Assembly (NCBI RefSeq): GCF_006345805.1
Contig: NC_042998.1
Coordinates: forward strand, 106,578,001-106,642,000
Reading direction: 5' to 3'
DNA from: Octopus sinensis
Taxonomy: Eukaryota
Length of the DNA: 64,000 nucleotides
Below, in pieces: positions 1 to 64,000 of this stretch; position 1 is the first letter of the stretch, and every line of letters starts with the position of its first letter. Made by a program: the position numbers and the translations under genes. The notes beneath the pieces are model-generated. The model was not told the origin of the DNA and made no database searches. It was given only the letters and a program-made list of their open reading frames with translations.

Positions 1-74
1 AAAAGATGATAGTTGGACAAAGCATGGTCTGGAGAGTAAGAGGGATGAGGCAAAACTTCAGTATTTAGTAACAT

Positions 75-921
75 AATCTTTTCCTGAGTAAATTGGGCAA
101 CATGAGGTCTTGCTTTATAATGTAAAAGCAATACCTCTTTATGACTAACCAATGATGGGCACTTTTTCTGCAAAATTTTGTGCAATGCTTTCAACTGACA
201 ACTATACTTCTCAGCTTTAACTGTTTCATTTTGGTTTAACACTTCATGGTAGACAACACCCTTCATATTCCCTCAAACACAGAGCATAACTTTTTTATTG
301 TATTTGAGGATGTATTTTCATTTTTCATTATGTTCTAACCATCGTCATTTTCAGTGGACATGATTATAGAGAGCTCACTTTTTATCACTTGTAATGATTC
401 TTCCTAAGAAAGGTTTGGTAGCAAGTCTACTCTTCAATGACAAGCTGGGAAGCAATCAGATGATGAGGGGTCTTCTGACTAAATTTCAAAACTTTTCCAA
501 GTTCATGAAAGTGTTTTGTAATTGAAGTGTGACTTATATTGAACTGCTTTGCTAATTCTTATGCAGAGTTACTTTAGATTTTCCCCAACTGTGGGTTTCA
601 GAAGCTCAATACTGACAGAAGTTGGTCTTACAGATCAAAGGAAATATTCTGAGTAAAACAGGCTAAACAATCATCGACATATCCAGACACTTAAAGCTTA
701 ATTTCCATGGACAGAACAAATATTTTTGTCACTTCCATTTCTGAGGAACCATTTTTCAATTCATATGGCATACAGTGTCCAATAAGCGTCAGATATAAAT
801 TCATTTTAAAAGGGCAAAATTAATGTAGATTTAACCACTATGGTATAAAGTAAGCTGCAAAGAAAGAAAAAACATGAGAATGTTAAAAATAAAATGCAAC
901 AGGACTTTCTTTTCAATCTAA
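75..921 (-). mobile_element. Decayed mariner (DD34D-type) transposon relic
   Basis: Manual minus-strand translation gives PFLGRIITSDKK*ALYNH (cf. IVTGDEKW) and VMLCV*GNMKGVVYHEVLNQNETVKAEKYSCQL...VLLLHYKARPHVAQ. A TIR-like end (ttagattgaaaagaaagtcc on minus) lies next to TA at 922-923. Confidence 0.75.
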
Positions 922-1259
922 TACATTCTCCATCCGTGTTGTAAAGAGCTCTTCCATTCTATGATAATCCAAACTACTGTTTATGTATATGGAAACACAC
1001 ACACATGCAAACATGCATGCACACATACATACATGCACACACACCTGCACACATGCATGCACCAATGCTTGCGCTCATGCATGCATGTATGTATGTGTGT
1101 GTGTGTACACAAACAGGTAAAAGAGAACTCACTTCAAAATGTGTGCTCCATTGAATGCACAACGTTCATGTGCACGCATGACAAAGTGCCAATGTATGGA
1201 TAGAAAAATTAGGCAGAAGAAGAATCAGGTATAATGTGCATGAAAGATGGCTGCTCTGA

Positions 1260-1460
1260 TATGGTCATGTGATCTGTATGGATGAGAACTGCATAAAAAT
1301 AGTGCCAATCGCTAAATGTGGATGGGAATTGTGGAACAGGAAAATCCTGGAAGACATGGGATGAAATAGTGAAGGCTGGTCTCAAGATATTGAACCCCAT
1401 AGAAGGGATGACAAAGGACTAAGATGATGTTGGAGAAGACTGCTGAAAAAGACCAGTCTT
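1260..1460 (+). mobile_element. RTE-clade LINE C-terminal fragment
   Basis: Translates, with a frameshift, as YGHVICMDEN...NVDGNCGTGKSWKTWDEIVK, matching the RTE C-terminal [11 protein letters not shown] motif also seen at 34561. Confidence 0.65.
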
Positions 1461-1499
1461 TCTCAATGAAAGTGATGTCCTAAAAGCATTATGTTTATG

Positions 1500-2440
1500 T
1501 TAATACATTCCCTAGCCCCTGCCCTTGTTCTCAAACTATCCCCACTAGGTCTTCCCCACTGCTCATCTTCTTAATACCCACAACTACTCATCATAGCCAC
1601 CCCTACATTTCTCTGCCATCCATTTCTGGCACTGTACATCTCCCCACTTCTCTCTCCCTTTTGCATGCCCCTTCCACTCTCCTACCTTGCACTTTATCTC
1701 CATGTTCCCAGATCTTCTAACAATGGCACTATTCAGCTGCTACATCATAAGAGAACAGAATATGCTTATGTTTCATCTCCTGTTTGGTTATCAGTTATCC
1801 TATCATGTCCCTGGAATCACTTCCTTTTAAAATCCATCCCTCATTCTCAATATCATCCCTTCTTAATTTCTCCTGATCCCTCCTTTCTGTGCCTCTAGTT
1901 ATCTCTCTTATGTCCTCTGAAATATATATTAGAACTGTCATTACCTTATGCTTAACACTCTCTCTTATCTGCTATCACTCTCATCATTGTCATATTTACC
2001 ATTAACAACATTCCCACAGACTTTTGTCCCTACTCATCATAGCCTCCCCTATGTATCTCTACCATCCATTTCTATTACTGTACATCTCCCACTTCTCTTT
2101 CTCTTGTACATGCCCCCCTCTCCCACCTTGCACATTATCTTCCTATTTTCTTATCTATCAACAGGTTTATATTACTGCTGCCCTCCACCCTTCCTGTACT
2201 TCTACGTATCACCTCCACTTACCTGACTCACTCCTAGTCTTTCACCTTTTCATCCATCTCCAACTATCTATTAATCTCTCAAACTCTAATGTATTTATCC
2301 ATACACCCCTTTCCATTTTTCTGTACAAATTTTCTCTTATACTGGCTTTCCTGTATCTTGAGAGTTTACTCTGACACCTCATCAGTATCATCATTGTTTC
2401 CTTTTCAGCTATTCTCACTTAGAACTGAAAGCCTATCATA
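1500..2440. repeat. Pyrimidine-rich (C/T) low-complexity tract
   Basis: Strong C/T bias on the plus strand over about 0.9 kb, directly after the RTE fragment. Confidence 0.6.
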
Positions 2441-2487
2441 TATGTGTGTGTGTGTTTATATATATATATGTATGTGTATGTATATAT

Positions 2488-3764
2488 CATCATCATCATC
2501 ATCATCATTTAACGTCCGCTTTCCATGCTAGCATGGGTTGGACGGTTCAACTGGGGTCTGGGGAGCCCGAAGGCTGCACCAGGCCAGTCAGATCTGGCAG
2601 TGTTTCTACAGCTGGATGCCCTTCCTAACGCCAACCACTCCGAGAGTGTAGTGGGTGATTTTATGTGCCACCGACACAAGTGCCAGACGAGGCTGGCGAA
2701 CGGCCACGCTCGGATGGTGTTTTTTATGTGTCACCGACACAGGTGCCAGAAGAGGCTGGCAGACGGCCACGCTCGGATGGTGTTTTTTATGTGCCACCGA
2801 CACAGGTGCCAGACGAGGCTGGCAAAGGGCCACAATCGGATGGTGTTTGTTACGTGCCCACAGCACGGAGGCCAGTCGATGCGGTACTGGCTACGGCCAC
2901 GTTCAGATGGTTTTCTTGTGTGCCACTGGCACTGGTACCACAAAGATACAAATTCCATTGATGTTCATCTATTTTGATTTGTTTTGATTTTCACTTGCCT
3001 CAACAGGTCTTCACAAGTGTCACAAGAAGGAAGGTATGCACAGGCGGACTGACTACGTCCCAGGTAGGGGCCACGGGTTATGGCCTGACTAGTCTTGCCG
3101 GGTCTTCGGATGGTGTTTTTATGTGCCACCGACACAGGTGCCAGATGAGGCTGGCGAACAGCCACGATCGGATGGTGTTTGTTACGTGCCCACAGCACGG
3201 AGGCCAGTCGATGCGGTACTGGCTACGGCCACGTTCGGATGGTTTTCTTGTGTGCTACTGGCACTGGTACCACAAAGATACAAATTCCCTTGATGTTCAT
3301 CTATTTTGATTTGTTTTGATTTGATTTGATTTGATTTAATTTTCACTTGCCTCAACAGGTCTTCACAAGTGTCACAAGAAGGAAGGTATGCACAGGTGGA
3401 CTGACTACGTCCCAGGTAGGGGCCACAGGTTATGGCCTGACTAGTCTTGCCGGGTCTTCGGATGGTGTTTTTATGTGCCACCGACACAGATGCCAGATGA
3501 GGCTGGCGAACAGCCACGATCGGATGGTGTTTGTTACGTGCCCACAGCACGGAGGCCAGTCGGTGCAGTACTGGCTACGGCCACGTTCGGATGGATTTCT
3601 TGTGTGCCACCGGCACTGATACCACAAAGATACAAATTACATTGATGTTCATCTATTTTGATTTGTTTTGATTTGACTTGATTTTCACTTGCCTCAACAG
3701 GTCTTCACAAGTGTCACAAGAAGGAAGGTATGCACAGGTGGACTGACTACGTCCCAGGTAGGGG
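2488..3764 (-). mobile_element. RTE LINE 3' end with tandemly repeated 3' UTR (about 335-350 bp units)
   Basis: (CAT)n tail then ttaacgtccgctttccatgctagcatggg; ~60-bp internal modules. Units are joined at gggtcttc|ggatgg (3107/3108, 3459/3460), where minus-strand gaagacccggcaagactag is the ORF end KTRQD*. Confidence 0.85.
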
Positions 3765-3784
3765 ATATATATATATATATATAT

Positions 3785-4015
3785 TGTGTGTGTACGTGTG
3801 TGTCTGTGTGTATCTATGTGTATATGTCTTTGTCCCCCATTAGCACTTGACAACCAGTGTTGATGTGTCTGTGTCCCCATAACTTAGTGGTTCAGCAAAA
3901 GAGACTGATAGAATAAGTACTAGGGTCGAGTCATTTAACTAAAACCTCAAGGAGGTGCCCCAGCATGGCCATGGCCTAGTGACTGAGACAAATAAAAGAT
4001 AGAAAATAAAAGATA
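3785..4015 (+). mobile_element. SINE family A, 3' half
   Basis: cccataacttagtggttcagcaaaagagactgatagaataagtactag...ccagcatggcc, shared with the copies at 14970 and 24735. Confidence 0.75.
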
Positions 4016-4336
4016 ACCTCTCAACACCTGGCATAAAGCCCACCTTCCTTTCTGCTCCAATACCACTCAGCTGAGGGAATATTTTTCTTTCTGTTGTATG
4101 TTAGTTGGCAACCTCACTAGTGTGAATGTCATGAAAAAAAAGCAAGCAGAATATTCTGGAATGCAGTTGGCATAAATAAGAGCATCCAACCATAGAAACC
4201 GTATCAAAGCTGACATTGGAGTTTGAAATTGTCCTATCAAACTATGTTGGATCCTATGAAACAATGCAACCCATTTGATATCCAAGAGGGACATTAAATG
4301 AGGATGATAATGATGTTATATATATATATGTATGTA

Positions 4337-5550
4337 CAGGGGTTGGACAAAATAATGGAGACACCTTAAAATTTCAAGCAAATTTATTTTAATATGGGGT
4401 AGGACAGCCTTTGGCAGTAATTACAGCTTGAATTCTACGAGGTATGGACTTGTACAAAGTTTGAATTGTTTCCAAAGGAAATTTTGTCCATTCTTCAGCT
4501 AAAACAGTCTCCAGTTCTTGTAGTGATGAGGGTGGAGGATATTGACTCCTTACTTGTTTTTCTAAAATGTGCCATAAATGTTCAATAGTGTTGAGATCTG
4601 GGGACTGTGGTGGCCACATAATATGTTCAACTTCAATAGAATGTTCCTTGTGCCATTTAGTAACAACTTTAGCTGTGTGAATTGGTGCATTATCATCCTG
4701 AAAGATTGTGTTTCTCTCCAGAAACAATTCCACAACCATAGGACGAATTTGATCAGATAAAATACTTAAATAGACTTGACTATTAATTCTGCCATAAAGG
4801 AAAACCATTGGGTCAGTGTATTTCTAAGATATACCCCCCACCCAGATCATTATCCATGTTTAACAGTTGGAAAAAGGCTGTCTGGGTCAAATGCTTCTTT
4901 TGGCTGTCTCCACAAGTATACTCAGCTGGTGATCAGAAATAAGGTAAAAGATGACTCGTCTGAGAAAATAACATTCTTCCACTGCTCTAAGGACCCATTC
5001 CGTTGGTTTTTACTCCACTCTCAACACTTTGCAACATTTATTTTTGAAAGTAGTGGTCTTCTGATTGCAGCCCTCCCGTGAAATCTGGCTTTGTGCAGCT
5101 CCCGGCAAACAGTTTCTTTGGAAATTGGGTTCTTGAGGTGGTCATTAAACTCTGCAGTAATTTTGGGAACTGTACTTTTATGATCCTTTCTAACAATTTG
5201 TGTAAGAGTCCAACGGTCCCTATCTGAAAATTTTGTTTTTCTTCCAGAGTTTTGTTTCAACAAGGAGGTTCTTCCCTCTTTCTCAAAGGCTATCATTACT
5301 TTCGAGACAGTACTTCTTGATACACCAAACATTTCGTTTAATGTATTTTAATTACCTTTCATTTAATGAATTTTAATTACCTTTTTCTGATGATATCTGA
5401 AATGAAATAGCAATTTTAGCAAAACATATTAAGCAACATTAATAATAAATCAAAAAACCTAAAAATAAACAAGTTTTTGATGGTTTTATAGATATTTCAA
5501 AATTATGATGCTATGATGGTAGGTGTTTCCATTATTTTGTCCAACCCCTG
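4337..5550 (-). mobile_element. Tc1 (DD34E) transposon, defective, copy 1
   Basis: TIRs caggggttggacaaaataatggaRacacc at both ends, TA on both flanks. ORF pieces 5021-5332 (HTH region) and 4389-4808 (FQDDNAPIH...WPPQSPDLNTIEHLW). Confidence 0.95.
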
Positions 5551-5881
5551 TATATGTATGTATGTATGTATGTATGGATGCATGCATGCATGTATGTATG
5601 TATGTATGAATGAATGTATCTATATGCATGTACGCATGATTTTGTATGTTAGTATCTTCATATCCTGACATCATGTGATAATTGTAAATGAGTATCACTA
5701 TCATATAAGAGATGTCTTTTATTTCCAGTATACCATGAAAATATATTTGGCCATGGAAATATATCACCTTGCATATAAACATGTAAAGGCAACCAGCTAT
5801 AGAAAATTTGCCTCAACAAATTTTGTCCAATCCATACAAACATGGAAAAGTGGACGTTAAAATGGTGATGATATATGTATG

Positions 5882-5915
<34 letters not shown>

Positions 5916-7654
5916 TGTATGTATGTATGTATGTATGTATGTATGAATGTATGTATGAGTGATGACGAGATGAACCAGAAGTATACGGTCAGTGATATCA
6001 ATGGCTGAGGGGCGTTGCTAGAAGGAGAGGAAGAGGGAAATCACATGCACAGGAGCAGGGCTAGCATGGCTCTGTTTCACCTTGAAACGGTTGTAGGGGA
6101 CAGACATGTGTAGCCTATGGAGTAGAGGAAATTTGCTGTTAGGTTCTGGCCAGAGGTTAGACAGGTAAGGTACCAACAGATATAACCCAGCTGGAAAGGA
6201 TCAATGCTATGAGAACTAGAGAGGTAGGTGAAGATACTTAAGGATCAAGAGTTCCATGAAACAGAAATTAAAATGTCCTGAGATATGTATTTATAACCTT
6301 GTCATAAAAATCAATAGAATATTTTTTAAATCCCATAATTGTCATTTTAATTACAGTATATAAATTTTAACTTACAGATATAATTGATTATGATGTGAAT
6401 TGGAAAGTGTGTGTATGTACATATAGAATGTCTACTTACATAAACTTACATACACACATATACAAACACAGCTACTTGTACATAGAAGTACATGCACATG
6501 CACACATGAAATAAAAAAAAATTAAATAAATGCACATACATTCAATTATTTATATGTGTATGTATGTGTAATTTTATGTCCAGATAGTTGTTTGCATCTA
6601 TGAATATGAATGTGTATGTAGGTAGGTAAACAGTTTATCAATATAAAATGTGTTTTATCAATATAGCTACAAAATGAAATACATATATATGTATTTCATT
6701 TTACATCACAACAAACGATATCTGACAGTTTTCAAATTTATGTACTGTAATCACATGACCTTAAAACTATTTTTTTTAAATATTCTATTGATCTCCATGA
6801 CAAGGCTATAAATACATATCCCATATTATTTTAATCTCAGCCAGAAAAGTGTCTTGACATCAAACCCCACACACATACCCAACAGATCAAACTTGACTTA
6901 TTTCATGCCATTCTTCTACATTTAATATCCATGTCTTTGACTTTAAAGACCATTTTATTACAGTAAAGATGGTATACATAATCCTTTGCCCAGTTTTACA
7001 TAACTACCTGATGTTTGGTTGTCTTTTGCAGAATTCCCTCTATTGCAAGCGTTTTGACCTCATCTAAGGGTAACTCCATAACCTGATGCACTACTTCCAG
7101 CTGCATTAACACATGACTTGTAGTTTTCTCCTACTCACTATCACCACCACCACTCCATTAGCCTTGATGGTCTCATAAAAAAGGTAATACAAGTTCTTCT
7201 TTTAACAGTTATAAAAAGTCTATAAAGATCTCTAAAGACAAGACACTGCAGTGGTTTGGCAGTTACTGAGACAGGGTGGCAATAAAAGTAGAAGCAGTGA
7301 CTAAAGAGATTAGTGGGTGTTACAGAGCTATGGTAACCATGGACACCACGATTAGTTGTAAACATGTGTCATTCCAATGGGATGAATGATAGCCATAGCT
7401 GTTGGAGAGCATGGTAGGAGAATAATGCTTTTTAACTAAATTTTCTTATCATAACATCAATAGCAATATCTTCTTTCATTTGATAGGCAGAAAACAAACT
7501 ATGAATAGATTTATGGTTTATAAGAAAATACTAACGTATAGTGATATTCATGCTTTCCTCATGTATAGTAATGTATAACTCTGAAGTTACATATTTGTGC
7601 TGTCATTTTCTTATTTTAAACATTTTGAGAAAGACCTAAATAAAAACATTCATT

Positions 7655-8400
7655 TATCTTTTATCTTTTACTTGTTTCAGTCATTATATTGTGGCCATAC
7701 TGGTGCACCACCTTGAAGAATTTTTAGTTGAATGAATTGACCCCAGTACTTATTTTATCTTTCTATTTTGTTTTGTTTTGTTTTTTTTTAAGCCTGGTAC
7801 TTATTCTACTGGTCTCTTTTGCCGAACTACTAAGTTATTGTGATGTAAACATAACACCAGTTGTCAAGTGGTGGTGAGGTCAAACACAGATACACACACA
7901 TGTACACACATGTACACACACACACACACACACACACATATGCGGGTGCATGGCCTTGTGGTTAAAGTGTTGTACTCATGATCCAGCAATCGTGATTTCA
8001 ATTCCTAGACCTGGTGGTGCATTGTGTTCTTGAGCAAAACACTTCATCTCACATTGCTCTACAATCACTTCGACACTTGATGCATGGCACACTATGCAGC
8101 TGTTCAAGTAACATCAATTTTATGGAGAGAGTGAGCTAATGTGTGGCACAAACATTTAATCACTATAAACAAATCATCTGCACAGGTCATTCAGTAAAAG
8201 CAGGACACTCATGTCGTCTTTGACAGGAGAGGCCATCTTAAATACACAACAGGCTTCTTTTGGTTTCCATCTACCAAATCCACTCACAAGGCTTTGCTTG
8301 GCCCAAGACTGTAGAAGACACTTGCCCAAGGTGCCACGCAGTGGGACTGAACCTGGAACCATGTGGTTAGTAAGCAAGCTTCTTACCACACAGCCATACC
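7655..8400 (-). mobile_element. SINE family A interrupted by another SINE
   Basis: 3' half at about 7655-7930 and tRNA-like head at about 8240-8400 flank an insertion placed in the central (CA)n tract. Confidence 0.75.
7942..8238 (+). mobile_element. tRNA-derived SINE (family C head) nested in SINE A
   Basis: Head ggtgcatggccttgtggttaaagtgttgtactcatgatc...ttgtgttcttgagcaaaacacttc is homologous to the copy at 56728. Confidence 0.7.
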
Positions 8401-8871
8401 TGAACAAATTTTTATAGAATACTCCTAACAGGGTTTTATATAGAAGTCTCAGATTGAAAAAAAAAATATTTAGGAACATCAGGTTTATAAGGAAAAGGAA
8501 ATGTAATTTTCATAACCTTCATGAAATGAAAATGTTACAACCAAGAACACAAACTGAATCATTGTTTTGTTTTTCCAGAAATTTAGTTCTATAATAAAAG
8601 AGATGGCGATTTTCTTTTCTTTCATTGGCTCTCATATATATTCATATGTTCCAAGGTGACCAGAGATTTGTGATGCAGTAAAATAGCAGGTGTGAGATTT
8701 TCATATTTTATCTCAAAGGCATTGAGGATTCAAGTGAAGCGAAATGGTGGCAACTAGGAATCAGAAGCTGTTATTGATGTGGCTATTGAGAACTTCTGTT
8801 CTGCAATGTCAAGTACTGTCATGTCATTAATAAGGAAGTAATTTTCAAATGTTAATATTTAAATCACATAT

Positions 8872-9090
8872 AAGGCAGCAAACTAGCAGAATAATAAGCA
8901 CACCAGGCAAAATACAGAATGATATTTTGTCTGTCATTACATTCTGAGTTCAAATCCCACCAAGGTTAACTCTGCCTTTCCTCATTTTAGGATCAATAAA
9001 ATAAGTACCAGTTGAGCACTGAGGTTGATGTTATTGACATATCCACTGCCTTGAACTTGCTGGCCTTGTGTTAAAATTTGAAACCAATAT
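8872..9090 (+). mobile_element. SINE family D (Meta-domain-like), CpG-decayed
   Basis: Aligns with the 60912 copy (gagttcaaat...gcctttc...taagtaccagtt) with CG replaced by TG or CA. Confidence 0.75.
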
Positions 9091-9334
9091 TTAAATCACA
9101 TATAGTATATGAGGGGTGTGAGGCGATAGGCAATAAAACTGACTCCTGTACTAAACTCAGATATATTTTGTCAGCCCCTGAAATATAAAATCAAAGTCTG
9201 TCTTGGCAGGATTTGAACTCAGAACATAAATGAAGACAATTAATTACTGCAAAGTATGTTATCCAAAATCACAGATTCTGCAAATCTAACATAAAAGATT
9301 CCACTGTAAGCAAGACTAATGACTGCAAGAAACT

Positions 9335-9369
<35 letters not shown>

Positions 9370-9482
9370 ACAAAAGCACATATATACACACATAGAAGTG
9401 CACAAAGACACATGCATATGCATTTGAAGACAAGTATTTATATGAATGTACATCTACTTATGCAACTATATATATCTAGAAG

Positions 9483-9770
9483 CTTCAGGTATGGTTGTGT
9501 GGTTGAAGCCTGCTTTGCAAAAATCTGGTTTTCAGTTTAGTCCTACCACATGTCACTTTGAGTAAATGCACAATTGCTATAGCTCAAGATCAACCAATCT
9601 TGTGAGGAAATATGGTAGGCAGAAACTGAGTGGAAGCCTCTCATGTGTATGCATATCTGTCTGTATATCTTTGTGTTTATGCTTGTCAGCACCACTACTG
9701 CTTCACAATTGTGGTGTTGGCTTGTTTACACCCCCATAAATTAGCAGTTTGGCAAAAGAAACTGATAACA
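9483..9770 (+). mobile_element. SINE family A, degenerate
   Basis: ggttgtgtggttgaag head, ggcagaaactga, and gtttacacccccataaattagcagtttggcaaaag blocks are recognisable. Confidence 0.6.
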
Positions 9771-9771
9771 T

Positions 9772-10365
9772 TTTTTGTTATCTAGATGACACAGTCAATA
9801 GTGGAGAGGGATACTCTGAGAGCATAGCTGCTAGAGTAAGAATAGGTTGGGCGAAGTTCAGAGAGCTTCTACCTTTGTTGGCAATAAAGGGGCCTCTCCC
9901 TCAGTGTGAAACACTAATTCTATGATCTCTAACTATTGAGGGAACCAATGGAAGAGGTAAGACCCATTACAGCATGAAATGAGATGGTGGAGCATGATCT
10001 TTGAATGCAGGGTCTCATGGAGGTAATGACAAGTGAGCATGACCTTTGACAATTTGCTGTGCTTGGGAAGACTCGTCAAGTCAAGTAAAATCGTAGTCAT
10101 GGCCAGTGCCAGTGACACATAACAGCTTTTGTGCTGGTGACATGTAAAAGCACCCATGACGGGGGCATGTAAAAGCACCTGTGCTGGTGACGTGTAAAAG
10201 GTACTCACTACACTCTCAGAGTGGTTTGCACTAGGAAGGGTATCCAGTCATAGAAACCTAGCTAAATTCAGACTGGAAGCTGGTGCAGCTTTCCGGTTTA
10301 CCAGTTCCACTCAAGCTGTCTAACTCATGCCAGCATGGAAAGCAGACACTAAATGATGATGACAA
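9772..10365 (+). mobile_element. RTE LINE relic (post-RT segment plus 3' UTR and tail)
   Basis: FCYLDDTVNSGEGYSESIAARVRIGWAKFRELLPLL at about 9774-9885; 3' UTR motif aggaagggtatccag and tail gcatggaaagcagacactaaatgatgatgac. Confidence 0.8.
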
Positions 10366-10607
10366 TAAGCCTAGACCCCAAAAAATAAGTACTGGCACCA
10401 CTTAGTTCTGCTAAACACTTCAAGGCAGGGCCCCAGCTCTGCTACAGTCCAGTGACTTAAACATGTAAAAGATAAATGTGTGTGTGTAGTGTGCGTGTAT
10501 GTGTGTGGGTGGGTGTGTGTGTGAGAGTTGTTTAGTAATATGTATTTGCATATATATATATATAATGAATCTCTGAGCAAGCTATAAACAGTAGCTGCAC
10601 AACATTG

Positions 10608-10698
10608 TGAAGTATATTGTCACCTAAATATGGCTAGCCCTTAAGGGTTAGCATCAGTCCTTAAGAGTTAGCCACATTTAGGTGGCAAATATACTTCA
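10608..10698. repeat. ~90-bp imperfect hairpin
   Basis: gaagtatattgtcacctaaatatggctagcccttaagg pairs with ccttaagagttagccacatttaggtggcaaatatacttc. Confidence 0.85.
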
Positions 10699-10735
10699 AG
10701 ATATATATATATTATAATATAAACTTACTTTGTAT

Positions 10736-10773
<38 letters not shown>

Positions 10774-12172
10774 TTTTTAAAAGAGTTTATGTATATGTGT
10801 GCGTGTGTGTGTGTTATGTATGCATGCACACACACACACACATGAAGAGAGTGAGGAGGTATCAGCAGCAGAAAAAGGCCCAAGAATTTGGTTTGCTATG
10901 AGACCGGGTAGTGATAAATTCCAGATAAAAATTGCTAGCAAGTTGTATGAAGTGGTATGTAGCTGACTATAAAATTAGAGAGAGGTACTGATGGGGTTGG
11001 AGTAGAGTCAAGAGAAAGAGTGTTAGGAAGAGTAGAGAACGAGAGGATTAATGAATGATAATAAACAAGCGAGAGAATGCAAGAGTGAGAGAGAAAGAAA
11101 GAGAGAGAGAAAATCGGAGCAAGTAGAGAGTGAAAAGCTTGTAGAAAGAGTGCACAGAGGGGAGACAAGCAGACAGAGAAAAAAAACAAAACGACAAAAT
11201 CATAGACAAAGAGAAAAACGATAGATAAATGAGCGAGAGAGAGAGAGAGAAGGAAAGAGAAACAGATCAGAGAGACAGAGAAAAGAAAGAAAGAATAAAT
11301 GAATAGTGAATATTCAAGAAGCGAGGCAGACAGACAGACAGAGAGAAGTAGACAAACAGACTAACGTACAGACAGACAGGCAGGCAGAAATGCAAACAGC
11401 CAGACAAAATAGAGAAAGAAAACATGACAGCTAAACTGACAGAATGACTGACTGATAGAATGACAATGACTGACTGATTGACAGATTGACCAAGCAGCAT
11501 GCACACACACACACACAACACACACACACAACACACACACACAACACACACACACAACACACACACACAACACACACACACAACACACACACACACACAT
11601 GCAAAGGAATAGGGATTTTTAAACTTTACAAGATACTTTATAAGCACTTTGTTAAATCTGAACTTGGTTAACCACATCGGATTACAGGAGACATTTAGAA
11701 TTACTTAGAATAAACAATTAAACTGTGTGCCCTTCAGTTGGCAAATCCAGGTAAATATGAGGAAAATAGTGTTTTTCATCAAATAAGCTTTAAAGGTGTG
11801 TAACTCTCTGTTCTTCATTATTATGTCTATGCATGTGTATATCTATCTATCTATTTTGCATGCATTTTTTCAAGAAAAATGTTAACCATTGTTCGATAAG
11901 CTCATAAAAACCATGACAAGGTTCTGCCCCATTTAGTTAAAAATGATACTAATTCTTAGCATACCAAATGCTTACAATTACATATCAACTAGGAGCATGA
12001 ACCGAAACGTATACATAGGTTTTCTGCATCTGCCATTTCTTCTTGAGCTTTACAACTTATAATTTATTTGTTTTGTCTTTATAAAAAATGTCAACATCTT
12101 TATATCATATAAATAAATTATTCATTCATCCATCTTTTTCCATTTTCTTTCTTTCAATATATATTCAGATAT

Positions 12173-12203
<31 letters not shown>

Positions 12204-12205
12204 TC

Positions 12206-12255
<50 letters not shown>

Positions 12256-12257
<2 letters not shown>

Positions 12258-12785
12258 TCTTCATCATCATCATTTAACGTCCGTTTTCCATGCTAACATG
12301 GGTTGGACGGTTCGACCGGGATCTCGGAAGCCAAGAGGCTGCACCAGGCTCCAGTCTGATCTGGCAGTGTTTCTACAGCTCGAAGCCCTTCCTAACGCCA
12401 ACCACTCCATGAGTGTAGTGGGTGCTTTTTTACGTGCCACCGGCACAGGGGCCAGTGGAAGCTAGCAACGGCCATGATTGGTTGGTGCTTTTTACGTGCC
12501 ATTGGCATGGACACAAGTCAAGACGGTGCTGGCATCAGCTACATTCAGATGGTACTTTTTCTGTGCCACCGGCACGGGTATCAAACTATAATTTCCATTT
12601 GATTTTTATTTTGATGTTGATGTATTTGAGTCAGTAGGTCTCCTCAAGCACAGCAGGTCGCCCTACAATCCAAGCACAGAAGGCTGTCCTGTGAGCCATG
12701 AATTCACTTTATATGTTGGGTCTTCGCAGTCACAACATATCTCCAGAGATCTCGGTCTTTCGTTATTACCTCTGTGAGGCCCAAC
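12256..12785 (-). mobile_element. RTE LINE 3' end including ORF terminus
   Basis: (CAT)n tail and UTR modules; minus translation LGLTEVITKDRDLWRYVVTAKTQHIK*. Confidence 0.85.
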
Positions 12786-12862
12786 GTATATGTACATACT
12801 TACATACGTATATGTACATACTTACATACGTATATGTACATACTTATATTTATACGTATATA

Positions 12863-13563
12863 TCATCATCATCATCATCATCATTTAGCGTCCGCTTTCC
12901 ATGCTAGCATGGGTTGGACGGGTCAACTGGGATCTGTGAAGCTGGAAGGCTTCATCAGGCCCAGTCAGATCTGGCAGTGTTTCTACGGCTGGATGCCCTT
13001 CCTAACGCCAACCACTCCGCAAGTGTAGTGGGTGTTTTTTACGTGCCACCTGGACAGGTGCCAGACAGAGCTGGCGAACGGCCACGAACGGATGGTGCTT
13101 TTACGTGTCACCGGCACGGGGCCAGGCGATGCTGGCAACGGACACGAACGGATGGTGCTTTTACGTGCTACCGACATGGGCCAGACAGAGCTGGCAAACG
13201 GCCACGAACGGACGGTGCTTTTACGTGTCACCGGCACGGGGGCCAGCCGAGGCTGACAACGAACACGAACGGATGGTGCTTTTACGTGCCACTGACACAG
13301 GGCCAGACAGAGCTGGCAAACGGCCACGAACGGACGGTGCTTTTACATATCACCGGCACGGGGGCCAGCCGAGGCTGGCAACGGACGCGAACGGATGGTG
13401 CTTTTACGTGCCACCGACACAGTTGCCAGACAGAGCTGGCAAACGGCCACGAACGGACGGTGCTTTTACGTGTCACCGGCACGGGGGCCAGCCGAGGCTG
13501 GCAACGGACATGAACGGATGTGCTTTTACGTGCCACCGACACGGGGCCAGACAGAGCTGGCAA
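12863..13563 (-). mobile_element. RTE 3' end with about 9 alternating ~60-bp modules
   Basis: (CAT)n tail; repeats of acgaacggaYggtgcttttacgtgYcaccgRcac followed alternately by gccagacagagctggc and gccag(c/g)cga(g/t)gctggc. Confidence 0.85.
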
Positions 13564-13595
13564 TATATATATATACATATATATATATATGCATA

Positions 13596-13920
13596 TGTGG
13601 GCACAGGACATCACGAAACATGTACAACAAAACATACGAAGCATGAGTACATGGAACATGAACTATTCTTTTAAACAATAAAAGACACAAATGGAAAACA
13701 AAACAAACAACATAAAGAATGACCTTTCATCTGTTGTTGGCTGTTTTTCTACTCTTGTATTTCAAGCATTTAACAACAATATATGCTTTCGATAAAACAG
13801 TTGCTCCTGCAAAGCAAATTATATAACATTTGGGATTTTGCGGAGGATCAAAATTGGTAACACAAACAGGATAGTGAAAGCAAACAAGAAGAGCTGCTAA
13901 GCCTAAACGAGGTTGTGGTG

Positions 13921-13922
<2 letters not shown>
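13596..13922. mobile_element. Unclassified repeat family E fragment (possibly Penelope-like)
   Basis: gggcacaggacatc...cctgcaaagcaaatt...tttgggattttgcggagg shared with the 19543 copy. Confidence 0.6.
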
Positions 13923-13960
<38 letters not shown>

Positions 13961-13989
13961 TACACAGGTACATATATACATTCTATACA

Positions 13990-14152
13990 TACAAAGGCAG
14001 GTGGTGTAGACAACAAAAAGATGTATTAGTTTAATGCTCAGGAAGTGAAAAAGTCTTTAATGTTTTGAGCCTACGCTCTTCCACAGAAAGGAACACAGAA
14101 AGAAACAAGGAGAGAAAATATAGAATGTGTAGTGGCTAGCGATCTATCATGG
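13990..14152 (-). mobile_element. Penelope-like pseudo-LTR remnant with decayed hammerhead motif
   Basis: Minus strand 14055-14090: cttt CTGTGGA a gagc gtag gctc AAAA ca tt aaag; homologous to the 25127 copy. Confidence 0.6.
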
Positions 14153-14969
14153 AAAAAAAAAGAAATATATATATATATATGTTTGTATGTATGTATGTAT
14201 GTATGAATGTATGTATGTACACCTTTAATGCTGCTTGTAAAGCAGTATTATTTTTAACTCAATTAGAAACATACCTACCCAAATATTTTTTCTTAATTGG
14301 TTTTGAGAACTCTATGGCTTGCATACACAACTTCTGCATAACACAACTTCCAGCAGACTGTCTATAACTTACTTCACCAACATTCCAAGAACTTACAGAA
14401 ATTCCAACTAGAAATACTTGTCCACTCATATAGACTAATGCTACTACAATCAGGTCAACTATAGTAACTCTTAGTTTACATGCAAATTTCTTTAGATATT
14501 CAAAATATACTACCATACCACTTCCTCCCACTTCATCAACACTGAGAACTGAACCAATCCCACAACCACAGCCTAGCACAACCACTCAGGTCTGACTAAT
14601 TTTCTCTCCCACTCAAAACTCAAAATTCTTAGAATTGATCCCAAATCCATCTTGGAAAGCCTGATGACAAACTGAAACATGATATTGAAAACAACTTTTG
14701 CAAAACCATCTACTAGCTAAAACAAATTTCAGCACATGTAGGGTGGACAAGATTCTTTAAGGCAACTTCCCTAATGCTTATATGACAATAAAATACACCC
14801 AGTAAATTTTAAATTCTTGGCAGCAGAATCAGTGTCCAACTATAAAAACTATGTCCAGAGCAATAACCCTGAATAAGAACTAGCTCAATCTATGACAACT
14901 GTTCAAGCCATGCAAACATAGAAAAGCAAAGAAAAACAGACCTAAATATATGTGTGTGTGTGTGTGTAT

Positions 14970-15375
14970 AGCTGCAGGACTGGCTGTGTGGTAAGAAGCT
15001 TACTTCCTAGTCGCATGGTTCTGAGATCAGTCCACTGTGTGACACCTGGGGCAAGTGTCTCCTACTATAGCCTCAAGCCAACCAAAGCCTTGCAAGTGGA
15101 TTTGGTAGACGGAAACTAAAAGAAGCCCATCATGTATATATATGTATATGTGTATATCTATAAGTGTGTGTCTTTGTGTCTGTGTTTGTACCCCTCCAGT
15201 GTTGGTGTGTTTATATCCTCATAACTTAGTGGTTCAACTACACAGAATGATAGAATAGGTACCAAGCTTAAAAAATAAAAAGTACTGGGGTCTATTTATT
15301 CAACTAAAATTCTTCAAAACAGTGCCCTAGCATGGCCACAATCTAATGATTCAAACAAGTAAGAGAATAAAAGAA
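14970..15375 (+). mobile_element. SINE family A, full length
   Basis: tRNA-like head tggctgtgtggtaagaagc, body gggcaagtgtct...ggatttggtagacggaaact, central (TA/TG)n, tail aacaagtaagagaataaaag. Confidence 0.85.
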
Positions 15376-15381
15376 TATATA

Positions 15382-16240
15382 CAGGGTGCGGTGAATAAAC
15401 TGTTATCTAAATTATGCAAAAATGAAAATAATATTGACATCTCATTTTAACAGATATATTTACTAAAATTACATAAAAATATTATGAAATACTAAACAGT
15501 AAATTTATTCAATAAAATCGCCATTGGCTTCAACCACAGCCTCCAGATGACTTCTGAATCTTCCACGACTCTTCTGGATGGTCTCCTTGTTTAAGTTGGT
15601 CAATGCCTTCAATTCATTTTTGGTGTTACAAGGAGTTTTGTTAGTCTCTCACTCAACTATGCTCTACACATAATAATCAAATGGGGTTGCAGTCTGGCTG
15701 AGTTAGGTGGCCAGAGGTTAGTGGCGATGTGGTCAAAGAAATTGTCTGACAGCCATGACTGGGTTCTCCTGCTTGTGTGGTATGGTGCAGAGTCCTGTTG
15801 CCAGACATAGGGTCTTCAAGCAGCCACCCACTTGATCCAGAGCAGCACTACCTCCTCCAGGCACTTGATGTTGGCTCCCATGTTAAGTCTGAGGCCATGT
15901 GGGAAGATGAATGGAAGCATAATATCGCCATCACTAGTGATCGCTGCAAACACCATGATGTTGACTGGATGTTTGGTTTTATAACTCTCGGTACATGTCC
16001 TCACATTGACACCCAAACACTCTGAAATGTTTGTTTTGGAGCTTCTGGCATGAATGCCAAGTAGTACAGCATGTTGTTTCCAAATTTCTGGTAGATTGAA
16101 TTGTGTCATGGTGCTGTTTTTCTAACAGACGGTGCCCAACTGACTCTACTATACTGTGCAGTTGACAAAATCAAAAACAAACAGAGCACATGCATGAAAT
16201 TAAAAATACAAAATTGTGACAATTTACACATCACACCTTG
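15382..16240 (-). mobile_element. Internally deleted maT (DD37D) transposon
   Basis: Imperfect TIRs (cagggtgcggtgaataaactgtta / caaggtgtgatgtgtaaattgtca) with TA flanks. Translation YVWQQDSAPYHTSRRTQSWLSDNFFDHIATNLWPPNS-PDCNP-FDYYV gives 37 residues between the two Asp after correcting two 1-nt insertions. Confidence 0.85.
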
Positions 16241-16333
16241 TATATATATATATTCCATTATTCTTATATATATATACATATATACATACATACACACATA
16301 CATACACACATACATACATATATGTATATATAA

Positions 16334-16902
16334 CATCATCATCATTGTTTAACATTCGCTTTCCATGCTAGCATGGATTGGACGATTAGACTGAGGGCTG
16401 GCGAACCAGATGGCTGCACCAGGCTCCAATCTTGATCTGGCAGAGTTTCTACAGCTGGATGCCCTTCCTAATGCCAACCACTCCGAGAGTGTAGTGGGTG
16501 CTTTTACGTGCCACCGGCACAGAGGCCAGTCAGGCAGTACTGGCAATGACCTTGCTCAAAACTTCTTATACATGCCTCCGGCACGGGTGCCAGTAAGGTG
16601 ACGCTGGTATCGATCACACTCCAATGGTGCCTATTACGTGCCACCGGCACAGAAGCCAGTTAGCCACTCTGGTAACGATCACGCTTGAATGGTGCTCTTA
16701 GAACCCCATTAACATGGACACAAGTGCCAGTAAGGTGACACTGGTAATTATCACACTCGAATGGTACCTTTTATGTGCCACTGGCACGGAAGCCGGTTAG
16801 CTGCTCTGTCAATGATCACACTTGTATGGTGCTCTTTGCACCCTGCTAGCACGGATACCAGTCATCGAATTTGGTTTTAATTTCACTTGCCTCAACAGGT
16901 CT
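16334..16902 (-). mobile_element. RTE 3' end with diverged ~60-bp modules
   Basis: (CAT)n tail, gcccttcctaatgccaaccactccgagagtgtagtgggtg, several gtgccaccggcac modules. Confidence 0.85.
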
Positions 16903-16958
16903 TACATACACATATATACATATATATAAGTACACACATACATATATATATATATATG

Positions 16959-16996
<38 letters not shown>

Positions 16997-17901
16997 CATA
17001 TACATATTTGCATGCATATGCATATATATGCATATGTATACATACATGCATACATACATAAATACATAATATATACATACATACATATGTACATACATGC
17101 ATACATACATAAGTACATACAAATTCACATGTATGTATATGTTCATATATGTGTGGGGGTGAGTGCATGTGTGTGCGTGTGTGTGTATGTATGTATGTAT
17201 GTTGCATGTATGTCTGTTTAAAAATAGCTGAAAATGAAAAACCATATGAAACACATCCAGTAATATGAAAGAGAGTAGACAGCTGTTTCTAAGTTTATCT
17301 CCTCATGCTGTGTTACAGATGTAGCAGAAGCGGGATAAGGGGCAATGAACTTCTGTTCTCTCTCTGCAATGAGTTCAACCTCAATATTTTTAAAGCAATG
17401 TTGTTCATGGGAAATAACAATGGTACCAATGTCATCTCTTTCAAATGAGCCTGTATAGAACAGAGGCACAAGTTTCCAGGAATAATCCATTATAAAAATA
17501 CAAAAACTCTTGGAAGTGCTCGAGTTCTAACTTTATCGAGTGGGATAAAGATTGATAGGAAGAACACATATAATGTTGAATATATAGAGGTATGCACATT
17601 AAAGACACATGTATCTTTAAACACACAAGCATAGAGAACATAGGCACAACACTTTTTCTAAGAACAATCCATTATAAAAATACAGGATAGACCCACACAC
17701 ACACACACACTCACATGCATATACAAACACACAAACAAATACACAGATAGACAGACAGACAGATACATACGTGCATACATACATACATACATACATACAT
17801 AAATACATACATACATATGGAAACACACATACTCACAGACATATATATGTGTGTTTCTTTGTGCATGTGGGCATATATCTATATGTATGTATTTGAATAT
17901 A

Positions 17902-19157
17902 CAGGGGTTGGACAAAATAATGGAGACACCTTAAAATTTCAAACAAATTTATTTTAATATGAGGTAGGAATTACAGCTTGAATTCTACGAGGTATGGACT
18001 CGTATAAAGTTTGAATTGCTTCCAAAGGAATTTTTGTCCATTCTTCAGCTAAAACAGTCTCCAGTTCTTGTAGTGATGATGGTGGAGGATATTGATTCCT
18101 TACTTGTTTTTCTAAAATGCACCATAAATGTTCAATAATATTGAGATCTAGGGACTGTGGTGGCCACATAAGATGTTCAACTTCACTACAATGTTCTTTG
18201 TGCCATTCAGTAACAATTTAGCTGTGTGAATTGGTGCATTTCATCCTGAAAGATTGCGTTTCCCTACAGAAACAGTTCCACAAGCAGAGGATGAATTTGA
18301 TCAGATAAAATGCTTAAATAGACTTGACTATTAATTCTGCCATAAAGGGAAACCATTGGGTCAGTGGATTTCCAAGATATAGCCCCCCGGATCATCACAG
18401 ATTTTCCTCCATGTTTAACAATTGGAAGAAAGCAGTCTGTTCAAATGTTTCTTTTGGCTGTTTCCATGCGTATACTTGGCTGGTGATCAGAAATAAGGTA
18501 AAGGATGACTCATCCAAGAAAATAACATTCTTCCACTGCTCTAGGGACCAATTCTGTAGGTTTTTACTCCACTCTCAACACTTTGCAACATTTGCTTTTG
18601 AAAGTAGTGGTCTTCTGATTGCAGCCCTCCCGTGAAATCTGGCATTGTGCAGCTCCCAGCAAACAGTTATTTTGGAAACTGGGTTCTTGAGGTGGTCATT
18701 AAACTCAGCAGTAATTTTGGGAACTGTACTTTTGTGATCCTTTCTAACAATTTGTGTAAGAATCCGACAGTGTCTGTCTGAAAGTTTTGGTGTTCTTGCA
18801 GAATTTTGTTTCAACGAGGAGGTTTTTCCCCCTTTCTTAAAGGCTATCATTACTTTTGAGACAGTACTTCATGATAACACCAAACATTTCATTTGTTTTC
18901 GTTACTCTAACGCCTGCCATATGAGCAACAACAATTTGTCCTCTTTGAAAGTCCGATAGATCTGTCATTTTAATGAATTTTAATTGCCTTTTCCTGATGA
19001 TTTCTGAAGTGAAATAGCAATTTTAGCAAATAATATTAAGCAACACTAATAATAAATCAAAAAGCATAAAAATAAACAAGCTTTTGATAGTTTTATAGAT
19101 ATTTAAAAATTATGATGCTATGATGGTAGGTGTTTCCATTATTTTGTCCAACCCCTG
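17902..19157 (-). mobile_element. Tc1 (DD34E) transposon, defective, copy 2
   Basis: Same TIRs as copy 1 with TA flanks; retains the start MTDLSDFQRGQIV at 18968; WPPQSLDLNIIEHLW; several frameshifts. Confidence 0.95.
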
Positions 19158-19222
19158 TATGTATGTATTATGTATACATATGTATAAGCATATACATGTA
19201 TGTATATCTATCTATCTATCTA

Positions 19223-19293
<71 letters not shown>

Positions 19294-19542
19294 AGATAGA
19301 TATGGCCAGTCTGTGGGTTTACCCTTGGTTTCAGGTTTATATAAATACATAATAAATAAATTTATATCCACATGTGTGTATGTATGTGCATATGTGTGTG
19401 TGTGTGTGTGTGTGTGCGTATACATATATATATATGCATACATATATAGATATATATATGATATAAATAATATATAAATATATGCATATATACATACATA
19501 TATGTACATACCTACACATATATGTATATATACATGCATATA

Positions 19543-19900
19543 TGGGTACAGGATATCAAAAAAACGTTGAACACAATGAGAAATGAAAACATAAAAGCAA
19601 AAACATAGAAACAAACTTTTTTTCAAACAACAAAAAAAAACAGAGAAATGAGACATACAACATAAAGAATATTCCCCTTCTTCAGTTGTCCCTGTTTCAT
19701 CTACTCCACATTTCAAAGGTAAGAACAAGACGCGACTTCATTGAAACAGTCCTTCCTGCAAAGCAAATTAAATAAAATTTGGGATTTTTTGCGGAGGGTG
19801 AAAGTGGTAACAAGAACAGGACAGTGAGAACAAAACGGTAAAACAATAAAATAGTAAAAACAGTAAAAGACAGAACAATGAGAACAAAACAGTAAAAACA
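19543..19900. mobile_element. Repeat family E fragment
   Basis: gggtacaggatatcaaaaaaacgttgaacacaatgagaaa...aatattccccttcttcagttgtccctg, shared with 23810-24175 and 13596. Confidence 0.7.
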
Positions 19901-20343
19901 AACGATGATAGAAAAGCCAAGATGATAGAAAAATTATTCTGAACGCTTTAGGAGACGAGCTTATGAAGAGACAGGATAAGCCCGTTTAGTCTTTGTGAAG
20001 GTAGTAGTTGAAAAGATGGATTCCCTCTCATAACGTGTCAGCAACAAGAGTCGAGGAGGAAGAGTAAGAGAGAGAGGGAATAGCGAAGGGGAGAGGAGAA
20101 GAATAGGGAAATATATATATATATATATATCATCAGCATCATCATTTAACATCTGCTTTCCATGCTAACATGGGTTGGACAGTTTGACTGAGGACTAGCA
20201 ATCAAGGAGGCTGCATCAGGCTCCAGTCAGATTTAGCAATGATTCAGTCTACCTTTCACTTAGAGCGAGAGGCCTTTTGTTACCAACAGAAATATCTTCT
20301 CAGCTATCCTTCCTTTGATATATATATATATAATATATATATA

Positions 20344-20423
20344 TATTTGGTAGCTGAAAGATTGCTGAATCTTTTGATACCTCATACTTCAAAATTGGCA
20401 ACTCAATTTTTGAATCCATAAAG

Positions 20424-20457
<34 letters not shown>

Positions 20458-20493
20458 CACACACTCTCTTTTATATATATAGATATATATGTA

Positions 20494-20558
<65 letters not shown>

Positions 20559-20639
20559 TCTTTATGGATTCAAAAATTGAGTTGCCAATTTTGAAGTATG
20601 AGGTATCAAAAGATTCTGTAATCTTTCAGCTACCAAATA
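20344..20639. repeat. Inverted repeat, ~80-bp unique arms extended by (CA)n/(TG)n
   Basis: tatttggtagctgaaagatt...gaatccataaagaacac versus gtgttctttatggattc...aatctttcagctaccaaata. Confidence 0.95.
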
Positions 20640-21622
20640 AACTATGTTTTTGGCACAATTCATTTTTAATACTAAAATAATCTTCGAAACAAAGTCAGGT
20701 TACACAATTTTGAGGTCATTTTTTAGTAATATTTCGATTTGCTTCTAATGTTTCATTTTCATCCAATGTTTCATGCATGTGTAGAATTCTACTCAGACAG
20801 ACATTGATGAAAATGTACACATAAATATTGTATTAAGAGAAGCTACAACCAAAAAAATTTCATTAAAAGACAACCATTTCACTATATGTTATGAGGAAAT
20901 ACAGTCACTCACACCATCTCTCACATGCACATGTGTACATACAAAATAGATGTATGCCTATGTGTTTATGTACATGTATATGAAAGATAATGTGTGAGTG
21001 TGAGAGAGAGAGTGAGCATCACTAACACATATATGCCAAAAGATACATACATGACAACACACACTTTCACTCCTTCTCTCTCTCTCTTTCACACACACAC
21101 AACACACACACATCCATTTTATATACACAACCATACATCTTTCACTTTCTACTCTCACTTCAAAGTAAATGTCACCAATTCACTTTCTCTTCTCTTTCAA
21201 TTTCTATTCTCTTCAAAGCATTAAGAAATAAAAAAAATTATGGAAATTAACAAAGAATCATATGATCCCATATGATCGACCAAATGATAGAGTTGACAAC
21301 TTTACTGCTTCAAAAGAAAGACTGCCATGAAATAACTTCCTTTGGCACACACACACGCACACACACACACACTTGGTAAACTTTCTGTACAAATTATGTT
21401 ATTTCTTGCTGTGTGTATGGAGAGAGTTTTTGAAGTGATGTACAGATGTTGTATATTTAGTATAATAAGGTAGTCAGAATGTTGGATGATTATATATATT
21501 TTTTATTTACAGTTTATCTACACTTTAAGCGCTTTCTTCCATTATTGGATTTATCAAACAGTGGTTTAAAGTTAGATTTCTTGGCTTTTTCACCTATACA
21601 TATACATATACTACATATATAT

Positions 21623-21674
<52 letters not shown>

Positions 21675-22168
21675 ATATAAATGTGAAAAGATTAGAGATC
21701 TATACAAATCAATTTTATTTACAAAACATTTATTGAATGGGTTTATTTCCAGCTGTGTATGAATATAAAACTTATTCAATAAATGCTTTTTAGCCACTCC
21801 CTTGGCAGGAACACACAGATTTCTTTTAGACAATAGACACCCCTTCTCTCACTCTCTCACACTTATACCAAACTATATTTAAAGAAGACTTCAACAAAAA
21901 ATCTCCAGACATGTTCTTGACCCCCAAACAGAAGATAAAGTATTTTTACTTCAAGTTTTTATAAATTTTTACTGATATTTGATTAGATTAGATTAATTGA
22001 AACTGGCAATATTTTCTTTATATAATTTGAAAAATCATTTTTATTAAATTCCCTTTTAAATTAAAATGTTTTAGAGTTACTTCTGCGCTAATCCCACCTC
22101 CATCTTTTATATATACATACATATATTTATAAATGATAATGATCATGATATATATAGATATTTTATGT

Positions 22169-22466
22169 GCCCTTTTCAAGCCTAGCCAGGCTCATGGGCC
22201 TGGTTTCCCAGTTTCTGTGGCGTATGTATTCCCCCCAGCTGGATGGGACACCAGTCCATTGCAGCGTTACTCAAGAAACAAGATGACAGAGTGAGAGAAA
22301 GTTGGGTGAAAAAGTACAACAGGGGTCACTCACCCCCCGCCAGAGCCTGATGGAGCTTTTAGGTGTTTTTGCTCAATAAACACACACAACCCCAGTCTGG
22401 GAATTGAAGCCGCAATCCTCTGACAGCTAGTCCGCTGCCCTAACCACTGGGCCATTGCACCTCCAC
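22169..22466 (-). mobile_element. tRNA-derived SINE: family B head and body with V-domain-like tail
   Basis: Head gtggaggtgcaatggcccagtggttagggcagcggact matches the 26361-26684 copy; tail ctgcaatggactggtgtcccatccag...catgagcctggctaggcttg matches the 56728 copy. A second tail fragment follows at about 22475-22567. Confidence 0.8.
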
Positions 22467-22866
22467 ATACACCCATTTTTAAAGCCTAGCCAGGCTCATG
22501 GGCCTAGTTTCCTGATTTCCATGGCTGAATAGGACACCAGTCCATCACAGCGTTACTCATTTTTGCCTATAAGAAAAGAACAAATAATACAATGTGGTTG
22601 TAGGTCATAACACCTGGGCAACGCCGGGTTATATATATATCCACATATTCATATGCAGACACACATACATGCAAACACATGGAGAAATGCTCATAACCTG
22701 GTTTTGGGATAGGTACACTGGATCTTTATATGCAACAAGCAACTAGGAGTGTTTGTAAGGGGAAGGTTGTCTGACTGTATAATGCTACTGAGAAAACCCC
22801 TGTCTGTTCTCATGTCAGTATGCAAAAGCAAGTATCAAATGATGACAACATTTTTGTTTTGTGTGA

Positions 22867-22897
<31 letters not shown>

Positions 22898-23037
22898 TAT
22901 GTGTATGTTTTGTATGCATGTGTGTGTGTGCATGTGTGTATATGTATATGTGCAAGGCTGCATACATATTTATCTTTTTATTACTCAAAAGATGCAAATA
23001 GTGAAATTTGATATATATATATATATGCATACATACA

Positions 23038-23745
23038 CTAGCAATGCATCCCAGCGTTGCCCGGGTGTTATGACCTAGAGCTACATTGTATTATTTATTC
23101 CTTTCGTATGGGCAGAATCGACACAGCTGATATATAGCGAACTGGATTGCTGGCATAATGGAAATTATTGTTTGTTTAAAAGTGAAGGTGAGGGGAGTTT
23201 ATATGAAAGTGCTTTCTGTTCTTAAGAAGGATCACAAACTATGTCTTGTTTCATCATATAAAAGAGGGTTAATACGATTTTGCCAAGAAATCACATTTTC
23301 AAAATTTTAATTTCCTCCTGGCCTCACTACAATTTCTTAATCGGCAACTTTTTGCAAGTTCTTTTTTTTTTGTAGAAAACTACAGAGATTATGAATCTGG
23401 AGAAAAAAGTATCTTTATTAAAGTTTAATTTTCTTAAAGGAACACTCAATGCCCCTTCCCCCACCTTGCTCACCCATCACCCACCTGCTTTCAAAAAAAT
23501 AAAAACTCCCAGTTTCACTTTTGTCTGATGTTTCATGCATGCGTAGAATTGTACTGGAATAGCAGACACAAAAGAATGTCAGACCACCAGAAAACCCGAC
23601 ATGCGAGAAACAACAAGTAGACAACATTATTTCTGTAGAAACTTCCCTGCTTTCCAAAAAGTTAAACGGAGATTGTAGCTTTTTGAAAGTGGTGAGGTGA
23701 TGAGTCGCTGTTTGGGAAGGAGATCTTAGTGTTATATATATATAA
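23038..23745 (-). mobile_element. Non-autonomous Helitron-like element
   Basis: Minus-strand 3' end cccgggcaacgctggg hairpin followed by CTAG^T at 23038-23041; the 5' boundary is approximate. Confidence 0.6.
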
Positions 23746-23809
23746 CTTACTTGGAAAAGGATGCATGGCATTCAATCATATAATAATATAAATAATATAT
23801 AAATATATA

Positions 23810-24175
23810 CATATATACACACACATATGTACATACCTACACATATATGTATACATATACAGGCATATATGGGTACAGGACATCAAAAAACGTTGAACAC
23901 AATGAGAAACGAAAACTGTTGTTCGAAAAAAAGTTTGTTTCTATGTTTTCGTATCAGGGACAACTGAAGAAGGGGAATATTCTTTATATTGTATGTCTCG
24001 TTTCTCTGTTTGTTTTTTCGTTGTTCGAAAAAAGTTTGTTTCTATGTTTTTGTTTTTATGTTTTTGTTTCTCGTTGTGTTCAACTTTTTTTTTGATGTCC
24101 TGTACCCATATATGCATGTATATATACATATATGTGTAGGTATGTACATATGTGTGTATATATATGCATATATTT
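23810..24175. mobile_element. Repeat family E in inverted configuration
   Basis: About 23810-23915 is the reverse complement of about 24065-24175, with a short internal direct duplication (gttgttcgaaaaaagtttgtttctatgtttt). Confidence 0.8.
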
Positions 24176-24179
24176 ATAT

Positions 24180-24585
24180 CATCATCATCATCATCATTTA
24201 GCGCCCGTTTTCCATGCTAGCATGGGTTGGACGGTTTAACTGGGGTCTGTGAAGCCAGAAGGCTTCATCAGGCCCAGTCAGATTTGGCAGTGTTTCTACG
24301 GCTGGATGCTCTTCCTAACGCCAACCACTCCGTGAGTGTAGTAGGTGGTTTTTATGGGCCACCTGCACAGGTGCAAGACAGAGCTGGCAAACAGCCACGA
24401 ACGGATGGTATTTTTACGTGTCACCGGCACGGGAGCCAGGTGAAGCTGGCAACGGACACGAACGGATGGTGCTTTTACGTGCTACCGGCACGGGGCCAGG
24501 CGAGGCTGGCAACGGACACGAACAGATGGTGCTCTTATGTACTACCGGCACGGGGCCAGGCGAGGCTGGCAACGGACACGAGCGA
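24180..24585 (-). mobile_element. RTE 3' end, same subfamily as 12863
   Basis: (CAT)n tail; about 4 modules with acggacacgaacggatggtg. Confidence 0.85.
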
Positions 24586-24607
24586 TATTATTTATATTAT
24601 TATTTGT

Positions 24608-24722
<115 letters not shown>

Positions 24723-24734
24723 ATATATATATAT

Positions 24735-25125
24735 GGGTGCAGGTGTAGCTGTGTGGTAAGAAGCTTGCTTTCCAACCACATGGGTCTGGGTTCAGTTCCA
24801 TTGCATGGCACCTTGGGCAAGTGTTTTCTACTATACCTTCAGGCTGACCAAAGCCTTGTGAGTGGATTTGGTAGACAGAAACTGTAGGAAGCCCATTGTA
24901 TATATGTATGTATATGTATATGTTTGTGTGTCTGTGTTTGTCCCACCACCCTCGCTTGACAACCGATGTTGGTGTGTTTATGTCCCTGTAACTTAGTGGT
25001 TCGGCACCAATAGAATAATTACTAGGCTTACAAAGAATAAGTCCTCAAGTCGATTTCTTCGACTAAAGGCAGTGCTCCAGGATGGCCACAGTCAAATGAC
25101 TGAAACAAGCAAAAGAATAAAAGAA
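24735..25125 (+). mobile_element. SINE family A, full length
   Basis: gggtgcaggtgtagctgtgtggtaagaagcttgc...gtcaaatgactgaaacaagcaaaagaataaaag. Confidence 0.9.
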
Positions 25126-25126
25126 T

Positions 25127-25312
25127 GATTGACTGCTAGCCACTAAAGCTTTTTTAATTCTCTCCCTGTTTATTTTCTTGTGTTCCTTTCTGCTGAAGAG
25201 CATGGGCTCAAAATGTAAATAACTTTCTCACCTTTCCAATCATTAAACTAATACACCTGTTTGTTGTTTGCACACCTGTCTTTGTCTTTTGTTTTTTTTT
25301 GTAAATTCCAGC
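25127..25312 (+). mobile_element. Penelope-like pseudo-LTR remnant with decayed hammerhead motif
   Basis: 25186-25221: cttt CTGCTGA a gagc atgg gctc AAAA tg ta aata; ends in (TA)n. Confidence 0.6.
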
Positions 25313-25323
25313 TATATATATAT

Positions 25324-25381
<58 letters not shown>

Positions 25382-25588
25382 TATACACATATATATATAA
25401 ATAAATGGAGTTTAACCCAAGTGTTATTCAAATTCTTTTACTTCCGACACATGTTTCAAAGATATTACTGATATCATTCCAAAGGAATAAAATGGTGTAA
25501 AACAATGTAATCTTCTCTTAGTAACTTGGTAACTATTTATCTATTTTTTCCTTGTTAATTGTTAACAAGGGGGAAATACACCCATCTA

Positions 25589-25629
<41 letters not shown>

Positions 25630-25864
25630 GTAGGGAATATAATTCCAAACTCACAGGAAAAAATTCAATTTAGCAATTCTAAATCAAATTTCTCAATATA
25701 CAATATATATATATATAATTCAAAGAAAAACCTCTAAGCAATTCAATAATGAAAGATGTTATTCCCACCATATAGAAAACATATACTATAAAAACCTTAT
25801 TCTAAAAATCAATAAAGTACAAAAAAATAAATAGTAAATAGTTGTAAATATATATATATATATA

Positions 25865-26040
25865 CAGGGTGCATAAGATATTTGAGGACAGATTTATGTT
25901 TATTAAAAAACAGTTATATAATAACAGATAATAACTTTATCAAAAAATGCTATGAGGATAAAAATAAACCTTTTCTATAATGTTATTCAATAAAGCCACC
26001 TTCAGCTTCAACAACTGCTTCTATACAAGACCCAATCATC
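25865..26040 (-). mobile_element. Tc1/mariner (maT-like) 3' terminal fragment
   Basis: ta^cagggtgc terminus; minus translation IEAVVEAEGGFIE* parallels LEAVVEANGDFIE* of the 15382 element. Confidence 0.65.
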
Positions 26041-26360
26041 TACCTGCTTACGAAGACTAAGTCCTGGGGTCAATTTATTCAACTAATTGACCCCAGCATG
26101 GCCACAGTCAAATAACTGAAACAAGTAAAAGAATAAAAGAAGAAAAGAAGAATATATATATACATACACACACATACGTACATGCACACATAGATGCATA
26201 CATACATACACACTTATACACACACATACATGCACATGCACATAAACACACACACACATACATACATACACCACATACATACATTCACATACATATGTGC
26301 ATACACACACACACACATACATACATACATACATACATACATACATACATCTATACATAT

Positions 26361-26684
26361 ATCACGGTGATCACCGTGATCACCGTGATCGACCAGGCTA
26401 TCAGATGTTGCTACACATCGCTGGTCACAATGCGCTTCGCATTGTTTTAGCCTTCAAATGACGCCACCCCGCTGGCTAAGCGAGCAGGCTTACAGAAGAA
26501 ACAGTGAAAGAAAGTTGTGGCGAAAGAGTACAGCAGGGATCGCCACCACCCCCTGCCGGAGCCTCGTGGAACCTTTTAGGTGTTTTTGTTCAATAAACAC
26601 TCACAACACCCGGTCTGGGAATCGAAACCGCGATCCTACGACTGTGAGTCTGCTGCCCTAACCACTGGGATATTGCACCTCCAC
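26361..26684 (-). mobile_element. tRNA-derived SINE family B
   Basis: Minus head gtggaggtgcaatatcccagtggttagggcagcagactc...ggtttcgattccc (A/B-box-like); tail with a repeated gatcacggt unit. Confidence 0.85.
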
Positions 26685-26809
26685 ACATACATATATATCA
26701 TACCATATATCATTATCATCTATCAGCAGAAAGTTATGCATGAATACATATAACTCAAGCTAGAGAATATCAACAATTTTGACAAGAATAGTAGCCTCTC
26801 CTGAACCTG

Positions 26810-27312
26810 AGATAGCAACATCACATTTCGCCTAGAAAGAGATGGCTACTAAATACCTGATCAACAAGAGAGCGAAAGTTGCCTCTAAACATTGATGGTG
26901 CGATATAAAATGTTCATTGTACCATACCATTGTGAAAGATATCACTAATAACATTAACAGCTGTCCAAAAATTTCCACAAGGTACTACCTTCCTAAGAGA
27001 GATAACATTTTCACTAAAACCATTAATGAAATTTATCTGAAGAAAGATTGTCCTGATGACCATATTAAAAGCACACCTGAGCTAAAATACATCTACACCT
27101 TTAAGAATTAAAACTATTGGTGAAACATTCCAATAAAAATACCAACCTGATATCAATGCAGTAGGCCAAATTTTTATTATTCTATATGATAAAGAGGGTA
27201 AAAATTGTGCACTGTTATACAGATCAGCTGCTTGGCAGATGTGAATGTCTTGTGAAAAACTGGAAAAAAAGAACATTTATGAGGAAATAATGAGAAACTT
27301 AGAGCTCTTATA
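26810..27312 (+). mobile_element. Decayed RLE-type non-LTR retrotransposon C-terminus (R4/Dong-like)
   Basis: EMATKYLINKR..CDIKCSLYHTIVKDITNNINSCPKISTRYYLPKRDN (degenerate CCHC knuckle plus RHN-like motif), YW*NIPIK, RP, YDKEGKNC, ADVN, EKKNIY; stops and frameshifts present. Confidence 0.7.
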
Positions 27313-27879
27313 TTATAAGATAAATATTAGTGACAGAGCTAGTATTAATACCAAGAAATAATATTTATCTTCACTTAAACATAGATGTTCAATTAGAACA
27401 AACTATACTGTGGTATACTCTGATATTATATATACATTGGGAAATTATAAGGAACTTACAGATCTTATATCATGGGGATGTTGGTCTATGTAACAACAGA
27501 TTTGCACAAGAACCTAGGAATGCTCGTTTTCTCAAAGAAAGAACAAATCCAAACTGATTTGCATCCTCCAAATACAATTGATTTGTTGCAATGTGGACAT
27601 TTGTAACACATTCCAAGGATTGTCTTTGTAGAGTGAACACATGTGCACAATCACTTGTGCATATAGCATACACACACAGACACATAAATAGCAATGAAGC
27701 ACACATACACTTACATACTAAAGTGATATGCACATCAACCATGTGGAAGCAAATTTACACACACACACACACAATATGCCAAATCCCAGGAACAGTTCTG
27801 ATTTAAGCAAAAGAGCTTTGTCACTCTGTAAGTGATCAGCTAGATTTCTGCAGAGGCAAAAAGATTTACATATATATAT

Positions 27880-28088
27880 ATGTGTGGATTGTTGGCGATT
27901 TTTTTCTTCTATCTTCCTTTTTTCTTGGACTTTCCTTAGTCTCCTGTTTCTGAAGAAGAGCTTTGCTCGAAACATGAAACTAACTTCCTTTCCTTCCCTG
28001 AGCGTCTGTTAATACTTTTCATGTAACACATCCTCTCGTTTTTTACCTTCTTGTGTTTTTTCTTCGTTTTTTTACTTGGATTAATTAT
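27880..28088 (+). mobile_element. Penelope-like pseudo-LTR remnant with hammerhead motif
   Basis: 27946-27980: gttt CTGAAGA a gagc ttt gctc GAAA ca tg aaac; then ccctgagcg...ttggattaatta(TA)n as in the 52.2 kb and 63.5 kb copies. Confidence 0.7.
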
Positions 28089-28102
28089 ATATATATATAT
28101 AT

Positions 28103-28966
28103 CATCATCATCATCATCATCATCATCATTTAACGTCCGCTTTCCATGCTAGCATGGGTTGGACGGTTCAACTGGGGTCTGGGGAGCCCGAAGGCTGCAC
28201 CAGGCCAGTCAGATCTGGCAGTGTTTCTACAGCTGGATGCCCTTCCTAACGCCAACCACTCCGAGAGTGTAGTGGGTGATTTTATGTGCCACCGACACAG
28301 GTACCAGACGAGGCTGGCGAACGGTCACGCTCGGATAGTGTTTTTTATCAGCCACCAACACAGGTGCCAGACGAGGCTGGCAGATGGCCATGCTCGGATG
28401 GTGTTTTTATGTGCCACCGACACAGGTGCCAGATGAGGCTGGCGAACGGCCACGATCGATGGTGTTTGTTACGTGCCCACAGCACGGAGGCCAGTCAATG
28501 CGGTACTGGCTACCGCACGTTCAGATGGTTTTCTTGTGTGCCACCGGCACTGGTCCACAAAGATACAAATTCCATTGATGTTCTCATCTATTTTGATTTG
28601 TTTTGATTTGATTTGATTTTCACTTGCCTCAACAGGTCTTCACAAGTGTCACAAGAAGGACGGTATGCACAGGTGGACTGACTACGTCCCAGGTAGGGGC
28701 CACGGGTTATGGCCTGACTAGTCTTGCCGGGTCTTCGGATGGTGTTTTTATGTGCCACCGACACAGGTGCCAGATGAGGCTGGCGAACGGCCACGATCGG
28801 ATGGTGTTTGTTACGTGCCCACAGCACGGAGGCCAGTCGATGCGGTACTGGCTACCGGCCACGTTCGGATGGTTTTCTTGTGTGCCACCGGCACTGGTAC
28901 CACAAAGATACAATTCCATTGATGTTCATCTATTTTGATTTGTTTTGATTTGTTTTGATTTGATTT

Positions 28967-28967
<1 letters not shown>
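28103..28967 (-). mobile_element. RTE 3' end, near-identical to 2488-3764 with the same tandem junction
   Basis: Same tail and modules; junction gggtcttc|ggatgg at 28736/28737. Confidence 0.9.
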
Positions 28968-29018
<51 letters not shown>

Positions 29019-30063
29019 ATATACATGCATGCATACATACATACATAACAGACTATCCCTACCAACATTATAATAATGATGATCATCATCATCATCACCA
29101 TCACCATCACCATCATCATCCTCTGTTTAATAAACAATATGTTGAGTGTAACCCTGCAGTTAAACCATAGAAGTTTTAGTAACCTGAAATGAGCATGGAA
29201 CTGCCTAGTTTCATCTTTTATGAAAATCTCATCAGAGATTGCTTACCTCTGACTTCCAAATAGCCACAAGAAAGTAACATAGAACTATTTATTACAAGCA
29301 TATAAACAAGCTGAAGCCTGGATTTTACTAGCTAGAATATATATGTATGGAGTCACAGCAGTTGTATGTTACAATATAAACATGTTAATCAAGGCATTCC
29401 AACACATTATATTAATAACTATGTAGGTCATATATATATATGTTTATTTAACATATGGATGCATATGTTTATTTGACATATGAATACTTATTTATTTACA
29501 ATCAACATTATGTTGGTGCATAATCATTAGCTTTGTACTATTATGTAATTTTTTTATGCTTGCCATAATCTTGTTTACATTTGAGAGAGGTAAACAATCT
29601 CTGATGAGTTCTAAATAATAGATAAAACCAATTGGCTCAGTTATTCTTTCGAGATGCCAAAATATCCCAAACCCCTATAGTTTAACTATAGGGATTACTT
29701 TCACAACTATCTTCAATCATCCATTTACAGTTTGGCATGGGTTGGACAGCTTGACAGAACCTGAGTAGTTCAGAGGTTGCACCAGGTCCCATAGTCTGTT
29801 TTGGCTTGGTTTCTACAGCTAGATGCCCTTCCTAGTGCCAACCACTTCACAGAGTGTACTGGGTGGTTTTTATGAGACATCAGCACCCACAGCAATGTTT
29901 TTTATGTGGTACTTTGGTTTTAGAATTTCAATTTTGTTGTGGTGGGTAGGTCTTCTCAAGCACTGATGTGACTCTTTATATATATATATCATCATCATCA
30001 TCATCATCATCGTTTAGCGTCCGTTTTCCATGCTAGCATGGATTGGATGCTAATATATATTAT

Positions 30064-30105
<42 letters not shown>

Positions 30106-30662
30106 TATATTCTTATATACATAGTCACACATGCATGTGCACATTTACAAAGCTGAGTAGTTAAGAAGTTTACTTTACAAGCATTAGGTCTCAGGTTCAA
30201 TCCAACAGTGGAGCATTTTTGGTAAGTGTCTTCATCATAGTCTCGGCCCAATGAAAACACCATGAGTGAAACTAGGTGGATGGAAACTGTGTAGAAGCTC
30301 ATCAAATGGATAGTAATTATGATTCAAAGTAGCAGCCTTGTTACATATTGTGTCTCAGCAACTCATCTTGGCCATTATGTCAAGGGTACATATGCTTGTG
30401 GAATACTAAGACTTTAATATAACAAGATGAATAAATCCAGACATCTGATGAGGTGAATGGACTTCAAAACTTCAAGTAGCCAAACTGTTATTAAATAGAG
30501 GTAACTCCAACCAAATGTGTTGGGTGCTATTTTCTTTCAATGTGTGTGTGTAGTGTATGTGTGTATGTGTGTGTGTGTATTTGCATGTACCTACGTATGT
30601 ATGTATCTCTTTCTCCTCTCTTCTCTCTCTCTCTTTGTGTGTATTATATAAATATATATATT

Positions 30663-30721
<59 letters not shown>

Positions 30722-32088
30722 CATTTAACCCCCTTCATATATATATATATACGTATATTAATATATATATATGCGTGTGTGTGTGTGTGTATACTCAGTA
30801 TATATTTCTTGTATAATGATTTACCATTTGACAGTTTGTTTATTTGACCCCACCCTGCCTCTCTATCTCTAGTGGAAATATGGTAGCTAGATACCAACTG
30901 CACCAGAAACTAAAGAAGTGAATGTTCCATATTAGCAGCATAAAATTTCACCCAACACAAGAATTTTCTATCATCATTTGCTTCCTGTGCTATAAACTTT
31001 GTTTAAATGACAAAACAGTTTCTAATATTTCTTAAAATCCTCTTTTAAGTGAGATACAAAGGATGTATAAGGCATTACTGATTTAGCTATTTGTATTTTA
31101 CTTCTTTTCTTTGAACTTCAACAATGAGCAAAAAATATATATATACAGTAAATATGTTCATTTACACAATGAACAAAGAAAATTACTAAGCTGTTTAAAT
31201 ATAAAAAAAAGTCAGTGCAGAAACCACAAGAGACATCAAAAGAACCGAAAGCTTACCTGTCTAAGATATACCGAATATTATAAATGGAGAGAGAGAAAAA
31301 CCCTCTATTTCACTGATAGCATGTTTTGAAAGTTTTATCCTATTTCATTCATATTATTTATGTGTACGGTTTCTTTTCTTTTTAGGGGTTTCATTTACTT
31401 ACTTCTTTCTAAATAAACAAATGTGTATTTTAGATATTCTTAAATAGCTACAACTAATCATACTTTTATAGAGGTGTACAATAATCAGATTAAAGTTTTA
31501 CAAATTCATGGCTGAATCTTGGTGCCTGTTTACAGTTTATGCATGTGCATATCTATGGACACATACACTCAAACTCCATACAGACATACCTACACATACG
31601 CGCACACACACACGCAAACACAAACACACACACATGCAAACACAAACACACACACACACATATATATTATATGTTATGTAATGTGTATATACATATATAT
31701 ATGTAAATGTATTAATATATAATATATGTATATATATGTATGATAATATATATAGAATATATATAACATATTATGTATATATATATACATACATATATAT
31801 AAATGTATGTATATGCATGTATATTATTATATATATATATATATATATAATACATACACATATATATATGTATTATATATACATACATATATATAAATGT
31901 ATGTATTATATATAATAATTATATATATATTATATAATACATATACTACATTTATATATATGTATGTATATATACATACATATATATATATATAATATAT
32001 ATATATTTATATATAGATATATATCTTATATATAATATAATATATATATATAACATATATATAAATGTATGTATATGTATGTATATAG

Positions 32089-32115
<27 letters not shown>

Positions 32116-32119
<4 letters not shown>

Positions 32120-32595
32120 TAGTTATCGCCATACTAATATGGCATTCTTTTAAAATAGAATAAAGCTGTCCGCTTATTAGTTCCATGAGGCCATCGCCTT
32201 AAGTTAGCTATTTGATACACAAACTGTATCCATATAACCTTTGAACAGGGAGGTCAGTCGCTCCACACTACTTGGCCGGCACTACAGACGCGTTTATTGA
32301 AAACAATGGATGTATTCCACCGAAGCTAGGTAAATAAAACCTTTGAACAGAGATTGTCAGAAGCGACACCTACTGGTCTGGCTACGCTGCATTGAAAAGG
32401 GCAATACCCCGAAACGCGTCTGTAGGTGCCGGCCAAGTAGTGTGGAGCGACTGACCTCCCTTGTTCAAAGGTTATATGGATACAGTTTGTGTATCAAATA
32501 GCTAACTTAAGGCGATGGCCTCATGGAGCTAATAAGCGGACAGCTTTATTCTTATTTTTATAAGAATGCCATATTAGTATGGCGATAACTAATAT
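32116..32595. repeat. Long inverted repeat (~180-bp arms, ~115-bp spacer), Penelope-like
   Basis: 32116-32295 is the reverse complement of 32412-32595 with few differences. Confidence 0.95.
32387..32425 (+). ncRNA. Minimal type-I hammerhead ribozyme candidate (U3-A8 variant)
   Basis: ctgca TTGAAAA ggg caatac ccc GAAA cgcg TC tgtag: 5-bp stem I, 3-bp stem II, palindromic stem III (acgcgt), GUC cleavage triplet. Confidence 0.75.
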
Positions 32596-32859
32596 TTTCC
32601 GGGAACGCTGCCGTTGTTCTCTTTTAGAGAGACTTAGTAATTTTAATATTTCTATTATATATATATATATTATATATATATATATAAACCTATACATACA
32701 TTTATATATATGTATGTAGATATACATACATATATATATGTATATGTATATTATATATATATATATAATATATATATATATATACCCAACCCATGCTAGC
32801 ATGGAGAACGGACGTTAAACGATGATGATGATGATGATGATATATATATGTTATTAATT

Positions 32860-33307
32860 TTTTACCCCTTTTCTTGTTTCAGCCCTTACACTCTGGCCAT
32901 GCTAGCGCACTGCCATGAAGAGTTTTTAATTGAGCAAACCAATCCCAGTAATTTGTGTTTTTTTTCTTTGTAAGCCTGGTACTTATTCTACCTTCCTCTT
33001 TTGCCTAACTGGTAAGTTACAGGGACATAAACAAACCAGCACCAGTTATCAAGCAATGGTGATGTATAAACAAAGACATGCACACACACACTTGTGTGTG
33101 TGTGTGTGTCTGTGTGTTTCTTTGTGTATGTGTCTATATATACAACTGGCTTCCTTCAGTTTCCATCTGCCAAATCCACTCACAAGGCTTTGGACAGCCA
33201 ACACCTAAAGTAGAAGACACACAGCCTGAGGTGCCATGCAGGGGGATTGAACCTGGAACAATGCGGTTGGGAAGCAAGCTTCTTACAACACAGCCACACT
33301 TGCGCCT
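32860..33307 (-). mobile_element. SINE family A, full length
   Basis: Reverse complement of the 24735 copy; head ends cagccacacttgcgcct. Confidence 0.8.
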
Positions 33308-33352
33308 ATATATATATATACACACACACACATATATATGTATATATATATA

Positions 33353-33688
33353 CTAGCAGTATCGCCCGGCGTTGCTCAGGTTTGTAAGGGAAATAACTGG
33401 AAAAAAATGATGGTAAATTTTTTTTTTAGTTAAAAAAGGTGGAGTTGCGTCCCCTAGACAGTTTGCGGTTTGGTTTCTGATTCTCGACCCCATGTCGAAT
33501 TTATCGATTTTTTTCAGAACTGGGGGAACTTTTCAAAATTTTCCCTGCGTTAGTTTGAATTATGACATTGGGCTATGTGTGTGTCAAGTTTCATCAGAAT
33601 CGGTTGAAAGCCGTGGTCAGGGTGAGGGTACAAGCAAACAGACACACAGAAACACGCACAGACAAACTGCCGTTTATATAGAGAGAGA
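33353..33688 (-). mobile_element. Non-autonomous Helitron
   Basis: Minus 5' A^TCtctctctatataaac; 3' cctgagcaacgccggg hairpin then CTAG^T. Confidence 0.8.
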
Positions 33689-34368
33689 TATATAAACACA
33701 CACACATATATATGTATAAAATTAATAAACATGAAAACTGGAAAAAATTAAACATCTTACTGAATCTGATGATATTTTTATAACAAATCATACCATGACT
33801 ATTGAGGAGGCCAAACATCAACAATGTGTTGAAGTACTGAATCAAAAGGATCTAATTCACTCTGTTGTCGCCACATTAACTTGATTTTTTAGTGGGGAGA
33901 TAACCCAGATTTTAATGGCAATTTTTTAATGGGGGTGAGATGACCAAGGGTTACCATAGCTATATATCTTCTATCTATTATTGTTACATGTATATTTGTG
34001 TATCTATGCCTATATATGTATGTACATCCTGTCAATGTATGCATATTCCTCTTCAGACTGATAGTGACAAACTAACGAAATAGCTACAAAGGGCAATCAA
34101 ATTTCCCTCAAACTATATAGCCTTAAGAAAATGGCAAAAAGTAACATTTCATGTTGGAGCACCAGATACCAACTAAAAAGCAAAACAAAAAAAAAAACTG
34201 GATTGTCACAACTTGAATACTTTTGATCATCTAGCTGCTTGGTTATGCTTGACCTGGGGCTAAACGACAACAGAGGCTGTTCCAAGATGGTCACAGCTGT
34301 GAAAAATTATAGAATAATCTCTCTCACACACATACACACACATCTGTATGTGTGTATGTGTGTGTGTT

Positions 34369-34452
<84 letters not shown>

Positions 34453-34560
34453 GCACATATACACATATACATATACACATATATGTATATATACACACAC
34501 ACACACATATATATATACATATACATCCATAGACATACGTACACACACACACACACACAT

Positions 34561-35072
34561 AGAGGTAGACCCAGGAAGACATGGGATGAGGTGGCAAAGC
34601 ATGGCCTTTGAACATTGGGCCTCACAGAGGCAATGACAGGCGACCAGGACCTTTGGAGATATGCTGTGATTAAGAAGACCTGGCAACTAATGTGAGATCG
34701 CAGCTATGCATGTCCAGCCCTTATGCATCGGGCGATATGATATGCTTGAGAAGACCTGTTGAGTCAAATAAAACCAATATTGTAGCTGTGGCCAGTGCCC
34801 CTTGACTGGCTTCTGTGCCAGTGGCATGTAAAAAGCACCATCCGAACATGGTCGATGCCAAGTCTGCCTGACTGGCTCCCATATCAGTGGCACGTAAAAA
34901 GCACCAACCGAACGTGGCTGATGCCAGTACCCCTAGACTGGCTTCCATGCTGGTGGTATGTAAAAAGCACCATCTGAATGTGATCTGACTGGCTCTTGTG
35001 CATGTGGCACATAAAAAGCACCCACTACACTCTCTGAGTGGTTGTTGTTAGGAAGGGCATCCAGCTGTAGGA
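34561..35072 (+). mobile_element. RTE LINE ORF end plus 3' UTR modules
   Basis: [39 protein letters not shown] followed by gtggcacgtaaaaagcacc modules and gttaggaagggcatccagctgtag; links the modules to the RTE 3' UTR. Confidence 0.85.
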
Positions 35073-35159
35073 TTTATGGTGTGCCCCCCCCCCCCCCCGT
35101 AACAAAAAAAGTTTTTTTATTTCACTATTGTTTTTAAATTATGTTTCATTTTCTGTTTG

Positions 35160-36854
35160 AGGATCTTTTCATTTCCAAGGCCTGTTTTTTCGGATTTTTC
35201 CTACTTAACCAAACAATTTGAAACTTCGTATACTGGTAGAATGTGTCAGAAGAAAACATAATTGTAAACCAGAATGAAAACAGAATTGTAATTTCAAAGT
35301 TTAACGTTGTTTAATAATTAGAATTTTAACCAATGGTATTCGGTCTTTCGGCTTCATATTATTTACTCCGTCTCAATAGACGTAAATGGCTATTTTGCTG
35401 ACGTATTTAACATACGTGAAATGTAAACACCCGGTTACCGTATTCCTTCAGTTTCTATTCACATTTTTTTAATATATTATTAACTAACTTATATATTAAA
35501 CTTATATATTACTAGCAGTATCGCCCGGCGTTGCTCGGGTTTGTAAGGGAAATAACTATATAAGCATTTTTAGAGAGTTACTTCCCTTATAGATGCCAAT
35601 TCGGGCTTTCTTAGCCATTTCTGTTTTGGTGTCTTCAAGCCATGAAGTCGTTGTTCTAAAAGAACGCTGGTCTCCTTGACAACGCATTACGACATTGATT
35701 TCTTTACACTCCCTTCCCCACCGCTTCACGAGGGAGGGAAGGGGGAGAAGCAAACAGGTGCAGCTGTGAGCATGGACGCCAACTCCGCCGCCATCGACAC
35801 ATGAAAAATTATACATTAAAATGGAGTAAAAAATGATGTTAAATTATTTTTAAAATCGTAGACTCATCGTTGACGCGCGCTAATAGCCAGACGGGCTCGA
35901 TATGAATCACGACTATAAGATACCCGAATTTGGTTAAACTGCACTACAAAATGTGGGAGGAGTTAGGAATCTAAATCGAAGGGGACAGACACTCACACAA
36001 CTAGAGTTTTATATATATAGATATAACTAACTTAGTTTTTGTAAATTTTCGTATATTTTTTGTGATTTTTATTCCTTACTTTATTCGTGTAACTTTTATT
36101 TCTGTAACTTTTTATCTTTGGCAATCTTTCGTATGTGTGTGTATGTATGTGTGTGTTTGTATGTATGTATGGCCGATTCAGTGTTTACATTATTTCGAGT
36201 TAAGATTACCTTTGCTATGTAGAAAATAATGAGGTTGACTCAATGGAATAATGACAGTGATCGAAGATATAGACAAAATTTTTTTTGGTAATCTTTCGTT
36301 TTAACTCGAAATAATGTAAACACTGAATCGGCCATACATACATACACACAGACACATACATACACACACATACATACACACACACACACATACATAGATA
36401 CATACACACACACACACACACATACATGCATACATACATATACACATACACAGAGTAAAAAATTTCAGTTATCTCTCTCTTTCACACATTACTCTCTCTG
36501 TCTCTTCACACACACTAACAGAAGTACTTCACTTACACAACATACTTTCTGTCTCCCACACCCCATCAAACACACACACAAAACACAGACCTACGCACAG
36601 CTGTCTACGTCACAAAATAGCTTTCTACGTCACACTAAGATAATGCAGTTAATTATTTCAAATGAAAACAAACAATACGATTGGTTAAAATTCGCAGATT
36701 TAATCTACCCTTAAAGTTATAAAATACATTTTTCTCAAATAAACAAGTTGAAACTAGTGTTTTCTTTTGAGACACTCTACCAGTATACGAAGTTTCAAAT
36801 TATTAGTTAACTAGAAAAATCTGACAAAACAGGCCTTGGAAATGAAAAGATCCC
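35160..36854. mobile_element. Non-autonomous DNA transposon with ~100-bp TIRs
   Basis: ggatcttttcatttccaaggcctgtttt...aatttgaaacttcgtatactggtaga is inverted at about 36760-36854; no ORF; superfamily unresolved. Confidence 0.8.
35512..36021 (-). mobile_element. Non-autonomous Helitron nested in the TIR element
   Basis: Minus 5' A^TCtatatatataaaac; 3' cccgagcaacgccggg hairpin then CTAG^T; 3' ~45 bp shared with the 33353 copy. Confidence 0.85.
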
Positions 36855-37521
36855 TGTTGGATAATAAAGTCAGTGGGTATTTTATTGGAGATCACCAATT
36901 TCCAAAATGTATTTTCTTTTTAACCTTCAAAGCTTCTCCCAAAATTTTAAGTGTGTAGTGCAAAATAAAAATATAGACTAAATTTGGAACTTAGCGGAGA
37001 AGTGGGTGAAAAAATTCATAATTTTTCAATTTTTTTTTATTGAGAATATATATCAACCAATAGGAGTAGTGAGGATGAAATGGGTGGGTGGGTAGTTGGT
37101 TACGGTGACATGGGTTGTTTAATGATTGACATGAGGAGAAAAGTATTGTTAAGAGGTTAGGAGTAGTCATAAAGCACATTGAAAGGAGGTCAGTCATATA
37201 CTCTGACACTGACGGAGCAGAGACAAGAAACAGGACAAGAGGCTTAGGGGCAGTAGAGAAATAGATAAGGGGATATTAAGAGCCACGTTCTTTAGGGGTT
37301 ATAAATCACTAAGACCCAGATAATGCCTGGAGATGAGTTGTTGGGGACAGGAAGTAGGTGGGTAGCATCTGCTTGTAATATCTGGTATGACAACCGTGTT
37401 ACACACAAAGATACATCCATGTATGTACAGACATATACGCTCGCACACACACACATAAATAAAGAGTACCAAGGAATTTGAATCTGAAACTGTTTGAGTG
37501 AATTTGAATTTGAAACTGTTT

Positions 37522-37567
<46 letters not shown>

Positions 37568-37814
37568 TATATATATATAAAAGTAAAAACTTACTGGGTA
37601 CAAGCCTGTGTGGCATTTGATTATGAATTAAATAAATATAAAATACATCAAGTACAGGTCATCACCAACAAGAGAATAAGTACAGAACAAAATAAAAAAA
37701 TATGTACACACATAATGAGAGACAAGTATGGGACAAAATACCAAAAGAGGTCTAACCCCTCCCCAGTTGTCGACTGTTAATTACTCCCTGTTTCGAGCTT
37801 TCAACAAAATACCT

Positions 37815-38353
37815 AAAAAGTGATGGTTCAAGAAAGTTGGTTAAAATTTATGGTAACTTGAATAGTGCCGAATACATCCAGTTGCGGAAGGACAATTTGA
37901 TACCAGACTTAGATGAAGGTGAGATTTTTCAGCATGATGGAGCTCAATGCCACACATCGTGTGCAACACAACAGTCTGGCTGATGAAGGTGTTACCATAT
38001 TGAAAGATTGGCCAGCTCAGAGCCCTGACTTAAGTATCATCAAGCAAATGTGAGCAGAACTAAAGAGAAGAGTTCTTCAGAAAAATCCACGCAATCTTGA
38101 AGAGTTATGGAAGCTCAGCCAGAGAGAATAGCATCTCATACTTGTGAAGATAGTGAAGGATTTGTACGCATCTCTTCCCAGGTGCATTGAAGCAATCATT
38201 CAAGCTAAGGGAAGCCACACGAAATATTAACAACATACAGTAACTTCTTGAAATGAACATTATGTAATAAATTTTCATTATAGACATTTTTCTGTTAGCA
38301 ACACTGTATCTTGATTGGTTTATGTGAGGTGGCCGAAAACTTTTGAACGGTCA
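37815..38353 (+). mobile_element. Tc1 (DD34E) 3' fragment, a different family
   Basis: GNLNSAEYIQL..DNLIP..EIFQHDGAQCHTS..DWPAQSPDLSII..IEAIIQAKGSHTKY*; TIR-like gtggccgaaaacttttgaacgg. Confidence 0.85.
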
Positions 38354-38559
38354 TTTTTGGTGGTCATCTCACATCTTCCCCGCTCATTCAGAATCCCTAC
38401 TATAAAATATAATGATTAGGTATGGAAATAACTCTAACAGGGCCAATGCTTCATCTGTAAAAGACGCAATGAGAAACATCCACTTAAAAGTTGGCAATTA
38501 ATAGAAACTTACAATAGTTAAAAGTAGCCGAAGACTTATGCACGGTACTGTATTATATG

Positions 38560-39245
38560 TCATTTCATATGCCCATTACCAAGATGGGAACAAAGTGAAG
38601 ACAATTGACAGGGCGGACACTAATGTCTTTCAAGACAAGAGACCAAGAAGTCATGTTAACCCTGTAGAATACATTTGTTCTCAGCTGTGGTCACCATATA
38701 GCGCTAAACTAACAGCGGAATTTGAAGTGGTCCACTAAAAAGGTTATAACAGTGTAGCAGATGAACTACAGGGAGAAGCTAAAAAAATTACGACTTTACG
38801 ACTTTATTCCATGGAGCGAAGATGCAACAGGTACGTAATAATCCACTTATGGAAAATTCTGGAAAGGCTAGTACCCAATTTCAGCATCAAGTCTTATACA
38901 AATGCCTGAACAGGACACCATTGCATTGTACAAAAGGTACTGAACCATCCATCCCAACTAAAGTCAGCACCAGTTGTTGCCATAAGTTAGGGTTCAAAGG
39001 TCCACAGCTCTTCAGTGCCCCGAAAAAAAACCCTAAAAAGATGAAGAACCCTGCACAACATGGACATGGATGTCTTTGAAAACAAACTGGACATTCTCCT
39101 ATCCACGAAACAGGAGGAACCAACAGCCTGGCATAAGTTACACATGAGGGCAGCAGTGTCAAATTCCCTCATACACCAAATAGGCCAACAACCAAAAGCA
39201 AAAGCATATGCAGGAGTGGTGATACAAAATCTACCACCCTGAAGA
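38560..39245 (+). mobile_element. CR1-clade LINE C-terminal relic
   Basis: CSQLWSPY, LRLYSMERRCNRYVIIHLWKILERLVPNF, GPQLF, VFENKLDILL..RAAVSNSLIHQ. Confidence 0.8.
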
Positions 39246-39424
39246 AACAAGCCAAAGAAGAATGATATATAAAAGTACAAAATCATGGAGGTGCTTCAGC
39301 ATAGCTGCTGCCTCTTGGTTGAAGAAAATAAAAGAATAAAAGAATGTATGGTCTAACTGATGCACACATCTCTGATGAAATGCATTAAAGTTCGAAAACT
39401 GATCAAAACTTATCATCATTTTAT

Positions 39425-39610
39425 AGGCGCAGGCTTGGTTGCATGGCAAAAAGCTTGCCTCTCAACTACATGGTCCTGGGTTAGTCTCACTGCGAAGCAC
39501 TTTAGGCAAGTTTTTTTTCCTATAGCCTCAGGCCAACCAAAGCCTTGTGAGTCGATTTGGTAGACAGAAACTGAAAGAAACCCGTCGTGTGTGTGTATGT
39601 GTGTGTGTGT
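39425..39610 (+). mobile_element. SINE family A, 5' half
   Basis: aggcgcagg...ccaaagccttgtgagtcgatttggtagacagaaactgaaagaaacccgtcg. Confidence 0.75.
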
Positions 39611-39818
39611 CTACAAAAATGGTTTCAAAGGGATATATAATCCTGGTGGTTACCGTGTTTCCTCTTAAATTGGATTTAAATACTGGCTAAGCACAGTGAG
39701 TGTTGGCGATACCCGATTCAGTAATAAGTTACTTGACTCACTTAATTATTCACGCTTGGTAAATCCGGATGTCCTTTTCGGGACTGCATAGTTTCCGTAG
39801 ACTAAGTAATAGTATTAG

Positions 39819-40051
39819 TAATGGTCAGGAGAACGGAGATTTTCCATGGTTATAATTTTATTAAACAGTTATTTACAGCATTCTTTCGTGGACTTGTGCG
39901 CGTTTAAACTGCATTGACAATAACATCAAAATATGCACTTAACAGTGTGCAGTTAATGCAGCTGAAATGCACGCAAGTCTACGAAAGAATGCTGTAAATA
40001 CCTGTTTAATAAAATTATTGATGTGGAAAATCTCCGTTCTCCTGATCATTA
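39819..40051. repeat. Inverted repeat, ~98-bp arms
   Basis: taatggtcaggagaacggagattttcca...aaactgcattga versus ttaatgcagctg...tggaaaatctccgttctcctgatcatta. Confidence 0.9.
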
Positions 40052-40223
40052 ATTATGTTTGTATGTATGTATGCATACTACATTAAAAGTCAGCTTGAAT
40101 CTTGCTTGCTTGCTTGCAATGTTACCCAGCCAAATTGGTGTATAATGGGAAAATACTATGAATTAATACGTTTATATATTTGTTGTGCAAGATTTTTTAT
40201 GTGAAGTCGTGTGTTGAAACAGA

Positions 40224-40669
40224 TATTATATTTTGGAATGGTCATTTTGCCAGTTTAGCCAATAAAAACACACGCACTATATATTTGGTGTTACTTTGCT
40301 TCAGTGTTATTTTTTTTTTACATTAAACTTAATCTTATTTCGGCCAGAGTTCTTTCGTCACACCCCTGTGACTGCATCAGTGGTCCTTTGTTTTCTTCTT
40401 TCTTATTTGTGTCCCTCCCTACTAACCGTCATCCATTTTGTATTTCTCAATACAAAATGGCTGACGGTTAGTAAGGAGGGACACAAATAAGAAAGAAGAA
40501 AACAAAGGACCACTGATGCAGTCACAGGGGTGTGACGAAAGAACTCTGGCCGAAATAAGATTAAGTTTAATGTAAAAAATAAATAACCCTGAAGCAAAGT
40601 AACACCAAATATATAGTGCATGTGTTTTTATTGGCTAAACTGGCAAAATGACCATTCCAAAATATAATA
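40224..40669. repeat. Near-perfect palindrome, ~221-bp arms, 4-nt loop
   Basis: Centre cattttgtatt-tctc-aatacaaaatg at 40445-40448; only a handful of mismatches. The twin ORFs 40296+ and 40403- reflect it. Confidence 0.97.
40507..40551 (+). ncRNA. Type-I hammerhead-like motif (mirror copy on minus strand at 40342-40386)
   Basis: ggacca CTGATGC a gtcac aggggt gtgac GAAA g aa c TC tggcc; the core deviates at position 9. Confidence 0.55.
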
Positions 40670-41224
40670 AACTATGAATTAAGTTTCCCTTGAAATGTAA
40701 ATACAAACGGAATAAAACAAATTTCGCGCAAATCAGACAAGTGGTTGTGGAGACATTAGGGGTTTTCAGGGTATAAATAACCAAAATGATGCATAATGGG
40801 AAAATATTCTGGAAATAATTCAATCCTAAAAGGAAGAAACTCTTACCTTTTGATTAGACACCGTGACTTGACAACGAACAAATACTATTTGTTTTTTACA
40901 GTAAATGTTTCTATTTTTGCTTTTGTTAAACACAATATTTTAAGCATTTAGAAATATCTTAAGTGAATGTGATTTCAAAATTGTAAGTTGTTTGTACAGT
41001 AAGTATTTATATTTTAGCTTTCTGTAAACATACAATATTTCAATGTTTTTTCAAATTATTTTCACATGAATACCATTACAATTTTTTTTTTTGGCATATT
41101 TAAAATGTATTTTAAAGTGAAAATGGCTTTAAGAATACGGTAAATATTTTGCAAAAGACCTTGGTGTGAAATAATTTTTTTCCATGGGCTATTTTGAGTG
41201 CATTTAACGTTTCTCACCTCCAAT

Positions 41225-41337
41225 GATTTGGCTGCTATTTCCAGCAAGCCCTGCTACTACGGAACAGCTATTTGCGATAAAGGACCTGAAATACCTGATA
41301 CGTGGTAGCAGGGAGTGCAAGAAATAGCAGCCAAATC
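41225..41337. repeat. Short inverted-repeat element (~33-bp arms)
   Basis: gatttggctgctatttccagcaagccctgctac versus gtagcagggagtgcaagaaatagcagccaaatc. Confidence 0.8.
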
Positions 41338-41496
41338 TTTCCGTTTCTGGGGAATGGAGCCGTTTACGCGTGAATTCAATGTCACCTTTGTTGAAAGCAT
41401 GCGAAATAACCTGGAAAAGAAAAAAAACACGTAACAAAACTCCATTGCTGGGAAACTTAGACTTTTCCAGTGGCCCAATAGGTCACGGGTAGTCTT

Positions 41497-41733
41497 GTGT
41501 ATGTATGTATGTATGTATGTATGTATGTATGTATGTATGTATGTGTATGTATGTATGTATGAATGCATGCATGTATGTATCTATGTATGTATCTATGTAT
41601 GAATGCATGCATGTATGTATCTATGTATGTATCTATGTATGAATGCATGTATGTATGTATGTATGTATGTATGTATGTATGTATGTATGTATGTATGTAT
41701 GTATGTATGTATGTATGTTTGTATGTATGTATG

Positions 41734-41764
<31 letters not shown>

Positions 41765-41805
41765 GCATGTATATATATATATGTATGTAAGTATGTATGT
41801 ATGTA
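41497..41805. repeat. (TATG)n microsatellite
   Basis: Direct reading; similar tracts near 5870, 57480 and 62365. Confidence 0.95.
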
Positions 41806-42174
41806 AAACTCACATTCGATCACAGCACCAATAACAGTTAAGCTTCATGCAATGGCATACTCAATAACGAGGGGGCAGCCATCATGTATGTATGTATGTA
41901 TGTATGTACGTGTCTTTCTGTTTTTAGGTTCTCTTGACATACTTCTTGACATTTTTTGTTCTACTGGCTTCTCTGTTCAGTTTAACTCAACACTGTGGTG
42001 GAGTTGACTTGGAAATTCCAAACGACAATGTAACCTCCATTTCATTAAGGTAATATCAGTCTGACGATTAGCTACGCTAAGCTTATCTTATTGTTTAACT
42101 ATTATATCGAGAGATTCAATTAGTTAGGAAACTCATGTAGCGTACAATTTACCCGTCCCACTCCCTCAATTTGG

Positions 42175-42175
<1 letters not shown>

Positions 42176-42244
<69 letters not shown>
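42176..42244. repeat. Perfect (GT)n microsatellite
   Basis: Direct reading. Confidence 0.95.
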
Positions 42245-42247
<3 letters not shown>

Positions 42248-45200
42248 AAACAAAATTTCATCAAATATTTACGTTAGTCCCTTAAAGTAGAACGTTTTAT
42301 CAGGATGATGTAAATTTTTTTTCCTTTAAAAGATGTGATTTTGCATATATTACTCTTCCCTTTAGTTGTACAACTTGTTCTGCGGCGTGTTTCGTTTCTA
42401 GAAAGGAATGATTTTACTCTTAATCACGCGCGCGCGCGCATACACACATAACGCGTATGATTTTAAGATTCTTTCTTTCTCCACTGACGCTTGTGCATGT
42501 ATTATATGGATCTCGAAGTCTGAAGTATCATGTATACTGTTATTCATTTTAATATCTGCACACTTAGATTATATCATTTGCTGTATATTTAGACGTTTAA
42601 CTGTACACATACGCACGTACTTACATATCTAATTAATGTGTACGTATGTATGTTATATGTGCAAATACGTATTTGTGTGTGTGTGTGTGCGTGCGTGTGT
42701 GCGTGTGCGTGTGTGTGCGTGTGTGTGCATGAAAGTAGAGAGAAAGTGAGTAACTTGACATACACAAACCTCTTAAGAAATCTAAATTCATCTAATCGTA
42801 GTATTTATTCACAGACAAGCTGTACAAAAATTAGAAATTGTTTAGGATTATACCAAGCGATTATATGAGATGAATGAATGGGACGTATGGATTTTAAATA
42901 CACACACGCATAGATAGATAGGTAGATAGAGAGAGAGAGAGAGAGAGGAGGGCAGACAGACAGACAGACAAGTGAGAGATGCTTGAGTGTACGAACAACA
43001 GAAAAAGTACTCAAAACTACTGATGAGTATTTATTCGATCACATAATTTACCCCGAGTTGCTCAATGATACAACAGAATTTATTAGTAAGCTTTTATCAC
43101 GCCTTTGAAAATTGGATAAGAAAAAAAATCAAACAACCTTCACCAATTGTGTTTATTAATATCATTTCTTTCAAAAGCTAGACTCTCTCTTCTGATTTTT
43201 TTTTTTTTTTTTTTTCTGAATGTTTCACTCTTTATCAACTGGTTTCTCTTTATATACTGACCATCTCACTCTCTTTCTCCCCAACTTCCTAACCTCTTTT
43301 GCGGTCTTTAAACTGACTCGCTCTGGTGTACAATAGGCGCGCGCGCGCAAGGCTGCCGATATGTCTGCGCCTAATGCGTGTGTTTCGAAAATTAATAAAG
43401 TAGTTGCGATATTAGTAATAATAGTACAACTAACTTTCAGTGGAAGTACTAGTAGTAAAAACAGTAGCAACAGCTCCAATATTAGTGAAAGCAGCAGTAG
43501 TGGCGACAGCAGTTACTTCGGGTTAGAGGTTTTTATTTTGTAAGGATTGCAGTAAATAATCTTTAATAGATTTTCAGAAGACAGCCAGACGTCTTTCCAA
43601 GCAGCAAGCGAAACCGTACTACAAACTAAAGAGAGATAAAGACGAAGAAGCGGGAGAAAAATCTTTCTCTCTCATATCGTACAAATATAAATATAGTATT
43701 AAATGTTGCGCAAACTCGCTATCTTCAAGACAGCGTCACAGGTAGTGATATTGATTTTGTTGGGTTTGTTTTTGCTTTTTTTATGATTATGTAGTGCACA
43801 TTGTTGTCGATATACGCTTATGAACACATATCACTTTTTGTTGGTTCGCAAGTTTCCCTCAAACAGGATCGAATGTAGGTTGATTTTTTACCACCAAATG
43901 CTTCAGAATGTAGAAGCTGTTTGAAGCGTAGCCTCTCCTACAGAACCCATTTCTGTTATCCAATAAGTCGATCTAGTTTTACTGTTTCCTAGTATTTGGT
44001 GTAATAGTGGAAATGTCTTCCGTGGTAAGCTAATTGTTTCTTCGAATACCAAATCTAGGAACTGCTAGTTTTCGGGAATAATCGTTCAAACAGTAACCAA
44101 GTATTTTTTTATATTATCCTAAAACAGAGCAACAAACTTGTGCTGTTACATCATTTCATAAACTGATCGAATTGTGTCTAAGTCAACTTTATTAAGTATT
44201 TGCATCTTCCAATCCGATTGGTATGATATATCATAAATACATTTAAGTAAACCCAGGCTCCTGATTTTCAGAACAAATTATATTAGAAACTAATCAATGA
44301 AACATCTAACGATATATTTTATAAGTATACGCAACAACATAATTGTCTTCTCTGTGCTTATGACTTCTGAGTTTAGAACTGGGTTTAAGTCCAAATGTGA
44401 AATCTGAAGTTAATGTCTTTTGTATTAGTTAACGTTAAAAATTGTTTCAAGCCAGGAAAGTGGATCGGAAGTAGATGATAGTACCATTTGTTCAATGTCA
44501 CAATACACATAGAATTTAAAATGTTTTTGTACGACGTTGTGTGAAGCCTTTACAGGAAAAACAGCCTATGGCTTACTGGGAAAGTCCGAATGTTGTATGT
44601 GAATGTTCCATGTCTATATAATATATTAAATATGTTCTTTTACTTGAAAGTTGTTAAGGTCTATTTCTTTTGTTGTTGCACACAGGCTAACCGTTTTACA
44701 CACACACTCGCGCGCACACACACACACATGCAATATAATATAATATATAATATGATAATATATACGAATTCGTCTATGTAACTAATTCGATCGAAGATAG
44801 AAAAATGGGTAATGGGTGTATATGTATATATCAGGAGATATTGCCCCTTGTTCAACACCACATCCAACCAGTTAATCAATCATGAGCACATTGCATAAAT
44901 ACAAGTACACAAACTTACATGCATGCTCACATATCACACTAGAATAAATCTCTTCACCACGACTTTCTATCAACCCAAACTTTCTTTCTACCCTCCGCTA
45001 TCCCCCTAATCCCTACTAAATTACTACTTCCTCCTGTCTACCAAAACCACATCGAGTTATCATTCACATTGGTCCACCTACCAAAAATAACGTGACAAAA
45101 TTCATATAAAACCCCAAAAGAATCAAACTAAAGCAGTCTGATGGAGGAGATCAAGCCAAAATTTTAAAGCCAAATTTTTAAGATAGGTCGACCTCTATCT

Positions 45201-45714
45201 TGTTGAATTGATAAATATGTACTCTACTAAAACCTATCAAATAGTCCTTCGGTGGTTAAATTGTTTTTATTTACAATTTGCCACTAAAATAAAACATAGC
45301 TAGCTCGCTAGATAGATAAATAAATGAATGTATCAAGAAGATGAAGGTGATTGTCTTTTCTGTACACGTGAAGGTTGATCCAAGTTCTTTAATTAATAAG
45401 AAATATGAAATTATTATTAATTGTGAACATTTTTCTCTTTAATTAACTCTGATTAACCCAAACGTAAAACACAAATAATATTAATATTCATCAAATGAAA
45501 TATAATTTGGAAAATAATAATAAGAAGAAGAAGAATATCCAAGTTTTTTAATTAATAAGAAATATGAAATCTGTTATTAATTGCCAACGTATTTTTTAAT
45601 TTTTTTCAAATTATCGCAAAATATTTCCATTCATTACGTGAAATGTAATACTTTAGTTAAGAATAGTACTATTAAGGAGAATAACGCATTATGTACTAAA
45701 AATAGTATTTAATA

Positions 45715-46980
45715 CGAGAGTAAATCAAAAATTATCTGAACTGTCACCGAAACGTTCTTTAGGTTGACCGCACTACTTTCAACGGTTGCATGCTAAATGG
45801 TGGTTAAGTAACCGGGGTTTGAGCTACCGAGGTTTGACCTTGATTGCTCCAGTTTTCTTTCTTGTGTTACAGAGCAAATATGACCGCTCCGCTGGCAGTG
45901 TGCACCAAGGAAAAACAGAGGTTAGTGATCCGATTTCTCTGGTCTGAATGTGTCTCAGAGGCTGAAATTTATCGCAAGCTGCTTTTAATACAATGTGGGA
46001 ACAGAGCACTACCGCGTAAAACTGTGTCTGAGTGGATCGAGAAGTTTTAAAATGGCTGCACAAACGTGAAGCATGAGGAGGAGGCAGGACGCCCAGCAAC
46101 GTCGACCGCAGGCATGAAGATTTAAAAAGCTCGAGAGATGGTTCTGACGAACCAACGACTGATCTTCGATGAGGTGGCATCTCTGCAAATTAGTCATGGT
46201 TTTGCATACGAAGCCATCCAGATGTTTGCTTCCGTATAGTTGTGCGAGATGGATGCCAAGAGAGTTTACCGAAGCACATAAGCGCAATCATGTGGAGATC
46301 TGTCAACTCTTACTAGCTCGCTACAACAATAAAGGCAAAGCTTTTCTGGAGAAATAGTCACAAGAGAAGGGACCTGAGTCTTTGAACCAGAATCCAAAAG
46401 GCAGTCTATAGAGTGAAAACACACGGAATCGCCTGAGAAAAAGAAGTTCAAGACTCAACCTTCCGCCGAAAAAAATATGCTAGCCGTTTCTAGGAACGCA
46501 AAAGGGTATATACTGGAACATAAATTGCAAAAAAGGTCTATAGTCACCAGTATAAGCAACAATGGAATGCTGGCCAACAAACTGAAACCAGCAACTCGCA
46601 CCAAACGCCGAGGTCTATTGTCAACGCAAGTGTTATTGTTGCAGGACAATGCACGCACACATTGTTGAAACCATTGAAAAATTGGGTTTTCGAGTTGCTA
46701 GAATACTCTGCAAGCAGTCCAGGTCTCATCCCTTCCGACTATTATCTCTTTGGCCTGCTCAAACAGCCTTTACGAGTATGTCGATTTGCGATAGACGAAG
46801 AAACGTAGGAAGCGATGCATAAAAGGCTGCGCAATCAGTCGAAAAACTTCTTCGATGGAATAAACAAGCAAGTGGGCTGCTGGAAGAAGTGCTTCGAAAA
46901 ATGATGAAATTATTCAACCCCGCCTTCTGTTTTAATAAATTACAGATACAAGAGTGCATATAATTTGTGACTTATCCTCG
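45715..46980 (+). mobile_element. Mariner (DD34D) transposon, near full length, decayed
   Basis: TIRs cgagagtaaatcaaaaattat / cgaggataagtcacaaattat with TA flanks; MTAPLAVCTKEKQRLVIRFL, RWMPR, LLLQDNARTH, SPGLIPSDYYLF. Confidence 0.9.
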
Positions 46981-47699
46981 TAGTATGATTCTTTAGTATT
47001 AAAAAGTACTAAAAATAGTACTATTAAGAACTACAACACAATTCTGTTATCTGTCTATATATAAATTTTCTGTACACACACACACACACACATGCATTTG
47101 CCTGGCAAGTACACCCCCCCCCCAAATCCTAGAAATAACTAGGCTTTTTTCAAAGAAAGACCAAAAGAAACTGACACGCATTTTCAAAATCCAATCTATT
47201 GGTGGCACAGTAAAGATTCGTAAGACATTCCAAAAATTCTCCATTTGTGATTCTTTAGATGAATAGATGCACAAACTTGGGTGTGTATATCGACAGCTCA
47301 AACAACGAACCGACTTAACCACATATTTACAAAGTTCCTATTTGGTAATGTTGTATCTTTAGGTATCGCAGAACAAGATTTAGGCAAGTTTGGGATTAAT
47401 AAAAATTAGCACTAGTATGTTAGCATAAAGGAAGAATAATCAAAACAGTTCCTGCTTCTAAATTTACTTGCTTACATGTAAATATGGACCGTAACCACAA
47501 GCACGAAAAAATGCATGATTTCTCTGCGACAATAGCGTGTATTATTAAGCGAGATTGAGTTTTGGAAGGCTTTGATTAAAATTTGCAAATACGCGTAGTA
47601 AAATATCAAAGAAAAGAATCATAATTGTAAAACTTTATTATCCGATCGGTCAGAATCCATCGAAATTATTTTGTGCATTCTCATTTCATGAAGTAAATT

Positions 47700-49400
47700 C
47701 TGCAGAATTTGAATTATTCGGTCCGTCCATTCTTTGTGGTATGAAAATATAGTCAGAGAATATAATCTTTCTTGTGTTATTCTTCAGCAAAGGCATGTCT
47801 TTTATCGTTTTACCTCAGAAAATGTTCGTTCAACCGTAACAGATGTTGCAGGAATTACTAGTAAAAGTTGGCATATTGCACAAATCTCATCGTCTGTTTC
47901 ATTTTTTATTTCTTTTTATTTTATTCAGATAAATGGTCATTGTAATGTCATTCAAACAACAGAGGAATCTCTCATGGAAACTTCAAATGCCAGAAGTTGA
48001 GCTATCATAGAATTAATGTCATTGTCACCAGCATACCTTTCCCATAACAGAATTAATTCTGATAAGACGTTACTCTTTGTTGTTCGCCTTTAGGAGCTAT
48101 GTTTCTAGCCTGGAAATATTTTGTACTACTTCTGATTAAAGCATTTGTCTATGTAAGAGATTATTGTTTCTGTGGCTTCAAAATAATGGTTTCGAGTTGT
48201 CGGCAAAAATGTAACTTCCTCAATTGCCATTTCAATTTTTCTAGATGTCTTTCGTTTCTCTCATAATAAAGATGCCGAGACGATGCAGTTTGTCCTCGCC
48301 TCATGCTCAATATCATCATGGAAGATGTCAAATAAATCTTCCTAATATTTTTCAAAACTTGTTTCCTAACACGGTATCATAATTCTAATATGTTTTGCAT
48401 TTATTTCGCTGAATTTGAATCTAGTGAATCAACAGTTTTTATTTTATCAGTTATTATAAAAATGTGTTAACTATATTGAAATCTCAGTTTTACTGAAACC
48501 TGAAGTAAACATACTGAGAGAGGAAACGAAATAAGCCTCATTTTTGGCAAGCACGATGACAGCTTTTCGAATATGTTTCGGCCTTATCACATCTCATCTG
48601 CGAAGCATAGTCTTTACTATGACTACCAAATTTGCGGTAAAGTAATACTATATCTCTGCAAAGCAACTCACATAAATTTGCAGTGCAATATTACATAAAG
48701 ACGGCTTAAATTATTCAGGGACGTGATGCACATGAAATATAATTAGAAAAGTAGGCGCTAATACCTTTAATACGCAGAGAAAGAGTAGTTTGAAGCAACG
48801 TTTTAAGTTGGTCTTTTAAATTTCACTTGATCTAATTATGTATCACCAGATCATTCTCGGCATGATAGAGTTGAATTTACAACCAGAATACACTTCATCA
48901 CAGAAAGGTCGTTCACTTGTAATATTCATTTAAATATGTTATTTCAATATTGACAGTTACCTTCCATTTAAATTGGGTCTCTTTAACACTACCATTGACA
49001 GTAGTTAGTGGAAATTTTTTTGAAAGATTTTTACACTACTAACATTTGTATTCGTGAATGATCATCGATTTTTTCCTTATCCATTTATACCCCTACCAAA
49101 TTGCCCCTCTGTTGTTCAATAATGACAATAATTTGCTAATAAGAATGTCTTCAATTCTTCACTAAATTCTTTTATTATTTCCTTGATGAATTTACAATGT
49201 CTTGAATAAATATTCTAAGTCAGTACATCTACTTTTAAACATCGAATTTTGATGATCAATTTGGCCTTTGGTTGTTTGACGCATGGGAAGCCGTGCTTTT
49301 TGGTGATAGTTTCGTCGATGCTACTACCATCAAGAGTTAAGCATTTTTAGTTCTTCCATGTTAAAAATTTTGATGGGATCGACTTTGTCTTCTATAGCTG
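47700..49400 (-). mobile_element. Ancient hAT transposase relic
   Basis: Minus translation near 47890-47715: CQLLLVIPATSVTVERTFSEVKR*KTCLC*RITQERLYSLTIFSYHKEWTD (hAT C-terminal dimerisation domain). Upstream are degenerate YISCAS-SLN, CRE*SGD..NVASN and R*(W) motifs. The outer boundary is uncertain. Confidence 0.75.
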
Positions 49401-50837
49401 TAGAAGTAAATTCAGTAATAAGTACTGAAATATGTACTGAAATAAATTCTAGTGATATATTAGAATCAGTTCTATAGACAAAGCCTCATGTTGTGGGATT
49501 GCTGGTTGCTAGTGTCGAGGTAGCTAATGATGATATATTGTGAACGTTTGAGTCGCCATTGTCGCCATGTTATAGAGTGCTCGTTGATGCTGTACTGTAG
49601 CGATGTATTGGCTGTGTGAATAATAACTGAAGAATATTCACGAACCTTTAACTTTAATATTTATTGCCGGACATATTTTGCGTCGGTTGTTTACAATGAA
49701 AGATGTTAGTAATACAATTGCCGACTGGGAGGAGAGAAAATTGCGTTGTGCCCGTAGAAAGCCGCTTATGAGATATCGTGTGAATGTTCAGAATCGGTCT
49801 ATCCGAGTCCCCGAAGTCGTCTGCACAAAAGTCCCCCAAACCGGCTATTCGAATGCCCGAGGTCGTCTGCCTGGTGAGTTAGGTGCCAAAAGGTTTGAAA
49901 AGTGGGTAAATTCTAGGACATCCGAAAAGCCGTATCATACTACAGTTTCACGTCGATTGGTCGATTTATAGATCAATCACGTGAAACCATGGTGGTTTAT
50001 TCGTGATGCCTAAATGAATATCTGATGTTTGGGGTTCGAATCTCCACACTCATTTTACAAAGAGTTAATATTTTTAAGTGTTAAAAGAAGTCAACCCTTA
50101 TGCTCATGGCTTGTTAATAATGTGATATCAATAAAAAGAAAATATTTTGAGTAGAAATCGAATCATTGCCTTCCCATAATGTAGGGAGTTTCTTTTTGCA
50201 GTAGTTCGATTTTAACACTATTTTGAAAGATGTATTAGGAAAGAATATGCTATTCAGAGGATTGTGTTCGTATAGGAGAGAGAATTATGAGAACTAGTTT
50301 TTGTTTCGGCTTCGTAACATAAAGTATGCGAAAAAAATTGGACGTCGTTCCATGGCAGATAACATTTCAAATGAAACGCTATCTATTCCTGTCATTTCAA
50401 ACAGAAACACACTGAAACACTTCCAGCAGATTTGAATTACAAATCCTAAGCAGATAATGCATTTAACTTCTTCTAATAACTATAATTTAATTTCTACAAA
50501 CAATTAATGTATAGCTAATAGTCTTCCATCGATTAATGAGATCATTTGTTACTTTGTTATATGTTGATCGTTGTATGATATTCTTACAAGAAACTGTTTG
50601 AGAAACCCCGCTATGCAATATAAATTCAATTGATTAACTAGAATGCCACGTAACATGATGTCGTCAGTTGCCATCGATGTTTGCTACATAAATAAATGGA
50701 GATGACTGGCAGAATCCCGTAACGTAGCGAACATGCAGTGTTAAGTTATGCCTCCTTATGTTCCGAGTTCATATTCCATCGAGTCCATTTTGTTATACAT
50801 TTTTCCTTCCTCGCATGAAAATAGTCTATTCCATTTG

Positions 50838-51050
50838 TAGGCGAACTGACAGAATCGTTAGCACACCGGGTGAAATGCTTAGCGGCATTTCATCCATTTT
50901 CTCATTCTGAGTTTAAATTTCCCCGAAGTCTACTTCGTTTTTCAACCTTTCGGAGTCAATAAAATAAGTACCAGTTAAGTACTGGGATCGATGTAATCGA
51001 CTCACACCTCACTCGAACTTGCTGGCCTTGTGCCAAAACTTGAAATCTAT
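50838..51050 (+). mobile_element. SINE family D
   Basis: aggcgaactgacagaatcgttagcacaccgggtgaaatgcttagcgg...aagtaccagttaagtactgggatcgatgtaatcgac. Confidence 0.8.
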
Positions 51051-51094
51051 ATCTGATACTTACCGACGTAGACCATCAATACTTTCGTCGAATT

Positions 51095-51304
51095 CTCTCT
51101 TTACTCTTTTACTTGTTTCAGTCATTTGACTGCGGCCATGCTGGAGCACCACCTTTAGTCGAGCAAATCGCCCCCGGGACTTATTCTTTGTAAGCCCAGT
51201 ACTTATTCTATCGGTCTCTTTTGCCGAACCGCTAAGTGACGGGGACGTAAACACACCAGCATCGGTTGTTAAGCAATGCTAGGGGGACAAACACAGACAC
51301 ACAA

Positions 51305-51341
<37 letters not shown>

Positions 51342-52300
51342 TATGCACACACATACATACACACATACATTCATCGGACACACTGCCACCCGGACATACA
51401 CACAGACACACTCACACATCCACACACATACATACTTACGCACATACTCGCAGGCTCGCGCACGCACGCGCTTGCGCCGGTTCGCGTACGCATACACTCC
51501 GCAGGCACCTCGCTCTTGGAACCGACAAGACCTCCCGCCCGTTCCTGGGACCGTCGCGTGTCGTTGGGTTTTCCCACGCCCGCCTCCGCGGACCACTCTT
51601 CCATCTTCCCCTCAGCTGGAGTCCTTTTTCCTTAACCCCCCCCCCCTTTTTCGTTACACACACGCGCACACATATACACACATTGCTTAAATATATACAT
51701 TACTCTTACACACATTCAATCTACTCGCCATTTATACCACCACGACACTGGACACACACACACACTACTACTCAACAAACGCTGGCACGCTACATACGCC
51801 CCCACCCCTTCCCCTCCCTCCCCTCCTCCTTCCTTCTTTTTCTTACTACTGACCTTTGTCTGCTAAGCTGACCAGTATCTCGCCCTACCTCACACGCCTA
51901 CACACAGACGCACACACTAACACACACATATATATTTTTTTGTTTTTTCATCTCGCCTCACACACACACATACACACACGCACACGCACACACTCACACA
52001 TACACACACATCTGTTGCGTTACCAACCTTGTCTCCACTCTTTTGCCTTTAAAAACCCACTTTGCACTGTTTTCGTAAACATCCGCCTTTCACCATGTGC
52101 AACTCGTAAACACCAGTCGTCTTTTTCTTTTTCCCTGTTGCCCGCTCTGGGATCTTTCTTTCCTCTCTCTTCCTTCTTTATGTTTCCGACGAAGAGCTCC
52201 GCTCGAAACGTCATACCTCCCTGCTTCCTTTCCTGAGCGCCTATTAATAATAATACTGTAATTGTTCCATTGTTGTTGTTTTTTGTTTCCCGTTTGGATT

Positions 52301-52351
<51 letters not shown>

Positions 52352-52523
52352 CATATATACGACAGGCTTCTTTCAGTTTCCGTCAACCAAATCCACTCAC
52401 AAGGCATTGGTTGGCCCGGGGCTATAGCAGAAGACACTTGCCCAAGATGCCACGCAGTGGGACTGAACCCGGAACCATGTGGTTGGTAAGCAAGCTACTT
52501 ACCACACAGCCACTCCTGCGCCT
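51095..52523 (-). mobile_element. Young SINE family A split by a ~1-kb insertion
   Basis: 3' half at about 51095-51330 and head half at about 52340-52523, both abutting (TA)n. Confidence 0.85.
51340..52310 (+). mobile_element. Probable 5'-truncated Penelope-like copy ending in a pseudo-LTR with hammerhead motif
   Basis: CpG-rich body; 52182-52216 gttt CCGACGA a gagc tcc gctc GAAA cg TC atac; terminus ttggattaaaat(TA)n. Confidence 0.6.
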
Positions 52524-53774
52524 CCACACAGCAACTCTTCATCTCTCTTTCTCTAAGATTCTATAATATAGGTACCAGTCAAGAATCAATTCTATTCTTC
52601 ACTCAACATTTCAAAAAGCCTTTTCTGAAATAATTTCTGACACCACTTCCATCAATCCTGGTGACACAGAGAGCAGCTGAGCTTCTCTAAAATAGATTTT
52701 GCATCTCCCAACCACTGCTGCAACTGACATACTTTTTCATCCAAGTATACACGAGCAAGATTGAATTTATGAATATAACAAAGAAACATAAGGCCATCTC
52801 CAAGAGAAAAATAAACTAATTAAGGCTTATTTTTAATTAAGCAGTGATCCCCAACTCATAGTCAAAAACTAATGCTCTGCGATCATGCAGAAGTGCTTTA
52901 AAAAATCAAGGATCATGTAGATTAAGTGGCTTACACAAAGGGCTTGAGAGATACGAATGTAGAATGACACAAATAAGGCATGAAAATTTTTGGAAAGCTT
53001 TCGTGCGATCAATTGCCTAGCTTGCATGAGTGTTTCATCTCTCTTCCTGGCAAATGGAAATACAAAGAAGTAATACACGAAAGTTGGGACATACATTTCA
53101 AAATGCTCTGAGCTTACCAGCCAAGTACAGTGTAGACATATTTCAAGTCAAGTGACAAGACTTAAGAAGCTGCATGAATAGAAAGCGATAATTAAGCAAT
53201 AATGACGTATCTAGAGGTAAAAGAATTAGACGATTAAGAATGTTTAAATATGCTACAATGGCTACATGTATTTATTTACACCAATTGAATAATAGAGGAC
53301 AAAAGAATAATAAACAGATAATTCGTTAATTTTATGACTAGTTATTTTTCATTTCTAATGAGAGTTCCTATTTATTTTAATTTATCAATTAACTTTTTCA
53401 GTCCAGAATCGTTTCTTTATTCGGGAAAATGTTTTCATGATTAAAAATTGATAATAACAGCATATTACATTCGAAGATATACAAGTTACTGTCAAATGTT
53501 TGTAAAATTAGCAAGCATTTCGAGCGTAATTTATATCATTTTTCACATAGAAAATACTTCGACTGAGATTTAATTGTTGAAATGTAATTAAGTCTGTAAA
53601 AGGATGTAAGGTCTGTAACACTGGATGGGTGCAGCTCTCATCCTCATAAATATTTTATTTCTGGATTTGCAATATATACATTCTTCTTCAGGGCGAATCG
53701 GCAGCCTAGGAGCTCGTCGCAGTAGTCAAGTGGAGTGAGCCAAACCCTGTCCGTTCAAGCCTAGTGTAGCAACG

Positions 53775-53936
53775 CCACGAGGTGGCAGTTTGAGAGAGCT
53801 GCTACAACACGACCCGTCAGCGTTCAAGAGACCGATACGCAGGAAATTTTGCTGCTGCTAGTTTTCTGGGCATGCGCATGCGCATGATGGAACTTCCGGC
53901 AGGCCTCCCGGAAGAATCCAACCCTGCGCATGCGTG
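53775..53936. promoter_or_regulatory. CTCF + NRF1 + ETS motif cluster (promoter-like)
   Basis: CCACGAGGTGGCAG 53775-53788; TGCGCATGCGCA 53873-53884; ACTTCCGG 53892-53899; CCGGAAG 53908-53914; TGCGCATGCGTG 53925-53936. Confidence 0.6.
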
Positions 53937-56039
53937 CTGAAGATTTCCAAAATTGCGTCACTACAAGTCAAAAGGATTTATAATAAAGGTTTTAAGTATT
54001 TTACCTGTTTATTATCGAATATGTCAAGCGACATTTTGTGGAAATAAATATCAAAATAAATGAATGTTAAAATAAAAGTCGTGGCTATCCCTGGTTAATT
54101 TTCTTATTTCAAAACTTTACTATGTTTTGATTTAAATATGAGTTTCATACCTGGTATAACTAGGATAAGAACACACTGCTGTCATTATTCCCACCGTGGG
54201 ATAGCACATAAACCCGCAACAATTTGTATCTGTGTACAAAGGTGACTGATTTGCCCTAGCTACGCTGCGGTTTTGTGTGTGTGTGTGCGCGCGCGCGTGT
54301 ACGGGTACGTGCGTGTGCGCGCGCGTGTGTGTATGTGTGTGTATTTAAAAATATTGCAATGAATTAAAGTAATTAGTATAATAAAACTTACTGTGTTGAT
54401 TCAATACGCTTAGATTTAATGAAATATCGCACGCGCGCGAATACATATGTGTGCCTATGTGTTCATATCTATTTGTATACACACCCACATACGCACACAC
54501 ACACAAACACACACACACACATAAGAATTATAGTGTTTTAGATATTAATTTACTTAAGTCCGAAGGGGTTAACATCTTTAATTTGTCAGCTTAATATAAT
54601 TAAAATATCGAATGTCGGCTGGGAAAATATCTTGTTTTGATTCAAATACTGTGTTTAATAAGGATTCCTAAACAGTTTTAGGCTTGTCCAACGATCGCAA
54701 AAAACAAACGATGTTACACATTTTTGAAAATGAGTAATGTCCTATAACGTCTGGCTTTGTTAGGAGGGATTTAGCCAGTGAAGGAGGCCACTAAAAAGAA
54801 CGGTGTACTTTTTGTTTGTTAGGTTGACAAATGCTTGGTCGCCAGTGAAGAATCTTTGGGCTTCATTGCTTACCAGACATAAAATGTTCGACACTATTTT
54901 TATCATAGTTGAACTTACACTGCTTCAACTGCATAAAAGCATCTGTAGAGGCGCATGCTTTGGCGAAGTAATAACATACTTGGGAAAAGCTGGAGCAGCA
55001 AAATGTTTGAAAGCATTTCAACCGAAGTTTTCAGCTAACACTCTGATCAAGCAATACAAGACATATTCAAGGCTAAATACATTGCTCTTAAAAGCCTTAA
55101 CATTGTTGGCTTCTTGTCACAACTGAATCTTACTTGCCTCGGCCGCAGTGATGGTCGGTGTTCAGGCAAGATAACCTTCTTCTGTTTGGGAAGGGGAGCT
55201 ATCGCTCATCAGGTGTGCCACCTGTTGTAACACATAAAGTCAGGAGCTACAGCGCGTGACACAGAGGAATAGATACCAGTAATTAATGAAAATATTCTAA
55301 TTTGCACTGGTCACGTTCACACCTCCGACGTTCTCGGTCTTTGAGCTGTCGATCTTCTTCATCAGAATGGAATGAAGATGTCACGCCTTTGGAAAGTATT
55401 CTTGCTAAAAATATCATTACTTGTCCTTTTTCGTAGCAACACATTTACCATTTTGCCTGCGGAGTGAAGATGGAATAAGTTCAACATAAGGTGTGAAACT
55501 GGTTTTTCTCTCTATGCATGTATTTTTGAGAAATAGAAGTGCTTTCATGTTTAAGGAAAAATATGCCGATGACATTGGCATTAATTCATTGTTAGGGCAA
55601 CGTCCGGTATTTCAGTTTTCCATATGAGAGACATGTTCATTGTTTTGCCGACATTGTAAAATATCGACATGAAGACAAACCAGCTAATGGCATCCAACTA
55701 ACATCAGAGATTTGTGTAAATTTCTACCTTTCCCTGCTAAAATTCTGCAACACTTCCTACGGCTGAACGAATATTTTCTCAAACAAAATTATATAAATTT
55801 TTTTTTCGGGGATGAGACAAAAAATATGAAATTCTCGGCTATTCTTTCGTATCACAAGAAACAGGCAAAATTCGATATTTTTTAATTCATTTATTTAGAC
55901 AAAACTACCACATATTACAGTCTTTACATAAAGTAGTCAATAAAACATTTATAGTAGCGGGTTCCATGAAAGATACCAAAATTGGCATCTAGACATCAAA
56001 GACCCCTTCAAGTTCTTATAACTGAATCAAAAAATAACA

Positions 56040-56725
56040 GCAGCAAAATAATTCTTCCTACGGAGGTGCAAAGCCTGAAATTTTGAGGAGAGAGGCAAGT
56101 CAGTTACATCGACTCCAGTGCTCATCTGATACTTAGTAAATATAATTTTGTACGAGAAAATATTCATTCAGCCGTAGAAAGTGTTGCAGAATTTTAGCAG
56201 TAAAAGTTAGTAAAGTATACAAATCTCTGATATTAGCTGGCTGTCATTATTTTAGGATGAAAGGTAAGGTCGACATCGGTGGAATACGAATTCAAAACTT
56301 AAAACTGGAAGAAATGGCACGAAGCTTTTTGCCCGGCGTGCTAGCGATTCTGCCATCTTGCAGCAAAATAATAATAGCTTCAAATTTTGGCACAAGGCCA
56401 GTAATTTTAAGGGAGGGAGTAAGTCGATTATATCGCACCCCAGTACTTGACTAATACTTGTTTTATCGACTTCGAAAGAATGAAAGGCAAAGTCAATCTC
56501 GGCGGATGAATTCAAATTTTGTCGAGAGGAATAAGTCCGTTACATCGATCCAAACACTTGACTGGTACTTTCTTTCATTGGTCTTGAAAGGATGTCAGAC
56601 AAGATTTGAACACAGAACATAAAGAGTCGGTAGAAATGCCGTTGGACATTTTATCCGACGTGCAAACGATTCTGCCAGTTTGCGAAATAAATTTTTTTCT
56701 AAATAAGGCACAAGACCAGGAATTT
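56040..56725 (-). mobile_element. Cluster of SINE family D fragments
   Basis: Repeated ggatgaaaggtaaggtcgac, gcacaaggccagtaatttt and acgattctgccag blocks. Confidence 0.7.
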
Positions 56726-56727
56726 TG

Positions 56728-56972
56728 GTGGAGGCGCGTGGCTTAGTGGTTAGGGTGTTGGACTCATGATCATAAGATTGTGGTTTCGATTCCTGGACTG
56801 GGCGATGTGTTGTGTTCTTAAGCAAAACATTTCATTTCACGTTGCTCCCGGCAACTCAGCTGGCAAAAATGAGTAATCCTGCGACGGATCGGCATCCCAT
56901 CCAAGTGGGGAATTTATACGCCACTGAAACCGGGAAACCGGCCTTTATGAACCTGGCATGGCTCGAGAAGGA
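56728..56972 (+). mobile_element. tRNA-derived SINE family C with V-domain-like tail
   Basis: gtggaggcgcgtggcttagtggttagggtgttggactc...ggtttcgattcc; cctgcgacggatcggcatcccatcca. Confidence 0.8.
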
Positions 56973-57671
56973 AACATTTCTTATTTCTTCCAGGAATTTT
57001 GAGGCAAAAGTGTAGTTGAAAGCATCGATTTCAGTGCTTTGACTAGTACTTTATGTTAACGAATCTGCAACGATGAACAGTAAAGCTGATATTGGAGGGA
57101 TTTGAGTTCAACTTTGCCTTTCATCTTGCCAATAAATATTTTTTTTAAATTTGATTACTGCGGAATTTGCTTCTGGAAATGAGAACGGGCAAAATAATTT
57201 CTACATATTCTGGTTGTTGGAACAGTAAATTGAGTTGCTTTTTGTTTCTTAGAATAACATCCGGTAAATGATATTTTACGTTACAAATTTGTATCAACGC
57301 CTTCCAAGCCTCCCAGTCATAACTTACCGTGACAGAGAAATCATGTATGTTTTTCGTGTCTACACTTACGGACAATGTCATTTTTTTAGCTAATTTCCGG
57401 TAAAAGAAGCCGCCCTCCGGACGCTCGAAAATCTCAGTCTTGTGTCACTTTAGAAATTATCTACCGATTGAATATGTTCATACATACATACATACATACA
57501 TACATACATACATACATACATACATACATGCATACATACATACATACATACATACATACATACATACATACATACATAATTACATACATACATAATTATA
57601 TACATACATACATACATAATGATATACATACATACATAATTATATACATACATACATACATACATACATAA

Positions 57672-57702
<31 letters not shown>

Positions 57703-57969
57703 CATACATACATACATACATACATACATACATACATACATGCATACATACATACAACAGAGCAGATATGGTTCTATGGTTTAAGTTCGTTTCACAATCA
57801 TGGTGGATTTGATTCAATAAGTCTACGGTGCACTTTCCAAGTTTGGGACAGAAGGACAAAACACTAAAGAATGGAGCTTGTCTTCAAAACCAAAATGGAG
57901 ATATTTCGATATTGTTAAATCTCCTTCACGAGGCATATTCACATCGGTGTGAATGTGTGTGTGTGTGTG

Positions 57970-58002
<33 letters not shown>

Positions 58003-59424
58003 CGTGTGTGCGTGCGTGCGTGTGTGCGTGCGTGCGTGCGTACGTGCTTTCGTGCGTACGTGCTTTCGTGCGTGCGTGCGAGCAAGCGAGTGTGCGTGTA
58101 TGTGTGTATGTGTATAAACATGTATAAACGTGTGTATGTGTATAAACTGGTCTTTTTGCGTATGTGTTTTATGATGACATGGAGTGATAAATGGTACATT
58201 TAAACAGAAGTAGCCTGCGTTGTTCATATCCAACTTAGTTAACCCTTCTAACACCAATGTTTACTCTGTATTTCATATCTTAGAAAAAGGATGAAATAAG
58301 TACCGAGCAAGGGGAGAAAAAAAAGGCAACTCAAGTTTCAGCAACAGCTGCTGCATTTCTTAGAAAATCCTGCGACTGCTCGACAAATCTCGTTTTCCTA
58401 TCGATTTCTAGTTCATACACTTTTATGCAACTGGTCTTCCTAGATAGAGTAAAAAAAAAAGTTGCCATCTTTTCATTAAAAGTAAATGAGTTCACCAACT
58501 CATACGAGAGTATCGTTGTTTACAGTTATCTAAAACGGAATCGTATTTGCATCAACATTCTGTTCTTGTAAGTTATTCCGTCATAACCAGGGGATGTATC
58601 CCCACCCATCACCGTAAAGACGTTATTTCTTGCAGCCTCAAACTTACTCATCAACCTCTTATTGTTTCTTCAACAACAAATATCGAAACTTCTTATGCTT
58701 TCTTTTAATGTCTATTTGTGGTTTATTATCCACACTTTTCTATGTCTAACATCCTATCTTTAACCGTTCATTTTCCATTACGAATAGGTCTTGTTGCAAA
58801 GAAGAGAAAAATGTTGCTGCTGTTATTTTTCTTATTGTCGCAGTTCTCCTTTCGTTGTCGTGAGAAGATTTTGAGAAGTAGTGTCTTGTGCTCCCAGAGA
58901 AGAACTATTGCCTTCTTTAGAATTGGAGTTTTACCATCTTCCTAGATGATTTGAAATAATTGCATTGCTACAATTTCATCCATAGTCTTCTTTTGTTTTT
59001 GGTGTTCGTGCTGTTTTTCCCTGCCTCATCTTTATGTTTGCTTTCAAGCCTAGGAGCTATGTCAGATACCACACGAAAAATATTTTGATTTAATGCATTG
59101 CATCCTCTCATTCAGGCTGTTGCGCTTCATACTCTAGTTGTAATTACTTCGGTGAAAGATATTAAATTTTCCGAGTTTCCTTCGGAATGGATGGATTTCC
59201 GAATCACGACATCTGAGTGAGATTTTTTTTGTTTCGCTTTTTAACCTTTCTCTCTTATCTGGAAAAGAAGGTACACTCCACCAAAGAGATTTTGAATAAC
59301 GCATTTTATTTTCCGTGTTCTTGTTATTTCTTTATTGCTGCTGCTACTACTGCCAATAATGTTATTAATTGTTGCTCTTGTTGTTGTTACATTGTTGATA
59401 AGATTGTTAGTATCACTACTGTAT

Positions 59425-59800
59425 TCTTCTATTCTTTTACTTGTTTCAGTCATTTGACTGTGGTCATGCTAGAGCACCCCCTTAAAGGGTTTTAGTCGAA
59501 GAAATCGACCCCAGGACTTATTCTTTGTACGCCAAATACTTATTCTATTGGTCACTTCCGCCGAACCGCTAAGTTACGGGGGAAGTAAACACACCAACAT
59601 CGGTTGTCAAGCGATAGTGAGGGAGTGGAGGAATACAGACACAAAAACACACACACATATATACATATATACATATACGACAGGCTTCTTTTAGTTTCCA
59701 TCTACCAAATCCACTCAAAAGGCTTTGGACGGCCCCATGCTATAGTAGAAGAAACTTGCCCACGTGTGGTTGGGAAACAAGCTTCTTACCACACAGCCAC
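59425..59800 (-). mobile_element. SINE family A
   Basis: Reverse complement of the family A body with a small deletion in the head. Confidence 0.85.
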
Positions 59801-59823
59801 GTCTTGATATTAGTAACATTAAT

Positions 59824-60025
59824 TTCAAATTTTGGCACAAGACCAGCATTTTCAAGAGTGGGAGTAAGTCGATTACATTGGCCCAAATACTCAACTGGTA
59901 CTTATTTTATCGACCTCGAAGAAATGAAAAGTAAAGTCAACCTTAGCGGAATTTAAACTCAGAACGTAAAGATGGACGAAATGTCGCTAATCATTTCGCC
60001 CGGCGTGATTACGATTCCGTCAGCA
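59824..60025 (-). mobile_element. SINE family D
   Basis: tttcaaattttggcacaagaccagc...actggtacttattttatcgacc...catttcgcccggcgtg. Confidence 0.8.
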
Positions 60026-60911
60026 ATAACTGTTACTTCCTTTCATCGTCACCAGATCAATGATTATTGGTTTTATCAATGTTGATACTGTTTCTCGCAA
60101 AGACACTTAACTCTTTGGCAAAAGAAGCCCGTATAAGATATTGCTGTCCATAAAGTAAATGCTTGTGAGTAGAGCTGGCTTAGAATCATTTCCATGGTCA
60201 CGTATTGCAATAGACTGACATTTTAAACCAGAGAAAGTGTGAAAGCTAGAGAGAGGGGGGAGGGGGAGAGGCAGACAGACAGACAGACAGACAGACAGAT
60301 AGATAGGCACGCACACACGCGCACACACACAAATACAACACTTAGAAATAACCAAAACAACTCATCGTAGAGTGGAGCAGAAAAAAATATAGTATCAATA
60401 CTTACTCCTTATAAACAACAAGGTAGTGAGATGAGAGAAAGTACTCAGAAATGATTTTTTTTTATGGGTTAGTTAAAGGTGGAAGAACAGCACTAGTGAC
60501 ATTGTGTATAGATTCTGAGATATTCGGGATAAACGTAGAGGGCGATATTGATCTCTTCTAAATAGAAACTTGCACCTGAATGTTCAAATCATAGTAGACT
60601 CCACTAAATACGCCTAAGTCTGGCGGTTAAACTAGAGAACAACTGAGGTCTAACACCCCCACTAACTGTAGAAGTATTTGGTATCACTTCATTTGTTTGG
60701 TTATTCTCAATTGATCGAAGTTGATCATTTCACTATATTACATAAATAAGAACCTGCTGGATTTGTATTTACTATACAGAACATTCTCTCAGTCAGCTTT
60801 GGCGTGAGGGAACTGGTGAATAGTTGCTAATATTGATATCACGATAGTAAACGCTAGTTTGAGAAACTATCCGTTGGAATATTTCAAGGTAATGATACAT
60901 CTGGTATTCTT

Positions 60912-61140
60912 AGGCGAGCTGGCAGAAACGTTAGCACGCCGGGCGAAATGCTTAGCGGTATTTCGTCTGCGTTACGTTGTGAGTTCAAAATCCGCCGAGG
61001 TCGACTTTGCCTTTCATCCTTTCGGGGTCGATAAATTAAGTACCAGTTACGTACTGGGTCGATGTAATCGACTTAATACCTATGTCTGTCCTTGTTTGTC
61101 CTCTCTGTGTTTAGCCCCTTGTGGGTAATAAAGAAATAGG
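60912..61140 (+). mobile_element. SINE family D, young copy
   Basis: aggcgagctggcagaaacgttagcacgccgggcg...gcctttcatcctttcggggtcgataaattaagtaccag. Confidence 0.85.
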
Positions 61141-62711
61141 TATTCTTACATTGTACTAGGCTTCTATTTTTAACCCTAAAGTTTCATAGAAAAACGAGTC
61201 AGTATAACAGGATATTATACAGGAAGAGGCAATGCTCACTCACTACTGATGATTATGAACGTCTTTAAATGGTATTCAGCAAATAATCTGCAACTTGAAA
61301 ATCAGGGTTATCGTCAAGCAGTCTACTGAGAAATTAAAATGTCATTTAGTCTAATAAATAAAAATTTACAACTGCAGAGAAGAGAAAGTATACAGCTTGG
61401 TCACTTAACATTTTTCAAAGTACTTAGTTGTGAATTAAATAGTAAGAACATTACTGTTACCATCAAACACGTAAGCATTGCCACTAATAGCTTAACAAAG
61501 GGGAACGAGACTGACTCAGATACAAAAGATCACAATGCTTGAGATCTATTATAGATCTAATCTCCCATCCTAAAGCATCACATACGACGCAACAAAGAAG
61601 ACTTAGCGACTGAACATTTCCAGAAGAGACAAAAGCAGCTGACGAGTGAACATAATAGGACATTTTAAGAAAGTGATTATTAATATTGCATATTATCTTT
61701 CATGTTCGTTTTAAATCTTTTCCACCCTATCATTGCATAATGGCAGAAAATTTCTCCTCAGAAATTTGTTTAGATTTCTAACAGCTAAGCTCCATAATAT
61801 CGAAAAATTATAACAACAACGATGAAAATCTAAATCTCAAAAATGAATATATTCATTTCGCATGAATAATGAAAATTGAAAACAAGACAAATTATCTATC
61901 CTCGGTATAAAAATCTGGTTAAAAGGAACATCACAATTAAAAACATTTTATACACAGTCTTATACAGTCACTACGTCTACACTCCTGGTACATTAGGAGC
62001 ATCTACCGTTCTTATAATATGAATGTTAATACCAATGTGAGAAACTAATTTTATGAAAAGATGCTCATATTCTTTTATCAGAATGTTCTACACCAGTAAA
62101 GTATATTTGAAGGCCTGTGTTGCAAAGCCACTAATTATTTCTTGTTAATTTTTAATGATCCCTGTATTAATAAATGTGGTAACATTAAATGGCGCCTCTG
62201 AAACGGCATTACTAAGTAATTGATTCATTGAACAATTTTATTTTCCCTTGTCAAACAATAGACAATCAACACCAGTTGGTATACGAAGTCGTAATAAAAC
62301 CGTCTTAGCCTTTTAATATTCCTTGCAGTATATCAATATTATATTAACTACTGATATTAGACAAGTATGTATGTATGTATGTATGTATGTATGTATGTAT
62401 GTATGTATGTATGTATGTATGTATGTATGTATGTATGTATCTATGTATTTATGTATGTATTGATGTATATATATGTATTTATGTATGTATTGATGTATAT
62501 ATATGTATGTATGTATATATGTACGTATATAGGTATGTAAGTAAATGTTGCAAAGCCCTCAAATTATATAATTATAAAATCCACGAAGGTGTTCAGTATT
62601 TAATAAGTTCTTAATTTTTTGTTTTAAATTTACACTACCACAGTATCATCAATCCATCGATACATCCACACACACACACACACATATATATATACACGCG
62701 CACATACACAC

Positions 62712-62753
<42 letters not shown>

Positions 62754-62861
62754 TATATATATCAAATGTGAGGATAAAATTATTTTCGAAAAAATAATAT
62801 TTTCTCGAAAAAAATCTTATCAATGGCCAGCATATTAAAAAATACCTTTAACAGTTAAATT

Positions 62862-63136
62862 TATAAACAATTCATAAATGAGGGCAAAGAAAAAAAATTC
62901 TAATGCCAAATATGCCGAAAAATTGGACATATTGTTCATTAACCATATAATTTTTTCACAATACGCACGCTACTCGAAAAAAGGCTGACAGAAATTTAGA
63001 AATTTTAGAAATTTCCTTCAGCCTTTTTTCGAGTAGCGTGCGTATGTGAAAAAATTATATGGTTAATGAACAATATGTCCAATTTTTCGGCATATTGGCA
63101 TTAGAATTTTTTTCCTTTGCCCTCATTTATGAATTG

Positions 63137-63142
<6 letters not shown>
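62862..63142. repeat. Palindromic MITE-like element, ~135-bp arms
   Basis: caattcataaatgagggcaaag...aaggctga versus tcagcctt...ctttgccctcatttatgaattg; TA-rich flanks. Confidence 0.92.
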
Positions 63143-63169
<27 letters not shown>

Positions 63170-63340
63170 CGAGTGAATGAACAAACGAAAGAAGGGCACT
63201 CAACCAATTTATTGGGAGTTACATGTATGGATCAAAACAGATTGATTCAAAATCGTTGGTACTTTGAGTTTCAAGTGCGACGGCTAGCATCGCGCTTGAA
63301 ACTCAAGAGTATCAACGAATTTGAATCAAACTGTTTTGAT

Positions 63341-63407
<67 letters not shown>

Positions 63408-63413
<6 letters not shown>

Positions 63414-63597
63414 ATCCAAACATGAAAACACAAAGAGAAAACACAACAACGCGAGGACGTAGAACAAATATAGTATTATTGGACGCTCAGGGAAGAAGGA
63501 GGATTTAACGTTTCGAGCTGAGCTCTTCGTCGGAAACACAGGAGAAAGAAAGATCCAGAGAAGGGAAGACAGAGGGAAAAAAATCGCCAACGGTACA
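63408..63597 (-). mobile_element. Penelope-like pseudo-LTR with hammerhead motif
   Basis: Minus 63503-63537: gttt CCGACGA a gagc tca gctc GAAA cg TT aaat; homologous to the 27880 and 52.2 kb copies. Confidence 0.7.
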
Positions 63598-64000
63598 CAG
63601 GGTGTGTGAAAAGTAAGTAGGCATTATAAATTGGCAATAAAATCCATAATCCGTTTACAAATTTATTGAAATAAATGATACATGTCCTTTACAACATCGG
63701 AAGATAAAAGTAAATCTTCATATTTTAAAGTGAGCACCAGTGGCGTCAAGCAATTTCCACAAACGGCCAGGGATGGAATGAACAACCTTCTGAAGGTCAC
63801 TGTGTTGGATATCATTGAGACCCTCCTAAATCCGTGTCCCAAGTGTGCGAGATTTTGTCTTGTATACCGTTTCTTTTGTGTAATCCCACAGGTAAAAATC
63901 ACAAGGAGTGAGATCTGGCCTCTCGGAGTTCTGGACTTCTGGACTTCTGCACGTAATGGAGTTTCCACGGACGAAAATTCAATTCTTTATGCAAGACCGT
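63598..64000 (-). mobile_element. Tc1/mariner DDxD (rosa/DD41D-like) 3' end, runs off the window
   Basis: cagggtgt terminus; an alternate minus frame reads PDLTPCDFYLWDYTKETVYKTK. Confidence 0.7.

What the first reader, a model, noticed from the sequence alone, without database searches (positions are those of the whole stretch)
32116..32595. Apparently intact U3-A8 hammerhead with its own antisense arm
Seen: ctgca-TTGAAAA-ggg caatac ccc-GAAA-cgcg-TC-tgtag at 32387-32425. The canonical C3-G8 tertiary pair is replaced by U3-A8, a compensatory double change that argues for function. Stem III is the palindrome acgcgt typical of dimer-acting Penelope-like hammerheads, with predicted cleavage after 32420. 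The ~180-bp inverted arm ends inside the GAAA, so a read-through RNA would pair away the ribozyme's 3' half, while a transcript starting in the spacer could cleave. Inference: an insertion by-product that acts as a structural on/off switch. CpGs are intact, so it is probably young.
Basis: partly seen in the sequence, partly recalled or inferred. Interest (0 to 1): 0.8.

Follow-up and report, generated by a model that had tools for sequence, protein, structure and literature searches.

The report
Hammerhead retrozyme copy, with LINE tenant
This is one slightly damaged copy of a small jumping repeat that carries a predicted self-cutting RNA and lies in over a thousand copies in this genome; its mirror-image arm is the usual scar of insertion and likely not a switch, but a second, larger jumping gene repeatedly lands just in front of that ribozyme in other copies.

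Summary
The motif and the inverted arm are real. They belong to a 363-bp tandem repeat with a type I hammerhead in every unit (at least 1,318 exact ribozyme copies), a non-LTR retrozyme family. U3-A8 is family-wide and is already in print for Penelope-type hammerheads. The window copy is less intact than its family: it lacks one stem II base and one stem I pair.

The arm is an insertion by-product. Of 63 other inverted insertions, 59 have one arm ending at unit position ~304 and the other at ~363, the Penelope 'tail' signature. Inner breakpoints fall in the ribozyme no more than chance (15 of 126; 14.6 expected), and 41 of 62 inverted loci have the same antisense cover. The switch reading is not supported. 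The scan noted similar inverted Penelope-type stumps in other genomes.

New here: (1) homologous families show C3-G8, U3·G8 and U3-A8 cores with co-varying stems; (2) an L1/Tx1-type LINE lineage inserts 11-16 nt upstream of the ribozyme core (25 of 25 3' ends in this family; a sister LINE in sister families). My searches found no report of this. Cleavage and expression are untested.

The parts
32116..32295 (-). Left arm: inverted, 5'-truncated copy of unit positions 121-304; outer end at the inner (tail-less) start site; holds only the 3' half of the ribozyme
32294..32658 (+). Right arm: one whole 363-bp retrozyme unit ending at the outer (tail) site
32294..32295 (.). Inversion junction with 2-nt microhomology (35 of 57 clean junctions in the family show overlap)
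32387..32425 (+). Type I hammerhead motif: stem I 5 bp (family 6), core with U3-A8 at 32392/32397, stem II 3 bp (family 4), GAAA 32411-32414, palindromic stem III 32414-32419, predicted cut after 32420
32334..32477 (+). Long imperfect hairpin that extends stem I and carries the ribozyme at its tip; its 3' strand is what the left arm competes for
32596..32658 (+). Penelope-type 'tail': present on the right arm only
32360..32375 (+). Empty target site (unit 68-83) that is duplicated around an L1/Tx1-type LINE in other copies of the family
32096..32119 (.). (AT)n microsatellite, left side of the insertion target
32655..32685 (.). (AT)n microsatellite, right side of the insertion target

Best explanation
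The stretch is one insertion of a 363-bp, hammerhead-bearing tandem repeat (a non-LTR retrozyme family), likely copied into an (AT)n tract by the enzyme of a Penelope-like element, and its inverted arm is likely a by-product of that copying, not a selected switch. Shown: unit, copy number, two fixed outer ends (about 304 and 363), free inner ends, AT targets, co-varying ribozyme stems. Inferred: family RNA is predicted to self-cleave as dimers between tandem units and may circularise; the Penelope enzyme would nick both strands of (AT)n and start reverse transcription at two sites about 60 nt apart on a circular or multimeric RNA; the two cDNAs stop at random and join by microhomology, giving a left-pointing and a right-pointing arm with the tail on one only. 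In this copy the arm would pair away the ribozyme in a read-through RNA, which most likely just leaves the copy inert.
For: Tandem 363-bp spacing and up to 10 units. 1,318 exact ribozyme matches, control 0. 35 inverted insertions in 52 loci of contig C1; 59 of 63 inverted insertions have one outer end at 294-308 and the other at 353 or beyond. Inner ends uniform over the unit (KS p=0.84 in C1, 0.22 overall) and not enriched in the ribozyme or at the cut site. The two arms of a locus are closer to each other than to the median other locus in 61 of 62. Inverted 5'-truncated copy, tail at one end and (TA)n targets are described for PLEs (PMC8557442, PMC3846280, passages); two internal start sites that bound the tail and extension of both strands were shown in vitro (PMC11167929, parts 1-2). 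Homologous families (about 60-66% identical to this one, z 7-14 over shuffles) keep stems I, II and a palindromic stem III with changed letters. Circular fold of a natural unit -118.7 against -83.3 +/- 5.8 for 60 shuffles. A GIY-YIG PLE family with its own C3-G8 hammerhead is present, and one insertion joins it to the retrozyme.
Against: No cleavage or RNA data. Rfam gives no hammerhead match. No autonomous PLE carrying this sequence as its terminal repeat: 0 of 49 other PLE stretches, some overlapping; the partner rests on one composite locus, which could also be an insertion with deletion. The tail is about 60 nt, longer than the 30-40 bp described. Arms are closer to each other than to the nearest other locus in only 20 of 62 (4 ties, 38 not), and only 9 of 146 locus-private substitutions are in both arms, so a single template molecule for both arms is not shown. 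Samples favour insertions with an intact ribozyme (C1 set) or long copies (top-hit set). PMC11167929 found that ribozyme cleavage was not needed for insertion in vitro.
Confidence: 0.85

Rival explanations
1. The locus is a working structural on/off switch: read-through RNA is silenced by the antisense arm while a transcript starting in the spacer cleaves.
For: Folding supports both states: stem I pair probabilities 0.0 with the arm and 0.94-1.0 without. The arm ends inside GAAA.
Against: Breakpoints are not enriched there; 41 of 62 inverted loci have the same cover; the copy has two lesions in the ribozyme and no second ribozyme in cis for a dimer; no promoter shown; the left arm is made first, so read-through RNA would be off from the start (inference).
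Confidence: 0.05
2. The unit is the solo terminal repeat (pLTR) of an autonomous Penelope-like element rather than an independent retrozyme.
For: Same insertion anatomy as PLEs; one locus has a PLE coding end directly upstream of the array; earlier scan notes read similar stumps in other genomes this way.
Against: The PLE at that locus has a different 3' region and a different hammerhead in its other copies; the unit forms pure head-to-tail arrays without coding sequence; the ribozyme is of the canonical 6-bp/4-bp kind, not the minimal PLE kind (PMC4209133). Only 150 of 19,472 PLE candidates were scored, so a matching parent is not excluded.
Confidence: 0.08
3. The palindrome is an artefact of long-read sequencing or assembly (fold-back).
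For: Most differences between the arms are single-base deletions, typical of long-read error.
Against: Fold-back would not give two fixed, different outer ends in 59 of 63 cases; contigs of four other public runs show opposite-strand joints in this family (table 5; run type is a guess).
Confidence: 0.02

Closest known systems
Animal non-LTR retrozymes (Cervera and de la Pena 2020, PMC7229834, parts 2-3 read; Li, Clavereau and Pollet, bioRxiv 10.64898/2026.07.22.740005, part 1 and passages read)
   Same: Tandem 150-450-bp non-coding units with one type I hammerhead each; mussel units of 350-390 bp; strongly self-paired circular fold; proposed to be moved by PLE enzymes.
   Different: U3-A8 core in a canonical 6-bp/4-bp ribozyme; circRNA not shown here; the PLE link here comes from insertion anatomy (two fixed ends, inversion, AT targets), whereas the preprint argues from co-occurrence and phylogeny and holds no occurrence of 'tail' or 'nested'.
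Hammerheads in the terminal repeats of Penelope-like elements (Cervera and de la Pena 2014, PMC4209133, parts 1-2 read)
   Same: U3-A8 co-variation reported (about 1,300 hits in Schistosoma mansoni); palindromic stem III and dimer action; paired motifs 100-700 bp apart on opposite strands.
   Different: Those are minimal motifs with long stem II and short stem I inside PLE repeats; this is a canonical motif in a stand-alone tandem unit. Activity of U3-A8 was not among the assays in the parts read.
PLE insertion anatomy (Arkhipova 2013, PMC3846280, passages; Craig 2021, PMC8557442, passages; Frangieh 2024, PMC11167929, parts 1-2)
   Same: Inverted 5'-truncated copy, tail on one end only, microhomology junction, AT-rich or (TA)n target, two internal start sites for reverse transcription.
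   Different: Tail about 60 nt instead of 30-40; no coding sequence; the mobilising family is not identified beyond one composite locus.
Target-specific Tx1-clade LINEs (Kojima 2015, PMC4494074, passages and section 15)
   Same: APE-RT LINEs that insert into multicopy targets (U2 snRNA genes, DNA transposons, LTR elements, satellites, microsatellites); tandem copies sandwiching one target duplication.
   Different: The target here is a hammerhead retrozyme, 11-16 nt upstream of the catalytic core; nearly all readable copies are full length. Placement in the Tx1 clade was not tested against reference elements, and the 'Sat' targets of that paper's figure were not seen.

Membership tests
Type I hammerhead ribozyme | Core with a Watson-Crick 3-8 pair, GAAA, A15.1-U16.1 and H17 | tested here: met
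   U3-A8, GAAA, H17=C; 99 of the first 100 listed family matches are U3-A8
Type I hammerhead ribozyme | Stem I 6 bp and stem II 4 bp in the typical family copy | tested here: met
   6/6 and 4/4; letters change with pairing kept across homologous families, one mismatch each in fam2 stem I and fam3 stem II
Type I hammerhead ribozyme | Stem I 6 bp and stem II 4 bp in the window copy | tested here: not met
   5/6 and 3 bp; one G lost and one C>G.
Type I hammerhead ribozyme | Palindromic stem III allowing a dimer | tested here: met
   Self-complementary in all six examples, with four different sequences; cofold forms the inter-molecular helix
Type I hammerhead ribozyme | Match to an Rfam hammerhead model | tested here: not met
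   0 matches at E<=10 on 32290-32640; none at 1e-5 on four family loci
Type I hammerhead ribozyme | Self-cleavage | not testable with these tools
   needs an assay
Non-LTR retrozyme | Dispersed head-to-tail repeats of 150-450 bp with a ribozyme in each unit | tested here: met
   363 bp; 17 of 52 C1 loci hold two or more same-strand ribozymes. The window copy itself is a monomer
Non-LTR retrozyme | Highly self-paired circular fold | tested here: met
   z -6.1 against 60 dinucleotide shuffles, 64% paired
Non-LTR retrozyme | Expressed as circular and linear monomer RNA | not testable with these tools
   no RNA holder on record; only contigs available
PLE-type insertion | Inverted 5'-truncated copy with the tail at one end only | tested here: met
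   59 of 63 inverted insertions, and the window
PLE-type insertion | AT-rich or (TA)n target | tested here: met
   flanks printed are (AT)n at most outer ends, both ends in the window
Terminal repeat of an autonomous PLE | Flanks an RT plus GIY-YIG frame as a direct repeat | tested here: inconclusive
   0 of 49 other PLE stretches share it; one composite locus; only 150 of 19,472 candidates scored
Target-specific L1/Tx1-type LINE (the tenant) | ORF1 zinc knuckle; ORF2 with APE endonuclease and RT | tested here: met
   Pfam zf-CCHC, Exo_endo_phos, RVT_1, zf-RVT
Target-specific L1/Tx1-type LINE (the tenant) | More than 20% of flanks are one multicopy target, with a target duplication | tested here: met
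   25 of 25 3' ends; 16-17-bp duplication in 21
Target-specific L1/Tx1-type LINE (the tenant) | RT phylogeny inside the Tx1 clade | not tested
   no reference set at hand; the only named homologues were distant L1-group proteins, 26-27% identical

The most novel reading that the evidence does not exclude
A lineage of L1/Tx1-type LINEs has made hammerhead retrozymes its home and borrows their ribozyme: by landing 11-16 nt upstream of the catalytic core it is bracketed by two hammerheads, which cut the LINE RNA out of the host transcript with 62 nt of target-matching sequence at its 3' end and about 317 nt at its 5' end. That would explain the exact, full-length junctions and would let the 5.7-kb LINE-plus-unit also travel, perhaps as a circle, by the Penelope route: a three-tier parasitism (PLE, retrozyme, LINE). 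The targeting alone I put at about 0.75; the borrowed-ribozyme step is untested.
Probability: 0.3. Interest if true: 0.8.

Novelty: new variant of a known kind. Interest (0 to 1): 0.5.

Why it matters
The switch idea falls, so the locus by itself is ordinary. The family is useful in three ways. It gives direct insertion footprints for the open question of what moves animal retrozymes. It gives a natural series of ribozyme cores (C3-G8, U3·G8, U3-A8) in homologous units that can be assayed side by side. And it hosts a LINE lineage whose target is a ribozyme-bearing parasite; if that LINE uses the host's hammerheads to release its RNA, it would be a retrotransposon that outsources a step that R2 elements do with their own ribozyme (R2 comparison recalled, and mentioned in PMC4494074 and PMC4209133).

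Tried and rejected
Rfam: no hammerhead match; one search returned only low-complexity microRNA-type hits.

Expression: no RNA holder listed. Contigs of four runs guessed to be RNA cover most of the unit but show no ends, strand or level; not used as evidence.

Clustering of 5' ends at the cut site: 4 of 114 within positions 126-133, 2.5 expected, p=0.24; rejected. An apparent cluster of 5' ends at position 68 turned out to be the LINE insertion site.

C3-G8 relatives with the same stem III: 18 matches against 4 for the control, none related to the unit. MAFFT misaligned stem III across families, so pairs were tabulated on structural anchors instead. The descriptor mis-parsed the main family and was redone.

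LINE hitch-hiking as the only cause: weakened, not excluded. The tree test rejects one clade for the 10 copies with one flank type (p-AU 8e-6, 7 changes), but polishing among 99%-identical copies can scramble such sites. A more distant LINE group is not ribozyme-bound: its 30 examined 3' flanks (of 68) are mixed and none starts with these families' target.

Literature searches: retrozyme+Tx1, 0 papers; retrozyme+octopus, 2 listed, neither on this by title and abstract; hammerhead/Tx1/target-specific, nothing relevant among 20 listed of 226; Tx1+U1+U2, one paper. The paper on PLE hammerheads cleaving as dimers (Lunse et al., recalled) is not held. Repbase, subscription journals and the preprint's supplements were not seen and may hold the LINE target. 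Scan notes: nothing by sequence or in this genome.

Full report
1. Observation. The motif is at the stated place: U3 32392, A8 32397, GAAA 32411-32414, self-complementary stem III 32414-32419, predicted cut after C32420. The arms are 32116-32295 and 32412-32595 (184 columns, 96.2%), and the left arm ends inside GAAA. No other copy lies in the window. The host is a 2.72-Gb genome; its repeat style looks like a cephalopod's, which is my recollection and not a tool result.

2. The family. A DNA search of G000 returned 163 matches from 40 of 1,180 candidates, the best 98-99% identical, many 363 bp apart. The window's right arm is exactly one unit. A 32-letter ribozyme pattern open at positions 3, 7 and 8 has 1,318 exact matches, control 0; of the first 100 listed 99 are U3-A8, 1 is C3-A8, none C3-G8. 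Arrays reach 10 units, and an older subfamily is about 84% identical. The typical ribozyme has stem I 6 bp, stem II 4 bp and a palindromic stem III, the canonical animal type I form of PMC4209133 (part 1), at the tip of a long hairpin; a natural unit folded as a circle gives -118.7 kcal/mol against -83.3 +/- 5.8 for 60 shuffles. This fits the non-LTR retrozymes of PMC7229834 (parts 2-3). The window copy is damaged relative to the family: of 212 ribozyme-spanning copies 190 have the 4-bp stem II, 2 the window's 3-G form, and only the window has the C>G change in stem I.

3. Is U3-A8 compensatory? Within the family it is fixed, so it says nothing about this copy. Between families it does co-vary. 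Following a neighbouring element (section 5) led to three homologous units, 62-65% identical to this one over 260-340 aligned bases, z 7-14 over 200 shuffles: fam2 (153 exact matches; 98 of the first 100 listed U3·G8, 2 U3-A8), fam2b (U3·G8) and fam3 (5 exact matches, C3-G8). Stems I and II change letters while staying paired (one mismatch in fam2 stem I, one in fam3 stem II), and stem III is a different palindrome in each. That supports a conserved ribozyme fold and suggests, by inference, a path through the wobble pair. U3-A8 is in print for Schistosoma PLE motifs, about 1,300 hits (PMC4209133, part 1), and natural U3·G8 cores are mentioned in PMC7151607 (passages). Rfam's models do not score these motifs.

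4. The inverted arm. I took all 52 loci of contig C1 behind the matches listed, and 34 top-hit loci elsewhere. After dropping two duplicated copies and one three-part locus there are 63 inverted insertions (35 and 28). In 59 of 63 one arm ends at unit 294-308 and the other at 353 or beyond; the window does the same (304 and 363). Inner ends are free: for 57 clean junctions (six complex ones set aside) 12 of 114 fall in the ribozyme, 13.2 expected, p=0.68; uniformity is not rejected (p=0.84 in C1, 0.22 overall); 35 of 57 show microhomology. With the six put back it is 15 of 126, 14.6 expected. A whole ribozyme covered by antisense sequence on the other arm occurs in 41 of 62 inverted loci. An inverted 5'-truncated copy, a tail on one end and (TA)n targets are standard for PLEs (PMC8557442, PMC3846280, passages), and a PLE enzyme extends both strands and starts at two internal sites that bound the tail (PMC11167929, parts 1-2). 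I infer double priming at about 304 and 363 with random stops. Against a single template molecule: arms are closer to each other than to the median other locus in 61 of 62, but than to the nearest other locus in only 20 of 62, and 9 of 146 private substitutions are shared. Folding confirms that read-through RNA loses stem I (0.0 against 0.94-1.0), but nothing shows that this is used. For the partner, one insertion (L047/L116) runs from an inverted PLE end through an RT and GIY-YIG frame directly into the retrozyme and ends at its tail; that PLE family has its own C3-G8 hammerhead and shares no sequence with the unit in 49 other stretches, some overlapping. One case, a lead only.

5. A tenant. 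Three C1 loci began at unit 68 behind the same sequence, a 5.35-kb LINE with a zinc-knuckle ORF1 and an APE-RT ORF2. All 25 exact 3' ends in G000 are followed by the unit from position 67-68. At the 5' side 21 of the 25 follow unit 1-83, a 16-17-bp target duplication ending 16 nt before U3; 2 follow only the duplicated target in LINE-LINE tandems; 2 run into N. All 23 readable copies are full length although they were picked by their 3' ends. Flank types on the two sides agree in 17 of 17 informative loci while the LINE tree does not follow them (polishing caveat). Of five further close copies found by protein, four lie at the same site, one of them lacking its first 127 bases, and one (93%) lies outside the family behind a U1-like 5' end (motif recalled) in a locus with an Rfam-confirmed U2 gene. 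A sister LINE (83% identical) has 29 exact 3' ends: 21 run into the fam2 ribozyme region, 5 into the fam2 target followed by another LINE, 1 into fam2b, 1 into a similar short target followed by other sequence, and 1 lies 4 nt before a U2 gene. Its copy in fam2b is about 99% identical to those in fam2 although the hosts are 79% identical, which needs an independent insertion at the homologous site, 11 nt before the core. A third LINE lies 13 nt before the fam3 core at one locus. A more distant group has mixed targets (30 of 68 examined). Hitch-hiking also seems to occur: one 29-kb inverted insertion on C3 has a LINE in 5 of 5 units and the 305/363 ends, yet its LINE copies differ by 8-18 substitutions, as much as from other loci, which I cannot explain. 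Tx1 elements that target snRNA genes, transposons and satellites are known (PMC4494074); I found no paper with a ribozyme retrozyme as target, but Repbase and subscription journals were out of reach. The window's own target, 32360-32375, is empty.

6. Verdict. Shown: a retrozyme-type repeat family, PLE-type insertion anatomy, random inversion points, core and stem co-variation across families, and a LINE lineage sitting just upstream of the ribozyme. Inferred: cleavage as dimers, circular RNA, the PLE partner, and any use of the ribozyme by the LINE. Earlier scan notes reported similar inverted PLE-type stumps and arrays in other genomes; none listed a LINE tenant. The locus alone would score about 0.2; with the family results, 0.5.

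Noticed in passing
L209-L238 (e.g. L211 1344-6692); empty site at window 32360-32375: A 5.35-kb L1/Tx1-type LINE inserted at unit 68-83 of this family, 25 of 25 exact 3' ends, all 23 readable ones full length.
   Followed up: yes
L253-L281, L287-L306; L274; L282-L286: Three further homologous hammerhead repeat families (U3·G8, U3·G8, C3-G8 cores) with the same inverted, tailed insertions, each hosting a related LINE 11-13 nt before the core.
   Followed up: partly
G000:C3:72500871-72529892 (L238, L216-L218): One 29-kb inverted insertion in which all five units carry the LINE, yet the LINE copies differ from each other as much as from other loci.
   Followed up: partly
L257 1534-1727; L236 650-680 and 6330-6523: Close relatives of these LINEs sit at the 5' end of a U2 snRNA gene and behind a U1-like 5' end, suggesting a shift between snRNA and retrozyme targets.
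   Followed up: partly
L047 7000-9901 / L116: Composite insertion: inverted PLE end, RT and GIY-YIG frame, then two and a third retrozyme units ending at the tail; the PLE family has a C3-G8 hammerhead with a long stem II and an asparagine-rich insert in its frame.
   Followed up: partly
L250, L308, L318, L323-L325, L333, L336; L251, L319, L331: Two more small repeats, at least one with inverted arms and (AT)n ends, are recurring targets of a more distant LINE group; no hammerhead was parsed in them.
   Followed up: no
window 36131-36373: A second near-perfect inverted repeat (73-nt arms, 97%, 97 nt apart).
   Followed up: no
L193, L194, L205, L207, L208: Unrelated C3-G8 hammerhead-like motifs with the same stem III palindrome; L207 and L208 hold the same motif.
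   Followed up: no
L088, L036: Whole inverted insertions duplicated locally 1.4 and 2.0 kb apart.
   Followed up: no
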